Source of the DNA: Gemmatimonadota bacterium
Lineage (GTDB): Bacteria; Gemmatimonadota; Gemmatimonadetes; Palauibacterales; Palauibacteraceae
DNA: 64,000 bases
NCBI GenBank assembly: GCA_963666735.1
Contig: OY762926.1
Location: 1,568,001 to 1,632,000 of the forward strand
Direction: 5' to 3'
Below are positions 1 to 64,000 of this stretch, piece after piece. Made by a program: the position numbers and the translations under genes. How positions within the stretch are numbered: the stretch's first letter is position 1; each line of letters opens with the position of its first letter. The notes beneath the pieces were generated by a model. That model had not been told where the DNA came from. It saw nothing but the letters and a program-made list of their open reading frames with translations, and ran no database searches.

Positions 1-2281
1 GCGAGAGCGCATCCACGACCGCGTTGATCACGGCCGGCGCGGACCCGATCGTCCCCGCCTCGCCGATCCCCTTCACCCCCATCGGGTTCGAGGTGCTCGG
101 CGTCACCGTCCGGTCCGTCTCGAACGACGGGAACTCCGCCGCGGACGGTACGAGATAGTTGACCATCGACGCCGTCTCCAGCGTCCCGTCCTCCGCGTAC
201 GTCGCCTCTTCGTACAGCGCCGCCGCGATTCCCTGCGCCACGCCGCCGTGCACCTGGCCGTCCACGATGACGGGGTTGATCACGGGCCCGCAGTCGTCGA
301 CCGCGATGTAGCGGACGAGATCCACGGCGCCGGTCTCCGTGTCCACTTCGACCACGGCCACGTGCGTGCCGAAGGGGAAGGTGAAGTTCGGCGGATCGTA
401 CACGCAGTGCGCCTCGAGCCCGGGCTCGGAGTCCTCCGGCAGGCTGTGGGCCGTCCACGCCGCGAACGCGAGTTCCGGCATCGACTTCGTGCGGTCCGGG
501 ACGCCCTTCACCGAGAAGGTCCCCGCCTCGTACTCGAGGTCCTCCGGCGCCACCTCGAGCAGGTGCGCCGCGAGCCCCCTCGCCTTGTCGACGACCCGGT
601 CGCACGCGTTGTGCACCGCGACCCCCGCCACCGCGAGGCTGCGGCTGCCGTACGTGTTCATCCCGTGCGGCGCCACGTGCGTGTCTCCGTGGAGGACCGT
701 GACGTCCTCGTACGGGATCCCGAGCATGTCCGCCGCGATCTGGGACCAGGAGGTCACGTGCCCCTGCCCGTGTGGCGAACTGCCCGTCACGACTTCCGCC
801 TTTCCGGTCGGCAGCATGCGCACCGTGGCCGCGTCCCAGCCGCCGGCGGCGTACTTGAGCGAGGCCAGCACCTGCGAGGGCGCGAGCCCGCAGATTTCCA
901 CGTAGGACGAAAACCCGACCCCGATCTGCTTGCCCGCCCCGCTCTCCCGGCGCTCCGCCTGGTCGCTCCGGAACCCATCGTAGTCCAGCAGTTCCAGCGC
1001 GCGGTCGAGCGCGGGCTCGTAGTTGGCCGAGTCGAAGGCGAGGCCGCCAGGGCTCTGGACCATGTCGCCGGCCGGGAGGAAGTTCCGCCGCCGGATTTCC
1101 GCCACGTCCACGCCGACCTTCCGCGCGAGCGCGTCGATCGCCCGCTCGATGGCGTAGGTCGCCTCGGGCCGTCCCGCGCCGCGGTAGGCGTCCGTCGGGG
1201 TCGTGTTCGTGAACACGCCCGTGCACTCGAAGTGATACGCCTCCCCGCCGTAGCAGCCGCAGTAGAGGAAGGCGCCCAGGAGCGGAACCCCCGGCGCCAC
1301 GAGCTGCAGGTAGGCGCCCATGGCCGCAAGAATGTTGACGCGGTATCCGAGGATGTCGCCGTCGACCGTGGCGGCGATCTCGATCTCCTGGACCTGGTCC
1401 CGGCCGTGGATCGTGGCGAGGTAGCCCTCGCTCCGCCCGGCGACCCACTTGACCGGCTTCCCCAGACGGCGCGCGAGGGCGATGCAGAGCGCCTCCTCCG
1501 CGTACACGTTCAGCTTCGAGCCGAAGCCGCCGCCCACGTCGGAGGGGGCGATGACCCGGATCTGAGACTCGGGAATTCCGAGGGTGAGCGCGAACAGCAC
1601 CTTCGCGACGTGGGGAATCTGCGTCGTGGACCACACTGTGAAATCGCCCGTCGAGGGGACCGACTGCGCGACGACGGCGCGCGGCTCCATCGCGTTCGGG
1701 ATCAGCCGCGGCTGCGTGTAGCGCTCCTTGACCACGACATCCGCCTTCGCGAAGGCCGCGTCCACGTCGCCGTTCGTCAGCGTCCACGTGTAGCTCTTGT
1801 TGTCATCGAACGACTCGTGCACGCGCGGCGCGTCGTCGGCCAGCGCCGCCTCCACGTCCACGACCGCGTCCTGCACCTCGTAGTCAACCTCCACGAGTTC
1901 CGCCGCGTCGAGCGCCGCGTTGCGGCTCGTCGCGACCACGACCGCCACCGCGTCGCCCACGTAGCGCGCCACATCCTGCGCCACCGGCCAGTGGTCGGGG
2001 ATCCTGATGTCGTCCGTCACGGGCCACGCCATCGGCAGGCCCGCCGCCCACTCGTCGGCCAGGTCCGCCCCACTGTACGCTGCGACCACGCCATCCGCGG
2101 CGGCGGCGGCGGACACGTCCACCGACTCGATGCGCGCCGATCCGTACGGACTTCGGACGAGTGCCGCATGAAGCATGCCGGGCAGCGTGAGGCCTTCCAG
2201 GAACTGGCCCTGCCCCGTGAGAAGCTTGGGATCCTCTTTACGCGGGACCCCGCCGCCAACGTATTTCTCGGCCGTCGCCAT
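1..2281 (-). CDS. coxL: Xanthine dehydrogenase-family molybdopterin-binding large subunit, form II CoxL-like (runs off the window start)
   Basis: Missing from the ORF track because it is partial; translated by hand. ATG at 2281 gives MATAEKYVGGGVPRKEDPKLLTGQGQF; active-site loop TDAYRGAGRPEATYAIER at ~1142-1195; follows a coxS-like gene. Confidence 0.85.
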   Translation of the reverse strand, partial: MATAEKYVGGGVPRKEDPKLLTGQGQFLEGLTLPGMLHAALVRSPYGSARIESVDVSAAAAADGVVAAYSGADLADEWAAGLPMAWPVTDDIRIPDHWPVAQDVARYVGDAVAVVVATSRNAALDAAELVEVDYEVQDAVVDVEAALADDAPRVHESFDDNKSYTWTLTNGDVDAAFAKADVVVKERYTQPRLIPNAMEPRAVVAQSVPSTGDFTVWSTTQIPHVAKVLFALTLGIPESQIRVIAPSDVGGGFGSKLNVYAEEALCIALARRLGKPVKWVAGRSEGYLATIHGRDQVQEIEIAATVDGDILGYRVNILAAMGAYLQLVAPGVPLLGAFLYCGCYGGEAYHFECTGVFTNTTPTDAYRGAGRPEATYAIERAIDALARKVGVDVAEIRRRNFLPAGDMVQSPGGLAFDSANYEPALDRALELLDYDGFRSDQAERRESGAGKQIGVGFSSYVEICGLAPSQVLASLKYAAGGWDAATVRMLPTGKAEVVTGSSPHGQGHVTSWSQIAADMLGIPYEDVTVLHGDTHVAPHGMNTYGSRSLAVAGVAVHNACDRVVDKARGLAAHLLEVAPEDLEYEAGTFSVKGVPDRTKSMPELAFAAWTAHSLPEDSEPGLEAHCVYDPPNFTFPFGTHVAVVEVDTETGAVDLVRYIAVDDCGPVINPVIVDGQVHGGVAQGIAAALYEEATYAEDGTLETASMVNYLVPSAAEFPSFETDRTVTPSTSNPMGVKGIGEAGTIGSAPAVINAVVDALS

Positions 2282-2296
2282 GTTCTCTCTCCTCGC

Positions 2297-2764
2297 CTAA
2301 GAGCCCATGTCGTCGGCGGCCGCGAGCACCGCCTTGACGATGTTGTGGTAGCCCGTGCACCGGCAGAGGTTGCCCTCCAGCGCGAGCCGGACCTCGTCCT
2401 CCGTGGGCGCCGGGTTCTCATCCAGGTATCCCACCGTGGCCATCATCATGCCGGGAGTACAGAACCCGCACTGCAGGCCGTGGTTCTCGTGGAACGCCTT
2501 CTGGACCGGGTGCCAGTCGCCGTTCGACGCGAGCCCCTCGACGGTGGCGACCTCCGCGCCATCCGCCTGGACGGCGAGCACGGTACACGACTTCACCGAC
2601 TGACCGTTCATCAGAATCGTGCAGGCGCCGCACGAGGACGTGTCGCAGCCCACGTTGGTGCCGGTCAGTTCGAGTTGTTCGCGGATGAAATGAACGAGGA
2701 GGGTGCGGGGTTCGACGTCCGCCTCGTGCCGAACGCCGTTCACGGTGACGGAGATGCGCTTCAT
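2297..2764 (-). CDS. coxS: (2Fe-2S)-binding small subunit, CoxS-like
   Basis: [19 protein letters not shown] and NLCRCTGY motifs. Confidence 0.92.
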
Positions 2765-2980
2765 GCGGCCACTCCTGATCCTGTGCCGGCGGGAGCGCCG
2801 GCGGAGCTCCCGGAACGGGACTCATCCGGCCGCCCGTCGGCCGGGGGAACCCAGTCTAGAACGGGCCGCGGGGCCGGGGCAACCGGGCAGGCCCGGGAGT
2901 CGGGGGGAGTGGCCGGTGCGCGGGGTCCGGCGGCGCCATCCCGAGGGCGAGACCCCGAGCGACGACCGTGGGGAGCCGCA

Positions 2981-3358
2981 TCAGCGCATCATGCCGGGAT
3001 CCCGGCGTCCGCTCGCGTATTGCAGGACAAGCCAGGCGATCGAGGCGAAGCCGAGGATCAGGAAGCCGACGATGGACGAGCCCAGGGTGACCTGGATCCC
3101 GCTCCACACGAGCGGCGTGCTTACCTCCCCCGCCCGCGAGATCGCCTCGGCCGCCATCCACACGCCGACCAGCGATCCGAGCACGCCGAGGCACGCGGCG
3201 AGGGCGCCGAGAATCAGGATCGAGTGGATACGCAGGCCCACCGCCGGAGCGCCGGGGCGGACGAGGTCGACCGTCGTGCGCACGATCTGCACCAGCATGG
3301 GAATCAGGACGATCCAGATCGGATACTGGATGAATCCGAGCGATTCGAAGAAGGACAT
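2981..3358 (-). CDS. Small three-TM membrane protein, MotA/TolQ/ExbB-like
   Basis: LGALAACLGVLGSLVG...SGIQVTL pattern resembles the MotA/TolQ channel helices; GGAGG RBS upstream. Confidence 0.6.
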   Translation of the reverse strand: MSFFESLGFIQYPIWIVLIPMLVQIVRTTVDLVRPGAPAVGLRIHSILILGALAACLGVLGSLVGVWMAAEAISRAGEVSTPLVWSGIQVTLGSSIVGFLILGFASIAWLVLQYASGRRDPGMMR

Positions 3359-3361
3359 CGG

Positions 3362-4126
3362 TTACCTCCGGCTTGATGAAGTCGGTGTGAGGGGCGCAGC
3401 AAAGAACGTCGATATGCGGTGCTCCATCGTCTCGTCGTCGATCAGGCGCGGCGTGATGGCGAGCCAGCCGAAGAGTCCGAAGATGGCCGCGCCGAACCCG
3501 AGTGCGGCGCAGGAGACGATGCGGCCGACGGCGTCCCACATGGCCGGCATCGCGAAATCCTCGACGTCGAGCGCTTCGAAGGCGCTGTAGCCCTCCAAGG
3601 ACGCGCCCAGCGCCCCGAGGGCGACCGCGAAGACGATGAGCCCGACCTGCCGCTCCCACAGCCGGCGCCGCAGGTCCGGCCGCAGGTCGCCGTCGATCCA
3701 GAGACGCGTCGCGGCCCGGGTCCAGTTCGCGGCGAGCAGGGCGACCACGATGACCTGGGGCCACGCAAGCACGGCCGCGGAGCCGAGTGGGCCCGACCCG
3801 ATCATCGTGATGCACGCGACCGCCCCGGCCAGGCCTGTGGCCGCGAGAATGCCGAGGCGCTCCACCCGGTCGATCCACCCCGTGCCCCGCGCCCAGCGGC
3901 CCAGCGGCGGCGCATGCTGCGCTTCGAGCTGAGCGAGCGTCTCCGTGCCCGGCACGAGCTGGCGAAGGGCGGCGCGGCGTGCCTGGGCCGGTCCGTATCC
4001 GCGACGCTCCAGTTCCGCCTGCAGCGCCTCCGCGTCGGCGTCGACTTCCTCCAGCAGATCGAGGCGGCGGCGCGGCGGCACCGCAAGATTCCGTTCGATG
4101 TCTGCAAGGGGATGTTCAGGCCGCAT
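3362..4126 (-). CDS. Hypothetical membrane protein coupled to PadR (permease-prefix-like N-terminus)
   Basis: ATG at 4126 overlaps the PadR end; N-terminal LLEEVDADAEALQAELERRGYGPAQARRAALRQL followed by four hydrophobic segments. Confidence 0.6.
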   Translation of the reverse strand: MRPEHPLADIERNLAVPPRRRLDLLEEVDADAEALQAELERRGYGPAQARRAALRQLVPGTETLAQLEAQHAPPLGRWARGTGWIDRVERLGILAATGLAGAVACITMIGSGPLGSAAVLAWPQVIVVALLAANWTRAATRLWIDGDLRPDLRRRLWERQVGLIVFAVALGALGASLEGYSAFEALDVEDFAMPAMWDAVGRIVSCAALGFGAAIFGLFGWLAITPRLIDDETMEHRISTFFAAPLTPTSSSRR

Positions 4127-4442
4127 GGGTTGCCCCGAAGAGTTCCAGCAGCACCCGGAACTGTCGCTCCAGTTGCGCCGCTCCCGCCGCCAGTTCGGCA
4201 CGACCCGCGCCGGTGAGTTCGTACGTCTTCCGCCGCCGCCCGTCCCCGCTCCATTTCCCGCGCACGTGCCCGTCCGTCTCGAGCCGGTGCAGGATCGGGT
4301 AGAGGGTCCCGTGCTGAAACGAAAACGCGCCCCCCGTCCGTTCCTCCACGGAGAGCGCGATCTGGTAGCCGTGCGCGGGTCCTCGCTCCAGGACCGCGAG
4401 CACGAGCAGTTCGTTGATGCGCTTCGAGAGTGTCATGCGCAC
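4116..4442 (-). CDS. PadR family transcriptional regulator
   Basis: HGYQI...GTLYPILHRLE...RRKTYELT signature. Confidence 0.93.
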   Translation of the reverse strand: MRMTLSKRINELLVLAVLERGPAHGYQIALSVEERTGGAFSFQHGTLYPILHRLETDGHVRGKWSGDGRRRKTYELTGAGRAELAAGAAQLERQFRVLLELFGATHAA

Positions 4443-4597
4443 ATGATATAAAGATGGTCTTTATATCGCAAATCTGCATACCGGGAAGAGCGGCTACGGT
4501 CGCGGGTATCCCCGGCCAGAGCAGTCCGCGACATTGGAGACGGCGGGACCGGGCCGTCCGCGGATAACCGCCGCCAGGGAAGCGATCGAGAAACGAA

Positions 4598-5695
4598 TTG
4601 TACACGACCTGCATCTTCTGCCACGGCGACCTCGCCCGGAACGAGGCCCTCGAGGAGTTCCCGGTCGGCCGCCGTCTCGCTTTCGACGGGGCAAGGGGAC
4701 GGCTCTGGGTCGTGTGCCGGCGCTGTGAGCGCTGGAACCTCTCCCCGCTGGAGACGCGCTGGGAGGCGATCGAAGCCTGCGAACGCGCCTTCGAGACCAC
4801 CCGCATGCGGGTCGCCTCCGACAACATCGGCCTTGCGAAACTCAAGGAGGGCCTCGAACTCGTCCGCGTCGGCGATCCCGTCCGCCAGGAGTTCGCGGCG
4901 TGGCGCTACGGCGACCAGTTCGGCCGCCGCCGCAAGCGGGCCATGCTCATCACCGGCGCCGTCGCGACCGCAGCGGGGGCCCTCGTCGTGGGAGGCGTGG
5001 TCTCGCTGGGCTCGCTCTGGCTGACGAGCAGGTGGTCGAAGACCTGGTACCTCAATCGTGTCATTCACCGGACTCGAGATGCTCGCGGAGAGCCCGTGCG
5101 GGTCCTGCGGAGACACCTCTATACGTCGCGTCTCGTGCCGGATGTCGAGGGAAGTGGCTGGGGACTTCAGGTTGATCACATCCGGGGCTGGGACAAGCGA
5201 TCGGGCAGGGCGTTGCGGACGATGATGATTCAGGGCCCCGACGCGACCGGGATGGCCGGACAGTTGATGGCGCGAGCCAACCGCCGCGGCGGCGCCGAGC
5301 AGGTGATCCGCCAGGCCGTAAGGCGGATCGAAAACGCCGGCCACCCCGAGGCTTTTCTTCCCGAAGCCGCGGACATGGCGCAGCGCGCTTTTCGGCGATC
5401 CGCCAAGGACCATCCGCCCGTACACCGAATCGAACGGCTGCGGAAGCCGTTGCCCGGCACGCTCGCGGGCATGACCGACAGTATGCGTCTGGCCGTCGAG
5501 ATGGCGACGCAGGAGGCGACCGAACGCGAAGCACTCGAGGGAGAACTGAAGGAACTCGAGGCGCGGTGGCGCGAGGCGGAAGAGATCGCCCACATCGCCG
5601 ACAACCTCTTTGTCCCCGAAGGCGTCGACAGCTTCATCGCCGGCGAGCGCGGGCGAACCGGCGCCGGCGCCGCGAACCCGTCGCGGAACGCCTGA
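4598..5695 (+). CDS. Hypothetical Zn-ribbon membrane protein, paralog 1
   Basis: TTG start; CIFC and CRRC pairs; one hydrophobic segment; near-identical ends to the next gene. Confidence 0.8.
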   Translation: MYTTCIFCHGDLARNEALEEFPVGRRLAFDGARGRLWVVCRRCERWNLSPLETRWEAIEACERAFETTRMRVASDNIGLAKLKEGLELVRVGDPVRQEFAAWRYGDQFGRRRKRAMLITGAVATAAGALVVGGVVSLGSLWLTSRWSKTWYLNRVIHRTRDARGEPVRVLRRHLYTSRLVPDVEGSGWGLQVDHIRGWDKRSGRALRTMMIQGPDATGMAGQLMARANRRGGAEQVIRQAVRRIENAGHPEAFLPEAADMAQRAFRRSAKDHPPVHRIERLRKPLPGTLAGMTDSMRLAVEMATQEATEREALEGELKELEARWREAEEIAHIADNLFVPEGVDSFIAGERGRTGAGAANPSRNA

Positions 5696-6820
5696 ATGTA
5701 CACGACCTGCATCTTCTGCCACGGGAACCTCGGCAGGAACGAGGCCATCGAGGAGTTCCCCGTCGGCCGCCGGCTCGCCTTCGACGAGGCGAAGGGACGG
5801 CTCTGGGTCGTGTGCCGGCGCTGCGAGCGCTGGAACCTCTCCCCGCTGGAGACGCGGTGGGAGGCGATCGAAGCCTGCGAGCGCGCCTTCGAGACCACCC
5901 GCATGAAGGTCGCCTCGGACAACATCGGACTCGCGAAGCTCAAGGAAGGCCTCGAACTCGTCCGCGTGGGCGATCCCGTCCGGCAGGAGTTCGCGGCGTG
6001 GCGCTACGGCGACCAGTTCGGCCGCCGCCGCAAGCGGGCCATGCTCGTCACGGGCGCCGTGGGGGCGGCGGCGGGCGGGGTCGTCGTAGGCGGCACGATC
6101 GCCGGGTTCGCCATGGGCGGCATCTTCGCGCCGCTCTTCCAGGGGGCTCAGGCCTGGTATCGGGACCGCGTCCTGCTTCGTCTCAGGGACGAGCACGGCG
6201 ACCCCATCCGGATCCAGCGAAAGCACCTCTACACCTCCCGTCTCGTGCCGAGCGCGGACGCCTCGGGCTGGGACCTTCGCGTCGATCACATCCCGGGGTG
6301 GGATAAGCGGGACAGGACGAACAAGCGCAAGAACCACCGACATACGATGATCGTTCACGGGAGCGAGGCGATCGGGCTCGCGGGCCAGCTCATGGCCCAG
6401 GCCAACCGGCGCGGCGGCGCACGGAAGGCGGTTCGTGACGCGGTCCGGAAGATCGAGGAGGCCGGGCACCCGGACGCGTTTCTCCCCGTGGCGGCGCGCC
6501 ACGCCATGAGCGACTTCTCCGGTTCGGGGAAAGCAGATCTCCCGGCGAAGAAGATCGAGGGATTGATGAAGCCCCTGCCGGGCACCCTGGCGGGACTCAA
6601 GGTGGACATGCGGCTGGCGATCGAGATGGCGACGCACGAGCAGGCCGAACGCGAGGCACTCGAAGGGGAACTGAAGGAGCTCGAGGCGCGCTGGCGCGAG
6701 GCGGAGGAGATCGCCCACATCGCCGACAACCTGTTCGTCCCCGAGAGCGTGGACAGCTTCATCGCCGGCGAACGTTCGCAGATCGACGACGACCCGGCGC
6801 AGGGAGCCCCGACCGGCTGA
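5696..6820 (+). CDS. Hypothetical Zn-ribbon membrane protein, paralog 2
   Basis: ATG immediately after the TGA of paralog 1; same CxxC pairs and C-terminal WREAEEIAHIADNLF. Confidence 0.85.
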   Translation: MYTTCIFCHGNLGRNEAIEEFPVGRRLAFDEAKGRLWVVCRRCERWNLSPLETRWEAIEACERAFETTRMKVASDNIGLAKLKEGLELVRVGDPVRQEFAAWRYGDQFGRRRKRAMLVTGAVGAAAGGVVVGGTIAGFAMGGIFAPLFQGAQAWYRDRVLLRLRDEHGDPIRIQRKHLYTSRLVPSADASGWDLRVDHIPGWDKRDRTNKRKNHRHTMIVHGSEAIGLAGQLMAQANRRGGARKAVRDAVRKIEEAGHPDAFLPVAARHAMSDFSGSGKADLPAKKIEGLMKPLPGTLAGLKVDMRLAIEMATHEQAEREALEGELKELEARWREAEEIAHIADNLFVPESVDSFIAGERSQIDDDPAQGAPTG

Positions 6821-6859
6821 GAGCCTGTCCGGGGCCGCCCCGGTTCCCTATCGTGCCGA

Positions 6860-7255
6860 ATGAGCGAGAAGAGACTCATCGTCGTCGGCGACCGCGTGCT
6901 CATCGAGCCGCTGGAGGGCGAGGACCGCACGAACGTCGGCCTCTACCTCCCGCCCACCGCGATCGACAAGCAGGCCGTGCAGGCGGGGACGGTCGTGGCC
7001 GTCGGCCCCGGCACGCCGGTCGGGCCGCCCGCCGAACTCGACGACGAACCGTGGAAGATCGGCGCCACCGAAGCCCGTTATCTTCCCATGCAGGCGCGGC
7101 CGGGAGACTACGCCCTTTTCTTCCGGAAGGCCGCGGTGGAGATCACCTTCGAGGGCACCCGGTACCTCGTCGCACCGCAGGGCGCGATCCTCACCCTCGT
7201 CCGCGAGGAGGAGGGCGAGAAGGCCGCCGAAGGCTTCGATCCCTCGTTCCTCTGA
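6860..7255 (+). CDS. Co-chaperonin GroES/Cpn10 family protein (no adjacent groEL)
   Basis: VGDRVLIEP...GLYLPPTA...GTVVAVGPG...GDYALF motifs. Confidence 0.85.
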   Translation: MSEKRLIVVGDRVLIEPLEGEDRTNVGLYLPPTAIDKQAVQAGTVVAVGPGTPVGPPAELDDEPWKIGATEARYLPMQARPGDYALFFRKAAVEITFEGTRYLVAPQGAILTLVREEEGEKAAEGFDPSFL

Positions 7256-7291
7256 AGACAGCCGCTGGCCGCGAGCTGGCCGTACGGCGGA

Positions 7292-7414
7292 CGTTACCCT
7301 CATCTCATAGGGATCGTTGCACGACATCGCTACCTGCACCGATTTTACGTCACCGACGCCTTGAAGCTGCTGGACCTGCTGGATACTTTGAGGGGCGAGG
7401 AGGAACAATGTTGA
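7292..7414 (+). pseudogene. hicA: 3' remnant of a HicA-like toxin gene
   Basis: Frame reads [40 protein letters not shown], resembling HicA C-termini, and overlaps the hicB start; no start codon or N-terminal half. Confidence 0.5.
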
Positions 7415-7734
7415 AGACACTAAATTATTACATGACTCTGCCTTACACGATCGACGTCGTGTACGAGGAATCGGGTAAGGCTCCTCCCTACGTGGCTAGG
7501 ATTCTGGAATTGCCTGGTTGCATGGCTCAAGGTCGGAGCCATAACGAAGCGGTTCGAGAACTGCGCGAGGCTCAGGCCCTTTTCGTCGAAGCAATGCTCG
7601 AAAGCCGCGTTCCTATCCCGGAGCCCGCATACACTTCGGAGTCCACGGTGACGAAGGTCACTTGCGCTTTTTCGATCCCCGAGAGCCCTCTCAGTACGTC
7701 GCCCCCGGTAACATCTCGACTCGTTCCCGCCTGA
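7408..7734 (+). CDS. hicB: HicB family antitoxin
   Basis: GAGGAGG RBS then ATG 7408; YYMTLPYTI...[23 protein letters not shown]....LFVEAMLE....IPEP. Confidence 0.88.
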
Positions 7735-7804
7735 TCCCGCCCTCCCGGCGGCCCTGGAGCCGCGCCAACCCCAGCGCCCCGGCCCACCTCGACGCCAGCT
7801 TGGG

Positions 7805-8344
7805 CTAGCGGTTGACGGGGCCGATCCGGTTGGGGCGCAGGGAATGGCAGTTCACCTCCCAGGACGTCGCCCGGGCCTGAACCGGGGCATCACCGGTCGA
7901 GGAGACGGCGGCCGTCTGCCCCCGGAGCCGCGCCACCGCCCGTCCGACCATGTCCCCGCGGCTGCTGCGCAGCGCCACGGCCCCCCGCACCTCGGGACTC
8001 GACCACACGACCCAGAGCGTGTCGGCCCGCGTGAACCAGCGCGTCTCCATGCGGGAGAGATCTCCGTCGCCCTCGAGCGGGACGGCCTGATAGGCGGTCA
8101 TCTCCCGCCCGTATGCATCCACCGAGTCGGCGAACAGCATGAGCGACCGCACGACGGGCGGGTCGGTCTCCGGAGCCTCCCCGCCGTTATCCGCGAGCCA
8201 CGTGTCGAACCGGAGATGCCGGCAGCCGAGGAAATCCCACAGGCGAAGGTCCGCAGGTTCGGGCGGGGGCGGGGCCTCGACCTCCCGGAATCGGAACCAG
8301 ATCGAGACCCAGACGAAGACGACCGACACTCCGGCCACCGCCAT
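7805..8344 (-). CDS. Hypothetical protein with N-terminal membrane anchor
   Basis: ORF with plausible composition filling the gap between hicB and typA; start uncertain. Confidence 0.6.
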
Positions 8345-8561
8345 CCAACGTTTCGTTCTCGCCAGCGGACTCTCCGTTGCCGGGCTCCATGCACCGCGCG
8401 ACCCAGCCCGACGACGCCGGGCCGCACCACGTCGCCGGCCAACCTAGCCCGGCCCTCGCCGCCACGCACAGCTTTTGATCCGGAGCCGGCGTCGGTAGAA
8501 TGTCCCCGCGATTCCCCGCCGTTTCCCCCCAACCACGCGTACCGCGGAAGTCGAGGCCTGC

Positions 8562-10427
8562 TTGGCGCCCCCGCCCCGGAAGATCAGGAACATTGCGATC
8601 ATCGCCCACGTCGATCACGGGAAGACGACGCTCGTCGACCATATGCTGCGGCAGGCGGGCGCCTTCCAGTCGCACGAGCGGGTCGAGGAACGCGTCATGG
8701 ATTCGAACCCGCTGGAGCGCGAGCGCGGCATTACGATCCTGTCGAAGAACACCGCCGTGCGCTGGGGCGAGACGAGGATCAACATCGTCGACACGCCGGG
8801 CCACGCGGACTTCGGCGGCGAGGTCGAGCGCATCCTGCGGATGGTGGACGGCGTGCTCCTTCTCGTGGACGCGGCGGAGGGGCCGATGCCGCAGACGCGC
8901 TTCGTCACGCGGAAGGCCCTCGCGCTCGGCCTCGCGCCCATCGTCGCGATCAACAAGGTGGACCGGCCGGAGCAGCGCGCGGCGGAGGTACACGACGAGG
9001 TGCTGGAACTGTTCCTGGAACTGGACGCGACCGAAGCCCAACTCGACGCGCCCTTCCTGTACGCGAGCGGCCGGGACGGCTGGGCGTCGCCGGACATCGA
9101 GGCGCGGGACGGCGACCTGGAGCCGCTGTTCGAGACGATCGTGGCGGCGGTCCCCTCCCCCGCCGGCGACCCCGAGGGACCCTTCCAGATGCTCGCCTCG
9201 ACGCTGGACCACTCCAGCTACCTGGGACGCATCGCGATCGGCCGCATCGAGCGGGGCGCCGTGGCCGAGGCGGATCGCGTGGTGCTGCTGCCGCTCGGGG
9301 AGCCCGGACCCGTGCCCGCCGACGAGGCGCTCCCGGCCCGCGTGCTCAAGATCTACGGCTTTGACGGGCTGAAGCGTGTCGAGGCGCCCCGCGCGAGCGC
9401 CGGCGACATCGTGGCGCTGGCGGGACTCGAAGGAGTGGAGATCGGCCAGACGATCGCCGACCCCGGCCACAGGGAACGTCTGCGCGGGATCGCGGTCGAA
9501 CGGCCCACGCTCTCGGTGGATTTCCGGGTCAACGACGCCCCCTTCGCCGGGCGGGCGGGCAAGTACGTCACGACCCGGCAACTGCGCCAGCGCCTCCTCC
9601 GCGAACTGGAGCGGAATGTCGCCCTCCGCGTCGAGCCCACGGACTCCCCCGACACCTTCTCCGTCTCGGGCCGCGGTGAACTCCACCTCACGATCCTCAT
9701 GGAGACGATGCGCCGGGAGGGGTACGAGTTCTCCATCTCGCGACCGCGCGTCATCCTGCGCGAGGGCCCCGACGGGGAGATCCTGGAGCCGTACGAGGAG
9801 GCCGTGATCGAAGTCCCGTCCGGGATGGTCGGCGTGGTGATGGAGAAGATGGGGAGCCGGCGGGCCGAACTCCTCTCGATGCGGCCGACGGACCAGGGTC
9901 CGGTGCGGCTCGACTTCAGACTCCCGTCACGCGGGCTGTTCGGATACCGCTCCGAGTTCCTCACGGACACGCGCGGCGAGGGACAGTTGCACCACCGCTT
10001 CCTCGAGTACGGCCCCCGCGCGGGCCACCTCGAGCACCGGCGGAAGGGGGTGCTCGTCGCCGACCGCCCGGGGACGTCGGTCGCCTTCGCCCTCTTCAAC
10101 CTGCAGGAGCGGGCCGAGATGCTGATCGGCCCCGGCGTCGAGGTCTACAGCGGCATGATCGTGGGCGAGCACGTCCGCCCCGGCGATCTCGAGGTCAACG
10201 TGTCGAAGGGCAAGAAGCTCACGAACATGCGGGCCGCGGCCGCGGACGAGAACGTCCGGCTCGAGCCGCCACGCGAACTGACGCTGGAACTGGCCCTCGA
10301 GTTCATCAACGACGACGAGTTGATCGAGGTCACGCCCGACGCGATCCGGCTCCGCAAGCGCAAGCTCGACCCGGTCGAGCGCAAGAAGGCCATGCGCCGC
10401 GCCGCCGCGGAGGCCCGCGAGGGCTGA
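8562..10427 (+). CDS. typA: Translational GTPase TypA/BipA
   Basis: [70 protein letters not shown]. Confidence 0.97.
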
Positions 10428-10529
10428 CGCCACGGCGCGAGGAGGGAAACGTAAGCGTTTTGACAATCGATATTTCGATCTTCAATTGGCATAAGGCTCC
10501 ACAGGGGACTTCGGACTGCCCGCGATTGG

Positions 10530-11147
10530 TTAGCCGGCTTCGAGTGCTCCGCCGACCATTCGTCCACTGCCCAAGTCCAGGCGGTCGAGAAACTCGAAAT
10601 AGTTTGCCATGAACTCGCGGAGGTCTTCCGGCTCAACAGCGACAAAACGGAAGACCGGGTATTTCTTTTCGGAGAGGAACATGACGTCGTTGATCTCCCG
10701 ATCCTTGGTCCTCGTCACGATGTTGCCGTGTGCCAAGGCGTTGCGCATGATCGCCCCGACTACGGTCCCCGCCTTGACGTTGGGTTGTATGGGCTTGGCG
10801 CTGGCAAATGCCGGCACAAAGTCCGGTTCTTGTGCTCTAACATCTCGGACCTTGCCCTTCCGCCAAGTCGATGGCTCGGCGCCCCAGAGTTGAGACGAAA
10901 GGAAGGGTTCCTCAAGGAGTCTGTTGTACTCGGAGGCCGCCCTCTTGTAGCGGCGACGATCATCCGATGGATGCGGGGTTCGACTTCCCTTTCTGAGTCG
11001 GTCGTAGGGAACGGTCAGACCGACCGTCGTGATCGAGAGCAGGTGGGTCACCTCCAAACCCATATCTTGCGTCGTGGAACCAAGCTCCCCGAGCAGCCTC
11101 GAACAGCGCTGAGGAAAGTCGCTCACGTAATCCTGGTACATAACCAT
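10530..11147 (-). CDS. HEPN-domain putative RNase (pEK499-p136-like)
   Basis: RxxxxH motif MRNALAHGNI and N-terminal DF.QRC..LL....EVTHLLS.....L.VPYDR; lower GC than neighbours. Confidence 0.7.
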   Translation of the reverse strand: MVMYQDYVSDFPQRCSRLLGELGSTTQDMGLEVTHLLSITTVGLTVPYDRLRKGSRTPHPSDDRRRYKRAASEYNRLLEEPFLSSQLWGAEPSTWRKGKVRDVRAQEPDFVPAFASAKPIQPNVKAGTVVGAIMRNALAHGNIVTRTKDREINDVMFLSEKKYPVFRFVAVEPEDLREFMANYFEFLDRLDLGSGRMVGGALEAG

Positions 11148-11248
11148 TCCGATGTCCCATTTTTGAGGGTCTTCAGAGCACTACCGGACCGCAGAACCTC
11201 CGACAATCGTTGTCCGTGCGCACCAGATGATAAGAGTTGCGAGGGACG

Positions 11249-14200
11249 TTACGGAGCGAGGAGGGTCTCCATGTAGCGGTGGCCGGAGTCCGGGAAGAGG
11301 ATGTTCTTCCGGGCAAAGTCGTCGGGGCTCCAGGAGCCGTCGTCGTAGCGGGGGCGGAGGTCGGCGTGGGAGGTGGCGGACACGATATATGAGTCCAGAG
11401 ATACCGTGCCGGCGGGGACGCCGCTCCGTTTCGCGATTGCGTCCGCGAGATCCGCGAGCCGCTCGTGTAGGCGGGCCTTCTCATCCTCCGCGTAGGCGCG
11501 GGCGTGGAGCATGCCGTGCGGCTCGACGAACACGACGCGCTGGTGCCCCCCGTCCATCAGCCACAGGATGAAGTCCGGATAGAAGCCGCGGCCCTCCAGC
11601 GAGAAGCCCACGCCGCGTCCGCGAGCCTGGTTTCGGAGCAGGAAGAGTTCCGCTTTGGGGTGGAGAGTGCTCCCCGAGTCCCGCCACCATTCGCGCAGGT
11701 CGCGCACGAATCGCTTCTCGCTCTCGTTGAGGGGCGGCGGGGAGATCGTCACGTCGGCGTTCGAGGACTCGATGAGCAGTGGCTGGTACAGGTGACGGTC
11801 GAAGTGGATGCGGGCCAGCGGGCCGAGTTCCTGCTCGTAGAGCTTACCCCGCTGTTCGATGAGTTCCACGATCTCGTCGCGCAGAGCGCGGTCGGCGTGC
11901 GGGATCGTCACGACGTAGTGGGGCTCTGGCCCGGCGGGCCAGGCGCTGGCCGCCTCCAAGTCCACGTTCAGCTGAAGGTTGGGATCGGCGGCGTCCACCT
12001 CGCGGTACCTCATGCGCTCGGCCTCCCACGTCCGCTGCTCGGTCTGCCAGCACCGGTCGGCGGTTCGCCGGAGCACCGCGTGCACGATCGCTTGCAGATC
12101 CTCGCGGTCGTGCCAGCTCCGGGGCTCGAAGACGTGCTCGTCGGCCGATACCGTCGCGGCCCCGTCCTCGACGTGCGACCGCAGGCCGGCAGGGCCGGGG
12201 ATGGCCAGGGGCCGCATGCTCTTCTGCCGTCGGTGTTCCATGAGGTCGAGGTACGCCCGCTCCCAGTCCACCAGCCCCAGCGGTAGTTCGGCGGCGGGTC
12301 GCGTGTGCCCGGCTGCGCCCTCCATCGCCTCACTGCTGCGGGCCCCGCTCTCCCAGGAGGAGGCCCGGGTGGCGCGGTCGATCTTCACCGGAAGCCCCAT
12401 TCCAGCATCGAGCGCGAAGTTCGCCTCGGTCTCGAAGTCGCTGCCCACCGGGAGGACCGGAACCACGAGTCCTCGGCCCAAGAACTCCTCGTTGGCCCTA
12501 ACCGGTACGCGCAGCGTCACGCTGTCCCGCGCCTCAAGTCCCTCCCGTTCGAGGTAGGTGCGGAACTTCTTCATATAGTCGGCGCGCACGGCGAAGATGT
12601 TGAGCGTTTCCAAGAGCCCCACCTTGTCCGGGTGCGGTCCCTTCAGATAGGCGCTCCGCTTGAGGGACATCCCCCTGCCCTTGAGCCGCACGCCGCGGCC
12701 GAAGAGCTGGATGATCTCGGAACCCTCGGCCCGTCCCACGTTCATGAGGCCCATGTTCGACACGCGCCACGAGTTCCAGCCCTCCACGAACTTCTTGGCG
12801 CCGATGAGGACGTTGACCGTGGCCCCGGCCTCGTTCACCCGGCCGAACATCGAGCCGCCAACGGCGTCTTTTTCGAAGATGATCCCGGCATCGGCCGCCC
12901 GCGCCAACTTCTTGAACTTCGACGTGTCGCCGATGTAGGTGAGGCCGAAGTACTCATCCGACCCGAATGCCTTCAGGCCGATCTCGCCGGGAGCGCCGCG
13001 AATATCGCACAGGCGCAGCCCGCCGGGGCCCTCGGCGCGGAACACGGTGCGCAGGATGTCGGCGTAGATCTGGTCCGGGGACTCCCCGAGCTTCGCCAAC
13101 TCGTTGAAGCGGTCCGCGAACAGATCCACGTTCCACGCCGCATACAGCCCCGACTCGCCCCGTAGCAGCTTCGCGATCGTCTCCCGTGCCCAGTTGGGCT
13201 CGTTGAGCACACGGTGGAGGAAGAGTTGCACGGCAAGCACGTCGCTCGTGTCCCGCCCGCGCCGCCTGTAGACCGCGTTCACGCTCCCGCCCACAAACAC
13301 CCACAGCGGCTTCTCCAGATTGTAGACGCGCAGCGCGGAGGCGTTCTCACGGTGGGCGCGGAGCTGCTCGTAGAAAGAGAGGAGGTTGCCGAACAGAAGC
13401 TGGTCGGCGAGTTCCGGCGGCGGGTCCTTGCCCGACACGTTGAGGACGCGGAAGTCCTTGCCGAACCCGTCGCGGTGGAAGTAGGGGTACGAATAGTCGA
13501 ACAGGATCGACTTGCCGTAGTCGAGCGTGAGCTGGTTGTCGCGCGCAGCCGCCAGCGCCTGCCCGAAGGTCGCGCTGTACTCGAAGGTGAAGCCCCGGGC
13601 GGCCACGGCATCGCGCACCGCCCGCCACGCCTCCCCGCTCGCGCCCCGGTGACCCTCGTCCACGAATACGAGGTTGCGGTCGCCGAGCGCGGCCACTTCG
13701 ATGCTGACGCCCGTCCCCCTCCCGCGCCGCTTGTCGACCAGCTTCGTGATCTCGGTCACCCTCACGGTGCGGCGCCCGCCCGCCAGGAGTCCCGCCTCGC
13801 CGAAGCGCGCCGACGGGATGCCGGACGCGGCCATCTCCTCCATGTGCTGGGCGCTCAGTCCCTCGTTGGGCGTGATGAGGATGATGTTGTCCAGCCCCTC
13901 CGCCCCGCCGTAGTGGAGGAACTGGAGGTAGTTGAGGTGCATGATGAGCGTCTTGCCGCTGCCCGTCGCCATCCAGAAAGCGAGCTTGTTCAGGTCGTCC
14001 GGCGTGATCTCCCGGAGCGGGTACGAAGTGCCCAAGCCGTGGACCTTCTCCCGAACGTAGCGGTGGATCTCCCTCGCGAGGGCTTCCGGGGCGGTGGCCC
14101 GCCGGTCAAGGAAGAGTTCCGCGTACAGCGCCGCGAGTTGCTGGAAGTACCGTAAGGTGATCGGCTCGCGCCGTCCCCTGTTTATGGAGTCGAGGTGGCG

Positions 14201-14434
14201 TCGCACGTTGTCGTCGTACCGAGCCAGGTCGCCGGGCTCGACCAACAGGCTTTCTCGGCTCGCGAGCGTGCGGGCCACATGGCTGCGACCGTCCTCGTAC
14301 CCCTCGCGCGCATCCTTCAAGGCGTCGAAGAGCGCCTGGTTGGTCTCGAACCCGAACTGCCGGTTCGCCCAGCCCAGGAGCAGGAGTTCCGCCTCGAGTC
14401 GGCGGAGAATGGTGCTGGGGCGGCTAGGGGTCAT
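11249..14434 (-). CDS. res: Type III restriction enzyme Res subunit (SF2 helicase plus PD-(D/E)xK nuclease)
   Basis: MATGSGKT, FVDEGH, YSATF, QLFGRGVRL, C-terminal FYPDFILW...VFVEPHG; ATG 14434 overlaps the mod stop (TGATG). Confidence 0.9.
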   Translation of the reverse strand: MTPSRPSTILRRLEAELLLLGWANRQFGFETNQALFDALKDAREGYEDGRSHVARTLASRESLLVEPGDLARYDDNVRRHLDSINRGRREPITLRYFQQLAALYAELFLDRRATAPEALAREIHRYVREKVHGLGTSYPLREITPDDLNKLAFWMATGSGKTLIMHLNYLQFLHYGGAEGLDNIILITPNEGLSAQHMEEMAASGIPSARFGEAGLLAGGRRTVRVTEITKLVDKRRGRGTGVSIEVAALGDRNLVFVDEGHRGASGEAWRAVRDAVAARGFTFEYSATFGQALAAARDNQLTLDYGKSILFDYSYPYFHRDGFGKDFRVLNVSGKDPPPELADQLLFGNLLSFYEQLRAHRENASALRVYNLEKPLWVFVGGSVNAVYRRRGRDTSDVLAVQLFLHRVLNEPNWARETIAKLLRGESGLYAAWNVDLFADRFNELAKLGESPDQIYADILRTVFRAEGPGGLRLCDIRGAPGEIGLKAFGSDEYFGLTYIGDTSKFKKLARAADAGIIFEKDAVGGSMFGRVNEAGATVNVLIGAKKFVEGWNSWRVSNMGLMNVGRAEGSEIIQLFGRGVRLKGRGMSLKRSAYLKGPHPDKVGLLETLNIFAVRADYMKKFRTYLEREGLEARDSVTLRVPVRANEEFLGRGLVVPVLPVGSDFETEANFALDAGMGLPVKIDRATRASSWESGARSSEAMEGAAGHTRPAAELPLGLVDWERAYLDLMEHRRQKSMRPLAIPGPAGLRSHVEDGAATVSADEHVFEPRSWHDREDLQAIVHAVLRRTADRCWQTEQRTWEAERMRYREVDAADPNLQLNVDLEAASAWPAGPEPHYVVTIPHADRALRDEIVELIEQRGKLYEQELGPLARIHFDRHLYQPLLIESSNADVTISPPPLNESEKRFVRDLREWWRDSGSTLHPKAELFLLRNQARGRGVGFSLEGRGFYPDFILWLMDGGHQRVVFVEPHGMLHARAYAEDEKARLHERLADLADAIAKRSGVPAGTVSLDSYIVSATSHADLRPRYDDGSWSPDDFARKNILFPDSGHRYMETLLAP

Positions 14435-17103
14435 CAGCCGCCTGTGCCGCCCGCTGGCGCGAACATGCGCTGCTTGAAGAGGTTGTCCAGCGGACGCGCG
14501 TCCTCCACCATCGAGTCCCCGTTCATCCAGATCTCGTCCGCCCCCGCCGTCAGGTCGTGCTTCGCCACGAAGTCCCGATCCCGCTCCCGGTCCTCCGCCG
14601 TCCACCCCTCGGTGGTCCGCCAGATGACGACCGCTGATCGCCCATCCCGCGTGTCGCCGGTGTAGACGAGATAGCGGCGGCCATCGTCGTCGTACGTCCG
14701 CCGCGTGCGGACGGCGAGCCCGAGCAGGTAGTTGAAGGTCTCCGCGAGATCCACCCTCTCATCCGACCCGTCCCCGTTTCCACCTAGGCGGAGCTTGTAA
14801 TCGAACGGCCGTTCCAGTGCCGCGACGTTGAGCAGGGTGGCGCTCCCCTTGGTCTCCCAGCGGAGCATGTAGCGCAGCAGGTAGTCCTCCAGCTCGAACA
14901 GACTCTCCTCCGCCTCCTCGAACTCGATGTTGTTCAGCGCGTCTTCGTAGCTCTCCAAGCGGAAGTACTTGATGATGCGCGGGCCACGCTCGGACTCCTC
15001 CGCCGTGGCCTCCCGCTTCGCCACCCCGTTCTTCCACTCCGGGGAGAACGCCACCTTCTTCAGCCGTGGCATCACGACGGTGTCGAAGTGCTCACCCATC
15101 TCCACGAGGATGAACTTGCGGCGGCCTCCGTCCTCACGATTGAGGTTGATGACGGCGTGCCCGGTGGTGCCCGATCCCGCGAAGTAGTCGAGGGTGGTGG
15201 ACGAACCGTCCATGCCGCAAACCCGCAGGCAGTCCTCGACTAGCCCCACCGCCTTGGGATAGTCGAAGGGTTTGGCTCCGAACAGATCCTTGGAGGTCCG
15301 GGGACCGCGATTTGACGAAGCGTAGCGCGGTTCACCCCACCAAGTCTTGGGAATCGCCTTCGTGTCCATCCGGATCATGAAATCTACGCTTATGGTCCCA
15401 TTCTTCCGCCGAACACGGTATTGTTCCGGGTTGCTGGTGATCTTCTCCGGACCGTGGTGCCAGTTCTTCTCTATGATCTCCTCTCCCTCGCCTCTGACAG
15501 GCAGGATCTCGACTTCGTCCTCTTCGGGAGCTTCGAGCACGTCGTATCGGCGCTCGGCCGCGATGTACCGAAGCTTCGGCACGCGGATCCGATCGTCCTT
15601 TGCGACATAGATCGGGAAGAACAGCTTGGGCCGGTCCTCACGACGGTCGTTGGAGCCGTGCCGTATCAAGTTGTTCCAATCGTAGCGACCGATTTCGTCC
15701 TCGAATCGGTAACGCGCGAGCTCCCGCTCCGTCTTCAGTAGCGATCCCGGCGCCGCCTGTTCGTTTCCGAAGAACAGCGCGAATTCGTGGCTCGGCGAAA
15801 GCTGCCCTCGCGACTTGCGGCCAGCCGGATTGGAGCGCACGACAACGGTGCCGAGCTCCTTCGGCAGGAGATCCTGCATGAGCATCCGCAGCCGGGAGAC
15901 CTCTTCGTCGTCGATCGCGCAACTCAGGATGCCTGTTGGTCCAAGCAGTTCCCGGGAGAGCGACAGTCGGTCCGAGATCAGCGACAGCCAGGAGGAGTCC
16001 TTGTAGTTGTTCTTATACAGAATCGCCGAGGCGGCCGTATTGTACGGTGGATCGATGTAGATGCTGGAAAGCCCTGCCCGGTATCGTTCCTCCAGCAGAT
16101 TCAAAGCCTGCCAACTCTCGCTCTTTACGAGTAGGCCGTCCGTCTTGTCGTCGACATCGTCGAGCGCGGCGAGCAACTCGTCAACGACCTCCGGATCGAA
16201 GTGTCGGGTATCGACGAGGATGCCCGGATTGCGCGACAGGAAGTCGCGCCTGGTAGCTGCAGAATCGTCAACACGGTCGAACAGAGATTCGTCGTTCGGG
16301 AGGCATCCCAAGGCCCGCCATTCGTTCCACTGTTCATCGCACTCCAGCACGTACGGGTGAAGCTCCTCCGGCAGCAGCCTTGCGGCCACGCAGTACTGAA
16401 CGTCAACGACGAACTTCCGTTTCTCCCAGAGCATCTTCTGGAAGCCCTCGATCTGCGCGAGGAATTCGATCACGTTCCGGCCGACCTCGCGGATCACGCG
16501 CATTTTGTCGAGCCAAGCGTCGGCTCCCCGCTCCCCGCCTGCCTCGATTGCGTCGAGACTCAGAACCTCCGACTTGAGATAGAAATCCAACTCGCGTGCG
16601 AGGAACCCCATCAGATCGCGATGCACGAAATAGTCCGAAGTGATCCGGCGGGCAAAGCGACGGGCGTGGTGCGTGAACAGCGTCGGTGCATCGTCGGCCC
16701 CCGCTCCTCCCCAACGGTCCAGCAGTGCCTGCGCTGCTTCCGGGTTTCCGGTCAGCGATTCGAGGATCGCCGCCTCGGCACGCTCCAGGATGGCGTCTTG
16801 CTGCCCGTTCCTGCCCATCTCCCTTGCCTCCGCGGGAGTGAGCGGACGGTGATCGAAAGGCAGATCGAGCGTGCGGCTCGCGTCATGCCATTCGGCGGCG
16901 TCCAGGCGGGGGAAGAAGAAGCGCCTCTTGCCTTTGACGTCGTTCTGGTCGATGTCCGCCGTGCGCAGGAAGAGACGGATCGAGACTCCAGACGGCGTCC
17001 GGTAGGTGTAATCCTTGAAGTGCTCCGCCGACTTCACGTAGTACTGGTCGCGGTTCGCCCAGTGGAAGTGGATCTCCTCGCCGTTGTAGGGGACGACGTA
17101 GGG
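14434..17103 (-). pseudogene. mod: Type III Mod N6-adenine methyltransferase, 3' part (gene split by IS)
   Basis: IYIDPPYNT (motif IV) precedes DYFAGSGTTGHAV (motif I), beta-class order; frame continues upstream of the called ORF as PYVVPYNGEEIHFHWANRDQYYVK up to the IS. Confidence 0.9.
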
Positions 17104-17139
17104 GCGGAACCTGCCAACGAATGTGAGACACTTTCCGAT

Positions 17140-18177
17140 TCAGTTTAGTGAGGCCTCCTTCCTCCCGTTGGCCGACTCCGATCCATCAACCGGCGTGACG
17201 GGGAGTGCGCGGTTGATCCAGACTTCCTCCGGGAGTTCCACAGCCCTCGGCGGGCCGACGACGAAGCGGTCGGGGCGGGCGGCGTAGGCCGCGGCCAGCA
17301 CGTTCCGCCGTTGCTCGATCACCTCGGGGGCGCGGCCGAGGTGGACCTGCTCGGGGGTGAGCAGGCCGATGCCGCCGTGGCGGTGTTGGGTGTTGTACCA
17401 CTGGAAGAACTCCCGGCAGAAGTCCTTCGCCTCCTCGATGCAGCCGAACCGACCGGGGAAGCCCGGGTGATACTTGAGGGTCTTGAAGTGCGCCTCCGAG
17501 TACGGGTTGTCGTTCGAGACCCTGGGGCGGCCCAGCGACTGCGTGACGCCCAGGTCGGCCAGGAGCTGCGCCGTGCACTTGGCCGTCATGGGGGATCCCC
17601 GATCCGAGTGCAGCGTGAGGACCCGGGGCCGCACACCGTGCCTGAGACACGTCTCGCCGACCAAGTGTCCGGCCAGGCCTGCGGTCTCGCGCTCCGCCAC
17701 CATCCATCCGGTGACGTAGCGGCTGTAGATGTCCAGGATCACGTACAGATAGAAGTACCGCCACTTCTCCGGCGCCAGCAGCCGGGCGATGTCCCAAGAC
17801 CACACCTCGTTCGGTGCCTTGGCCACCACCTCGGGCTTCGGGTGGTTGGGATGGCTGCGCTGAGCCCGGCGCTCGCGGACCGCCCGGTTCTCGGCCAGGA
17901 TCCGGTACATCGTCCGCTCCGAACACAGATAGACGCCCTCGTCCAGCAGCGTCGCGTACACCTCCGCCGGCGCGCGGTCGGCGAAGCGCGGCGAGCACAG
18001 CACGCCGAAGACCTCCGCCCGCTCCGCCGCGTCCAGGGCCCGGGCGGGAGCCGGCCGGGGCCGCCGCCGCCCGGTCTTCGGCCTCCGGCGACGGTAGAAC
18101 GTGGCGCGCGCGACCCCGAGGGCCTCGCACGCCGCGCGTACGCCCACGTGCCCGGCCAAGCCTCCGGCCGCGCTCAA
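17140..18177 (-). CDS. IS3-family transposase OrfB (DDE integrase core)
   Basis: PNEVWSWDI, LHSDRGSPM, SNDNPYSEAHFKTLKY. Confidence 0.93.
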   Translation of the reverse strand: MSAAGGLAGHVGVRAACEALGVARATFYRRRRPKTGRRRPRPAPARALDAAERAEVFGVLCSPRFADRAPAEVYATLLDEGVYLCSERTMYRILAENRAVRERRAQRSHPNHPKPEVVAKAPNEVWSWDIARLLAPEKWRYFYLYVILDIYSRYVTGWMVAERETAGLAGHLVGETCLRHGVRPRVLTLHSDRGSPMTAKCTAQLLADLGVTQSLGRPRVSNDNPYSEAHFKTLKYHPGFPGRFGCIEEAKDFCREFFQWYNTQHRHGGIGLLTPEQVHLGRAPEVIEQRRNVLAAAYAARPDRFVVGPPRAVELPEEVWINRALPVTPVDGSESANGRKEASLN

Positions 18178-18608
18178 GAGCGCTTCCCGTCCCCGGGGCT
18201 CACGCCCGGCAGCCCCGCAACTTTTCCCTGGACATCGATGATGATGCGCGCCTTGCGGAGTTCCTCGCGCAACCGCGCGTTCTCCCGCTCCAGCTTCCGC
18301 ACCCTCCTCGCCTCACGCTTCCCGCCCGAGGGCTTCGGTCCGCGTCTCTTCGCCAGCCCCCGCAGCGATCCCTCCCGCGCCGCTTTCCGCCACGCCGACA
18401 GGTGCGAGCCGTACAATCCCTCGCGCCGAAGCAACGCTCCGATCTCGCCCGACGTCTCGCAGGCGTCCGCCTCCTCGACGATCGACAGCTTGTACGCCGC
18501 CGTGAAGCGCCGCCGCGTCGCCTTCGCCGACACCTCCGGATCCGCCGCGGAAGCCGCCGCGCTTCGCCCGCCCTCCCCTGAAGAGAGGGGCGTTCCGTTC
18601 ACCTTCAT
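18174..18608 (-). CDS. IS3-family transposase OrfA (HTH)
   Basis: RRRFTAAYKLSIVEEADAC...IGALLRREGLYGSHLSAWR; stop overlaps the orfB start. Confidence 0.9.
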   Translation of the reverse strand: MKVNGTPLSSGEGGRSAAASAADPEVSAKATRRRFTAAYKLSIVEEADACETSGEIGALLRREGLYGSHLSAWRKAAREGSLRGLAKRRGPKPSGGKREARRVRKLERENARLREELRKARIIIDVQGKVAGLPGVSPGDGKRS

Positions 18609-18699
18609 TCCTTCTCCTCGTTCCATCCTCAATCTCTCTGTCTCGCCCTACTCTAATCTCTTGCTCCTCTCGTGTCTCGCGCGTGTTGGCAGAGAGGGG

Positions 18700-19212
18700 A
18701 TGCTCCCACGAATAGCGTCGCTTCGGAACGAAGTCGCCGTCCTGGTAGTACCGGCTGAAGAAGGCGTACAGGTGGTTGTAGATGTCGCGCCGCACGTCTC
18801 CGGCCGACTCGGCGTGGCGTGCCCGCTCGCGCCACAGGATGTACTTCTTCCCGAGCGGAGTCTCCTCGTACTTGACGAGTTCTCCGTTCGGCGCGATCAC
18901 ATTCTCGCCGAAGGAGTCCACAACCTGCTGCCGCGTTTCCTCGAAGGTGTCGGCCCGCTTCCCCTCGGTCTCGAGGGCCCCTTCGCTTACGGCCTCCTCG
19001 ATGGCGCCCGGCAGATCCCGGTCGATGTAGCGGTCGATGACCTCCCGCTTGTGGTTCATGATCCGGTAGATGCCGAAATCCAGATCCGCGCAGTCGAACT
19101 GGAACAACTCGCGCAGGAGCCCCTGGAACCGGGCCTGCTCCTCCGGCGGCGGCGAGGCCTGTGTCGAGGCGTTCTTCGGTGCCCACCGCTTGTGGAACGG
19201 TGTTCGTGTCAA
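18700..19212 (-). pseudogene. mod: Type III Mod methyltransferase, 5' part
   Basis: GGGAG RBS then TTG 19212; LLRELFQFDCADLDFGIYRIMN...IYNHLYAFFSRYYQDGDFVPKRRYSWEH, joining in frame to the 3' part if the IS is removed. Confidence 0.88.
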
Positions 19213-19688
19213 CCTACGGCTCCCGGTCCGGTGGAACGGGTCGGCAGGGATTCGACGGGGTCCGTGTACCGAGTAGCATGGCACGGAGTTTGCGCCAGAA
19301 CGTGGCTTGAGGCAATGCGCCCGGCGGCAGGCCCCGGTGCAAGAGCAAAGCTGTTGCCCGGAACGTCCACGCTTCTATTGCGTCCACGGTGCGTCGGGAC
19401 ACACGGTTACCGAGGATCGACCCCATCGAGTCCAGAGAAAACGGGTGCGCAAGCCCGATGGCGGAGGGTCGTGCTTCAGCTGCTTCAGGGCCGGGGGCAC
19501 CGGAAGGTGCAGGCGCGCTTGGCGGCGAAGCGGATCCGAGCGCGCAAGAATCGGGTCTTGCGGCCAACGCAGGAGCACGGGTTGCCGGCAACTGCCGCCC
19601 CAGCACCCTCCCATGTTCACCGACCTTAGGTGGTTCCAGATGGCCGTGTCGAGTATTCTTAGGTGGGTGATGCGGCGGTACATCAGGG

Positions 19689-21149
19689 GTGGCTCCGATG
19701 GAAATCCAAGAGATTCACAACAGAATCCGTGATCGATTTGCGTACCTTTCCGCTACGGTGGAAGGCGCGTCTGCGATGGGGCAGAGCGACATCCACCGCC
19801 TGTCCGAGGCCATCGTTTGCCCTGTCCTCAAGATCGTCCTGAAACTCCCGGCTCTTCGCAATCTCAACTCGGTTGAGCGAGACAACTTCCCCGGCATCGA
19901 TCTTGGAGATCCCGTAGCCGGCGTTGGCATCCAAGTCACCGCCCGCGCGGATGCTCCGAAGATCCGGAGCACGATCAAGAAGTGCATCAGCCACGGCCTT
20001 CATCAGACCTATCCGCACCTTCGCTTCTTTGTGTTGACCAAGAAGCAGAGTACGTACCGCCTTAACGTGAAGCCTGATCTCAGCGGCAAGCTAAGATTCG
20101 ACCCCCGTGTGGACATTCTCGACTACACAGATGTTCTTAAGGTCCTCGCGAAGCTCCCCACAGCAGACCTATCGGCCGTGGAAGAAGTTCTTGAGGCCGA
20201 TCTCGGCATACGCTCCGCACCCAGCATACGCAGCTCCTGGACTTCCACGGAGGAGCACGGCTGGCTCAACCTACTCCCAATCACTTTCCCTTCTCGATTG
20301 TATCTCGGAGAGGTGATTCCAGAGGCGCGACCCAGGAGCCGCTCGCGGCACCGCAATCCTCGCCATCTTGCACGAAAGTATTTGTCTGACAACAGGCTAA
20401 CGTTCTCATCCGATTGGAGTATCTACGATGGTCAGGTCATCACTTTTCACGACCTCCGGCAACGTGATCTGCCGCTATCGCGACTGGTCGATCCTGGCAC
20501 GGTGACCGATTTCGCCACCGAGGAGTACCACAGCGTTGACAACAACTACCGTCACGCCTTCAAGCATCTTCTCCGCCTCTGCATGCAACAGATGCTCTAT
20601 CGCCGCGGGGTTTTCTGGCAACATAAGGTCGGGCTTTTCTGCTTCGGCCCTCCTGACGACGGACGCATGAAGCGATATGAGTCCTGGGGCGACAAGAAGA
20701 CTGCGACTCGATTGGTGTTCAAGCGCGTACCGAAGCGGGACGCGCCAGAAGAAATTTACCATTGCAAACATTTCGCTTTCCGTGCCACTTTTCACGTGCT
20801 CTCTTCGACTTGGTATGTGTCGATCCGACCTGAGTGGTTCTTCAGTTACAATGGTTATCACAGGTGGTTCCACGGCGCTGAGAGGGTCGACTACTTGAAG
20901 CGCCGCGAGAAGAACCAAACGGTGTTCAATCACGTCAAGTTTCTTGCGCATTTTCTCGGCGGGGGGACGCATCCCGACCTCTTCCGGACCCTGCCGACTT
21001 ATCCCTTTCTCACGTTTGGACCACTCGCATCCGTCGCCGGCCTTCCGCAGCTCGATGACAATCTTTGGCGATCTGCCGAAGTAGGGCCGATCCATGCGAC
21101 ACTTGTGGATCCGAAGGGTGTGATTCCCCTCGAGTTGGAGGGCTGGTGA
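19689..21149 (+). CDS. SMEK (restriction-endonuclease-like) domain fused to APAZ domain; effector partner of short Argonaute
   Basis: N-terminal DIHRLSE...LRNLN...NFPGIDLGD...IQVTA...KIRST (SMEK-like); C-terminal NLLPITFP.....ITFHDL...FKHLLR...KHFAFRATF....WYVSIRPEWFFSYNG...LKRREKNQTVFNHVKFL (APAZ-like). Start GTG 19689 or ATG 19698. Confidence 0.8.
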   Translation: MAPMEIQEIHNRIRDRFAYLSATVEGASAMGQSDIHRLSEAIVCPVLKIVLKLPALRNLNSVERDNFPGIDLGDPVAGVGIQVTARADAPKIRSTIKKCISHGLHQTYPHLRFFVLTKKQSTYRLNVKPDLSGKLRFDPRVDILDYTDVLKVLAKLPTADLSAVEEVLEADLGIRSAPSIRSSWTSTEEHGWLNLLPITFPSRLYLGEVIPEARPRSRSRHRNPRHLARKYLSDNRLTFSSDWSIYDGQVITFHDLRQRDLPLSRLVDPGTVTDFATEEYHSVDNNYRHAFKHLLRLCMQQMLYRRGVFWQHKVGLFCFGPPDDGRMKRYESWGDKKTATRLVFKRVPKRDAPEEIYHCKHFAFRATFHVLSSTWYVSIRPEWFFSYNGYHRWFHGAERVDYLKRREKNQTVFNHVKFLAHFLGGGTHPDLFRTLPTYPFLTFGPLASVAGLPQLDDNLWRSAEVGPIHATLVDPKGVIPLELEGW

Positions 21150-22570
21150 AGCTTAGCGTGCTACCGGAGCCCAGTCTCGAGTTCGGGCGCGGGCAGCACG
21201 TCTGCCCTCGTGCCGGGATCTACGAACATGACGTGTACGATTCCGTTTTGGCGGTGCGTCGAGAACACTTGTGGGTCGGAGCAGTCGGAGTCAGCGACGA
21301 CCTCGAGACTCTTGCCACATGGATACAACGGTGCCAAGGCCCCATTCCGGCCAAACTCAATGCCCGGCAACCAACACTATTTCCTGCATTTTGCGGCTTC
21401 AATCGGGATGTCGGCTTCCGCGCAAACATGTCGTTGCAGGATGAGATCACACGCACGTTACCGAAAGCAGCTGTCCGGAACATCGTCCGGATCAAGCAGT
21501 TCAATCGGCGCGTGGAGGCTGCCGTTCAACTCTTCTTTCCTCACGTCAAGTTTCTTTGTCAGAATCGAACGGTCGATGTGGTCGTTTGCGTCATCCCAGA
21601 TGACCTCTACGACGTCATCTCCAAGAGGAGTACCGCCTCGGCGGACGATCACATAAAGGATTCGGATACCGATGACCTCGTCGAGGCGAATTTTCGTAGG
21701 GCTCTAAAGGCAGCTTGTCTGCATTTGGGTGTACCCTTGCAACTTGTCCGCGCGAAATCTCTCAAGCCCAATCCACCGGGCATGCAGGACGACGCGACCA
21801 AAGCTTGGAATTTCTGCACCGCGCTCTATTACAAGGCGAATCAGACGGTACCCTGGCGACTCCCCCTCGATGCGAATGCGCCGAGCACATGCTACGCCGG
21901 GATAGGCTTCTTCAGGAGCCGGGACAGGAGCGTGCTGCACACGAGCCTGGCTCAGATCTTTGACGAGCTCGGAAACAGTGTCATCCTTCGAGGTACGCCA
22001 GTTGGCGTTGACAAGAACGACAGGCGACCGTTCCTGCGGGCGGATCAAGCGGAGGAATTGCTGGCAAGAGCTCTGGGGGAATACCGGGATGCGCTGGGCC
22101 ACGCTCCGGCTCGTATGGTTCTACATCGGACGTCACGCATTCGACCGGATGAACTTGAAGGTTTTGAGTCTGCCACGTCGACGGCGGGGGTGTCCACGCT
22201 GGATTGTGTGATTGTGCGCGACACGGACGTACGATTGTTTCGTCAAGGACTCTATCCTCCGCCACGAGGGACGATGATGTCATTGTCGAAGGCGGAGCAC
22301 GTTCTATACACGCGCGGATCGGTCCAGTACTACCACACCTATCCGGGTCTATATGTGCCTCAGCCGCTACGGATTACCACGGAGCACACAGAGGGATCCC
22401 CCAGCATGATAGCTAAGGAAATCATAGCGCTCACCAAGATGAACTGGAACAACACGCAGTTCGACGGCAAGTACCCCATCACGCTCCACTGCGCCCGACA
22501 AGTTGGCAGCATCCTCAAATATCTGGACGAGGGCGAAAGACCACCGATCAGCTACAGCTACTACATGTAA
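21146..22570 (+). CDS. ago: Short prokaryotic Argonaute (MID-PIWI), catalytically inactive
   Basis: GTG start overlaps upstream TGA (GTGA); LPEPSLEFG, NFRRALKA....GVPLQLV, QDDATKAWNFCTALYYKA...PWRL, CYAGIGFFR, YPPPRGT, LYTRGSV, EIIALTKMNWNNTQFDGKYPITL; 474 aa with no N/PAZ region. Confidence 0.93.
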   Translation: MKLSVLPEPSLEFGRGQHVCPRAGIYEHDVYDSVLAVRREHLWVGAVGVSDDLETLATWIQRCQGPIPAKLNARQPTLFPAFCGFNRDVGFRANMSLQDEITRTLPKAAVRNIVRIKQFNRRVEAAVQLFFPHVKFLCQNRTVDVVVCVIPDDLYDVISKRSTASADDHIKDSDTDDLVEANFRRALKAACLHLGVPLQLVRAKSLKPNPPGMQDDATKAWNFCTALYYKANQTVPWRLPLDANAPSTCYAGIGFFRSRDRSVLHTSLAQIFDELGNSVILRGTPVGVDKNDRRPFLRADQAEELLARALGEYRDALGHAPARMVLHRTSRIRPDELEGFESATSTAGVSTLDCVIVRDTDVRLFRQGLYPPPRGTMMSLSKAEHVLYTRGSVQYYHTYPGLYVPQPLRITTEHTEGSPSMIAKEIIALTKMNWNNTQFDGKYPITLHCARQVGSILKYLDEGERPPISYSYYM

Positions 22571-22624
22571 GTGTGACGCTCCGCGGTGTCGGATGCTTCC
22601 CGCCGCAGCTCGACGCCGGTCGAT

Positions 22625-23605
22625 TCAAGTCGGCAGGATACAGTGGTCCTTGAACAGACCCACGACGATACGGCCTTCGCGAAGCCCGGACGAACTCTCC
22701 GACGGCGGCTCGTAGAGAAAGTGAATCCGGTCAATGTTCGGTCGCAGTTTGACGTGCCACCAGAACACCTTCTCACGGCCTCGATGCCAACGAGTGCGGT
22801 CGCGCTGCGACGGAGAGTGTCGCTTGGTACGGCCATTCTCATCCGAGATTGGCGCACCAACGTTCGCAGACAAGACGTCTCCCAATTCGCCTGGGGCAGC
22901 CCGAAGCTCGCAAAAGCACGAGGCACCGTGATCGCTGAGGCCGCCTAAACAGTGAACGAGCTCATCTCGAACAGCAATATATGGACGGCTGAAGTCCCGG
23001 AGACCTCGCCAGATGTCGTCGGCCCAGCCGAGTGCCGGAAAAGCCGACCGCGCCAAGCTTGCGAACTTCGCCTCATCGGCGTTCTCCAGTCTGACGATTG
23101 ATCGAAAGAAGGCGACGTGGTGGGACTCGCGGGTGACAAAAAAGATTCCTAGCTTGGTGTCGGTTATGGTCACCGACACCCTCCCAACTGGCATTTCGCC
23201 GAGGGGAAGCGGAAGAACCGCTACCTGATGCCCCTCCCGGCACGAAGCGTGCGCCCATGCCGCTCCGGGAGCGCGACGCACATCCCCGTCGAATACCGCA
23301 TCGTATTCGGCTAACGTAGAGTCATCGAAGTCGTTGGCCCGGTCGAGGGCCAAGTATAGTTGGGAGGCGAGGTCGCGGTCGAGGCGTACAGGACAGCTTG
23401 AATCGAACAGCAGCGAGAAAAGCTGAAGGCCGCCACCAAGATCGGCCTCATAGTATTCCTTGTACTTCGCGACGCGTTCGCCTCGGCGTCGGGCCACTTC
23501 GAGTCGATCAAGCAGCCGCTCGATGGCATCGGTCAACACCCCGACAGGATTGGCTTTGCTCGCCCCGGCCCATGAGGACTCGTCTAGTACGAAGCGGATG
23601 CTCAT
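22625..23605 (-). CDS. Putative toxin/nuclease effector, Menshen NsnC-like (RelE-like C-terminus)
   Basis: C-terminal FWWHVKL....DRIHF...IVVGLFKDH; ATGA overlap with the upstream ATPase. Confidence 0.6.
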   Translation of the reverse strand: MSIRFVLDESSWAGASKANPVGVLTDAIERLLDRLEVARRRGERVAKYKEYYEADLGGGLQLFSLLFDSSCPVRLDRDLASQLYLALDRANDFDDSTLAEYDAVFDGDVRRAPGAAWAHASCREGHQVAVLPLPLGEMPVGRVSVTITDTKLGIFFVTRESHHVAFFRSIVRLENADEAKFASLARSAFPALGWADDIWRGLRDFSRPYIAVRDELVHCLGGLSDHGASCFCELRAAPGELGDVLSANVGAPISDENGRTKRHSPSQRDRTRWHRGREKVFWWHVKLRPNIDRIHFLYEPPSESSSGLREGRIVVGLFKDHCILPT

Positions 23606-24723
23606 GAGTCACGTCGCCGCCGGGCGGCCAAGGCCGAGAGGTCGACCTGAGTTTGGTCAAAAAACCCGGCTGGCCAGTCGGTGAGCTGGCCGGTTCGCCG
23701 CAGCCCCAGCGACTCAACAGCCGAGCCCTGTTGATCCTCGGCTCTGAAGAAGTGGATCGCGGCCTGCCTCTCGCGAAGGACTGCGCTGCCTTGGGCGACC
23801 GCTACGCGGATGCCGTTGAGCACGTGATCGCTGTGGGTTTCGATGAAGACTTGCACGCCGTCGGCTGCGACTTGGGCCAGAAAGGCGCCGATAGCGGATT
23901 GGCCAGCCGGGTGTAAGTGGGCCTCGGGGTTCTCTACGAGGAGCAGCCCGCCGACTGGTGCGCGAAGAGCTGCGACGATGACCGGCAACGCATAGGAGAT
24001 ACCGAATCCGGCGTTAGGCGCGCGCATCCACTCGGTCCGAAGGCCCGGGGTCTTGAAACGCAGAAAGGTGACCGAAGTGTTGGGAAACCATCCCGCATCA
24101 ATCTGTGTCGGGCGAACGATCCTGCCGATCCAGCTCTCCGTCTGGTATAGGAGACCGGTAAGCGTCGTCTCCGCCGTGTCGATGGCCAGTCGGCCATCTC
24201 TCACGCGCGACCGACCGAAGGAGGCTAGAACCTGAGCTACGAACTCCCCGCGCACACCGACTCCGAGTTCTTCTATGTTGGCAGCACTCGCGCCGAGCAC
24301 GTCCCGCGGCCCCAGCCGCTCCGCGCACAAGTAGGCAAATTGCGGTGGCGGTTCAGCGATTGCTCCCTCGTAGTCGGGAGATCTGTCTACAACAGCTGCG
24401 TTCAAGGTCCGTTCGTTCTCAGGGGCACGAAACGACCAGCGCCAATGTTTGCCCTCGGCCTCAAGGACTTCGATGGCCGCAGGCTCGTCGCCGGCTTCGC
24501 GATGGATGACGTCTTCGGCACTACCCAGCTCCAAGCTATCGACGCCGTTCAACTCGACATGGCTCTGCCCGGATTGCCGCGTCATCTGTCGTGCTAGGAG
24601 CAGAGAATGCAGGACGGAGGTCTTTCCGGCGCCATTGGCACCTGTCAAGACGGTGAGTTCGGCGGTCCTCAGTTTCAACTCGTGAAACCGCTTGAAGTTC
24701 TCAAGCCGGATCTCAGCGATCAC
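23602..24723 (-). CDS. ABC-type ATPase with DUF3696, Menshen NsnB-like
   Basis: LENFKRF, GANGAGKT, GFGISYALPVIVA, LLVENPEAHLHPAGQS, ETHSDHVLNGIR, C-terminal WPAGFFDQ. Confidence 0.88.
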   Translation of the reverse strand: MIAEIRLENFKRFHELKLRTAELTVLTGANGAGKTSVLHSLLLARQMTRQSGQSHVELNGVDSLELGSAEDVIHREAGDEPAAIEVLEAEGKHWRWSFRAPENERTLNAAVVDRSPDYEGAIAEPPPQFAYLCAERLGPRDVLGASAANIEELGVGVRGEFVAQVLASFGRSRVRDGRLAIDTAETTLTGLLYQTESWIGRIVRPTQIDAGWFPNTSVTFLRFKTPGLRTEWMRAPNAGFGISYALPVIVAALRAPVGGLLLVENPEAHLHPAGQSAIGAFLAQVAADGVQVFIETHSDHVLNGIRVAVAQGSAVLRERQAAIHFFRAEDQQGSAVESLGLRRTGQLTDWPAGFFDQTQVDLSALAARRRRDS

Positions 24724-25876
24724 CGGAGCACCTCGCGCGCCACTTCGCGTACACTGCCGAGCCGCGTCTTTACGTTGCGGACATCACCCGTACTGCCGCT
24801 GATGGATCCGACAAAATCGGAGTCGTGGGTCATCATCTCGCGTGCCCGGCGGACCAACTCCGCAGTTTCCGCCCGGACTGTGGTTTCACCATAGTCCGCC
24901 AGCACGGTCCCCCAGCTCTCGAACAAGGCCCGGTTGATTGGGTTGCGCCGTTGGGCGTCCCATGGCCATTTGCGGAAAGCATGGTCTTCGAACACGGCGT
25001 AGCAGTTGGTCATACCGCGGACGAAGTCGGCACGAAGCCGGTCAAGATTCTGGCAGGCCGGTCGTCGAGTTCCTGGGTCGCTGCTCCGAGGAAGTCGTCG
25101 AAGTTGCCATACTGACCGTACTCACTAGGTGTAAACAGGCGGAAGGCGACGAACCGTAACGTGACCTCTCGGTCCGCCATCCGCGGATGGCCACTAAGCG
25201 CACCTCCCGTGGCAAGCGAGAAGCTCTCATCGGTGGCCAACTCCTTCAAGAACCGGCGGGACCTAGCACCGCTCATGCAGTGGCGGATCTCCTGGGGACT
25301 CAGCGGACTTCCGCCTGTATTGATGCGTCGAAAAATGTCGAACTTCACCCGGTAAGGCGTCTGCGGGTCAATCACATGGGCCACGAACTGCGCACCGTTA
25401 AGCCTTCGACGAAATAGCGCAGCCAGATCGTCGAATCCTTGGCCCTCCAGATCATGCAGGTAGGCCACAGCGCCGAGCTTGAAGGCCTTCTGGTGTACGT
25501 ATCGGAAGATCGTTGTGAGGCGCTGGACCCCGTCGACCACCTGGAGCTGACCTGAGGCATTCTCGTTGAAGTAGAAGGAAGGCAGCGGGATGCCCAGCAG
25601 GAGCGACTCGATGAGGCCCCAACGCTGCCGAGGCTTCCAGACGTAGTGCCGTTGAAAATCCGGAGCTAGATCGATGTCACCGTCAGCGATCATGTCGACT
25701 ACTTGGCGCAGCGAGTAATGCTTCGTGTGAATCCGAATCTTCTCCGGATCCCAAGGCTCCGGATCGTCGGACGATGGTGGGGCTTGGGATTCGATCTCGA
25801 CGCCCGTTGCCTCGCTCTCGAAGTACTCCTCGCGTACCTCGTCTTCCGTCCCCAGGGACTTGTCACGGGTTGTCAT
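24720..25876 (-). pseudogene. DUF262 (ParB/GmrS-like) protein, Menshen NsnA-like, frameshifted near 25060
   Basis: LAPDFQRHYVW, LIESLLLGIPLPSFYF, VVDGVQRLTT, FRRINTGG; the alternative frame reads QNLDRLRADFVRGMTNCYAVFEDHAFRK, continuous with ORF 24720-25013. Confidence 0.82.
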
Positions 25877-26118
25877 GTATTCGGCTCCGTCCAAGTTTTT
25901 TCACTCGATCCCGGGTGGCACCGTGATCGGGCGGGCGTCTCGCTCTGGGGTCACACACCGGCGGCTTCTCCAACGACCTGCGACATCGACTGACGCTGCT
26001 TGAACCACGATAGCGATTCGCAGGCGCGTCTGCGACGGAATCTAACTCGATTCAACTCGTGCCTCCGTCTCTACGCCCACTTACAACGCCGCAGCCCACG
26101 AGGCCCGACGCTGCAGAG

Positions 26119-27987
26119 TTACCCAGCGCATCGTCGGTTGCCGCCGCGACGAGCGTGGAGGGCCAGTACCACTCCCCCCAACAGCACCCCGGCGACCCGC
26201 ACCGCGTCGTTCGGGATCAGGATGAGGGCCCCAGCCACCGCGAACAGGGCGCGCTCGGCGGCGCTGCACGCGGCCACCGCGAAGCCTTCGATCGCGTACG
26301 CGACGACCGAGATGAGCGCTACGGTGCAGACGATGGCGAAGACGAACGCCGTCACCGAGGTCCCGTCGACCAGGATGAGCGCCGAATAGGCCATCATCGC
26401 CGGCACGATGAAGAAGCCGAGGGAGAGCTTCACGGCCTGCGTCGCCGTCCGCATGGGCGCCGAACCCGCCACTCCCGCCCCCGCGAAGGCGGCGAGCGCG
26501 ATGGGCGGCGTCACGTTCGACGTCTGCGAGAGCCAGAAGATGATCATGTGCGCGACGAGAAGGGAGAGCCCCAGGCCCTCCAGCGCCGGCGCCGCCATGA
26601 CCGAGATCACGATGTAGGCCGCCGTCACGGGCAGTCCCATTCCGAGGACGAGCGCCGCGACGGCGATGAAGATGAGCGCAAGCCAGAGCAGCCCGCCCGC
26701 CGCCTGCACGACGGACTCCGTGAACTGGAGGCCGATCCCGGTCTGTCCGATCACGCCCACGACGATCCCGGCCGTCGCGCACGCGAGCGAGATCGGCAGC
26801 GCGAGCACCGCTCCCGCCCGCAGCCCCTCCAGGATCGTGCGCCATCCGACCCGCGTCCCCTTCCTCGCCATCCCCGTGACGACGACCGCGAGGCAGCCCA
26901 CCGCGCCGACCAGCGGGGGCGAGTAGTTGAGGAGGAGGAGCGCGACCACGAGCCCGAGCGGAAGGAGGAAGTGGACGCCCTCGCTCAGCGTGCGCCGCAC
27001 CGGCGGCGGGTTCTTCATCCCCCGCAGCCCCAGTTTCAGGGCCATGAGGTGGACGAAGAGGAGCGTGCACCCGAAGTAGAGGATCGCGGGGGCGATGGAG
27101 AGCGCCACGATCTCCCGGTACGGCGTGTTCGTGAAGTCCGCCATGATGAACGCGCCGGCGCCCATGATCGGCGGCATGATCTGGCCGCCGGTGGACGCGG
27201 CGGCCTCGATCCCGCCCGCCTGCTCGGGACGATAGCCGAGCTTCTTCATCATCGGGATCGTGAGCGCGCCCGTCGTCACGGTGTTCGCGATCGCCGAGCC
27301 GGAGATCGAACCCATGGCCGCGGAGGCGATGACGCTCGCCTTGGCCGGCCCGCCCCGGAAGCGGCCCGCGGCGGCGAAGGCGAGGTCGATGAAGAAGCGC
27401 CCCGCCCCCGTCACCTCGAGAAACGCGCCGAAGAGGACGAAGATGAACACGGTCCCGGCCGCGATCCCCAGCGGCGTGCCGAACAGCCCCGCCCCCGTGA
27501 AGATCTGGAAGCGCAGGATGCGCTCGAGGGTGAAGCCGCGATTCGCGATCACGTCGGGCAGCAGGTCCCCGAGCCCGGCGTAGAGGAGGAAGACGAGGCC
27601 CACGGCGACCATCACCCAGCCCACGGCGCGGCGCGTCGCCTCGAAGAGAAGGATCACGAACACGAAACCCGCGATCAGGTCGTGCGTCGTGAGCCCGTAA
27701 AGGATGTGGTCGACCCCGCGGTAGTCGAAGCCCACGATGACCCACCCGCAGTAGAGGGCGGCCAGCGCGAGGGCGGCGTCGAGCCACGGGCTCCAGCGGG
27801 GCGCGGGCCCTTCCCCCGTCCACGATGGCTTGGCGAGGAAGGTGAGGACGACGACCCAGGCGAGGTGGATGGGCCGGCCGAGCGTGGCCGAGAGCGTGCC
27901 GGTCGTGCTCTGCCAGAGCTGGAAGAGGGACAGTCCGACCGCAAGGCCGAAGATGATGCGCCGCCACGGCGGCCGCCGGATCGTCAA
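26119..27987 (-). CDS. TRAP transporter fused permease (4TM/12TM DctQM)
   Basis: GRFRGGPAKASV, SGSAIANTVTTG, EAAASTGGQIMPPIMGAGAF, LGMGLP, VTPPIALAAF; start uncertain (TTG 27987 chosen). Confidence 0.92.
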   Translation of the reverse strand: MTIRRPPWRRIIFGLAVGLSLFQLWQSTTGTLSATLGRPIHLAWVVVLTFLAKPSWTGEGPAPRWSPWLDAALALAALYCGWVIVGFDYRGVDHILYGLTTHDLIAGFVFVILLFEATRRAVGWVMVAVGLVFLLYAGLGDLLPDVIANRGFTLERILRFQIFTGAGLFGTPLGIAAGTVFIFVLFGAFLEVTGAGRFFIDLAFAAAGRFRGGPAKASVIASAAMGSISGSAIANTVTTGALTIPMMKKLGYRPEQAGGIEAAASTGGQIMPPIMGAGAFIMADFTNTPYREIVALSIAPAILYFGCTLLFVHLMALKLGLRGMKNPPPVRRTLSEGVHFLLPLGLVVALLLLNYSPPLVGAVGCLAVVVTGMARKGTRVGWRTILEGLRAGAVLALPISLACATAGIVVGVIGQTGIGLQFTESVVQAAGGLLWLALIFIAVAALVLGMGLPVTAAYIVISVMAAPALEGLGLSLLVAHMIIFWLSQTSNVTPPIALAAFAGAGVAGSAPMRTATQAVKLSLGFFIVPAMMAYSALILVDGTSVTAFVFAIVCTVALISVVAYAIEGFAVAACSAAERALFAVAGALILIPNDAVRVAGVLLGGVVLALHARRGGNRRCAG

Positions 27988-28047
27988 CGCCCTGCGGGCT
28001 GTTGCAGCCCGTGGCAAGAACCCCGCTGCGTTCGAGCGACGCTGCAT

Positions 28048-28131
28048 CTCGCCTGAAACGCTGCGCTCTGCGTCGCTCCTCGGTCAAATAGCGCTGCTAT
28101 TCTCCCTCGTCGCTCCTTGTCAGGCGAGCGC
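28048..28131. repeat. Structured intergenic REP/MITE-like element, copy 1
   Basis: CTCGCCTGA (28048-56) and TCAGGCGAG (28120-28) inverted repeat enclosing AATAGC-gct-GCTATT; 28091-28131 similar to 29232-29272. Confidence 0.6.
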
Positions 28132-28132
28132 T

Positions 28133-29140
28133 TCACCGCTCTCGGCGCTGACGCGGGGTTTCGCCACGGACTGCAAGCACTTCGTCGAAGTAGCGCAGGG
28201 CGCCGGGGTGGAGCGGGAAGTCGCCCACGTCGCGCGCCGAGGGCGGCGTGATGAAGCTCGCCACGCCGGAGATGTTCTCGAGGTCTTCGCGGCGTTCGAG
28301 CATCGTGCGCGTGAGATCGTAGGCGAGGCCCTCGTCCATCGTGCGGGAGACGACGAGGAGGTTCCAGAGCGTCGGCGTGAGCACCGGCTCATCGACGCCG
28401 CGGTAGACGCCCGGCGGCACGCGGAAGCCGCTGTACGCGGGCTCCGATCCGACGATCGTCGCGATCTCGTCCTCCGAGAAGGGGACGAGAACCATGTACC
28501 GGGAGACGCCGATCTCGACCACGGCGGGCATGCCCACGCCGCCCGCGATGAATCCGGCGTCGAGCGTCCCGTCCTTGAGCCCGTTCGACATCTGCGCGTA
28601 GTTGAGCTGCCGGACGGTGAAGTCGGACTCCTCGATCCCCATCGCCTCGAGCACGTTCCAGGCGGTGACCGCGTTCCCCGACCCCGGCGGGCCGACGGAC
28701 ACGCGGCGCCCGCGGAGATCCTGCACGGATTCGATCCCCGTGCTCCGGGTCGTCACGAGGTGCACGACGTTGGGATAGAGCTTGCCGAGGGAGGCGAGCG
28801 GCATGGGCTCCGGGAAGCGGCCGCGGCCGGCGAGGGCGGCCGCGAGGGCGTCCGCCTGCGTGAACCCGACCTCGCTCTCCCCCTTGGCGACCTGGATGAG
28901 GTTCGTCACGGAGCCGGCCGTCGTCTCGGCCTTCATGTTCACGCCGTCCACGTGGCGGGACCAGATGGACGCGAGGCCCCCGCCGAGCGGGTAGTAGAGG
29001 CCGTTCGTGTTACCCGTGGCGATCGAGAGCGTCCTCTGCCCCCCACCGCCGCAGCCGGCAGCGACGAAGACCGCTGCGCCGCCGATGCTTCCTGCGACCA
29101 CTGTCACGAGACGACGCAGGACGATCCCGCGCCGCGTCAT
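28133..29140 (-). CDS. TAXI-family TRAP solute-binding lipoprotein
   Basis: Lipobox AAGC; SIATGNTNGLYYPLGG, GSVTNL, DLRGRRVSVGPPGSG, PLHPGALRYF. Confidence 0.93.
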   Translation of the reverse strand: MTRRGIVLRRLVTVVAGSIGGAAVFVAAGCGGGGQRTLSIATGNTNGLYYPLGGGLASIWSRHVDGVNMKAETTAGSVTNLIQVAKGESEVGFTQADALAAALAGRGRFPEPMPLASLGKLYPNVVHLVTTRSTGIESVQDLRGRRVSVGPPGSGNAVTAWNVLEAMGIEESDFTVRQLNYAQMSNGLKDGTLDAGFIAGGVGMPAVVEIGVSRYMVLVPFSEDEIATIVGSEPAYSGFRVPPGVYRGVDEPVLTPTLWNLLVVSRTMDEGLAYDLTRTMLERREDLENISGVASFITPPSARDVGDFPLHPGALRYFDEVLAVRGETPRQRRER

Positions 29141-29177
29141 CTCGCTCTCCCAGTCACTGGCACCCGCATCAGCCGCT

Positions 29178-29272
29178 CCCCTCTGCGCTGCCCCTCTGCG
29201 TTGCCCCTCTGCGCTGCGCCTCCGTCGCACGGCGCTGCTATGCTCCCTCGTCACACCGTGTCAGGCAAGCGC
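29178..29272. repeat. 3 x 13-bp tandem repeat followed by degenerate copy 2 of the intergenic element
   Basis: CCCCTCTGCG(C/T)TG three times at 29178-29216; GCGCTGCTATGCTCCCTCGTC...TGTCAGGCAAGCGC at 29232-29272. Confidence 0.65.
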
Positions 29273-29400
29273 CCACCCGCCCGGACGCCCGGCACTCCGC
29301 CTCCGGCTCGTCACCTCGGGCCCCCGTTTCCTCGGTGGCCGTTGCTTCACACTCCCTCAGTAACCTTGTAAATCCGGCACGGCATACCTAAAATGCAACC

Positions 29401-30615
29401 ATGAACAGTATGATGATCCCCCGATTGCTGCGGCCGCAGGTTGAGGAGCACCTCTCGCTCTTCCCCGCGGTCGGACTCCTCGGTCCGCGTCAGGCCGGGA
29501 AGACGACGCTGGCGAGGATGATCGCCGACGCCCGGGCCGAAACCCACCTCGGGGAGCCTGGCCGGTCGCCGGGCGGCCTGTACCTGGATCTGGAGAATCC
29601 CGCGGACCTCGCGCGGCTGGCCGAGGGATCGGGGTATCTTGAGGGAGTGGCGGACCGACTCGTCGTGCTCGACGAAATCCAGCGGGCGCCGGAGCTGTTC
29701 CGTGAGCTGCGGGGGATCATCGACCGGAGGATCCGGCGCGGCGAGCGGGCTGGACAGTTCCTCATCCTCGGATCCGCCTCGCTCGACCTGCTGCGCCAGT
29801 CCGGAGAGAGCCTCGCGGGCCGTATCGGCTATCTGGAACTCGGCCCCCTGGATGCGCGCGAAATCGAGGAGAGCCAACTCCTGCGCCTGTGGAGCCGCGG
29901 AGGTTTCCCGCCGAGCTTTCTCGCCCCGTCGGACGAGGCGAGCGCGCTATGGCGGGAGAACTTCATCCGGACCTATCTCGAGCGCGACATCCCTCAGCTG
30001 GGACCGCGTATCCCCGCCGAGACGCTGCGTCGCCTCTGGACGATGCTCGCGCACTCGCAAGGCGGGCTGTGGAACGCCTCGACCTTCGCGCGGAGTCTGG
30101 GCGTGGACGGAAAAACCGTCGCCCGGTACGCGGATCTGCTCGTCGATCTCCTCCTCGTGCGCCGGCTGCAGCCGATCCACGTGAACGTCCGCAAGCGGCT
30201 CGCGAAATCACCGCGCCTCTACCTCCGCGACAGCGGAGTCCTGCACGCGCTGCTCCGCATCCCGGACGTCGACTATCTGCTCGGCCACCCCATCGCAGGC
30301 GCCAGCTGGGAGGGCTTCGCGATCGAAACCCTGATCCGGGCGGCGCCGGACCGGCTCTCACGGCCGGGCTTCTACCGGACGGCGACCGGGGTGGAGATCG
30401 ACCTGATCCTGGAAGTGCCGGGACCCCGAAGGTGGGCCATCGAGATCAAGCGCGGGCTCGCGCCGCGGATCGGAAAGGGGTTCCGCATCGCGCTCGAGGA
30501 CGTGAAGCCCGACAGGGCCTTCGTCGTATACGGCGGTGACGACCGCTATCCGGCCGGAGGCGGAGTCGAGGTCATCGGCCTGCGGGAACTGGCGACCGAG
30601 CTGGCCGGTCTTTGA
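29401..30615 (+). CDS. AAA_14 ATPase with DUF4143 and C-terminal PD-(D/E)xK-like motif
   Basis: GPRQAGKTTLA, LDEIQR, ILGSAS, ESLAGR, KSPRLYLRDSG, EIDLIL...AIEIK. Confidence 0.9.
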   Translation: MNSMMIPRLLRPQVEEHLSLFPAVGLLGPRQAGKTTLARMIADARAETHLGEPGRSPGGLYLDLENPADLARLAEGSGYLEGVADRLVVLDEIQRAPELFRELRGIIDRRIRRGERAGQFLILGSASLDLLRQSGESLAGRIGYLELGPLDAREIEESQLLRLWSRGGFPPSFLAPSDEASALWRENFIRTYLERDIPQLGPRIPAETLRRLWTMLAHSQGGLWNASTFARSLGVDGKTVARYADLLVDLLLVRRLQPIHVNVRKRLAKSPRLYLRDSGVLHALLRIPDVDYLLGHPIAGASWEGFAIETLIRAAPDRLSRPGFYRTATGVEIDLILEVPGPRRWAIEIKRGLAPRIGKGFRIALEDVKPDRAFVVYGGDDRYPAGGGVEVIGLRELATELAGL

Positions 30616-30881
30616 TCGCGACCACCCCGGGTGTACGTGGCGTCCAGTGATTCCCCAAGTAATGAGCCTTGGGCGACACCGGGCTCACCACCGGAACGAC
30701 CTAGTGCGCCGCCACCGCAGCCGCCCAAAGGATTCCGCCACCGGGCGACGCCCGGGCGCTGCGTGGCGGCCCGCCATCTGAAGGGTGCCCGGCCAAGACG
30801 CCGTCTGTCCCTACCTCCGGCTTCTCGTGCGGCTCCGGCCGATCCGCGTTGTGTCGAGCGCCCCGCTCGTTACGCCGCTAG

Positions 30882-32753
30882 CCCTAAAACAGGCGCGATC
30901 CACGCGCGAACCCTTGTTAAAAGGTACCGGAAAGGCTTATCCTGATTGTCGATAGCGGATTCGAACGATGGACGCCCGATCCCAACCAGGAGGCCTTTCC
31001 GGTGAACGGAATATCGCACAGGCAGAGCCGAAGGAACAGTGCCGGCGGAAGCGGAGAGTGGAGTCGCGGCGGGCGGGGGCGAGGCGGCGGGGCTCCCGGC
31101 CGAAGCCCGTGTTTTCGGCGGGCGGGCTCCGCTACGAGATCGGGGCGCGGACGAGCGCGATGAGCTTCGGGGGCATCGGCGCCGTGCGGCGCCTGGTGTC
31201 GAAGCTTTCGCTGGCGCGGGAGATCGACCGGCGACTGGATCTTCTGAAGCGGCACCTGCCGTACCACGAGTCGGACCACGTGCTGAACATCGCCTACAAC
31301 CTGCTGTGCGGGGGCGCGCGGCTGGAGGATCTGAACGGCCTGCGCCACGACGCGGCGTACATGGACGCCCTGGGCGCGGACGTGATCCCCAGTCCGACGG
31401 CGGCGGGCGACTTCACGCGGCGCTTCTCCGAGTCGGACGTGGTCGAGCTCATGGAGTGCGTCAACGCGGTCAGGCCCAAGCTGTGGCGGGGCCGGGGCCG
31501 GGATCTGCTGGAGCCGGTGGCCCATATCGACGTGGACGGGACGCTGGCGCCCACGCTGGGCCGCAAGAAGGCGGGCATGGACATGTCCTACAAGAAGGTG
31601 TGGGGCTACCACCCGCTGGTCGTGTCGCTGGCCAACACGGCCGAGGTGCTCTACGTGGTGAACCGGCCGGGCAACGCGGTGAGCCACGCCGGCGCGGCGG
31701 AGTGGATCGACCGGGCCATCGACCTGGTGGCGCCGTACGCGGAGCGGGTGTGCGTGCGCGGGGACACGGACTTCTCGCTGACCGTCAACTTCGACCGCTG
31801 GAGCGAGCGGGCGGACTTCATCTTCGGCTACGACGCCCATTCGGCGCTGGTGCGGCGGGCCGAGGCGCTGGAGGAGGACGACTGGAAGCCTCTGGAGCGC
31901 AAGCCCCGCCACGTGTCCCGGACGGGGAAGACGCGGAGTGGGCGGGAGGACGTGAAGGGGCGGATCGTGCGCGAGCGCGGTTACGTGAACAAGCGGCTCA
32001 ACTTCGAGGAGGTGGCCGAGTTCGACCACCGGCCCGTCAAGTGCCGCAAGACGTACCGGATGGTGGTGGTGCGCAAGAACATCAGCGAGATGAGGGGCGA
32101 ACTCGCCCTCATCGAGGAGATCCGCCACTTCTTCCACATCACCACCCGGAGGGACGTGAGCGCGGCCGAGGTCGTCCGGCTGGCCAACGCCCGGTGCGGC
32201 CAGGAGAACGTGATCGCGCAGCTCAAGAACGGGGTGAACGCGCTGCGCGTGCCCGTCTACGACCTGGTGAGCAACTGGGCCTACATGGTGATGGCGGCCT
32301 TGGCGTGGAACCTCAAGAGCTTCCTGGCGATGATGATGCACCTGAAGGCCGACCGCCGGAAATACACCGCCATGGAGTTCAGGCGCTTCGTCCGCGAGAT
32401 GATCCTCGTGCCCTGCCAAGTCATCCGCCGCGCCCGCCGCACGACCCTGCGCATCATCGGCTGGCGGCCCTCGGTGGACCGCCTGTTCAGCACCTGGAAC
32501 ACCATCGAGCGGACCGGCTTCACGTAGCACCCGCCGCCGGGCCCGGCTCGCCCGAAGGCGTCAACCGCCTCCCCGGGGACCGGTGTCTCCCCGCGCAAAA
32601 CGCCGGCCCCGCACCCTCCTTCCGCCGAGCGACAAACCCCGAATCCCCGCCTCGGAACCACGGAAACACGGCTTCCCGGCGGCCTCCTCCGCCCATAATC
32701 CGCCGCCCGAAATCCAAGTGACGCCTCGCCAGCCCTACTCGCTTGTTTTAGGG
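30882..32753 (+). mobile_element. IS1380-family insertion sequence with CTAG target duplication
   Basis: Ends CCCTAAAACAGGCG and CGCTTGTTTTAGGG; CTAG at 30878-30881 and 32754-32757. Confidence 0.92.
30968..32527 (+). CDS. IS1380-family DDE transposase (possible 1-nt deletion at the true start)
   Basis: HLPYHESDHVLNIAYN, IDVDGT, GYHPLVVSLANT, VRGDTDF, RCGQENVIAQLK. Confidence 0.9.
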   Translation: MDARSQPGGLSGERNIAQAEPKEQCRRKRRVESRRAGARRRGSRPKPVFSAGGLRYEIGARTSAMSFGGIGAVRRLVSKLSLAREIDRRLDLLKRHLPYHESDHVLNIAYNLLCGGARLEDLNGLRHDAAYMDALGADVIPSPTAAGDFTRRFSESDVVELMECVNAVRPKLWRGRGRDLLEPVAHIDVDGTLAPTLGRKKAGMDMSYKKVWGYHPLVVSLANTAEVLYVVNRPGNAVSHAGAAEWIDRAIDLVAPYAERVCVRGDTDFSLTVNFDRWSERADFIFGYDAHSALVRRAEALEEDDWKPLERKPRHVSRTGKTRSGREDVKGRIVRERGYVNKRLNFEEVAEFDHRPVKCRKTYRMVVVRKNISEMRGELALIEEIRHFFHITTRRDVSAAEVVRLANARCGQENVIAQLKNGVNALRVPVYDLVSNWAYMVMAALAWNLKSFLAMMMHLKADRRKYTAMEFRRFVREMILVPCQVIRRARRTTLRIIGWRPSVDRLFSTWNTIERTGFT

Positions 32754-34714
32754 CTAGCCGCGCCCTGCTTTGGAACTCGGAGTGATTGGATCCACTCCGG
32801 CATCTCCGTCTGGCTGGCGGCATCGGCACTGCTCTCGGCACCGGTCACTTCCACCCAGTCGAACAGAGCGGTTCGGCCCACATCGCCTTCCATCACCAAT
32901 GACACGAAAAAGATCTGCTCCAGGAGCGTGGCAAACGTCTCGTCCGGTTGCCCGCGAACCAGATCTGTACCCCCGGCGGCTATGAAGATTTCTTCGCCAT
33001 CCCAGCCGAGAGTAATCTCTGTCAGTTCATTGGGACCATCGTTGATGGCGTCGGAGTTACCGCTGAGATCCGCGAGCGGAAGCCACTCATCTTCATCATC
33101 ATCTCTCACCCACATGGAGAAGTTCGTCCCCCCTATGGGTCCAGTGTTGAAAGACATTAGTGGGTAGCGACGGATACCCGTGCCCCACCACACGCCTGCG
33201 AGACCATCGCGCTGGGCTCGGCCCATGCTCACGCGCAGCGTCCACGCAGACAGTGGGCTCTCCAGGTCGCGCGCTACCGCGCCGAAGAACTGGGCGCGGG
33301 TGTTGGTGACGCGCAGCACACCATCGACTATTGCGGCATCGGCATTATGTATCTGCCAATCGGCCAGACTGGCCGAGGATGTGAAATCGTCGCGGAACCC
33401 CGCGCCTCCGCCGGCCCTGACGGTTACCGTGTTCTCACTCCGGTAGCGTCCGCGGACGCCGTTGACCGACAGCTCTCCGGCCAGTCGATACTCGCCCGCC
33501 GCCGCCGTCGCCAAGTCGTACCCGCAGATCTGACCTGACCTCCGCGTTCCGGAAACCTGACTCCACTCGGAGCCGGCCGATACCTGCCATTCGGTCCAGT
33601 GGACCCGATAAGCCACGCCGCCGAGGTTGACGGAGCCGGCAGACAGACAACCTGTACCCAGGTTGATGCCTCCAATACTGAAGCCGCCGGCGGCGGTGAT
33701 CCTCAGCCCACTGAGCGGTACGTAGCCGGAATCGGAACGAACGGTGACTCCGGTCGACTGCGTGGCGGTCAGGCCTCCGGGATCGCGGGCCGTTACGGTC
33801 ACTGTTGCAGATCCGGCCGCCGTCCCTGCGATCGTCAGCGTGCTGCCCGACACGGACGCCGATGCGACGGCGTCCGCGGATGACGTGGCCGTGTACGTCA
33901 GCGCGTCTCCGTCCGGATCCCGGAAGTAGGTGGCCACGTCCAAGGCCGCCGTTTGCCCTGTGTCGACGGTCTGGTTCGGGATCGCCCCCACGGGCTCCGG
34001 CGCCCGGTTCGCTCTCGTGACCGTCATCGCGAAGCTCTGCGACGCCGTCAGGCCCGCCCCATCGTGCGCCATCACCGTCACGGCAGCCGTGCCTGCCGCC
34101 ACGCCCACCATCGTAAGCGTGCTTCCCGAGATGGAGACCGAGACCACGCCGGCGGCCGATGTTGTGGCGGTGTAGGTAAGCGCATCCTCATCCGGATCCC
34201 GGAAGTAGGACACTACGTCCAGGGTCGCCGCCTCCCCCGCTACCACGGTCTGGTTCGGAATCGTCCCCACGGGCTCCGGCGCCCGGTTCGGCGTCTCCAC
34301 CGTGACCTGGAAGCTCTGCGTAGCCGAGAGCCCGCCCGGATCCGTTGCCGTCACCGTCACGGTCGCGGTCCCGTCGGCCACACCCACCATGGTGAGCGTG
34401 CTACCCGACACGGAGACTGAAACGACCCCTGCGGTCGATGAGGCTGCCGAGTAGGCCAGCGCACCGCCATCGGGGTCCCGGAAGTAGGCGACGACGTCCA
34501 GCGTCGCGGTTTGTCCCGTCTCGATGGTCTGGTTCGGAATCGTACCCACCTGCACCGGGGCTACGGGCGGCGGTGGCGGCGGCGGTGGCGGCGGCGTCGG
34601 CGACGGCCCGGACCCGGAATCACCACCGCAGGCGCCGATGCCGACCAGAAACACGACAGCCGCGAGCGCAGTTGATGGAGTCCGGACGTTGGCCGGGATC
34701 ATGAATCGTTTCAA
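32735..34714 (-). CDS. Surface lipoprotein with polyproline linker and three Ig/cadherin-like repeats; C-terminus truncated by IS1380
   Basis: Lipobox IGAC-GG; P-rich linker; three repeats of AP.PVG.IPNQTV......LDV..YFRDPD..AL.Y.A.....VTVTA.D..GL.A.QS. Confidence 0.88.
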   Translation of the reverse strand: MKRFMIPANVRTPSTALAAVVFLVGIGACGGDSGSGPSPTPPPPPPPPPPVAPVQVGTIPNQTIETGQTATLDVVAYFRDPDGGALAYSAASSTAGVVSVSVSGSTLTMVGVADGTATVTVTATDPGGLSATQSFQVTVETPNRAPEPVGTIPNQTVVAGEAATLDVVSYFRDPDEDALTYTATTSAAGVVSVSISGSTLTMVGVAAGTAAVTVMAHDGAGLTASQSFAMTVTRANRAPEPVGAIPNQTVDTGQTAALDVATYFRDPDGDALTYTATSSADAVASASVSGSTLTIAGTAAGSATVTVTARDPGGLTATQSTGVTVRSDSGYVPLSGLRITAAGGFSIGGINLGTGCLSAGSVNLGGVAYRVHWTEWQVSAGSEWSQVSGTRRSGQICGYDLATAAAGEYRLAGELSVNGVRGRYRSENTVTVRAGGGAGFRDDFTSSASLADWQIHNADAAIVDGVLRVTNTRAQFFGAVARDLESPLSAWTLRVSMGRAQRDGLAGVWWGTGIRRYPLMSFNTGPIGGTNFSMWVRDDDEDEWLPLADLSGNSDAINDGPNELTEITLGWDGEEIFIAAGGTDLVRGQPDETFATLLEQIFFVSLVMEGDVGRTALFDWVEVTGAESSADAASQTEMPEWIQSLRVPKQGAASPKTSE

Positions 34715-34890
34715 CTCGACACCTCTCCGGAACAGGCATGTCGATCAAGGAGTCCCGGGCGGTCCTACAACGAATTGATGAGGCTCCAGATGCTCGTCTC
34801 GTCAATCCTACCGCAAGGGTGAAGGTGAAGGTATGCGAGACACGCTGGGAATGGTATCCCCTGTTTTGGGGACATCCGGAGACTCGTCCG

Positions 34891-36042
34891 TTAGCGCCGG
34901 GATCCCGGCAGGGCTTCCAGCGACATGATGCGCCGCACGAGGTCCGTCTGTTTGTGAACCGCGAGTTTGCGATAGATTCGCCTGACGTGAGTGCGGACGG
35001 TGCTCTCGCCGCAGCCCAGCTCGACCGCGATGCCGGCAATCGTCTGGCCGGCCGCCAGATCCACCGCCACACGACTCTCCGCAGGCGACAACCCCAGGGC
35101 CGCGGCCGCAAACGCCGGATCGATCCGAGGTCGGGCCTCCGGATCGACGAGCAGCACGAGTACGGCAATGTCGCGCGCGCGACGACCGGCGCCATCTGTC
35201 CGTACGGGGCAGATCTCGAGGACCAGCGGTGTGCGAGTCTTCGCGCGCGTGATCTTCACGGAGCCCCCGGCGCCCTGAGCACCGTACGGAGTCAGGGCGC
35301 CGGCCAGCAAGCGCTGCAGTTCCGCGTTCTCCCCCGGCAGTCGGGCAACCAGCGTGCCCCCGGCGTCGCTGAGTCCGTCGCGTTTCAGCAGAATCTCCCG
35401 GGCTCGGTCGTTCGCTTCCAGGATCCGCCCGCGACCGTTCAGCTGAACAAACCCCGACCGTCCGTTCTCGAGCAACGCGGTGAGCGTCGCGCTCAGAGCC
35501 CCGGCGTTGGCCATCGCGTGCCGGACGCGCGCGAAGTGGCGCAGGTGAGGCGCGAGACGCCGGATGGTCCAGATCTGCCTGTGCCCCCAGCTTCCCTCCT
35601 CGGTGGAGTTTCCCAGGGACAGGACGACCGCACTCCCGTCCAGTCCGTCAAGCCCCACATAAAGACCTTTCTCGGTTTCGTTGGGACGCCGAAGTTCATT
35701 GTATACGACGGAGGTCTTCTTTTCCTGGTCCGTATAAAGATCCGATCTGTAGGCCAACTCTCCGTCGCGGAGTCCGTGGAGCCGCGGAATCGCTTCATCC
35801 CGCCAGTAATAGTCGCGAAAATAGAGTTCCTCATGATCGGCCCGACGTTCCCGGCCCACGAAGAACCGGCTCAGATAGACCTCCGGATTGTCCGGCGGAC
35901 TCGGGTTCGCATACGACAGGCTATGGCCGTTCGTCCCGATGACGTCGTTGATCGAGGCGGCCGCCGAGACCCACTTGCCATCCGTCAGCGCCGCTTCGTA
36001 TAGCAGCGCCAACGTGCGCTCGAAGGCATCCTGCGTGGTCAT
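34891..36042 (-). CDS. LuxR-type HTH transcriptional regulator with PAS-like sensor region
   Basis: C-terminal LGLSPAESRVAVDLAAG....IA..LG..ESTVRTHVRRIYRKL; ATG 36042 (MTTQDAFER). Confidence 0.88.
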   Translation of the reverse strand: MTTQDAFERTLALLYEAALTDGKWVSAAASINDVIGTNGHSLSYANPSPPDNPEVYLSRFFVGRERRADHEELYFRDYYWRDEAIPRLHGLRDGELAYRSDLYTDQEKKTSVVYNELRRPNETEKGLYVGLDGLDGSAVVLSLGNSTEEGSWGHRQIWTIRRLAPHLRHFARVRHAMANAGALSATLTALLENGRSGFVQLNGRGRILEANDRAREILLKRDGLSDAGGTLVARLPGENAELQRLLAGALTPYGAQGAGGSVKITRAKTRTPLVLEICPVRTDGAGRRARDIAVLVLLVDPEARPRIDPAFAAAALGLSPAESRVAVDLAAGQTIAGIAVELGCGESTVRTHVRRIYRKLAVHKQTDLVRRIMSLEALPGSRR

Positions 36043-36225
36043 GCGGCGCCTACTTGAAACACGGCGTTCCGCAAACGCCTGCCGGCCGGAAATGATCACC
36101 TGCCGGCCGAGCCGCCGAGTCGATCCGGACGTTATCAGACACTCCCGTCCTCCCTTATTGGTTGGGCCAGCCCCCCATTCATAGGTGGACCACCGCGGGA
36201 ACGTCGTCAAGCGATGCCGGAGCCG

Positions 36226-37626
36226 TCAGTCCCGCCTGAGGCACCGCCGAGTGAAGGCGACGATCGCGAAGGCGGCGGCGGAGACGGTGAGGCCGATGAG
36301 CGTCCGGTCAAGGAGGGCGGGCGCATCCGCGGGGGCGAAGATGCGGACGGCCGCGAGGGCGGCAAGCCCGGCCCCGATGGCGGCCAGCGCCTCCGGCACG
36401 CCGGCGCGCCGTGTGTGCAGTCCGGCGGCCACCGGCACGAAGAGGCTCACGCTCAGGATCGAATAGAAGATCGTGAGCGAGGCGATGACGCTCTCCAGCC
36501 AGAGGGCGAGCAGCACGGCGAGGGTCCCGCCGAGGATGGCGGCGCCGCGCGCCACGCGCAGCACGTCCCTGTCAGGGGCTTCGGGTCTGAGGAATCCCTT
36601 GTAAAGGTCCTTCGAGAGAGATGTCGAGAGCATGAACAGCCCGGCGTCGGCCGAACTCACTTCGGCGGAGAACACCGCGGCGAGGCCCAGCAACCCGAGC
36701 GCCGGCGGGAGCGCCGTGGCGAGGAGCATGGGCAGCGCCTGCTCGCGGCTCGCGAGCGCGGGGTCGTAGACGCGGGCGATCATGCCGAGCAGGGTCGGCG
36801 CGAAGGCGAACAGCACGAGCCCGGCGCCGGCGGCGAGGAGCCCGATCCGGATCGCCCGGGGGCCCGTCGCTCCGTAGACCTTCTGCACCAGTCCGGGCGA
36901 GATGATGAAGGCCGGCGCGAGGAGTGCGATATAGACCCACCCGGATCCCCCGCCCTGCCACGGATTCAGGTAGTCCGGCGACGTGCGCGCGGCGGTGGCC
37001 TCGATGGCCGCCCAGCCGCCGATGTCGGAAAGCGCCCACGGGATCGCGATCGCGAACCCGGCGAGCAGCACGATGAGCTGGACCAGGTTGACCCAGGCCG
37101 ACGCCACGAGGCCGCCGGCGCTGAAGTAGGCGATGACGACGATCCCGCCCAGGAGCGCGCCGATCCAGCGCGGCGTGCCGGCGACGACCGAGACGATCTC
37201 GGCCATGGCGATGAGCTGCCCGGACACGATGGTGAGCGTGGCGAACCAGAGCAGGACGGCGATCAGCAGCCGAACGGAGCGGCCGTAGCGCAGGTCCAGG
37301 TAGTCGCCCATGGTGAGGAGCCCGTGGCGCGCGGCGACCCGCCAGATGCGCGGCCCGATCCAGACGGCGAGCAGGATCGTCCCGATGCCGGCCGAGCCGA
37401 CCCACCACCACGCGCTGAGACCGTCGCGATAGCCGAGTCCCGCAGCGCCCACCGTCGTGCCCGCCCCGAGGTTGGCGGCGAGCACGGTGGCGAAGAGGAG
37501 CACGGCCCCGAGCTTGCGGTCGGCCACGAAGAAGCTCCCCGTCGCGGCGACCCGCCGCCCGATCCACGCGCCCAGCGCCACGAGCCCCGCGGCGTACGCG
37601 AGCAGCACCCACAAGCCGACGGTCAT
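36226..37626 (-). CDS. Sodium:solute symporter family protein
   Basis: FFVADRKLG...GAGTTVGAAG, TMGDYLDLRYG, GGLVASAWVNLVQ, SAEVSSAD. Confidence 0.93.
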   Translation of the reverse strand: MTVGLWVLLAYAAGLVALGAWIGRRVAATGSFFVADRKLGAVLLFATVLAANLGAGTTVGAAGLGYRDGLSAWWWVGSAGIGTILLAVWIGPRIWRVAARHGLLTMGDYLDLRYGRSVRLLIAVLLWFATLTIVSGQLIAMAEIVSVVAGTPRWIGALLGGIVVIAYFSAGGLVASAWVNLVQLIVLLAGFAIAIPWALSDIGGWAAIEATAARTSPDYLNPWQGGGSGWVYIALLAPAFIISPGLVQKVYGATGPRAIRIGLLAAGAGLVLFAFAPTLLGMIARVYDPALASREQALPMLLATALPPALGLLGLAAVFSAEVSSADAGLFMLSTSLSKDLYKGFLRPEAPDRDVLRVARGAAILGGTLAVLLALWLESVIASLTIFYSILSVSLFVPVAAGLHTRRAGVPEALAAIGAGLAALAAVRIFAPADAPALLDRTLIGLTVSAAAFAIVAFTRRCLRRD

Positions 37627-37692
37627 TGGATCACCCGCGGCGAGCTTACCGGGGCGCGTTCAAGGCATGTGACATCCGAAGGAAGCAAGACG

Positions 37693-37872
37693 TCAGCTGC
37701 GTCCGTAGCGGGCCGCGTCCTCTTCGATCTCAAACGCCCTAGGCCGGTCCAGGTCGATGCCCGGACGGGGCGAGCCGCGCACCGTCACCAGGCGGAAGGG
37801 CTTTGGCTCGGAATCCTCGCGTCGCTTGGGCGCATCGTCCAGGGGGTTGGCGCTAAACGCACTCACACTCAT
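37693..37872 (-). pseudogene. Degenerate ribbon-helix-helix/VapB-like antitoxin remnant
   Basis: AARGMSVSAF...LDDAPKR.....PFRLVTVRG..RPGIDLD resembles the C-terminal half of such antitoxins; no toxin follows. Confidence 0.4.
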
Positions 37873-37945
37873 TCCTCGAGCCGCAGGTTCGCAACCTCGT
37901 CCACGTTTCGGACCGAGCTCATCCCGAATCACGCCGCAACGTGCC

Positions 37946-38422
37946 TTAGGGGCTTGAGAGTCCCTTGATCAACTTATCTCCGCACTTGATCAACCTCACG
38001 GCCTCCAGCTTGCCGTGACACCTGATGAAGTTACGGGACTTCTTGAGTTGCTGCCGCTCCGCTTTCGGCACGGAACCAGTCGCAGCGATGGGGCGAAACC
38101 TGAAGTCGCTTCCACTTGGGATGAGATCCTCCGCGACCGCCGCACCCGCCCGGAGCTGTTTGACGACCTGGGAGGTCTTCAGCGCCCCTCTCTTGCACTC
38201 GATCGGTGCAACCCAATCCGTGTTCCGGAAATCATCCGCTACAAAGAGATAATCGCAACGGCCGCCGCCGGGCCCCGTGGGCGCTTCCGGACGATCGAAG
38301 TCCAATACGAGCCGCTGGTCCGGGGCGCCGCCCAGCGAGACCCGGCAACCGGCCTTCACGAGCGACCCCTGCGCGACACACGTCGAGTCGAGACCCTGTC
38401 TCACCGAATCCACGAGCCCCAT
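37946..38422 (-). CDS. Small PD-(D/E)xK-like putative nuclease
   Basis: RCDYLFVAD...VAPIECKRG motif; ATG overlaps the ATPase stop (TAATG). Confidence 0.65.
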   Translation of the reverse strand: MGLVDSVRQGLDSTCVAQGSLVKAGCRVSLGGAPDQRLVLDFDRPEAPTGPGGGRCDYLFVADDFRNTDWVAPIECKRGALKTSQVVKQLRAGAAVAEDLIPSGSDFRFRPIAATGSVPKAERQQLKKSRNFIRCHGKLEAVRLIKCGDKLIKGLSSP

Positions 38423-39945
38423 TACGCCGGGCTGTTCGTCAGACCCGCCATGTCGGCCCACCTGTTGTGAACGTCCATTGCCACCTGCTCGTAGCCCGCT
38501 TCGAACGTTCCGGCGGCGTCCATCTTAAGCTCGGTGACATGCGCGCCATCACCTTCCTTCCCCTCGGGCGGATGAAACCGCCACACGCCGACGCGTTCAG
38601 GCGTTAGGGCGGCTTCGCCATGGTCCTCGACTTGAGCCCGGCGAACGAGATTCGCCAGTTCCTCGAGAACCCACTCGCTGTGGGTCGTGATCACGACGCG
38701 AACACCGGCTTCCACCAGCTCGGCAAGGCGACCGATCACCTCCACCTGCATCGCCGGATGCAAGTGAGCCTCGGGTTCCTCGACGATGAGCACGTCCCCG
38801 GGACGCACCAAGTGGCGTACGTAGAGAACGACCGGCGCCAGTTCCGACACCATCGACGATGCCTGCGTAAGGGGCAGATCGCGCTTCCAGCCGAGAGGCC
38901 GATAGAGAAACTCCGGGTAATCCGCGGCAACCGATTCCGTACGGACGGCACCTCGCAGAACGGTGCGTTCCACATTCTCGGCCAGCGCGGACATCTGACG
39001 GTACTGCGACTTGGACCGATATCGGGCTCGGCGGGGAATACGATCCAGGCTGAGTAGTTGATCCAGGAAATCTGCCATCACTCCAGGAAGAAGCGGTAGC
39101 TCGCCGACCGGGCGGAGGCCCGCGCTGGCCGCACTCCGAATCAGGGAACTGACGACCACGCGATGGCTGTGCATTACACCCGTGCGGTCGGCGGGGAGAT
39201 AGTAGATGGATTGTTGGAATGGATGCAGAAGCGAAGCGCGTATCGTCGACGTCAGCAATAGAAGTGCGTACTCCGAGGGCCAGTCGTCGTCACGACCCAC
39301 TGCCATGCGGAAGGGTCCGGACGGGTCGCGAAGATTAGTGACCACCGATTCCAGCACGTCGGGATCGGCGTCGCCTAGGAGCGGCGCTTCACCGTGAATC
39401 CGGCCCTTCAAGCTTGAGTTCTCACCGCGCACGCGGAGCGAGTAATCCAGAAATCCCGAGCGGCGCGGCCGGGGCACGCGAATGCCGATCCGCGCGGCGG
39501 CACGCTGGCCGTGGCGCACTAGATCCCGAAACGAATCCACGCCAAAGCACCAGCACGCCTTCTCCGTCAGATGCCTTTCGACGCCGGGAGCGTCTTCGAT
39601 TGACTGCCGGACCATTGAACGAACGGAATCGGGAAGAGGAGACGATTCCTCACCGTGATCGGGGAACAGCCAGTGTTGCAAGTCTCTCGCCGCGTCAGCG
39701 TCCAAGTTCGTTGCGATGTGCATCCGGGACACGAACGGAGTTCGTCCGGCTCGCTCACCGACCAATTCGTGGAACGAGCGGTGGAGGGCGTACAGCAAGG
39801 TGGCGAGATAGGACTTGCCGGTGTTACTGGGCCCCACGAACACAGTTAGGGGACGCAGGTCTACTTCGGCATCTCCGATGGGACCGAAGTTCGTCGCCTT
39901 GATCCGGTAGTCTCCGGGCGCATGCGGACTCGAACCGTCGCTCAT
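38422..39945 (-). CDS. ABC-type (AAA_15/AAA_21) ATPase
   Basis: NFGPI, GPSNTGKS, ASSMVSELAP, IVEEPEAHLHP, ITTHS. Confidence 0.9.
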   Translation of the reverse strand: MSDGSSPHAPGDYRIKATNFGPIGDAEVDLRPLTVFVGPSNTGKSYLATLLYALHRSFHELVGERAGRTPFVSRMHIATNLDADAARDLQHWLFPDHGEESSPLPDSVRSMVRQSIEDAPGVERHLTEKACWCFGVDSFRDLVRHGQRAAARIGIRVPRPRRSGFLDYSLRVRGENSSLKGRIHGEAPLLGDADPDVLESVVTNLRDPSGPFRMAVGRDDDWPSEYALLLLTSTIRASLLHPFQQSIYYLPADRTGVMHSHRVVVSSLIRSAASAGLRPVGELPLLPGVMADFLDQLLSLDRIPRRARYRSKSQYRQMSALAENVERTVLRGAVRTESVAADYPEFLYRPLGWKRDLPLTQASSMVSELAPVVLYVRHLVRPGDVLIVEEPEAHLHPAMQVEVIGRLAELVEAGVRVVITTHSEWVLEELANLVRRAQVEDHGEAALTPERVGVWRFHPPEGKEGDGAHVTELKMDAAGTFEAGYEQVAMDVHNRWADMAGLTNSPA

Positions 39946-40047
39946 CGCGCGTCTTGCTTACCCTTGCCGAACAAGGTGTCCCCTCCTTCGAGATGTCGGT
40001 GGACATAAACGTAGCCGGTTGGGGTGCGGCGCCAAAACCAGTCGGCG

Positions 40048-41154
40048 TTAGCGGCCCGCGAGGTCGGAGACCGACGGGAGGCCGGGGAGGCCCGTGGCGG
40101 TGCGGACGGCACGGAGGATCGCTTCCGTCACCACGTCCGCGGCGAGCGCCCCGATGCGGCTGAGGCCGCCCTCGTCCTCGTGCGTACCGGTGGCGAGGCC
40201 GAACAGGGTGTCGCCGTCGCTCGGGGTGTGGGCCGGATAGATCGCGCGGGCGAGTCCGTCGTGCGCCATCTGCGCGACCTTCGTGATCTCGGCCTTCGTG
40301 AGCGTCGCGTTCGTCGCCACGACGCCGATCGTCGTGTTCTCGACGGAGGCGTCCTCGCCCGGCGGCCGCACCTCGCCCGCCCGCAGCAGAACGCGAGCGT
40401 CGGCGAACCCCATCCCGTCCTCGCTGCGGACGCCCGCCACGATCTCCCCCGTGGCCGGGTCGATCACGTCGCCGACCGCATTGACCGCCACGACCGCGGC
40501 CACGGTGAGGCCATCCTCGAGCGTGATCGAGGCGGTGCCGATCCCGCCCTTCATCGCCCGGCCGCGGCCGCCGAGCTTCCCCACCGTCGCCCCGGCCCCC
40601 GCGCCCACGCTGCCCTCGGCGGGTGCGGCGGCGCTCGCCGCGCGGGCAGCCTCGTAACCGCACTCCGGCCCCGGGCGGGCGGACCCGCCGCCGACGCCGA
40701 GATCGAACAGGATCGCCGCCGCGACGATCGGGACGACATGATCCCCGGCCTGATACCCGATCCCGCGCTCTTCCAGATACCGGACCACGCCCGACGCCGC
40801 GTCCAGCCCGAAGGCGCTCCCGCCCGAGAGCACGATGGCGTGGGCTTCCTGCACGCTGTTGACCGGATCGAGGAGGGCGGTCTCCCGCGTACCCGGCGCC
40901 CCGCCCCGCACGTCGACGCCGGCCACGGCGCCGTCCTTCGCGAGGACGACCGTACAGCCCGTGGGCCGTTCCTCCAGAGTGAAGTGCCCCAGCGCGAGCC
41001 CCTCGACCGCCGTGATTCCGGCACCCGCCTCGATCCCGCCGCCCGCCGAATCCGATGTCTCTCGCATCTCCTGCGCCACACATCCTCCCGCCACGAGAAA
41101 TCCACCGAACGCCACGGCCGATGCGAGCGCGACGAACCGGCAGTTGAGTGTCAT
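40048..41154 (-). CDS. P1/S58 family peptidase (DmpA-like), secreted or lipoprotein
   Basis: TGCTVV, DVRGGAPGTRET, LSGGSAFGLDAA, ENTTIGVVAT, PAHTPSDGDTLF. Confidence 0.92.
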   Translation of the reverse strand: MTLNCRFVALASAVAFGGFLVAGGCVAQEMRETSDSAGGGIEAGAGITAVEGLALGHFTLEERPTGCTVVLAKDGAVAGVDVRGGAPGTRETALLDPVNSVQEAHAIVLSGGSAFGLDAASGVVRYLEERGIGYQAGDHVVPIVAAAILFDLGVGGGSARPGPECGYEAARAASAAAPAEGSVGAGAGATVGKLGGRGRAMKGGIGTASITLEDGLTVAAVVAVNAVGDVIDPATGEIVAGVRSEDGMGFADARVLLRAGEVRPPGEDASVENTTIGVVATNATLTKAEITKVAQMAHDGLARAIYPAHTPSDGDTLFGLATGTHEDEGGLSRIGALAADVVTEAILRAVRTATGLPGLPSVSDLAGR

Positions 41155-41235
41155 ATGGTCGCTCCAACCCTGGATTAGCCGGGCGTGTCCACTACCGCTG
41201 CATTCGACGTGTCGGCAAGCCCGCCGAAGCAATGT

Positions 41236-41277
41236 AGCACGGATCCACCGTGCTGTGTGGCGAAGTGCTTGCAAGCA
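41236..41277. promoter_or_regulatory. Probable autoregulatory operator of the FitAB-like TA operon
   Basis: AGCACGG-N5-CCGTGCT (41236-54) and perfect palindrome TGCTTGCAAGCA (41266-77) upstream of the antitoxin. Confidence 0.5.
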
Positions 41278-41333
41278 TCGCCTGCCAGCACCAGTTTCCG
41301 CTTGTCGACAGCCTGTTTGGAGGAGCGGAGCGC

Positions 41334-41597
41334 ATGGGGAACACGATTACCGTCCGGGGCATCGATCCGGGTGACAAGGCCTGGCTTCGCCGGGAGGCCC
41401 GCGATACCGGCATTTCCATGGAGGAGTTCGTCCGCCGCCTGATTCGCGAGAGGCGGGAGAATTCCGCCGGCGAGACGAGACCTTCGGAAGTGTTCGAGAG
41501 GTACTTCGGGTCGGAATACGGGGTGGAGCTGCCCGAGCTTTCTCGCCACGGATACAGGCCGTTCGTGTTCGAGGACGAGTGCGAAGGTGAAGCGTGA
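41334..41597 (+). CDS. FitA-like ribbon-helix-helix antitoxin
   Basis: ITVRGIDPGDKAWLRREARDTGISMEEFVRRLI; GGAGGAG RBS. Confidence 0.85.
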   Translation: MGNTITVRGIDPGDKAWLRREARDTGISMEEFVRRLIRERRENSAGETRPSEVFERYFGSEYGVELPELSRHGYRPFVFEDECEGEA

Positions 41598-42043
41598 GGC
41601 GACCCCTCCGATGGCTCATCGACACGAACGTGATCTCGGAGATGATGCGTCCGGCTCCCGAGCCGCGAGTGGCCGGGTTTCTCGACGGGATCTGGGCCCA
41701 GGGAGTCGGTCTGGCCTCCATCACGGTATGGGAGATCCTCAACGGAATCGGACGCGTGGACGCCAGCCGGCGGCGGGAACAGCTGGCCGAGCGGTTCCAG
41801 GGCCTTCTGGACGACCTCTTCCGCGAGCGGATCCTCGACTGGACGCTCAGCGACGCCCGCGCCTGCGCCCGCATCGTGGAATCGAAGAGGCGGCGAGGCG
41901 AACCGCTCGACGACCACCTGCCGGACGCGATGCTGGCGGCCGCGGCCGCGCGTCACGGCCTCACTCTGGTCACGCGGAACGAGCGGGACTTCCGGAACAC
42001 GGGCATCGAAATGGTCAACCCGTGGGCGGACGCGTCGGGCTAA
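41594..42043 (+). CDS. vapC: VapC/FitB PIN-domain toxin
   Basis: LIDTNVISE, ITVWEI, DAMLAAAA..HGLTLVTRNERDF...G..MVNPW; GTGA overlap. Confidence 0.93.
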   Translation: MRRPLRWLIDTNVISEMMRPAPEPRVAGFLDGIWAQGVGLASITVWEILNGIGRVDASRRREQLAERFQGLLDDLFRERILDWTLSDARACARIVESKRRRGEPLDDHLPDAMLAAAAARHGLTLVTRNERDFRNTGIEMVNPWADASG

Positions 42044-42083
42044 TCCACCGGTTGCATCGCCGCGTAACCGACCGCTACAGCCC

Positions 42084-44042
42084 TTACGCGCGGAGTTCCG
42101 GGCGATCGCGGTAGTCCTCGAGCGCCTCCGGGTTCGCGAGCGCTTCGACGTTCTTCACCGACTCTCCCAGTACCACGGCCCGCACGGCGAGTTCCGAGAT
42201 CTTGGCGCTCTTCGTGCGCGGGATATCCGCCACCTCCAGGATCCGCGCCGGCACGTGCCGCGGCGAAGCATTCTCCCGGATCTCCCTCCGGATCCTCGTC
42301 TCCAGTTCCTCGTCCAGACTCCGGCCCTCGGCGAGCCGCACGAAGAGGACGACGCGCGTGTCGTTCTCCCACGGCTGCCCGATCACGATCGACTCCAGGA
42401 CCTCCGGCATCCGGTCCACCAGGCGGTAGATCTCCGCCGTCCCGATCCGCACCCCGCCGGCGTTCAACGTCGCATCGGAGCGACCGTAGATCACCACGCC
42501 GCCGTGCTCCGTCCACTCCATCCAGTCGCCGTGCCGCCACACGTTGGGGTACATGTCGAAGTACGCCGCGTGGAAGCGGCTCCCGTCCTCGTCCCCCCAG
42601 AACCCCGCCGGGACCGATGGGAAGGGCGACTTGCAGACGAGTTCCCCCTTCCCCGCCGGCATCGACCGTCCCTCTTCATCCCACACATCCACGTCCATGC
42701 CCAGCGACGGCACCTGGATCTCTCCCCTCCACACCGGAAGCAGCGGATGCCCCACGACGAACCCCGCGCACAGGTCCGTTCCGCCCGAGATCGAGGCGAG
42801 GTGGACGTCCGGCTTCACGTCCCGGTACACGTAGTCGAACCCTTCCGGCGCGAGCGGCGACCCCGTGGAGAGCATCGTCCGCACGGAAGAGAGGTCGTGC
42901 GACTCCCGCGGGCGGAAGTCCGCCTTCCCGAGCGCGTCGATGAACTTCGCCGACACGCCGAGCTGCGTCATCCGCACCTCGTCCGCGTAGTCGAACAGAA
43001 CGCGCGGCCCGGGATGGAAGGGCGAGCCGTCGTACAGCACCACGGTCGCCTCGCTGGCCAGCGCCGAGGAGAGCCAGTTCCACATCATCCACCCGCAGGT
43101 GGTGTAGTAGAAGGCTCGGTCCCCCGCCCGGATGTCGGCGTGGAGCTGGTGCTCCTTCAGATGCGTGAGCAGAACCCCGCCCGTGCCATGGACGATGCAC
43201 TTCGGGATCCCGGTCGTGCCCGAGGAGAAGAGAATGTAGAGGGGATGGTCGAACGGGAGCCGCCGGAACTCGATCTCGCCCGGGCTCCAGGGGCCGATGA
43301 CGTCGTCGAACAGCACCGCGTGCGGGATCGCCGAGATATCCGGCTCCGGATCGGTGTGGGGGACGATGATGACGCGTTCCACCGAGGGGAGACGCCGGAC
43401 GATCTCGGGCAGCCGCTCAAGACTCGAGTAGCGCTTCCCCTGCCAGAAGTAGCCGTCGGCCGCGAGGAGGACGCGCGGTTCGATCTGCCCGAAGCGGTCG
43501 AGGACGCCCTGTACGCCGAAGTCGGGCGAGGCGGTCGAGATCGTGGCCCCGAGGCTCGCCGAGGCGAGCATGTAGACGATCGCCTCCGGCATGTTGGGCA
43601 CGTAGCCCGCCACCCGGTCGCCGGGGTCGAGTCCCAGCGCGTCCAGCGCCTGTGCGAGGCGGGAGGTCGTGTCGTATAGCTGGGCCCATGTGAAGTCGCG
43701 CCGCATGCGGTCCTCGGCCCGGAACATCAGTGCGGGGGTGTCGTCGCGGCGCCGAAGCAGGTTCTCCGCGTAGTTCAGCCGGGCTTCGGGGTACCAGCGC
43801 GCCCCCGGCAGGCGGTCGAAGTCGACGACGACGCGCTCCCCGCGCTCTCCGATGACCCCGCAGAAGTCCCACACCGTGTTCCAGAACGCCTCCGGCTCGC
43901 GGACCGACCAGCGCCACAGCGCCTCCGGGGAGTCGACCGCCGCCCCGCAGCGCTCGTTCGCGAAGCGCGTGAACCGCGCCATGTTGGTCGTCGCGGCGAA
44001 GTCGGGGTCCGGCGTCCAGAGCGGACCCTCCGCGCCCGTCAT
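42084..44042 (-). CDS. Acetoacetate-CoA ligase
   Basis: [71 protein letters not shown]. Confidence 0.95.
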
Positions 44043-44073
44043 GCCCGGCTGTCCTTTCCGGCCCGCGATGCCG

Positions 44074-45474
44074 TCATGCGCGTTCCTCCGACGCCCAGAA
44101 GTACCGGAAGGCGGGCGGCATGAACTGCGCCAGAAGCCAGACGAAGAAGACGAGTGACAGGGTACCGAAGACCGCGAACCCGATCCCGCTCCAGGCGGAC
44201 ACCCAGTCCGGCGGCACGTAGGTCTCGCCGGGCGCGTGCACGGCGCGCGTCACGCCGACCGCCGTCCCCACTACGTGCAGCCAGATCACGAGGGCCGCCA
44301 CCGAGAAGTTCAGCCCGATGAGCACCCACCGCATCGCCCAGGTGTGGAGCGTGTCCCAGGCGTCCTCTCCCTCGCGGGTCTGGAGGTGCTCGCTCAGGAT
44401 CCAGATCATCGCCCCCAGCAGGATCATCGTGTCGATGCCGATCATCGCCCCCATCGCGTGTCCCGTGACGACGTACGTCCCGTGGATGATGGCGTTCAAC
44501 GGCGGGATGGAGATGAGAATCGCGCTGAACAGGATGGCGCAGGTCCACCACTTCGCCGCCGCGAACGAGCCGCGGGCCGCGCAGAAGGCGGGGTCGCTCG
44601 GCGTCTTGAGCGCCCGCCACAGGTCGAACATCGCCCGCGCGAGGACGATGATCTCCATCATGCTCACGACGAAGGCGATCCACTTCACCGACTCCCGCCC
44701 CGGCAGGTGATAGGTGTGGTGCGCGAAGTTCGTGAACGAGTTGAGCAGCCCCACGCCGAACAGCATGTACGCAGTCGTCGACCGCCCGTAGGAGGGATCT
44801 CCCGAAATCCTCTCCCCGAGATAGATCACGGAGCCGTACACGAAGAGGTTGAAGCTGCCGACGAGCGTGCCCGTCGCCTTCCACTGGATCCGCATGTCCT
44901 GCACCGGGTCCCCGAAGATCCCCGGGATGAGCCACATGTGCTGTTCCACGAAGGTGACGATGAAGAAGAGCATCCCCACGCCCCACATCGTCACGTACAC
45001 CGGCCGCTCCCAGAACCGCTTCCCCGCCAGACGGAAGAAGTTCCACGCGTAGCAGATCCAGCCGACGAGGATGAAGAGGGAGAAGACGGGGTGGAAGCCG
45101 GCGTATTCGCGCCCCGTACCCAGGCCGAGGGCGAGCGTGACGAGGATCCCGAGGCCGGCGAGCGCCCAGGTCAGGACCTGGACCCGGAGGCGCCGTCGGT
45201 CCCCCATTGTCGGCGGGCCCTCGTCCTGCAGGAAGCGGTACACGACCGCCACGCCGCCCAGGAAGACCCAGGCGGAGGCGAACACGGTGTGGATCGGGCG
45301 CAACTGGCGCAGGTCGAGGCCCACCTGCTGGAACCACGGGGCGAGCGACGGCACCGAGTAGAACGCGGCCAGGATACCGCCCAGCAGCGTGATCGCGATC
45401 GCGATCAGTCCGCCGCGGATGAAGGTGAGGACGGCGAACTGGCGCGCGGGGTGACCGGCCTCGAAGGGCTTCAC
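44074..45474 (-). CDS. Heme-copper oxidoreductase subunit I, divergent NorB-like
   Basis: About 12 TM segments; LRPIHT, GREY, FAHHTYH, SMMEII, LN...[14 protein letters not shown] start overlaps the cytochrome c stop. Confidence 0.8.
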
Positions 45475-46286
45475 GGGAACTCCCACCACGGCAGCGCGCG
45501 CCAGTCGAGGCTGCGGTCCGCCGCCAGCGCCTCGGTGGCCGCTTTCAGTTGCTCCCGGTTCGCGGCCAGGAACTCGAGGAACGCCATGAGCGCATCGCGG
45601 TCGGCCGCGTCGAGCGGCGGGACCGGGGGCGGCATGCCCATCGGGGGGCGGCCCTCGGCGAGGACGCGGTCGAGCGAGTCGGGAGCGAGCGCTCCGGCGA
45701 CGAGCGAAAGGTCCGGGGCCCCCACCGGCGAGTCGCGGAACGGGAAGTGACACGCGCTGCACGGCCGGGTGCGGTAGGCCGCGAACCCGGCGGCCGCTTC
45801 GGCGAGATCCTGCTCCGGTCCGTCGGCTGAGGCCGCACCACCGGGCATCCCGGCTCCGAGCACCGCCTCGACCGCCCGCTCGAACGCCGCCTGCGCCCCG
45901 GCGCCCTCCCCCGGCATCCCCATCCTCAGTTCGCCGCGGCCGATCTCCGGCCGGTCCATCTCCCGCAGGAAGGCGGCCATCGCCGCCGTCTCCCCGTCGC
46001 TGAAGCCGAGCGGCGGCATCTGTCCGCTTCCCACCGTCAACAACGAAACGAGCCGGGTCGAATCAACCCGGCTCGCGGCGTTCGTCAGATCCGGTCCGAG
46101 AAAACCTCCCTGACCGTAGAACTGGTGACAGGTTTGACAGGCATGCGCCTGCCAGAGGGCGCGTCCCTCGCGCGCCGCCTGCGACAGCGGCTCGCTGCGC
46201 GCGTCCGTATACACCAGCCCCGTCTGGACTCCGAAGGAAAGCACCAGCACGGCCAGCAGCAGCTTTTTCCGGGCCGGTGTGAACAT
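45471..46286 (-). CDS. Membrane-anchored diheme cytochrome c, NorC-like
   Basis: N-terminal TM; GRALWQAHACQTCHQFYGQGGFLGPDLT...QMP and second CSACH...APDL...GMP. Confidence 0.88.
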   Translation of the reverse strand: MFTPARKKLLLAVLVLSFGVQTGLVYTDARSEPLSQAAREGRALWQAHACQTCHQFYGQGGFLGPDLTNAASRVDSTRLVSLLTVGSGQMPPLGFSDGETAAMAAFLREMDRPEIGRGELRMGMPGEGAGAQAAFERAVEAVLGAGMPGGAASADGPEQDLAEAAAGFAAYRTRPCSACHFPFRDSPVGAPDLSLVAGALAPDSLDRVLAEGRPPMGMPPPVPPLDAADRDALMAFLEFLAANREQLKAATEALAADRSLDWRALPWWEFP

Positions 46287-46379
46287 GGAGAGCACATGAG
46301 GGGTTGAAGTCGCGTGATCCCGAACCCCGGCATGATCTTCGTGAAGGGCTAGGCCGTCAAGCCGCCGGGGTTGATACCC

Positions 46380-47893
46380 TGTCGTACCAAAGTAGAAATG
46401 TCCCCCCTTAGCCAAGTAGAAATGTCCTCTTACGGTCCATGTTCGGTCAACGGCGGAACGGGATCCGGGAGAGGAGCGGATGGACTTGAGTCTGAGGGAG
46501 CGGGATCGCATCTCGGTGCTGAGACAGGTGAGCGAGGGAGTGCTGACGGTCGCTGCGGGAGCGGAGCGGATCGGCGTGACTCGGCGGCATTTTCGCCGGT
46601 TGCGCCGGAAGTTCGAGGCCGAAGGCGACGCGGCGGCGGTTCACGGACTGCGGGGGCGGCGGTCGAACCGGGCGTTGCGCGCGGAAGATCGGGAGCGGGC
46701 GCTGGAGGTCGCGAGGGACCCGCTGTACCGGGACTTCGGGCCGACGCTGCTTGCGGAACACCTGGAAAGACGCTTCGGGCTGCGTCTGAGCGCGGAGACG
46801 CTGCGGTGCTGGATGCTCGAGGCCGGGCTGTGGGAGCGTCGCCGCAAGCGCGCGAAGCACCGCCGCCGGCGTCCGAGGCGGGCGGCGCTGGGCGAGCTGG
46901 GGCAGTGGGACAGCTCGGTGCACCCGTGGCTGGAGGAGCGGGCGGCGGGAGGACAGGTGCTGATCTCGATCCACGACGACGCGACGAGCCGACTGATGAT
47001 GGCCCGCTTCGCGGCGCGCGACGACGGGGCGGAGAACCGGCGGGCGATCATCGGCTACCTTCGCCGCCACGGCCGCCCGGTGGCCGTGTACACCGACCAC
47101 GCCGGTCACTTCGGGCAGTGGCTGTCGAAGAAGGAGGAGCGCACGGACACGATCATCGCCCGGGGACTGGGCGAGTTGGGGGTCGAGGTGATCCTCGCGG
47201 GTTCCCCGCAGGCCAAGGGCAGGGTCGAGCGGAGCTTCGGCACCGCGCAGGACCGGCTGGTCAGGGAGATGCGGGTGGAGGGGGTCGCCACGCTCGAGGC
47301 GGCCAACCGCTTCCTCCAGCACTACTGGGTTCCGTTCTGGAACGAACGCTTCGCCGTGGAGCCCGCCGATCCCCGCGACGCGCACCGCCCGCTCCCGGAC
47401 GGCGTGGACCTCGAGGCGCTCTTCGCCGAGACGGAGAGGCGCGTCGTGGCCCGCGACTTCACGATCCGCTTCCGGAACCGCCACTTGCAGATCCCGGAGA
47501 GCGAGGCCGACGGCATCGCCCCCGGCGACGAGATCGTCGTCGAGCGCCGCCTCGGCGGCGAGGTCCGCTTCCGCTTCGGCGAGCGCTACCTGGAGCTCGA
47601 ACCCGTATGCCGAGCCCCCGCCGCCTCCCCCGGCGACGCGCCCGTCAAGCCGGCGAAGCCGAGGCCCGCGCCCCCGAAGCCGGCTCCGGACCACCCATGG
47701 CGCAAGCACTTCCAAGCCAGTGCCCAGCAGGCCATCGCGCGTCGCGACCTCCGCCGCGAGCGAGAAGCGATATCCAACGAGAAGGAACCGCCCCGCTCCC
47801 CCGAACCGGCCCGGGAACAGGGCAGAACCGAACCGCCGGGGGAGGACATTTCTACTTTGGGCTAACCCCGGACATTTCTACTTTGGTTTGACA
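46380..47893 (+). mobile_element. IS1202-family (ISNCY) insertion sequence with 17-bp target duplication
   Basis: TGT...ACA ends; two AAGTAGAAATGTCC sites at each end in inverted orientation; CGCCGGGGTTGATACCC at 46363-46379 and 47894-47910. Confidence 0.93.
46480..47865 (+). CDS. IS1202/ISNCY family DDE transposase
   Basis: HGLRGRRSN, YRDFGPTLLAEHL, GELGQWDSSVHPWLE, IHDDATS, YTDHAG, SPQAKGRVER.F.TAQDRL. Confidence 0.93.
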   Translation: MDLSLRERDRISVLRQVSEGVLTVAAGAERIGVTRRHFRRLRRKFEAEGDAAAVHGLRGRRSNRALRAEDRERALEVARDPLYRDFGPTLLAEHLERRFGLRLSAETLRCWMLEAGLWERRRKRAKHRRRRPRRAALGELGQWDSSVHPWLEERAAGGQVLISIHDDATSRLMMARFAARDDGAENRRAIIGYLRRHGRPVAVYTDHAGHFGQWLSKKEERTDTIIARGLGELGVEVILAGSPQAKGRVERSFGTAQDRLVREMRVEGVATLEAANRFLQHYWVPFWNERFAVEPADPRDAHRPLPDGVDLEALFAETERRVVARDFTIRFRNRHLQIPESEADGIAPGDEIVVERRLGGEVRFRFGERYLELEPVCRAPAASPGDAPVKPAKPRPAPPKPAPDHPWRKHFQASAQQAIARRDLRREREAISNEKEPPRSPEPAREQGRTEPPGEDISTLG

Positions 47894-47980
47894 CGCCGGG
47901 GTTGATACCCCGTTGAAACCAGCGGCCAGGTTCAAGGTGCAACGCCGAACTACGCTCGCGCGAACTCAGTGAACCGAGTA

Positions 47981-48008
47981 CCTTACTAGTATATAATAAT
48001 ATGTAAGG
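47981..48008 (+). promoter_or_regulatory. Promoter -10 box within an inverted-repeat operator of the AbrB/PIN operon
   Basis: CCTTAC (47981-86) and GTAAGG (48003-08) flank an AT-rich core containing TATAAT (47992-97). Confidence 0.65.
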
Positions 48009-48028
48009 CGACATTGGAAGAGGGAGCC

Positions 48029-48271
48029 ATGCTGGTCAGAATCACTGCAAAGCGCCAAGTCACGTTCCCGGCCCGGGTCCTGGAGGCGCTGGGGGTAGAG
48101 CCTGGCGACCGCCTCGAGCTGGAGGAGGGCGACGACGGCTTCATCGTGCGTCCGCACCGGATCGACCCCTCACGCCTGGCGCCGCTTCGCGGCAAGCTGC
48201 GTCCGGGGGTCGAGGCATTCGATATCCATGCTTTCCGGGCCCAGCCCCGTGATCCGGCGCTACGGGATTGA
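48029..48271 (+). CDS. AbrB/MazE/SpoVT-family antitoxin
   Basis: VRITAKRQVTFPARVLEALGVEPGDRLEL. Confidence 0.88.
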   Translation: MLVRITAKRQVTFPARVLEALGVEPGDRLELEEGDDGFIVRPHRIDPSRLAPLRGKLRPGVEAFDIHAFRAQPRDPALRD

Positions 48272-48647
48272 CACCTCGATCCTGGTGCGTCTGCTCACGG
48301 GCCTGCCCGAGGCGGACTACGCCGGGTGCGTCGAGCGGCTGTCCGCGCTCGTGACCGGCGAAGGCGCCGCCATCGCTGCCTCCAACCAGGTGATCGGCGA
48401 GGCGTACATCGCCGTGCAACACCACTACGGCGTGAGCAGGGCCGACGCCCGCGCGGGACTGCTTGATGTGTTCCGAAGCGGCCTCGTCGCACCCCTGAAC
48501 GGCCGCCCGGTGCTGAAGGCAATCCGGGCGTCCGGTGGACCGGGACTGCTTGATCGTCTAATCGCGGACGACTACGGGCGCGCTGGCCTGGACACCCTCA
48601 CTCTCGACAAGGCGATGGCTACGCTCCCCCACGCCCGGATTCTCTGA
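48249..48647 (+). CDS. PIN-domain toxin
   Basis: IDTSILVRLL, VIGEAY, LLDRLIA, TLDK acidic tetrad; overlaps the antitoxin. Confidence 0.85.
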   Translation: MIRRYGIDTSILVRLLTGLPEADYAGCVERLSALVTGEGAAIAASNQVIGEAYIAVQHHYGVSRADARAGLLDVFRSGLVAPLNGRPVLKAIRASGGPGLLDRLIADDYGRAGLDTLTLDKAMATLPHARIL

Positions 48648-48660
48648 AGGATGCGGTCAG

Positions 48661-48678
48661 ACGTTCCCGCGGGAACGT
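48661..48678. repeat. Perfect palindrome ACGTTCCCGCGGGAACGT (parS-like), copy 1
   Basis: Read directly; the same core recurs at 51934 and 51984. Confidence 0.75.
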
Positions 48679-48709
48679 TTTCGGTTCACGCTCGCTGTCG
48701 CACCGGGAT

Positions 48710-50044
48710 TCACCTCACCTCGGCCGACAGTCTTCGCACTACCACGCTCGCCACTTCGAACTCGTCGAACTCGATGAAGCCGGCCAGTCCATTCGGGCCG
48801 AAGGCGTCGGGCATCTTCGTCGCACCGGTCCGATAGGTGCCGACGTACTCGCCATCCGCCGTCAACACGTCGATGGGGCCGTCTTCCAGTGGCTCGCCGC
48901 CTCGGCGCATGACCCAGATCCGTCCCTCCCAAGTGGCGGAAAGCGCCTGAATCACCGGGATTTCGGGGTAGAAGCGGGGCTCGCCGAGCGAGAAGGAATA
49001 GGAACCCCCGCCCGTCGCGGCGCTCCCGCGCAGCGTCTCCTCTCTCTTTCGGTTGAATTCCGCTTCGATCCCCGGGGAAACGCGTTCGGGGCGGAACGGC
49101 CGTGTGATCGTGCGAAGCAGCGCGCCGCCGTCCCCGGCGGTGACCTTGAGCGCATATGTCGAAGAGTCGGAGTACACAATGTCGCCGGCCGGGAGCACAC
49201 CCATGAGCATCTCCGGTTCGAAAACGAGGGGGCGGGGCTGGCCGCGCAGGACGTCCTCCATACTCGTCGACTGACCGTCCGGACTCGCAATTCTCGGGAG
49301 GTTCGCCGCGAGGTCATCCTCTCTCGGCTCACGCTCGGGCCGCCAAGCCCGCACCAGCGTTTCGGCCCGGACCTCCTCGCCCCCGATGTCGTGTCGGTCG
49401 ATGGGGCGGTAGCCGGATGGCCACGCCAGACCGCCCAGGCTCGATAGGAGCCACGTCCGCCCTTCCATCGAATAGACCGCCCCGCCGCGCGGGTCTACGC
49501 GTATTTCCGGGAGGACGGCCAGACCAACGCTCGCGGCGGCGCCTCCACTCTCGCTGCCTCGCGGCGTCCCCAGCCCGCCGCGCACCATGCGCAGGAACTG
49601 ACCCGAAGCGTCGAAGAGGTGGTAGGCCCGGTGCCCCAGGTCGGCCACGACCGTGGTCCCGTCGCGCAACACGGCGTAGGTTGCGGGGCTTCTGAATTCG
49701 CCCGGTCCCTCACCTGCGGAGCCGAAGTGCCACCGGAACTCGCCCGTGGAGTCAAAGACCACGATGCGCAGATCCGCCCTCGACCCTCCGGAATCGAACA
49801 CATAGAGGTTGCCTTCGGCATCAAAGGCCACCCTGGGGATGTTCGCGAACATCTCCCATTCCTCGCCGACGGGCACTCCGACGCGGAAGACATGTGCGAA
49901 GTCGGGTTCCATCCACCGGTCCCGGCCGGACAGTTCGACCACCTCCTGAGCGGCTGCCACCGTAGCTGCTGCCAGGGCGAGCGTCACGAGGCCGAGAGCG
50001 ACCGCCGTGGACGTGAGCGGGGTTCGGCTGGCACGCTCGCTCAC
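48710..50044 (-). CDS. Secreted six-bladed beta-propeller (NHL/TolB-like) protein
   Basis: Signal peptide; [40 protein letters not shown]. Confidence 0.8.
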
Positions 50045-51477
50045 CCGCCGAGCGGCTCCGGCCCGAAAGTCGTGATGTAGTAGGGACCCACGGATATCTC
50101 GGGAATCCTGTCCGGGAACCTCCAGCCGCGACCCTCGGTGCGCTGGATGATCAGAACCCCGGTGTCAGAAAACCCCTCGGCCCGTTCGGCGGCCACAGCC
50201 CGAAAGCTGTCGTTCTCCGATAGCGGCCCTTCCACTTCATCGTCGTAGTCGACCACCACCACCAGACGAGAGCGGGGCTTGTCCTCGCCGCCTGCGCTCG
50301 GACTCGTCTCGTTGGTCCAACTGATCTCTTCAGCCCGGACTACAAGGGCCGAGGACGGGCTCCACCCAAGTCGGCCCGCATCGGCATCATGGACAAGCCC
50401 CCGTCCGGACCCTCTATCGTCGGGCGTAGACGCATCACCAAAAGACTCGTCCATGGGAGGAGCTTCGAGCGCGGCCGGCGCAGCCTGCTGGCTGCAGTAG
50501 ACGAGACCGAGAGTCAGCAGGACGACGAGGCCGCAACGCAGACCCGGACGAAGCAGCGGGGGTAGCGTCGTCACGGGCTGACGTGTGACGATCATGCGAA
50601 GTCTTCCCTCGAGCAGGCGCGTCCGGTGGCCGGAGTCGGCGGCGCTCGCGAACGCGGACATGGGAGGCGTCCGCTCCGTGCGGATGAGGTCGATTGCCCG
50701 GACGAGGGCCCGGGCGTAGGCGCGTGGCGTGCAGCCGAGGGCGTCCACGACCAGCGCATCACAGCAGACTTCCCCGGCCGCCCGCAACCGCCGTCTCGCC
50801 CACCACGCGATGGGGTTCCACCAGAAGACGGTGCACGCCATCCACTCCAGCCACCGGATGAGGTGGTCCCGCCGGCGGACGTGAGCCAGTTCGTGCGCCA
50901 GAATCCACCGCAACTGGGACCGCTCCATGCCTTCGAGAAGGACGGAGGGGATGAGGACCCGGGCAGTCCCGCCGCCCCAGTAGACCATGGGCGATACGAC
51001 GGCATCCGTCGTTTCGATCGTCGGCACCGTCTTCAGTCCGAGCGTGTGTCCGATCTCACGCGCCATCCGATGCAGGGCGGGGCAGGCGCCACGCGACGCC
51101 CGTCTCAGCGAGTTGCGGAACCCCCGCGCCCGCGCGACGGTCCAGCCGACCATGGCGACCGCGCCCAGGATCCACGCGAGGACGAGCCCGAACCCTCCGT
51201 ACCGCGCGAACGCGCTCTCTCCCGCTGCATCGATGGGGCCAACCCCGTGGACGGCGCGAAACGCCACCGCTTCGGCGGGACTTGGAGCCGGAGCGGCCGG
51301 GGTCAGCACCGGCATGGCGACCAGCGGCGGGATGAGCAGGACGGCGAGTAGCGTAAGACAGAGCGCGTGGCTCAGTTGCGGCCGCTCGTTGCCGCGCGCG
51401 GTCAGCCACACTGCGCCTCCCAGAACGACCGAAATCGCGAGCTTGCTGCCGGCGATCTGCAGGGCGAGGTCCGTCAC
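50041..51477 (-). CDS. BlaR1-like M56 family metallopeptidase
   Basis: [20 protein letters not shown].....LR...EVCCDA, YARAL; GTGA overlap with blaI. Confidence 0.9.
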
Positions 51478-51842
51478 TTCTCCTCCAGCAGCCGTCGGAG
51501 GTGTTCCATATCGGCGTCGGAGAGTTTCCGCTCCTCGACCAGGTGTGTGATCATCGGGACGAACGAGCCGCCGGTGACCTGATCCGCCAGCGCCTCGAGG
51601 CGGCCGGCCGCATAGACCGCGCGGCTGATCCGCGGCGTGAAGAGGTGCGCCGCCCGGTCGCGGTCCCGGTCGATGAACCCCTTGTCCTCCAGTCGTTGCA
51701 GCAGCCGCTGGATCGTGCCGTGCATCGGTCTCGGGGCATCGGGATAGAGGTGCTCGCGTAGGTCGCGGGCCGTCAAGCGGCCGTCCTCCCAGAGCCGCTC
51801 CATGACCGCGAGTTCCGCGTTCGCCAGTTTCGGTACCGTCAT
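51474..51842 (-). CDS. BlaI/MecI/CopY family repressor
   Basis: LANAELAVMERLW...TIQRLLQRLEDKGFI...GGS...MITHLV....LS. Confidence 0.92.
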   Translation of the reverse strand: MTVPKLANAELAVMERLWEDGRLTARDLREHLYPDAPRPMHGTIQRLLQRLEDKGFIDRDRDRAAHLFTPRISRAVYAAGRLEALADQVTGGSFVPMITHLVEERKLSDADMEHLRRLLEEK

Positions 51843-51870
51843 TCTCTCGCTGTCTCCGCTGCGGACTATA

Positions 51871-51905
51871 ACGACACGATGTCGTAATATGCGGCACGAT
51901 GTCGT
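51871..51905. promoter_or_regulatory. Tandem BlaI-type operators
   Basis: ACGACA-cga-TGTCGT (51871-85) and GCGGCA-cga-TGTCGT (51891-905), 20-bp period, directly upstream of blaI. Confidence 0.7.
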
Positions 51906-51933
51906 ACACGTCAAATGGTTGGGCGCTCCAACG

Positions 51934-52003
51934 CGTTCCCGCGGGAACGTTTCGTTCGGCCAGTCAGCCAACTGGCGGGTTCGGACGTTCCCGCGGGAAC
52001 GTC
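51934..52003. repeat. Two further copies of the CGTTCCCGCGGGAACG palindrome
   Basis: 16 bp at 51934-51949 and 20 bp GACGTTCCCGCGGGAACGTC at 51984-52003. Confidence 0.75.
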
Positions 52004-52037
52004 TTCGGGCCCCCGTCAGGCCCGCGTCAGGCTCCCG

Positions 52038-53672
52038 TCAGTTGATGCGCTTCTCGCGGCCGGTCCACTCGCGGTCGCGGAGGATGTACTTCTGGACCTT
52101 GCCGGTGGAGGTCTTGGGGAGGGGGCCGAACTCGATCGCGTCGGGGCACTTGAAGTGGGCGATCCGGTCGCGGCAGAAATCGATGATCTCCCGCTCCTTG
52201 GCGTCGGCTTCCGGCTTCAGCGTGACGAACGCCTTGGGCCGTTCGCCCCACGCGTCGTGGGGGATGGCGATGACGGCGCATTCGAGCACGGCGGGGTGTC
52301 GTGCGACGGTCTGCTCGACCTCGATCGTGGAGATGTTCTCGCCGCCCGAGATGATGATGTCCTTGGCGCGGTCCCGAAGTTCGACGTAGCCATCGGGGTG
52401 CCACACGGCGAGGTCCCCGGAGTGGAACCAGCCCCCGCGGAAGGCTTCGTCCGTCGCCTCGGGCTGCGCGAAGTAGCCCTTCATGACGATGTTCCCACGC
52501 ATCACGACCTCGCCCATGGTCGCGGCGTCCCGCGGGACGTCCCTGCCCTCCCCGTCGACGACGCGCATGAGGTCGGCGCCGACGAAGGACTGGCCCTGAC
52601 GGGCGAGGAGCCGGGCCTGGTCCTCGGGCGGCCGGTCCTCCCAGTCCGCGTGCCGGGCGCAGGTGGCCGTGGGGCCGTACGTCTCGGTGAGCCCGTAGGC
52701 GTGGACGGGTTCGAAGTTCAACGCTTGCATTTGCTCGAGTAGCGTCGGCGAGGGGGGCGCTCCCGCGATCATCGTCCTAACCGGGTGCTCCAGGCGATGG
52801 GCGGCGGGATCGTTGACGAGCATGATCTGCACGGTCGGCGCCCCGCAGTAGTGGGTGACGCCCTCGGATTCGATCAACTCCCAGATGCGGCCGGGGTCGA
52901 CATCTCTCAGGCACACGTGAGTGCCCGCGATCGCGGTCACCGCCCAGGTAAAGCACCATCCGTTGCAGTGGAACATGGGGAGGGTCCAGAGATAGACGGC
53001 GCCTGGCGCCATCTTCATCTCGATGAGTTCGCCGATCGCGTTCAGGTACGCGCCGCGATGGGTGTACACGACGCCCTTGGGCCGGCCCGTCGTCCCCGAC
53101 GTGTAGTTCATCGAGATCGGGTCTTCTTCGTCTCCGGGGCCGGTCGCGAGGGGGGGCGGCTCTCCGGAACCGGAAGCCGAGCCGTCAGCCGAGTCGACGG
53201 CTGAGTCCTCGGCAGACGCGAGAAACGTCTCGTAGGGATCGTCGGGGGCGCCGGTATCGTCGATCCGCACCACCGACACGCCGTCGGCGCGGAGGGTGTC
53301 CCCGTCGATCAGGCCTTCGAGCGCCCGGTCGACGAACAGGTAGCGCGCGCCGCTGTGCTCGAGGATGTACGCGATCTCGGCCGCGGCCAGCCGCGTGTTG
53401 ATGGCGACCAGAACCGCGCCCGCCGCCGGCACGCCATAATGCGCCTCCAGGAGCGGCGGCGTGTTCGGCGACAGGAAGGCCACCCGGTCGCCGGGCTCCA
53501 CGCCGGCCGCGAGGAGCCCCGCCGCCAGCCGCCGCACGCGAAGCTCGAACTCCGCGTAGGTGTAGCTGCGATCCCCGTGTACGACGGCGGTCCTGCCGGG
53601 GTACACGCAGGCGCTCCGCCGCAGGAATTCGAGCGGCGTGAGTTCGGTCCGGTACGGGCTCCTCTCACTCAC
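52038..53672 (-). CDS. Acyl-CoA synthetase (AMP-binding, medium/long-chain type)
   Basis: LTPLEFLRRS, NYTSGTTGRPKGV, LPMFHCNGW, YGLTET, GWFHSGDL, DIIISGGENIS, LPKTSTGKVQK; start uncertain (53672 or 53711). Confidence 0.93.
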   Translation of the reverse strand: MSERSPYRTELTPLEFLRRSACVYPGRTAVVHGDRSYTYAEFELRVRRLAAGLLAAGVEPGDRVAFLSPNTPPLLEAHYGVPAAGAVLVAINTRLAAAEIAYILEHSGARYLFVDRALEGLIDGDTLRADGVSVVRIDDTGAPDDPYETFLASAEDSAVDSADGSASGSGEPPPLATGPGDEEDPISMNYTSGTTGRPKGVVYTHRGAYLNAIGELIEMKMAPGAVYLWTLPMFHCNGWCFTWAVTAIAGTHVCLRDVDPGRIWELIESEGVTHYCGAPTVQIMLVNDPAAHRLEHPVRTMIAGAPPSPTLLEQMQALNFEPVHAYGLTETYGPTATCARHADWEDRPPEDQARLLARQGQSFVGADLMRVVDGEGRDVPRDAATMGEVVMRGNIVMKGYFAQPEATDEAFRGGWFHSGDLAVWHPDGYVELRDRAKDIIISGGENISTIEVEQTVARHPAVLECAVIAIPHDAWGERPKAFVTLKPEADAKEREIIDFCRDRIAHFKCPDAIEFGPLPKTSTGKVQKYILRDREWTGREKRIN

Positions 53673-53694
53673 CGGCGATCCCGCGGTGCTGCGC

Positions 53695-56337
53695 TCAGTC
53701 GCCGCCCGCACCGGCTTCGGACATCAGCCGCCGGTACACGCCGCGGGCTTCCTCGAACTGGCCGTAGACGTGGTCCTGCTCGGCCTGCGACCGCCAGCCC
53801 GGCCACTCCCGCGCCTGCCGCTCCAGTTCGTCGATCCAGTCGAGGCCGTACTGCGCCCCCGCCGCGTCCCGGATCGCCGCGCCGCCGACCGTGAGCCAGA
53901 CCGGATTCGTGAACCCCTGCGGGTAGGCCGCGTCGAGCGGGAATCGCTCCTCGGGTTCTCCCTCGGCCCGCAGATGGATCCAGCCGCTTCCGTCGATCTC
54001 GATGTCGCCCGAGAAGGAGGCCGACATCCGATCCTCCGAGAGTTCCAGATCGAGCACGTCTTCGCCGTCGCGCACGAGCCAGACCCGCGTCAGCGGCACG
54101 ATCGACCGCACGCGCGCCTCGACGCTCACGCTCGCGGCGACGGCCCCGAGATCCACCACGGAACCCGGGATCTCGCCGTTCACCGTGAGTTCGACGAGCG
54201 GCCCGTTGGTCACGAACGCAGCTGCGCCGCGCAGACCCTCGAACCAGCCGTCCGCCGTCAGGCGCCCGTCCGGCGTCCGCACGTACGTCCGCATCGCTCC
54301 CACGAGCGGGGTCGCCTGCAGGTTGCTGATCGAGTCCTCCCCGCCCGTCGCGCACACGCGCACGTCGTTGCTCCACAGCGCGTAGATCGGGAAGAAGCCG
54401 GCGCGCTCCGCCGACGACCACTCGAGCGCGTCGCTCGTCCCCAGCACGGCGTCGACCATGAACCCCTTGCCGCCCATGAGGCCCACGTCGAGCGGATCGA
54501 AGTCACCGAAGTAGGGGTGGACGTAGCCGGTCGTCGCGCCCTGGTCCTTCGCCTTCCGCATCATGTCCGTGTTCGACGGATAGAGGCTCTCGATCGCCGT
54601 CCCCTCGTATCCCGTCGTGAACGGCGAGATGAGGTGGTCGCGCATCCCGAACATGAACACGTGCCCGTAGAACGGCGGCCGGTACTCCTGCCCCACGACG
54701 ACGACCATCTCCTCCGTCGACACCGGGTGCGCCCCGCCCCCCGGCACGAAGAACTGGTGGTCGAGGATCCGGTTGTCCTTGTTCGCCACCTGCTCGTTCA
54801 CGATGTCCTGGTCCTCCGCCGCGGACATGAACATCAGGTTCTCGAGCGTGTTGTGGAGGTTCCCCGCGTAGTTCATGTGGACGTGCGTGGAGCCGTTGTG
54901 CCAGCCGTCCGCCGAGAGGTCCGCGAACCGGTGCAGGGTGACGGCCAGATCCACCGTCTCCCCGGCCTCGATCGCCACCTTCATGCGCTGCGGCTCGATC
55001 TCGAAGCCCTTCACGATGGTGAGGTCCGCTTCGCCCGGCGGGAGCGCGACCGTGAACGTGCCGTCCGTGTGGAAGGCGGGATAGCGCCCCCGCTGGCCGA
55101 TGCGCGCGTACTCGTCGGCCGGGGCATGATACTTCCCGTCCGGCCCCAGCAGCGTCACGCGCGCGGCCACCGGGTCCCGCCCGCTCGCGTCCGTGCGCAC
55201 CGTGACCGAGAGCATGCCCGCCGGCCCCGCGTACTCGCGCTCGCCGATCTCGATCCGCCGCCGCCCGCCGCCGTAGGTCTCGATCAACTCGAGCTGGGGG
55301 AGGCCGTCCTCGTTCGTGATGTAGGCGATCGTCTCCCCATCGGGGGACCAGCGCGGATGGAAGGCGTCGTGCTCGAAGAAGGTGAGCTTGTACGGTTCCC
55401 CGCCCTCGGTCGGCTGCACGTACAGGTTGTTGAACTGGTCCGCGGCGCCGGCCGTCGACGAGTAGACGAAGCGGCGACCGTCAAGCGACACGTCCGGCCG
55501 CGTACGATAGAGCGTCTGCTCCCGCAGCACCGTCCGCGCCGCCTGGATCCCGTCCGCGCGGGCCGGAACGCGGATCACGTTCCCCGAGCCCAGCGGGACG
55601 TCGCGGTTGGAGACGAGGAGGAGTTCCTCTCCGTTCGGCATCCAGGCGGGGGACAGGTGCATGTCCATCGGTCCGAAGTAGAGCCGATCGTTCCCGTAGC
55701 TGTTGTCACTGCTGACGGCGATCTCGGGTCCCGCCCAGTCGCCGTCCGCCACCGCCCGGATGTAGACGTTGAAGAAGCCGTTGGGCGCGCTCGACACGTA
55801 CGCGATGCGGCTCCCGTCCGGCGAGAACACCGGGTCCGCGTACACGAACCCGTCGTCCGTCAGCGCCCGCGTCTGGCCGCTCTCCGTGTCCAGCATCTCG
55901 AGCTGCGTCCGTTCGCCGCCGTAGTCCGCCGTGTACACGATCCAGCGGCCATCGGGGGAATAGGAGGGGGACGAGTGATACGTGCCCCCGCGCGTGAGTT
56001 CGGTGGCGTCGCCCGTCTCCACGTCCACCTCCCAGACGGATCCGGCCATCCCCACCGCAATCGATGCCCCGTCCGGCGACCACGCGGGGAACCAGGGCGT
56101 CGTGCCCGGCGCCGGCGGCAGGTAGTAGTTGTGCATGTAGTTGCCGCCGTGCCGCACGCCGGGATACCCGCCGAACGGGGGCGGCGGCTCTTCGGCGAGG
56201 ACGGGCGTGACGGGCCGGGCCGAAGCGGACTCGAGAAGCCCCGGCTCGCCGGAGGCGCCGGGCGCGTCTCCACCGGGCTCGCAGCCGAGCGTAAGGCCGA
56301 AGGAGAGAACGAAAAGGGGAGCGGGACCGATACGCAT
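53695..56337 (-). CDS. Lipoprotein with TolB-like PD40 propeller and CehA/McbA-type PHP metallohydrolase domain
   Basis: Lipobox TLGC; repeated PxWSPDG; W.NGSTHVHMNY, GQEYRPPFYGH, GYVHPY, ATGGED, AFVTNGP. Confidence 0.85.
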   Translation of the reverse strand: MRIGPAPLFVLSFGLTLGCEPGGDAPGASGEPGLLESASARPVTPVLAEEPPPPFGGYPGVRHGGNYMHNYYLPPAPGTTPWFPAWSPDGASIAVGMAGSVWEVDVETGDATELTRGGTYHSSPSYSPDGRWIVYTADYGGERTQLEMLDTESGQTRALTDDGFVYADPVFSPDGSRIAYVSSAPNGFFNVYIRAVADGDWAGPEIAVSSDNSYGNDRLYFGPMDMHLSPAWMPNGEELLLVSNRDVPLGSGNVIRVPARADGIQAARTVLREQTLYRTRPDVSLDGRRFVYSSTAGAADQFNNLYVQPTEGGEPYKLTFFEHDAFHPRWSPDGETIAYITNEDGLPQLELIETYGGGRRRIEIGEREYAGPAGMLSVTVRTDASGRDPVAARVTLLGPDGKYHAPADEYARIGQRGRYPAFHTDGTFTVALPPGEADLTIVKGFEIEPQRMKVAIEAGETVDLAVTLHRFADLSADGWHNGSTHVHMNYAGNLHNTLENLMFMSAAEDQDIVNEQVANKDNRILDHQFFVPGGGAHPVSTEEMVVVVGQEYRPPFYGHVFMFGMRDHLISPFTTGYEGTAIESLYPSNTDMMRKAKDQGATTGYVHPYFGDFDPLDVGLMGGKGFMVDAVLGTSDALEWSSAERAGFFPIYALWSNDVRVCATGGEDSISNLQATPLVGAMRTYVRTPDGRLTADGWFEGLRGAAAFVTNGPLVELTVNGEIPGSVVDLGAVAASVSVEARVRSIVPLTRVWLVRDGEDVLDLELSEDRMSASFSGDIEIDGSGWIHLRAEGEPEERFPLDAAYPQGFTNPVWLTVGGAAIRDAAGAQYGLDWIDELERQAREWPGWRSQAEQDHVYGQFEEARGVYRRLMSEAGAGGD

Positions 56338-56626
56338 GGCAACTCGCAGGGTCGAGGATCGGCGACAGGGGTTCCCAACTTGGTCAGCCCCTACCGGCCC
56401 GCGCAACGCGGCCCGCGCGCGGGTGTGGGCCGTCCGCGTCTAGGGTGGGATGAGCGCCGGCGCCTCGCCGCTGAACGCCAGCGGAACGGCGAAGGGCCGG
56501 CAGATCCTGTCGTTCGCTGCTTGCACGAGAAGGCGACTCCCGGAGGTCACAGGTCATCGTGACGGCTCCGGGAGCTGGACCCTCGCCGGACCCGAAAGGT
56601 CACGGCGAGGGGGCTTGTCCGCGGCG

Positions 56627-56947
56627 TCAGGCTCCAGGCGGGCGGTAGGCGACGCCCTTCGCGACGGCCTCGTCCACCGTCTCGGGGTCGATCAGCACCG
56701 TCACGGAGACGGTCAGGGCCCCCGCGGCGGCGATATTGAGCGAGAGCGTCGTGGCGGCAGTGGCGTCGGGAAGATCCGCGATCAGAAGGAGGTCGTCATC
56801 GCCGAAGGCGTAGTAGAAGCCTTCCAGTGTGCCGCCCGCGCTCTCCACTGTCTGGCGCAGCGCTTCCCGGCGGCCGGTGCCACCCTCGGCGATCAGACCC
56901 TTCAGACCCGATTGCGTGTAGCTCGTGCGGAACATGTACTTGGCCAT
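56627..56947 (-). CDS. GYD-domain protein
   Basis: MAKYM...SYT..G.KGL.......R......VE..GG.LE.FYYAFG.DD. Confidence 0.85.
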   Translation of the reverse strand: MAKYMFRTSYTQSGLKGLIAEGGTGRREALRQTVESAGGTLEGFYYAFGDDDLLLIADLPDATAATTLSLNIAAAGALTVSVTVLIDPETVDEAVAKGVAYRPPGA

Positions 56948-56998
56948 GATTCTCCGTGTTCTGGCTGGTGGTTTGTGGTTGGTTCGGGTACCCGCCGG

Positions 56999-59020
56999 TC
57001 AGCAGGTCAGGCAGTTGTTGTTGTTGTGAGAGCCGAGGCTCTCTAGAAGCGCAACGGTCTCCGGGAAGGGCGAGACGCGCTGCACGGGGCCGTTCGCCAT
57101 GTCGGCCGTCGTCTGGCCGCGGCGGCTGACGACCGTGACGTCCCCGCCCACCTCCACGAGATAGAGGATCATCTCGTTGTCGCCGCGCGAGGCGGCGTTA
57201 TGCAGCGCCGTGTAGCCGTTGTGGTCGCGGACGTTCACATCCGCGCCGAGTTCCTCGATGAGGTACTTCACGGCCGGCAGCCAGCCATCGGGCGTGTGGC
57301 GGTGCGCGTTGCCGGCGAACCCCTCGCCGTAGCCGACGCCGGAGGCCGCGTGGATGGGCATCACGCCCGGCCCGCCCGGGGGCACCGGGGGCAGCCCGGA
57401 GGCGTCCGGCGCGTTCGCCCGCGCCCGGTCCGCCGCCTCGGCGGCCTCGATCAGCTTGGACCGCACGTCCTCCGTGAGATTGTCGAGGTCCTTGTCGGGG
57501 AACTCTCCCCGCTCCTCCTCGGGCAACTGCTCCCGGATGTCCTGGAGCAGCTTGAGGCGCTCCTCCTGCGGGAGTTCGGCGTAGGAAGAGTCGCGCAGCG
57601 CGTTCAGCGCCTGCTGCCGCAGGAACTCGTCCGGAGAGAGACGCTGGCGCCGGGGGGGCGCCTTGGTCGGGATGTTCGGGTCGGCCCCGTACTCGACGAG
57701 GAGCTTCATCGCCTCGACGTCCGTCGCGTAGGCGGCGCGCCAGAAGGCGGTGGCGCCGTTGGTGTCGACGAGGCCGCAGTTCCGGTTGCCGCAGCCCGTG
57801 TACACCATGTACCACGGATGGCGCGTAATCCGATGGTCGGGGTCCGCGCCCGCGTCGAGCAGCGCGCGCGCCACCTCGAGGTAGTTGGCGCTCTGGAGCG
57901 GGCGCTCCTGCGGCTGCGGGAACCGTGTGCGCGGCTGCCATCGGGCGTTGAGGACCGCCCACAGCGGCGACACGCCGTTGAGTTCGGCGGCGATGTTCGG
58001 GTCCGCGCCCCGCTCGAGCAGCCGGAGCACCAAGTCGAACTGGCCGTTGATCGCGGCCATCACGAGCGGGCTCGTCCCGTCCGCCGCGCTCACCACGTCG
58101 ATGTCCGCGCCCCCGTCGAGGAGGGCCACGGCCGACTCCACATACCCCTGGCGGACCGCGTGCAGGAGCGGCGTCAGGCCGCCGATCTTCTCGACCGGCG
58201 GCAGGAAGAGACGGCTGAAGTCGCTCTCGTCCTCTTCTTCCTCCTCATCTTCCTCGGGGAGGCCGTCGGCGTAGATCTCGCGTCCCGCCCGCACGGCGGC
58301 CTGAAGCTCGCTCGGCGTCGGCGTGCGCGCCTCGTCCCCTTCTCCGACGAAGGCCTCGAGCACCTCCGTCTCACGCTGCCGGGCCAGGCGGTCCAGCTTC
58401 TCCTGCTCGATGATGTCGATGACGAGCGACGTGAGGTCGGGGTCCGCTCCGCCCTCCAGCAGCACCCGGATCGCGTCGGCCCGGTTGCCGGCGGCGGCGA
58501 ACACGAGGGGCGTCTGGCCCCACTCCGCCTCGACCGCATTGGGATCCGCGCCCGCGTCGAGCAGCACGCGGATCGCGTCGGGGTTCCCGGACGCGGCGGC
58601 GAGATGGAGCGGCGTGGCGTCGCCGTTCGCGGTCGCGGCCGTCGCGTCCGAACCTGCCCCGACCAGGCTGGCAAGGATCTCCGCCGAGCCCCGGCGCGCG
58701 GCGAGGTGGAGGGGTGTGTACTGCCCGATCCGCGTCACGGCCGCCACGTCGGCCCCGGCGTAGATGAGCATGTCCGCAAGTTCCGCGTCGCCCCTGTCGG
58801 CGGCCCAGTGGAGCGCCGTCATCCCGTCGCCCTGCGCGGCATTGACGTCCAGCCCCTGGCGCAGGAGTTCCCGCACCGTCTCGACTTCGCCGCGCATGGC
58901 GGCGTCGGCGACGGGCGAATCGGGTGGCGCGTCGGGCAGCGAGTAGGGCGGTGTCCCCGCCGAAACGAGGACAGCCGCGCATAGGACCGCGAACGCGTGC
59001 CGGAGCCTGCCCGCGCGCAC
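56999..59020 (-). CDS. Secreted ankyrin-repeat protein
   Basis: Multiple G.TALHWAA/TPLHLAA repeats; GTG 59020 just after the DUF1552 stop; signal-like N-terminus. Confidence 0.9.
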   Translation of the reverse strand: MRAGRLRHAFAVLCAAVLVSAGTPPYSLPDAPPDSPVADAAMRGEVETVRELLRQGLDVNAAQGDGMTALHWAADRGDAELADMLIYAGADVAAVTRIGQYTPLHLAARRGSAEILASLVGAGSDATAATANGDATPLHLAAASGNPDAIRVLLDAGADPNAVEAEWGQTPLVFAAAGNRADAIRVLLEGGADPDLTSLVIDIIEQEKLDRLARQRETEVLEAFVGEGDEARTPTPSELQAAVRAGREIYADGLPEEDEEEEEDESDFSRLFLPPVEKIGGLTPLLHAVRQGYVESAVALLDGGADIDVVSAADGTSPLVMAAINGQFDLVLRLLERGADPNIAAELNGVSPLWAVLNARWQPRTRFPQPQERPLQSANYLEVARALLDAGADPDHRITRHPWYMVYTGCGNRNCGLVDTNGATAFWRAAYATDVEAMKLLVEYGADPNIPTKAPPRRQRLSPDEFLRQQALNALRDSSYAELPQEERLKLLQDIREQLPEEERGEFPDKDLDNLTEDVRSKLIEAAEAADRARANAPDASGLPPVPPGGPGVMPIHAASGVGYGEGFAGNAHRHTPDGWLPAVKYLIEELGADVNVRDHNGYTALHNAASRGDNEMILYLVEVGGDVTVVSRRGQTTADMANGPVQRVSPFPETVALLESLGSHNNNNCLTC

Positions 59021-59022
59021 GA

Positions 59023-60459
59023 TCAGTTCCCCGCGTCCGTCGTGACTGGGTCGGCCTGGTTGAGCGACATCGGGCCGGTACTGTCGCCGAACTCGTGCAT
59101 GTCGTCCACGCCGAGTCCGTGCAGGACCGAGAGCATCGCGTTCGCCATCGGCGTTCCGTCCGGCGCCTTGATGTGCAGGTCGCCCTCGAGCATCCCGTTG
59201 CCGTGGCCGAGCATGAAGAGCGGCGCCCGCCGGTGGTTGTGCAGGTTCGCATCGGCCATCGGCGAACCCCACAGCACCACGCTCTGGTCGAGCAGGCTCG
59301 ACTCGCCGTGCATCGTGTTCTTGAGCTTGTCGATGAGGTACGGCAGCTGGCCCACGCGGAACTGGTTGATCCTGTTGAACTCCAGCACCGCTTCCTCCCG
59401 GTTCCCGTGGTGGGAGGCCGGGTGGAAGGGCCGGTCCGACTCGCTGTCCGGGAAGACCCGGTTCTGCGCGTCGCGCCCCGTCTTGAACGAGATCACGCGC
59501 GTCATGTCGGTCTCGAGCGCGAGCACCTGGATGTCGAACAGCATCTGCATGTGCTCGGTGAACGAATCGGGTACGCCCGCCGGCGCCTCCGGCAGGGCGC
59601 GTTCCTCGCCGCTCGAGTTCCGCCCCTCGACCATCTGAATCCGGCGCTCCAGTTCGCGGACGTTGGTCAGGTACTGGTCCATGCGGCGCGCATCCTCCGC
59701 GCCGAGAGTCCGCTGAACGGAGGAGATCTCGCCCGAGATCCAGTCGAGGATGCTGCGCCGCGTGGCCCGCCGCGCCGCCCGCTCCGCCTCGCTCCCGCCC
59801 GCGCCGAACAGAAGGTCGAAGGCGACCCGCGGATCGCGGATCATGGGCAGCGGTTCGGTCGGCGAGGCCCAACTCAGCGAATCGGTGTACGCGCACGAGT
59901 AGTTGTACGTGCAGCCGCCCGCCTGATCGAGGTTCTCAATGCAGAACTGCATCGACGGCATCGGCGTTTCCTGGCCGAAGCGCTGGGCATAGATCTGGTC
60001 CATCGAGGTTCCGCAGAAGATGTCGGACCCCTGCGTCTGCTTCGGGTGCGACTGCGTCAGGAACACGGCGCTCGAACGGAAGTGGTCCCCGCCGATCTCC
60101 GGCGGCGTGAACGCCTCGGCGTTCCGCACGTCCGTGTTGCTGATGATCGTCAGGTGCTCGCGGTACGGGCGCAGCGAGACGAGCGCGCTCTCATCGATGA
60201 TCTCGAAGTCGCGTCCCGTCTTCTCCGGCGCGAAGAGGAACTTCGTTGCGCCGTGCTCGCGGTTGCAGCCCGCGAGCCCATGCACTTCCTCGATCGCGAT
60301 GAAACGGGTTCCCGTCCCCTCGGTCAGGCCCTTCGCGCTGGTCGATCCCCACAGACGGCCCGCCGGAACCATCGAATCGAGCAACGGCAGGGCCAGAGTG
60401 GCCCCGACCCCTCGAATGAAGGTCCTGCGAGGCAGGTGCTGTCCGGTGATGAATTCCAT
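59023..60459 (-). CDS. DUF1552 domain protein (Tat-like signal)
   Basis: HLPRRTFIRGVGATLALPLLDSMVPA, SMDQI.A, SLSW...TEPLPM..DPR..FD.LFG, HPASHH, SLLD. Confidence 0.9.
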   Translation of the reverse strand: MEFITGQHLPRRTFIRGVGATLALPLLDSMVPAGRLWGSTSAKGLTEGTGTRFIAIEEVHGLAGCNREHGATKFLFAPEKTGRDFEIIDESALVSLRPYREHLTIISNTDVRNAEAFTPPEIGGDHFRSSAVFLTQSHPKQTQGSDIFCGTSMDQIYAQRFGQETPMPSMQFCIENLDQAGGCTYNYSCAYTDSLSWASPTEPLPMIRDPRVAFDLLFGAGGSEAERAARRATRRSILDWISGEISSVQRTLGAEDARRMDQYLTNVRELERRIQMVEGRNSSGEERALPEAPAGVPDSFTEHMQMLFDIQVLALETDMTRVISFKTGRDAQNRVFPDSESDRPFHPASHHGNREEAVLEFNRINQFRVGQLPYLIDKLKNTMHGESSLLDQSVVLWGSPMADANLHNHRRAPLFMLGHGNGMLEGDLHIKAPDGTPMANAMLSVLHGLGVDDMHEFGDSTGPMSLNQADPVTTDAGN

Positions 60460-60506
60460 GTTCTCCCTCTCGGAACGTCGGACCGTCGCCCGGCCGTGCG
60501 GGCCGT

Positions 60507-62960
60507 CTAGCGGCGGTCTCCCGAAACCTCCTCCGAAACTTCCTCTTCTACCGCGGTCGCGGGCATGGCCCGCTTCATCCTGAAGGCATCGCCGTTCACG
60601 ACGCCCATGATCAGCGACGAAAGCCTGTAGTCGTCCTCCTCCGCATCCTCCACGATCGACCGGATCCAGGGCTGGTCGTAGTATTCGACGCGGCGGCCGA
60701 GCGCGTAGGCGGCCAGGTTCTCCGTAAAGTTCCGGAGCAACGGCAGCGGGCGCTCGAGGAGCGCGTCGACCAGTTCGGGCGGCGTCTGGACCGGCGTCCC
60801 GTCGTAGAAATCGCCGCGCGTGTCGAGCGGCATCCCGTTCTCGCGCAGGCGCCACTTCCCGGTCACGTCGAAGTTGTCCAGCGCGAGGCCGATCGGGTCC
60901 ATGAACCGGTGGCAGGATCGGCACGCCGGACTCGCCCGGTGCATCTCCATCCGCTCGCGCGTCGTGAGCAGCCGGCCGTCCAGCGACTCTTCCGTTTCGT
61001 CCAGATCCGGCACCCCCGGAGGGGGCGGCGGGGGCGGCGTGCCGAGCAGGACCTCCATCACCCACTTGCCCCGCAGCACCGGCGATGTGCGGTTGGCGAG
61101 CGACGTCAGAACGAGGACGCTGCCGTGGCCCAGAATCCCGACGCGCTCGTCGCCGGGATAGCTCACGCGCTGGAAGTCCCGCCCCGCCACGCTCTCGAAC
61201 CCGTAGTGATGGGCGAGGCGCTCGTTCACGAACGTGTAGTCGGCCCGGAAGAAGTCGAGCAGGCTCCGGTCCTCGCGGATGAGGCTCTGGAAGAGGAGTT
61301 CCGTCTCCCGCTTCATCGCGTCCGCGAGGTTCTCGTCGAAGTTCGGGAAGAAGTTGGGGTCGGGGCGGACCTTGTAGAGATCCTGCAGCCGCAGCCACTG
61401 CGACACGAAGCGCGAACTCAGCGCCTCGGAGCGGGGGTCGGCGAGCATGCGGCGCGCCTGCCGCTCCAGTTCGTCCGAATTCGAAAGCCGTCCCTCGACC
61501 GCGGCCGCCCGCAGTTCCTCGTCGGGCGGAAGGCCCCAGAGGAAGAACGAGAGCCGCGAGGCGAGGTCGATGTCTTCCAGGGCGTAGGCCTCTCCGCTCA
61601 TGACGCCGTCGGGCTCGCGCTCGAGCCGGAGGACGAAGAACGGGCTTGCGAGGACCGCCTCGAGGGCCATGCGCACACCGAGCTCGAAGCCGCCCTGCTC
61701 GACGCCCATGTCGTAGAAGGTCATCAGGCCGTCGACCTCGCTCGGTTCGAGCGGGCGGCGGTAGGCGCTGCGGGCAAGGTCGGTGAGGATGCCGCGGGCG
61801 CAGGGCCGCTCCTCTTCGAGCGACGTCGGACGGCAGGTGAAGATGCGCTGGCGGATCGGCGACTCGGACACGCCGGTCGGGTTGTGCGGCCCCCCGATGA
61901 TGACGTCCTGCAGGTGCGGCAGCGTCGTGATCCCGCCCCCGCCCGAACCGCCGCCGGCGTTGGACCACACGTGCGGCCGGATGAGATCCTCGTACGGCCC
62001 CTCCTGCCGCCGGACGAAGGCCGCGGAAACGCGGTGCTGTCCGGCGCGGACGAAGATCGGCTCCGTCCCGACCGGCGTGAAGCCGCGGTCATCCGCGCCG
62101 CCGCCGCGCCGCGTGTAGTGGAGGAGCGCGACCCGCTCGCCGTCGATCGAGACGTCGACATCCTCCATGCGGGAGTTCGCGCCGGAGGTGAACACGAGCG
62201 AGAAGGTGTACTCGCCATCGGCCGGGAACGTGTGCTCCACGACCATCCCGCCGCGCGTCCCGAACGGGGCTCCCTCCACGTGGTCCCACGGGTGCTGCGA
62301 CACGTACTGCGAGTTCTTGTACGTCGTGTTGACCGCCGGGGCGTTGCGGTCGCCCACCGCCATGCGGCTGATCTCGGCCGCCGCGTTCAGGTAGGCGTCG
62401 AGGAGCGTCGGCGAGAGCGCCTGCACGTCGGCGATATTGTCGAAGTTGGCGCTCATCTGGTCGTTGGGGAGCCACTTCCCCGCGTCGACCTCGAGCCCCA
62501 GCAGGTCGCGAACCGCCCGCTCGTACTCGGGCCGGTTGAGCCGCTGGAAGGTGCGGCCGCCGGGGTTCGGGTTCCGGGCCGCGGCGTCATCGACGATGGT
62601 CTCGAGCGTCTCGACGAGTTCGAGGAGTTCCTCCTCCGGCGGACGGCGCACGCCGGGCGGCGGCATCATGCCGGCGCGCAGCTTGCGGATCATCTTCTCG
62701 GCCGTCTCCGCCTGCGCGGCCGCGGCGTCCACATCGAACGATTCGAGGGTGAGGTTCCCCGCCAGGCGCCGGCTGTTGTGGCAGTTCGCGCAGACGCCCT
62801 GGACGATGTCGTTCGGCCCCGCGGGGACGCGCGCATGCAGAAAGTCGGCGACCGCGCCGACGCCGGGCTGGGCGGCAGCCCCGGCAACGTCCTGTGCGGG
62901 AAGGCTCGCGGGGACCGCGAGAGCCAGCGTCAGGGCCGCACCAACCGTGCGGATCGCCAT
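60507..62960 (-). CDS. DUF1592/DUF1588/DUF1587/DUF1585/DUF1595 cytochrome c-like protein
   Basis: CANCH and CRSCH heme motifs; RLNRPEYE.AVRDLLG, LASRLSFFLW..PPD.EL, RTSPVLRGKWV, DPIGLALDNFD. Confidence 0.9.
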   Translation of the reverse strand: MAIRTVGAALTLALAVPASLPAQDVAGAAAQPGVGAVADFLHARVPAGPNDIVQGVCANCHNSRRLAGNLTLESFDVDAAAAQAETAEKMIRKLRAGMMPPPGVRRPPEEELLELVETLETIVDDAAARNPNPGGRTFQRLNRPEYERAVRDLLGLEVDAGKWLPNDQMSANFDNIADVQALSPTLLDAYLNAAAEISRMAVGDRNAPAVNTTYKNSQYVSQHPWDHVEGAPFGTRGGMVVEHTFPADGEYTFSLVFTSGANSRMEDVDVSIDGERVALLHYTRRGGGADDRGFTPVGTEPIFVRAGQHRVSAAFVRRQEGPYEDLIRPHVWSNAGGGSGGGGITTLPHLQDVIIGGPHNPTGVSESPIRQRIFTCRPTSLEEERPCARGILTDLARSAYRRPLEPSEVDGLMTFYDMGVEQGGFELGVRMALEAVLASPFFVLRLEREPDGVMSGEAYALEDIDLASRLSFFLWGLPPDEELRAAAVEGRLSNSDELERQARRMLADPRSEALSSRFVSQWLRLQDLYKVRPDPNFFPNFDENLADAMKRETELLFQSLIREDRSLLDFFRADYTFVNERLAHHYGFESVAGRDFQRVSYPGDERVGILGHGSVLVLTSLANRTSPVLRGKWVMEVLLGTPPPPPPPGVPDLDETEESLDGRLLTTRERMEMHRASPACRSCHRFMDPIGLALDNFDVTGKWRLRENGMPLDTRGDFYDGTPVQTPPELVDALLERPLPLLRNFTENLAAYALGRRVEYYDQPWIRSIVEDAEEDDYRLSSLIMGVVNGDAFRMKRAMPATAVEEEVSEEVSGDRR

Positions 62961-63124
62961 CGCTTTGTACGCTTCGTGTCCGGGCATCGGGACCGCTTTT
63001 TCGGGCAGTTCGCTCTGGGCGAAACATCGGCGGAACTGTGGGCGAAACTGTCGGCGTAATAAAAATGCATCCGCATAACACGCTAAGCCCGAAACCCGCT
63101 GTGTGGCAAGCGGCGCGAGCCCGT

Positions 63125-64000
63125 TCAGCGGTCGCGCCAGCGCACCGATTCGGGGGTGATCTCGTCCACGGTTCGGGCGCCCAGAAGCGCCATCGTGCGC
63201 CGGAACCCCTCGTCGAACCACTTGAGGACGAGGTCCACGCCCCGCTCGCCGCCCGCGCCCAGCGCGTAGAAGTAGGCGCGGCCCGCCAGACAGGCCTTCG
63301 CCCCGAGCGCGACGGCCTTCGCGATGTCGCTTCCGCGGCGGACCCCGCCGTCGATGAGAACATCGAGCCGGTCCCCGACCGCCTCGGCGACAGGTTGCAG
63401 CAACTCGAGCGTCGGCGGCGCGTCGTCCAGTTGCCGCCCGCCGTGGTTCGAGATCACGATCCCCTCGACGCCCGCCTCCGCCGCGAGGACGGCGTCCTCC
63501 ACCGTCTGGATGCCCTTAATGACGATGGGGCCGTCCCAGATCGAGCGCAGCCAGTCCACATCATCCCAGGCCAGCTTCGGATCGAACTGCTCGTTCACGT
63601 ACCGCGCGAGGCCCATGGCGTCGACGCCCCCCGACCCGCCCGCCGCGTCCCGGCGGACGGCGCTCGAGAAGATGATCGGCTCGGAGGTGAGGAAGTCCCA
63701 TGTCCAGCCCGGTTTCCGGATCCCGTCGACGAGCGTGTCGAGCCCCAACCGGGGGGGGAGCGTGAAGCCGTAGCGGACGTCGCGCTCGCGCCGCCCGAGC
63801 ACCGCGACGTCGACGGTGAGGAGGAGCGCCTCGTAGCCGGACTCCCGGGCCCGCTCGACGAGTTCCGCGACCAGGCCGCGGTCCTTCCACACGTAGACCT
63901 GGAACCACCTGGGGCCGGAACTGACGGCGGCCACCTCCTCGATCGAGCGCGTGCCGAGCGTCGAGAGGCTGTAGGTGATCCCCGCGCGCGCCGCGGCCCG
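63125..64000 (-). CDS. FMN-dependent alpha-hydroxy acid oxidase/dehydrogenase (5' end outside the window)
   Basis: LSTLGT, WFQVY, LTVD, G.RERD, IKGI, SNHGGRQLD, DGGVRRGSDIAKAVALGA. Confidence 0.93.
   Translation of the reverse strand, partial: RAAARAGITYSLSTLGTRSIEEVAAVSSGPRWFQVYVWKDRGLVAELVERARESGYEALLLTVDVAVLGRRERDVRYGFTLPPRLGLDTLVDGIRKPGWTWDFLTSEPIIFSSAVRRDAAGGSGGVDAMGLARYVNEQFDPKLAWDDVDWLRSIWDGPIVIKGIQTVEDAVLAAEAGVEGIVISNHGGRQLDDAPPTLELLQPVAEAVGDRLDVLIDGGVRRGSDIAKAVALGAKACLAGRAYFYALGAGGERGVDLVLKWFDEGFRRTMALLGARTVDEITPESVRWRDR

Follow-up and report, generated by a model that had tools for sequence, protein, structure and literature searches.

An intact SMEK-APAZ and short Argonaute gene pair in a Gemmatimonadota genome

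Within the 64,000 nucleotides of Gemmatimonadota DNA analysed here (contig OY762926.1, hereafter referred to as the window), two overlapping genes encode a SMEK-APAZ protein and a short prokaryotic Argonaute (pAgo). These two identifications are consistent across Pfam, NCBIfam, PADLOC, PDB sequence matches and Foldseek. I consider it likely that the pair is an immune system of the short-pAgo kind, belonging to clade S2B and using an Mrr-like (SMEK) nuclease as its effector; it would be of the 'SPARMA' type known from Kordia, have been acquired horizontally and work as proposed below. The architecture is already catalogued, with one biochemically studied example, and the window pair therefore adds one intact case, not a new kind of system.

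Gene 1 spans positions 19689..21149 on the + strand (486 amino acids, counted from a GTG at 19689), and gene 2 spans positions 21146..22570 on the same strand (474 amino acids, GTG start). At the junction, GGCTGGTGAAGC, the GTG start of gene 2 lies on the TGA stop of gene 1, giving a 4-base overlap (GTGA). Both reading frames run uninterrupted from end to end. The coordinates and overlap given in the first-pass annotation of this DNA were confirmed, and the motifs it had quoted are present, in gene 1 (S39-E40, N58-L59-N60, N66-FPGIDLGD-74, I81-QVT-84) as well as in gene 2 (G252-I-G254, H327-R-T-S330). Translation of gene 1 probably begins at the ATG at 19698, which would yield a protein of 483 amino acids, since many homologues start at the M4 column and an AGGGG is found ∼8 nucleotides upstream. 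A shorter call for gene 1 (457 amino acids) exists in the protein database; that version would lack the initial helix of SMEK.

The N-terminal domain of gene 1 (residues 1–175, positions 19689..20213, +) is a predicted PD-(D/E)xK-type nuclease effector. The protein matches SMEK_N in both Pfam (E 1e-33, 116.6 bits for a cut-off of 27) and NCBIfam (E 2.8e-20), and the PADLOC model Aga_REase-PNTD1-PNTD2 (PDLC02399) with an E-value of 8.2e-121 over residues 4–463; as sequence matches, those to the SMEK_N and PADLOC models are far beyond chance. PF21941 is present in 114 of the 117 clusters homologous to gene 1, and residues 22–167 match PDB entry 26bh, 'Mrr domain from Kordia jejudonensis Mrr-APAZ pAgo', with an E-value of 1.1e-15. 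The Pfam scan returned no DUF4365 match to gene 1 at E ≤ 1; what it listed was SMEK_N and an unrelated family with a weak score. In the PDB, DUF4365-APAZ chains begin to align to gene 1 at residue 189 or 241, within the APAZ part. The initial assignment of this domain to SMEK, and not to DUF4365, is thereby upheld, and SPARDA in the strict sense (DREN/DUF4365-APAZ) is ruled out. A link between SMEK and Lamassu, also suggested at first, found no support: no LmuA model of PADLOC matched gene 1 at E ≤ 1, nor the isolated SMEK domain at E ≤ 0.001, and the comparison was dropped. In the other loci examined, SMEK is found as the N-terminal head of STAND NTPases and PIN-TPR proteins, which is the behaviour expected of an effector module and supports that reading.

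Conservation within the SMEK domain was computed in 108 and in 34 sequences. Residues E40 (19806–19808), D71 (19899–19901), D74 (19908–19910), Q82 (19932–19934) and K91 (19959–19961) are invariant among the 108 members of the gene 1 family, and T84 (19938–19940) is a threonine in 106 of these and a serine in two. Gene 1 has retained the whole set of six putative active-site residues. Over its whole length, it possesses the majority residue at 60 of the 61 columns conserved in at least 90% of the 108 members, all putative catalytic ones included; the sole departure is H289, where 98 members have an arginine. The QVT of this locus had been proposed to indicate a distinct active site, a claim that does not survive the alignment, as Q82-x-T84 is the norm among the 108 members and the Kordia protein reads QIT at that position (PDB 26bh alignment). 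The canonical lysine of the (D/E)xK motif is replaced by threonine family-wide, and catalysis would therefore need another lysine, for which K91 is a candidate. The invariant E40, D71 and D74, together with K91 at the beginning of the following helix, are what would be looked for in a metal-dependent PD-(D/E)xK site whose lysine has moved.

The AF2 model of the SMEK domain (pLDDT 91.8) shows an alpha-beta-beta-beta-alpha-beta order, with helix 34–50 (E40), strands 72–74 (D71, D74) and 79–84 (Q82, T84), helix 89–101 (K91) and strand 110–115. Compared with the PDB by Foldseek, the isolated model had no match at E ≤ 0.001, the best being EcoT38I (E 0.016). In a VIA-align comparison with 48,161 chains, the top-scoring rows include nuclease domains of restriction enzymes; Z-scores are 7.9 for the LlaBIII nuclease domain, 7.8 for FokI and 6.8 for AspBHI and Avs4. 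These are middling values (8 or less), and by the tool's own note a Z-score below 8 may reflect only a common arrangement. NucC and Card1 are found among the best 50 rows listed. Cap4, to which the domain had been expected to be similar, is absent from those 50, which is no evidence that the folds differ. A complex prediction for self-association, with two copies of residues 1–175, gave a score of 0.00 and a mark of 0.42, and says nothing either way.

Such middling structural similarity, taken with the presence of Q-x-T in place of (D/E/Q)-x-K in 106 of 108 members, is what might be seen if the SMEK domain were not a nuclease, but had another role, such as binding or signalling; the activity of the Kordia protein is also called weak (PMC12205087). 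Nonetheless, the invariance of the acidic residues and of K91 argues for a metal-dependent site, and the Kordia homologue is reported to have nuclease activity. A role other than that of a nuclease is thus highly improbable.

The C-terminal ∼300 residues of gene 1 (from about residue 186 to 486, positions 20244..21146, +) form an APAZ domain, in agreement with the first-pass annotation. The PADLOC PNTD1-PNTD2 models cover this region, and residues 189–451 match the DREN-APAZ chain 9jsb_D (E 2e-13), with a further PDB sequence match to the SPARHA APAZ protein 9om4_A (E 3.9e-06). Foldseek recovers the fold in the APAZ chains of SPARDA, with a TMt of 0.79 and an rmsd of 3.5 over 282 columns for 9qbl_A, and a TMt of 0.85 for 9vx1_E. 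The C-terminal tail is weakly acidic, with four D/E and two K/R in the last 27 residues.

Gene 2 matches the PADLOC pAgo_I model (PDLC02376) with an E-value of 7.5e-170, aligning residues 2–474 to positions 2–455 of the 455 in the profile. Among solved short pAgos in the PDB, it matches over its full length that of SPARDA (9qbp_B, E 6.7e-85) and NbaAgo (9jsb_A, E 1.5e-72), followed by the SPARHA pAgo (9om4_B, E 8.8e-70) and the SPARTA pAgos (E 1e-32 to 1e-25). Its identification as a pAgo rests on these PADLOC and PDB matches, as no Piwi family was found by Pfam even at E ≤ 1, and NCBIfam gave a sub-threshold Argonaute match only. Columns 254 and 329 are presumably the catalytic Asp positions of active Argonautes, judging from the GxD and RDG motifs. 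In gene 2 these are G254 (21905–21907, +) and T329 (22130–22132, +), and in all 52 sequences of the pAgo family the former is A, S or G and the latter S or T, so that none has an Asp. The SPARDA pAgo 9qbp_B likewise has G and T in these two columns. This is consistent with the earlier description of a MID-PIWI-only short Argonaute lacking both aspartates, and suggests a catalytically dead protein, with a PIWI domain devoid of catalytic acidic residues. Residues R184, R185, K188, Q199 and K230 are invariant in the 52 sequences, and R184/R185, K188, Q199 and K230 (21695–21835, +) are the candidates for the MID pocket.

The primary study of the KjAgo/KjMrr-APAZ pair is reportedly that of Kim et al. 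2020, to which later papers refer. As described in these later papers, the SMEK/Mrr-like-APAZ protein of Kordia jejudonensis and its pAgo form a heterodimer that targets DNA under RNA guidance and acts as a nuclease (PMC10810196, PMC12205087), and the heterodimer and its nuclease activity are also described in bioRxiv 10.1101/2023.06.08.544223. bioRxiv 10.1101/2025.04.08.647717 gives the Kordia system the name SPARMA, and reports filament-type dimer models for it. SMEK ("Mrr-like")-APAZ partners are described as a subgroup of short-pAgo clade S2B. In the literature searched, a body that leaves out most subscription journals, I found no further study dedicated to SMEK/Mrr-APAZ proteins. The locus had been put forward as a candidate new system, of a pairing without a characterised member; with the Kordia heterodimer published, its Mrr domain in the PDB (26bh) and the full-length architecture modelled in PADLOC (E 8e-121), neither statement holds.

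The Kordia pair is similar to that of the window in its organization, with two genes encoding an N-terminal SMEK/Mrr-like domain fused to APAZ, and a short pAgo. The two SMEK domains are about one third identical over residues 22–167 (counted from the 26bh alignment), and share the motifs E...NLN...NFPxIDLxD...QxT...K. The Kordia pair is nonetheless from another host and is only a distant sequence relative. The ranking of PDB matches, with SPARDA and SPARHA far above SPARTA, together with the literature, would place the window pair in clade S2B. SPARDA (DREN/DUF4365-APAZ with a short pAgo; the Novosphingopyxis, Xanthobacter, Enhydrobacter and Thermocrispum systems) has the closest solved pAgos and APAZ domains, and shares the clade and the logic of a guide-activated nuclease, but its effector is DUF4365 and not SMEK; the topology of DUF4365 is described as differing from that of Mrr nucleases (bioRxiv 10.1101/2023.06.08.544223). 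SPARHA (HNH-APAZ with a short pAgo) is likewise a clade S2B system with a nuclease effector, but of the HNH fold, whereas the SMEK domain is of the predicted PD-(D/E)xK type. SPARTA (TIR-APAZ with a short pAgo) has the same overall heterodimer design and a recognisable APAZ fold (Foldseek E 1e-11 to 1e-8), but belongs to clade S2A, and its TIR NADase effector depletes NAD+ rather than cutting nucleic acid.

A guide-activated nuclease, as first proposed, remains the best mechanistic reading. Judging from homology to the solved SPARDA, SPARHA and SPARTA complexes and from the heterodimer described in Kordia, APAZ would bind the MID-PIWI protein and so complete a nucleic-acid cleft like that of an Argonaute. 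The pAgo, presumably catalytically dead, would load a short guide, most likely RNA, via the conserved R/K/Q/K pocket of its MID domain, and scan for complementary plasmid or phage DNA. Target binding would then release or assemble the SMEK domains, probably by oligomerisation as in SPARDA and SPARHA filaments, and their putative PD-(D/E)xK-type site would cut DNA, largely without sequence specificity, so that the invader or the infected cell would be stopped.

The sources disagree on what the Kordia system does: its activity is summarised as 'RNA-guided target DNA cleavage' in PMC10810196, but as 'weak collateral nuclease activity', on dsDNA and ssDNA, in PMC12205087. The former wording would fit a guided, target-specific nuclease, in which SMEK replaces the lost slicer and cuts only the DNA bound by the pAgo, with no collateral damage or cell death. 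I regard this as unlikely, given the latter description, and given that SPARDA and SPARHA, the closest solved relatives among pAgos and APAZ domains, are described in the available literature as collateral nucleases activated by filament assembly; a low-confidence linker (residues 175–185 in the model) at the junction of SMEK and APAZ also argues against it. More broadly, the family-wide site is non-canonical (E-D-D-QxT, with the lysine in the next helix), the activity of the Kordia system, the only homologue studied, is weak in vitro and disputed, and the literature searched yielded neither in vivo defence data nor a whole-complex structure for SMEK-APAZ systems. There is therefore a small but real chance that the mechanism differs from that of SPARDA and SPARHA, through target-proximal cutting, another substrate or another mode of assembly, in place of filament-driven collateral DNA degradation.

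The preferred reading, of a guide-activated nuclease system, also includes horizontal acquisition of the cassette, in a defence island. The pAgo gene is directly 3′ on the same strand in all 58 related loci that possess a full-length SMEK-APAZ gene and sequence downstream, and the identical 4-base overlap is found in 45 of these, which shows firmly that the pair moves as a single, translationally coupled cassette. The operon has a GC content of 0.565, against 0.678 elsewhere in the window, its homology to the nearest loci stops at the borders of the two genes, and the cassette was found in none of the 40 related genomes searched; taken together, these sequence features are consistent with horizontal acquisition. 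A tRNA scan found no tRNA in the window, and no tRNA-linked integration site was seen.

As the first-pass annotation had stated, the operon is intact beside broken systems: an IS3-family element interrupts the mod gene of the neighbouring type III restriction-modification system, and NsnA, next to the operon, is in two pieces. Such surroundings raise the alternative of a silent or decaying cassette, whose frames are intact but which is unexpressed or no longer working. A simple scan for sigma-70-like promoters found none in 19200–22900, and H289 departs from the arginine of the family; both would fit decay, but the scan was limited to one promoter type, and the open frames, the retained translational coupling and the near-complete set of conserved residues, including all putative catalytic ones, speak against it. 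I therefore hold a silent or decaying cassette to be very unlikely.

The value of this operon is mainly in annotation, as a clear and undamaged case from the branch of nuclease-bearing short Argonaute systems that has been studied least, present in a high-GC genome and found in none of the 40 relatives searched; it does not amount to a new class of immunity. For the SMEK/Mrr-like branch, it provides a conserved residue set (E40, D71, D74, Q82, T84 and K91) as targets for mutation, and the presence of the SMEK module at the head of STAND NTPases supports its reading as a general effector domain.

Two plus-strand genes form the operon: ORF1, at 19689–21149 (486 aa from a GTG), and ORF2, at 21146–22570 (474 aa from a GTG), whose start overlaps the stop of ORF1 by four bases at the junction GGCTGGTGAAGC. 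The true start of ORF1 is probably the ATG at 19698, since many homologues begin at the column of M4 in the SMEK domain alignment, and AGGGG lies ∼8 nt upstream; residues are nonetheless numbered here from the GTG.

Residues 12–151 of ORF1 match Pfam SMEK_N (E = 1e-33, 116.6 bits for a cut-off of 27), as ORF1 does NCBIfam SMEK_N (E = 2.8e-20), while the same scans found no DUF4365 or Mrr family in it at E ≤ 1. Residues 4–463 match the PADLOC model Aga_REase-PNTD1-PNTD2 (PDLC02399, E = 8.2e-121), so that the whole architecture had already been modelled, as an Argonaute-associated protein, in a 2023 defence-system library. In a PDB sequence search, residues 22–167 matched 26bh, “the Mrr domain from Kordia jejudonensis Mrr-APAZ pAgo” (E = 1.1e-15), and residues 189–451 matched the DREN-APAZ chain 9jsb_D (E = 2e-13), with weaker matches of the C-terminal part to HNH-APAZ and DUF4365-APAZ chains. 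The AlphaFold2 model of the entire protein (mean pLDDT 85.1, 33-row alignment) consists of two bodies and a low-confidence linker at 175–185. By Foldseek, the C-terminal body resembles the SPARDA APAZ chains 9vx1_E (TMt 0.85) and 9qbl_A (TMt 0.79, rmsd 3.5, 282 columns), with SPARHA and SPARTA APAZ ranking after these. An acidic C-terminal tail is described as an autoinhibitory element conserved in S2A and S2B APAZ proteins (PMC10899771); the tail of ORF1 is only weakly acidic, its last 27 residues including 4 D/E and 2 K/R.

ORF2 matches PADLOC pAgo_I over residues 2–474 (PDLC02376, E = 7.5e-170), and no family was matched in its Pfam scan. Its best PDB matches are SPARDA short pAgos (9qbp_B, 6.7e-85; 9qbl_B, 4.8e-82; 9jsb_A, 1.5e-72), and the SPARHA short pAgo 9om4_B scores 8.8e-70; SPARTA pAgos are far lower (1e-32 to 1e-25), and long Argonautes reach about 3e-3 at best. 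Because SPARDA and SPARHA pAgos outrank those of SPARTA, this ranking fits a placement in clade S2B, to which DUF4365, HNH and Mrr-like (SMEK) effectors are assigned (bioRxiv 10.1101/2023.06.08.544223; PMC12738770). When 51 pAgos from related loci were aligned together with ORF2 (n = 52), R184, R185, K188, Q199 and K230 were invariant, and are candidates for the 5′-end pocket. At position 254 all 52 sequences have A, S or G, and at position 329 S or T, with no Asp at either; I take these columns to be those of the catalytic Asp residues in active Argonautes, and the solved SPARDA pAgo also has G and T there. The catalytic tetrad is reported absent from short pAgos (PMC9097488, PMC10899771). 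The Pfam, PADLOC, PDB and Foldseek matches bear out the first-pass annotation’s reading of the pair as a SMEK-APAZ protein and a short pAgo, and all motifs that it quoted are present in the translations.

A word-based search gave 117 clusters of ORF1 homologues at E ≤ 0.001, 114 of them with PF21941. The family alignment (n = 108) comprises ORF1 and 107 hits of at least 440 aa from clusters P0004–P0117; seven shorter hits in that range, P0003 (a shorter call of the window’s own gene), P0118 and P0119 were left out. E40, D71, D74, Q82 and K91 are invariant across the 108 SMEK-APAZ sequences; residue 84 is threonine in 106 of them and serine in the other 2. The first-pass annotation took QVT, in place of (E/Q)xK, for a distinct active site. 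Instead, Q-x-T is a signature of the whole SMEK family, since it is kept in 106 of the 108 sequences, reads QIT in the Kordia Mrr domain (26bh), and belongs to a set (E40, D71, D74, Q82, T84, K91) that is also invariant in a 34-row SMEK-domain alignment including nine domains of proteins without APAZ.

In the model of the SMEK domain (pLDDT 91.8), E40 lies on helix 34–50, D71 and D74 at strand 72–74, and Q82 and T84 on strand 79–84, a predicted placement as expected for a PD-(D/E)xK site; K91 starts helix 89–101, which suggests that the putative lysine of the site has moved to a helix. The top Foldseek match is the restriction enzyme EcoT38I (E = 0.016), and VIA-align Z-scores (LlaBIII nuclease domain 7.9, FokI 7.8, AspBHI and Avs4 6.8, MspJI 6.7) fall in the range of common arrangements by the tool’s own note. 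The fold searches agree only loosely with a nuclease fold. That the SMEK domain is not a nuclease appears highly improbable.

Scanning one genome per species gave 398 pattern matches, 385 of them in sequence that encodes a relative. Among the 80 best are 58 loci with a full-length SMEK-APAZ gene and sequence downstream, 3 with the gene cut by a contig end and 19 with the SMEK domain only. A same-strand pAgo lies downstream in 58/58 full-length loci, adjacent in all except L073, and the four-base overlap recurs in 45; three related loci have the pAgo cut by a contig end. In L073 (L073:7441-8913), a 660-base gap and a match limited to residues 224–474, the C-terminal half, suggest that the pAgo gene may be damaged. 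None of the 19 SMEK-only genes has a pAgo nearby. Hosts span Gemmatimonadota, Chloroflexota, Acidobacteriota, cyanobacteria, many Proteobacteria and one Methanocellales archaeon, the closest relatives being MAGs labelled Longimicrobiales and Candidatus Multivorans (63–65% identity for SMEK-APAZ, 76–79% for pAgo).

SMEK also heads large proteins without APAZ (L043, L049, L062, L064, L078, L080; ORFs from ∼base 6001), and these domains keep the invariant E, D, D, Q-x-T and K. Some are NACHT/AAA_16 STAND NTPases with TPR repeats, a number of which match PADLOC PDC-M54A (E = 2.7e-188); others carry HTH_upstream_double_PIN and PIN-TPR-GreABC domains. Separately, L053, L040, L047 and L054, from records labelled Comamonas kerstersii, a proteobacterial MAG, Stenotrophomonas and Ectothiorhodospira, share up to 13.4 kb of sequence holding a SMEK-APAZ/pAgo operon, with 94–98% identity around it (∼87% in the L047 and L054 flanks), suggesting that a larger mobile island was transferred recently. 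These loci and four others also carry an NsnB-like ATPase segment, ∼0.9 kb downstream of their pAgo genes.

In the window, the operon has a GC content of 0.565 (0.678 for the rest), and the two nearest loci resemble it at the DNA level only across the two genes (19695–22569). The 3.98-Mb one-contig genome has one copy of the gene, which was not found in any of the 40 related genomes searched (24 from its genus and 16 from its order, 83–98% complete). Together, these observations point to acquisition of a two-gene cassette. It sits in a defence island. On the minus strand, a type III restriction-modification system spans 11249–19284, with a whole-looking res (11249–14605, 1118 aa) and mod in two pieces: the main part at 14434–17037 (PADLOC MTase_III profile positions 250–1024) and an N-terminal piece at ∼18708–19116, within the ORF 18313–19284 (positions 11–133). 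Between these, on the same strand, lies an IS3-family element (17140–18632), with orfB (17140–18177, rve domain) and orfA (18174–18632, HTH_Tnp_1). Adjoining the pAgo operon is an NsnABC-like system (22625–25894, minus strand), in which NsnC (22625–23605, E = 1.8e-67) and NsnB (23602–24723, E = 5.7e-98) are both whole; two ORFs overlapping by 4 bases, 25010–25894 (profile 14–268 of 385) and 24720–25013 (285–383 of 385), make up a split NsnA. A plus-strand AAA_14/DUF4143 ATPase at 29401–30615 matches PDC-S01, a candidate system in PADLOC (E = 5.7e-82), and extends the island. The split mod and NsnA agree with the earlier view that the pair is intact and its neighbours are not. Of the 61 columns conserved at ≥90% (n = 108), ORF1 agrees with the majority in 60 and departs from it only at H289 (R in 98/108). 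It seems quite improbable that the cassette is silent.

The first-pass annotation knew of no characterised SMEK-APAZ/pAgo pair. Its claim of novelty is refuted by its own criterion, that of SMEK-APAZ systems having been characterised before, as the Kordia pair (PMC12205087; bioRxiv 10.1101/2025.04.08.647717) and the PADLOC model show. Guided by RNA, KjAgo targets DNA, and together with its SMEK-APAZ partner it has weak collateral activity towards both dsDNA and ssDNA (PMC12205087). This system has been named SPARMA, and its truncated dimers modelled among SPARDA filament-like interfaces (bioRxiv 10.1101/2025.04.08.647717). For the window pair, the domain identities and operon coupling are directly observed, and I infer the further steps from homologues: the APAZ-pAgo heterodimer would load a short guide, probably RNA, and recognise complementary invader DNA, and this would switch on the SMEK nuclease, probably through association of SMEK domains, leading to DNA degradation. 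I consider this account the best supported, and likely. There is a small chance that the pair is instead a strictly target-specific nuclease.

SMEK-bearing APAZ proteins were counted at 175 (bioRxiv 10.1101/2023.06.08.544223); the literature search found no dedicated newer study of SMEK/Mrr-APAZ systems, and 26bh shows that structural work exists. The remaining interest of the window system is that it belongs to this thinly studied SMEK branch.
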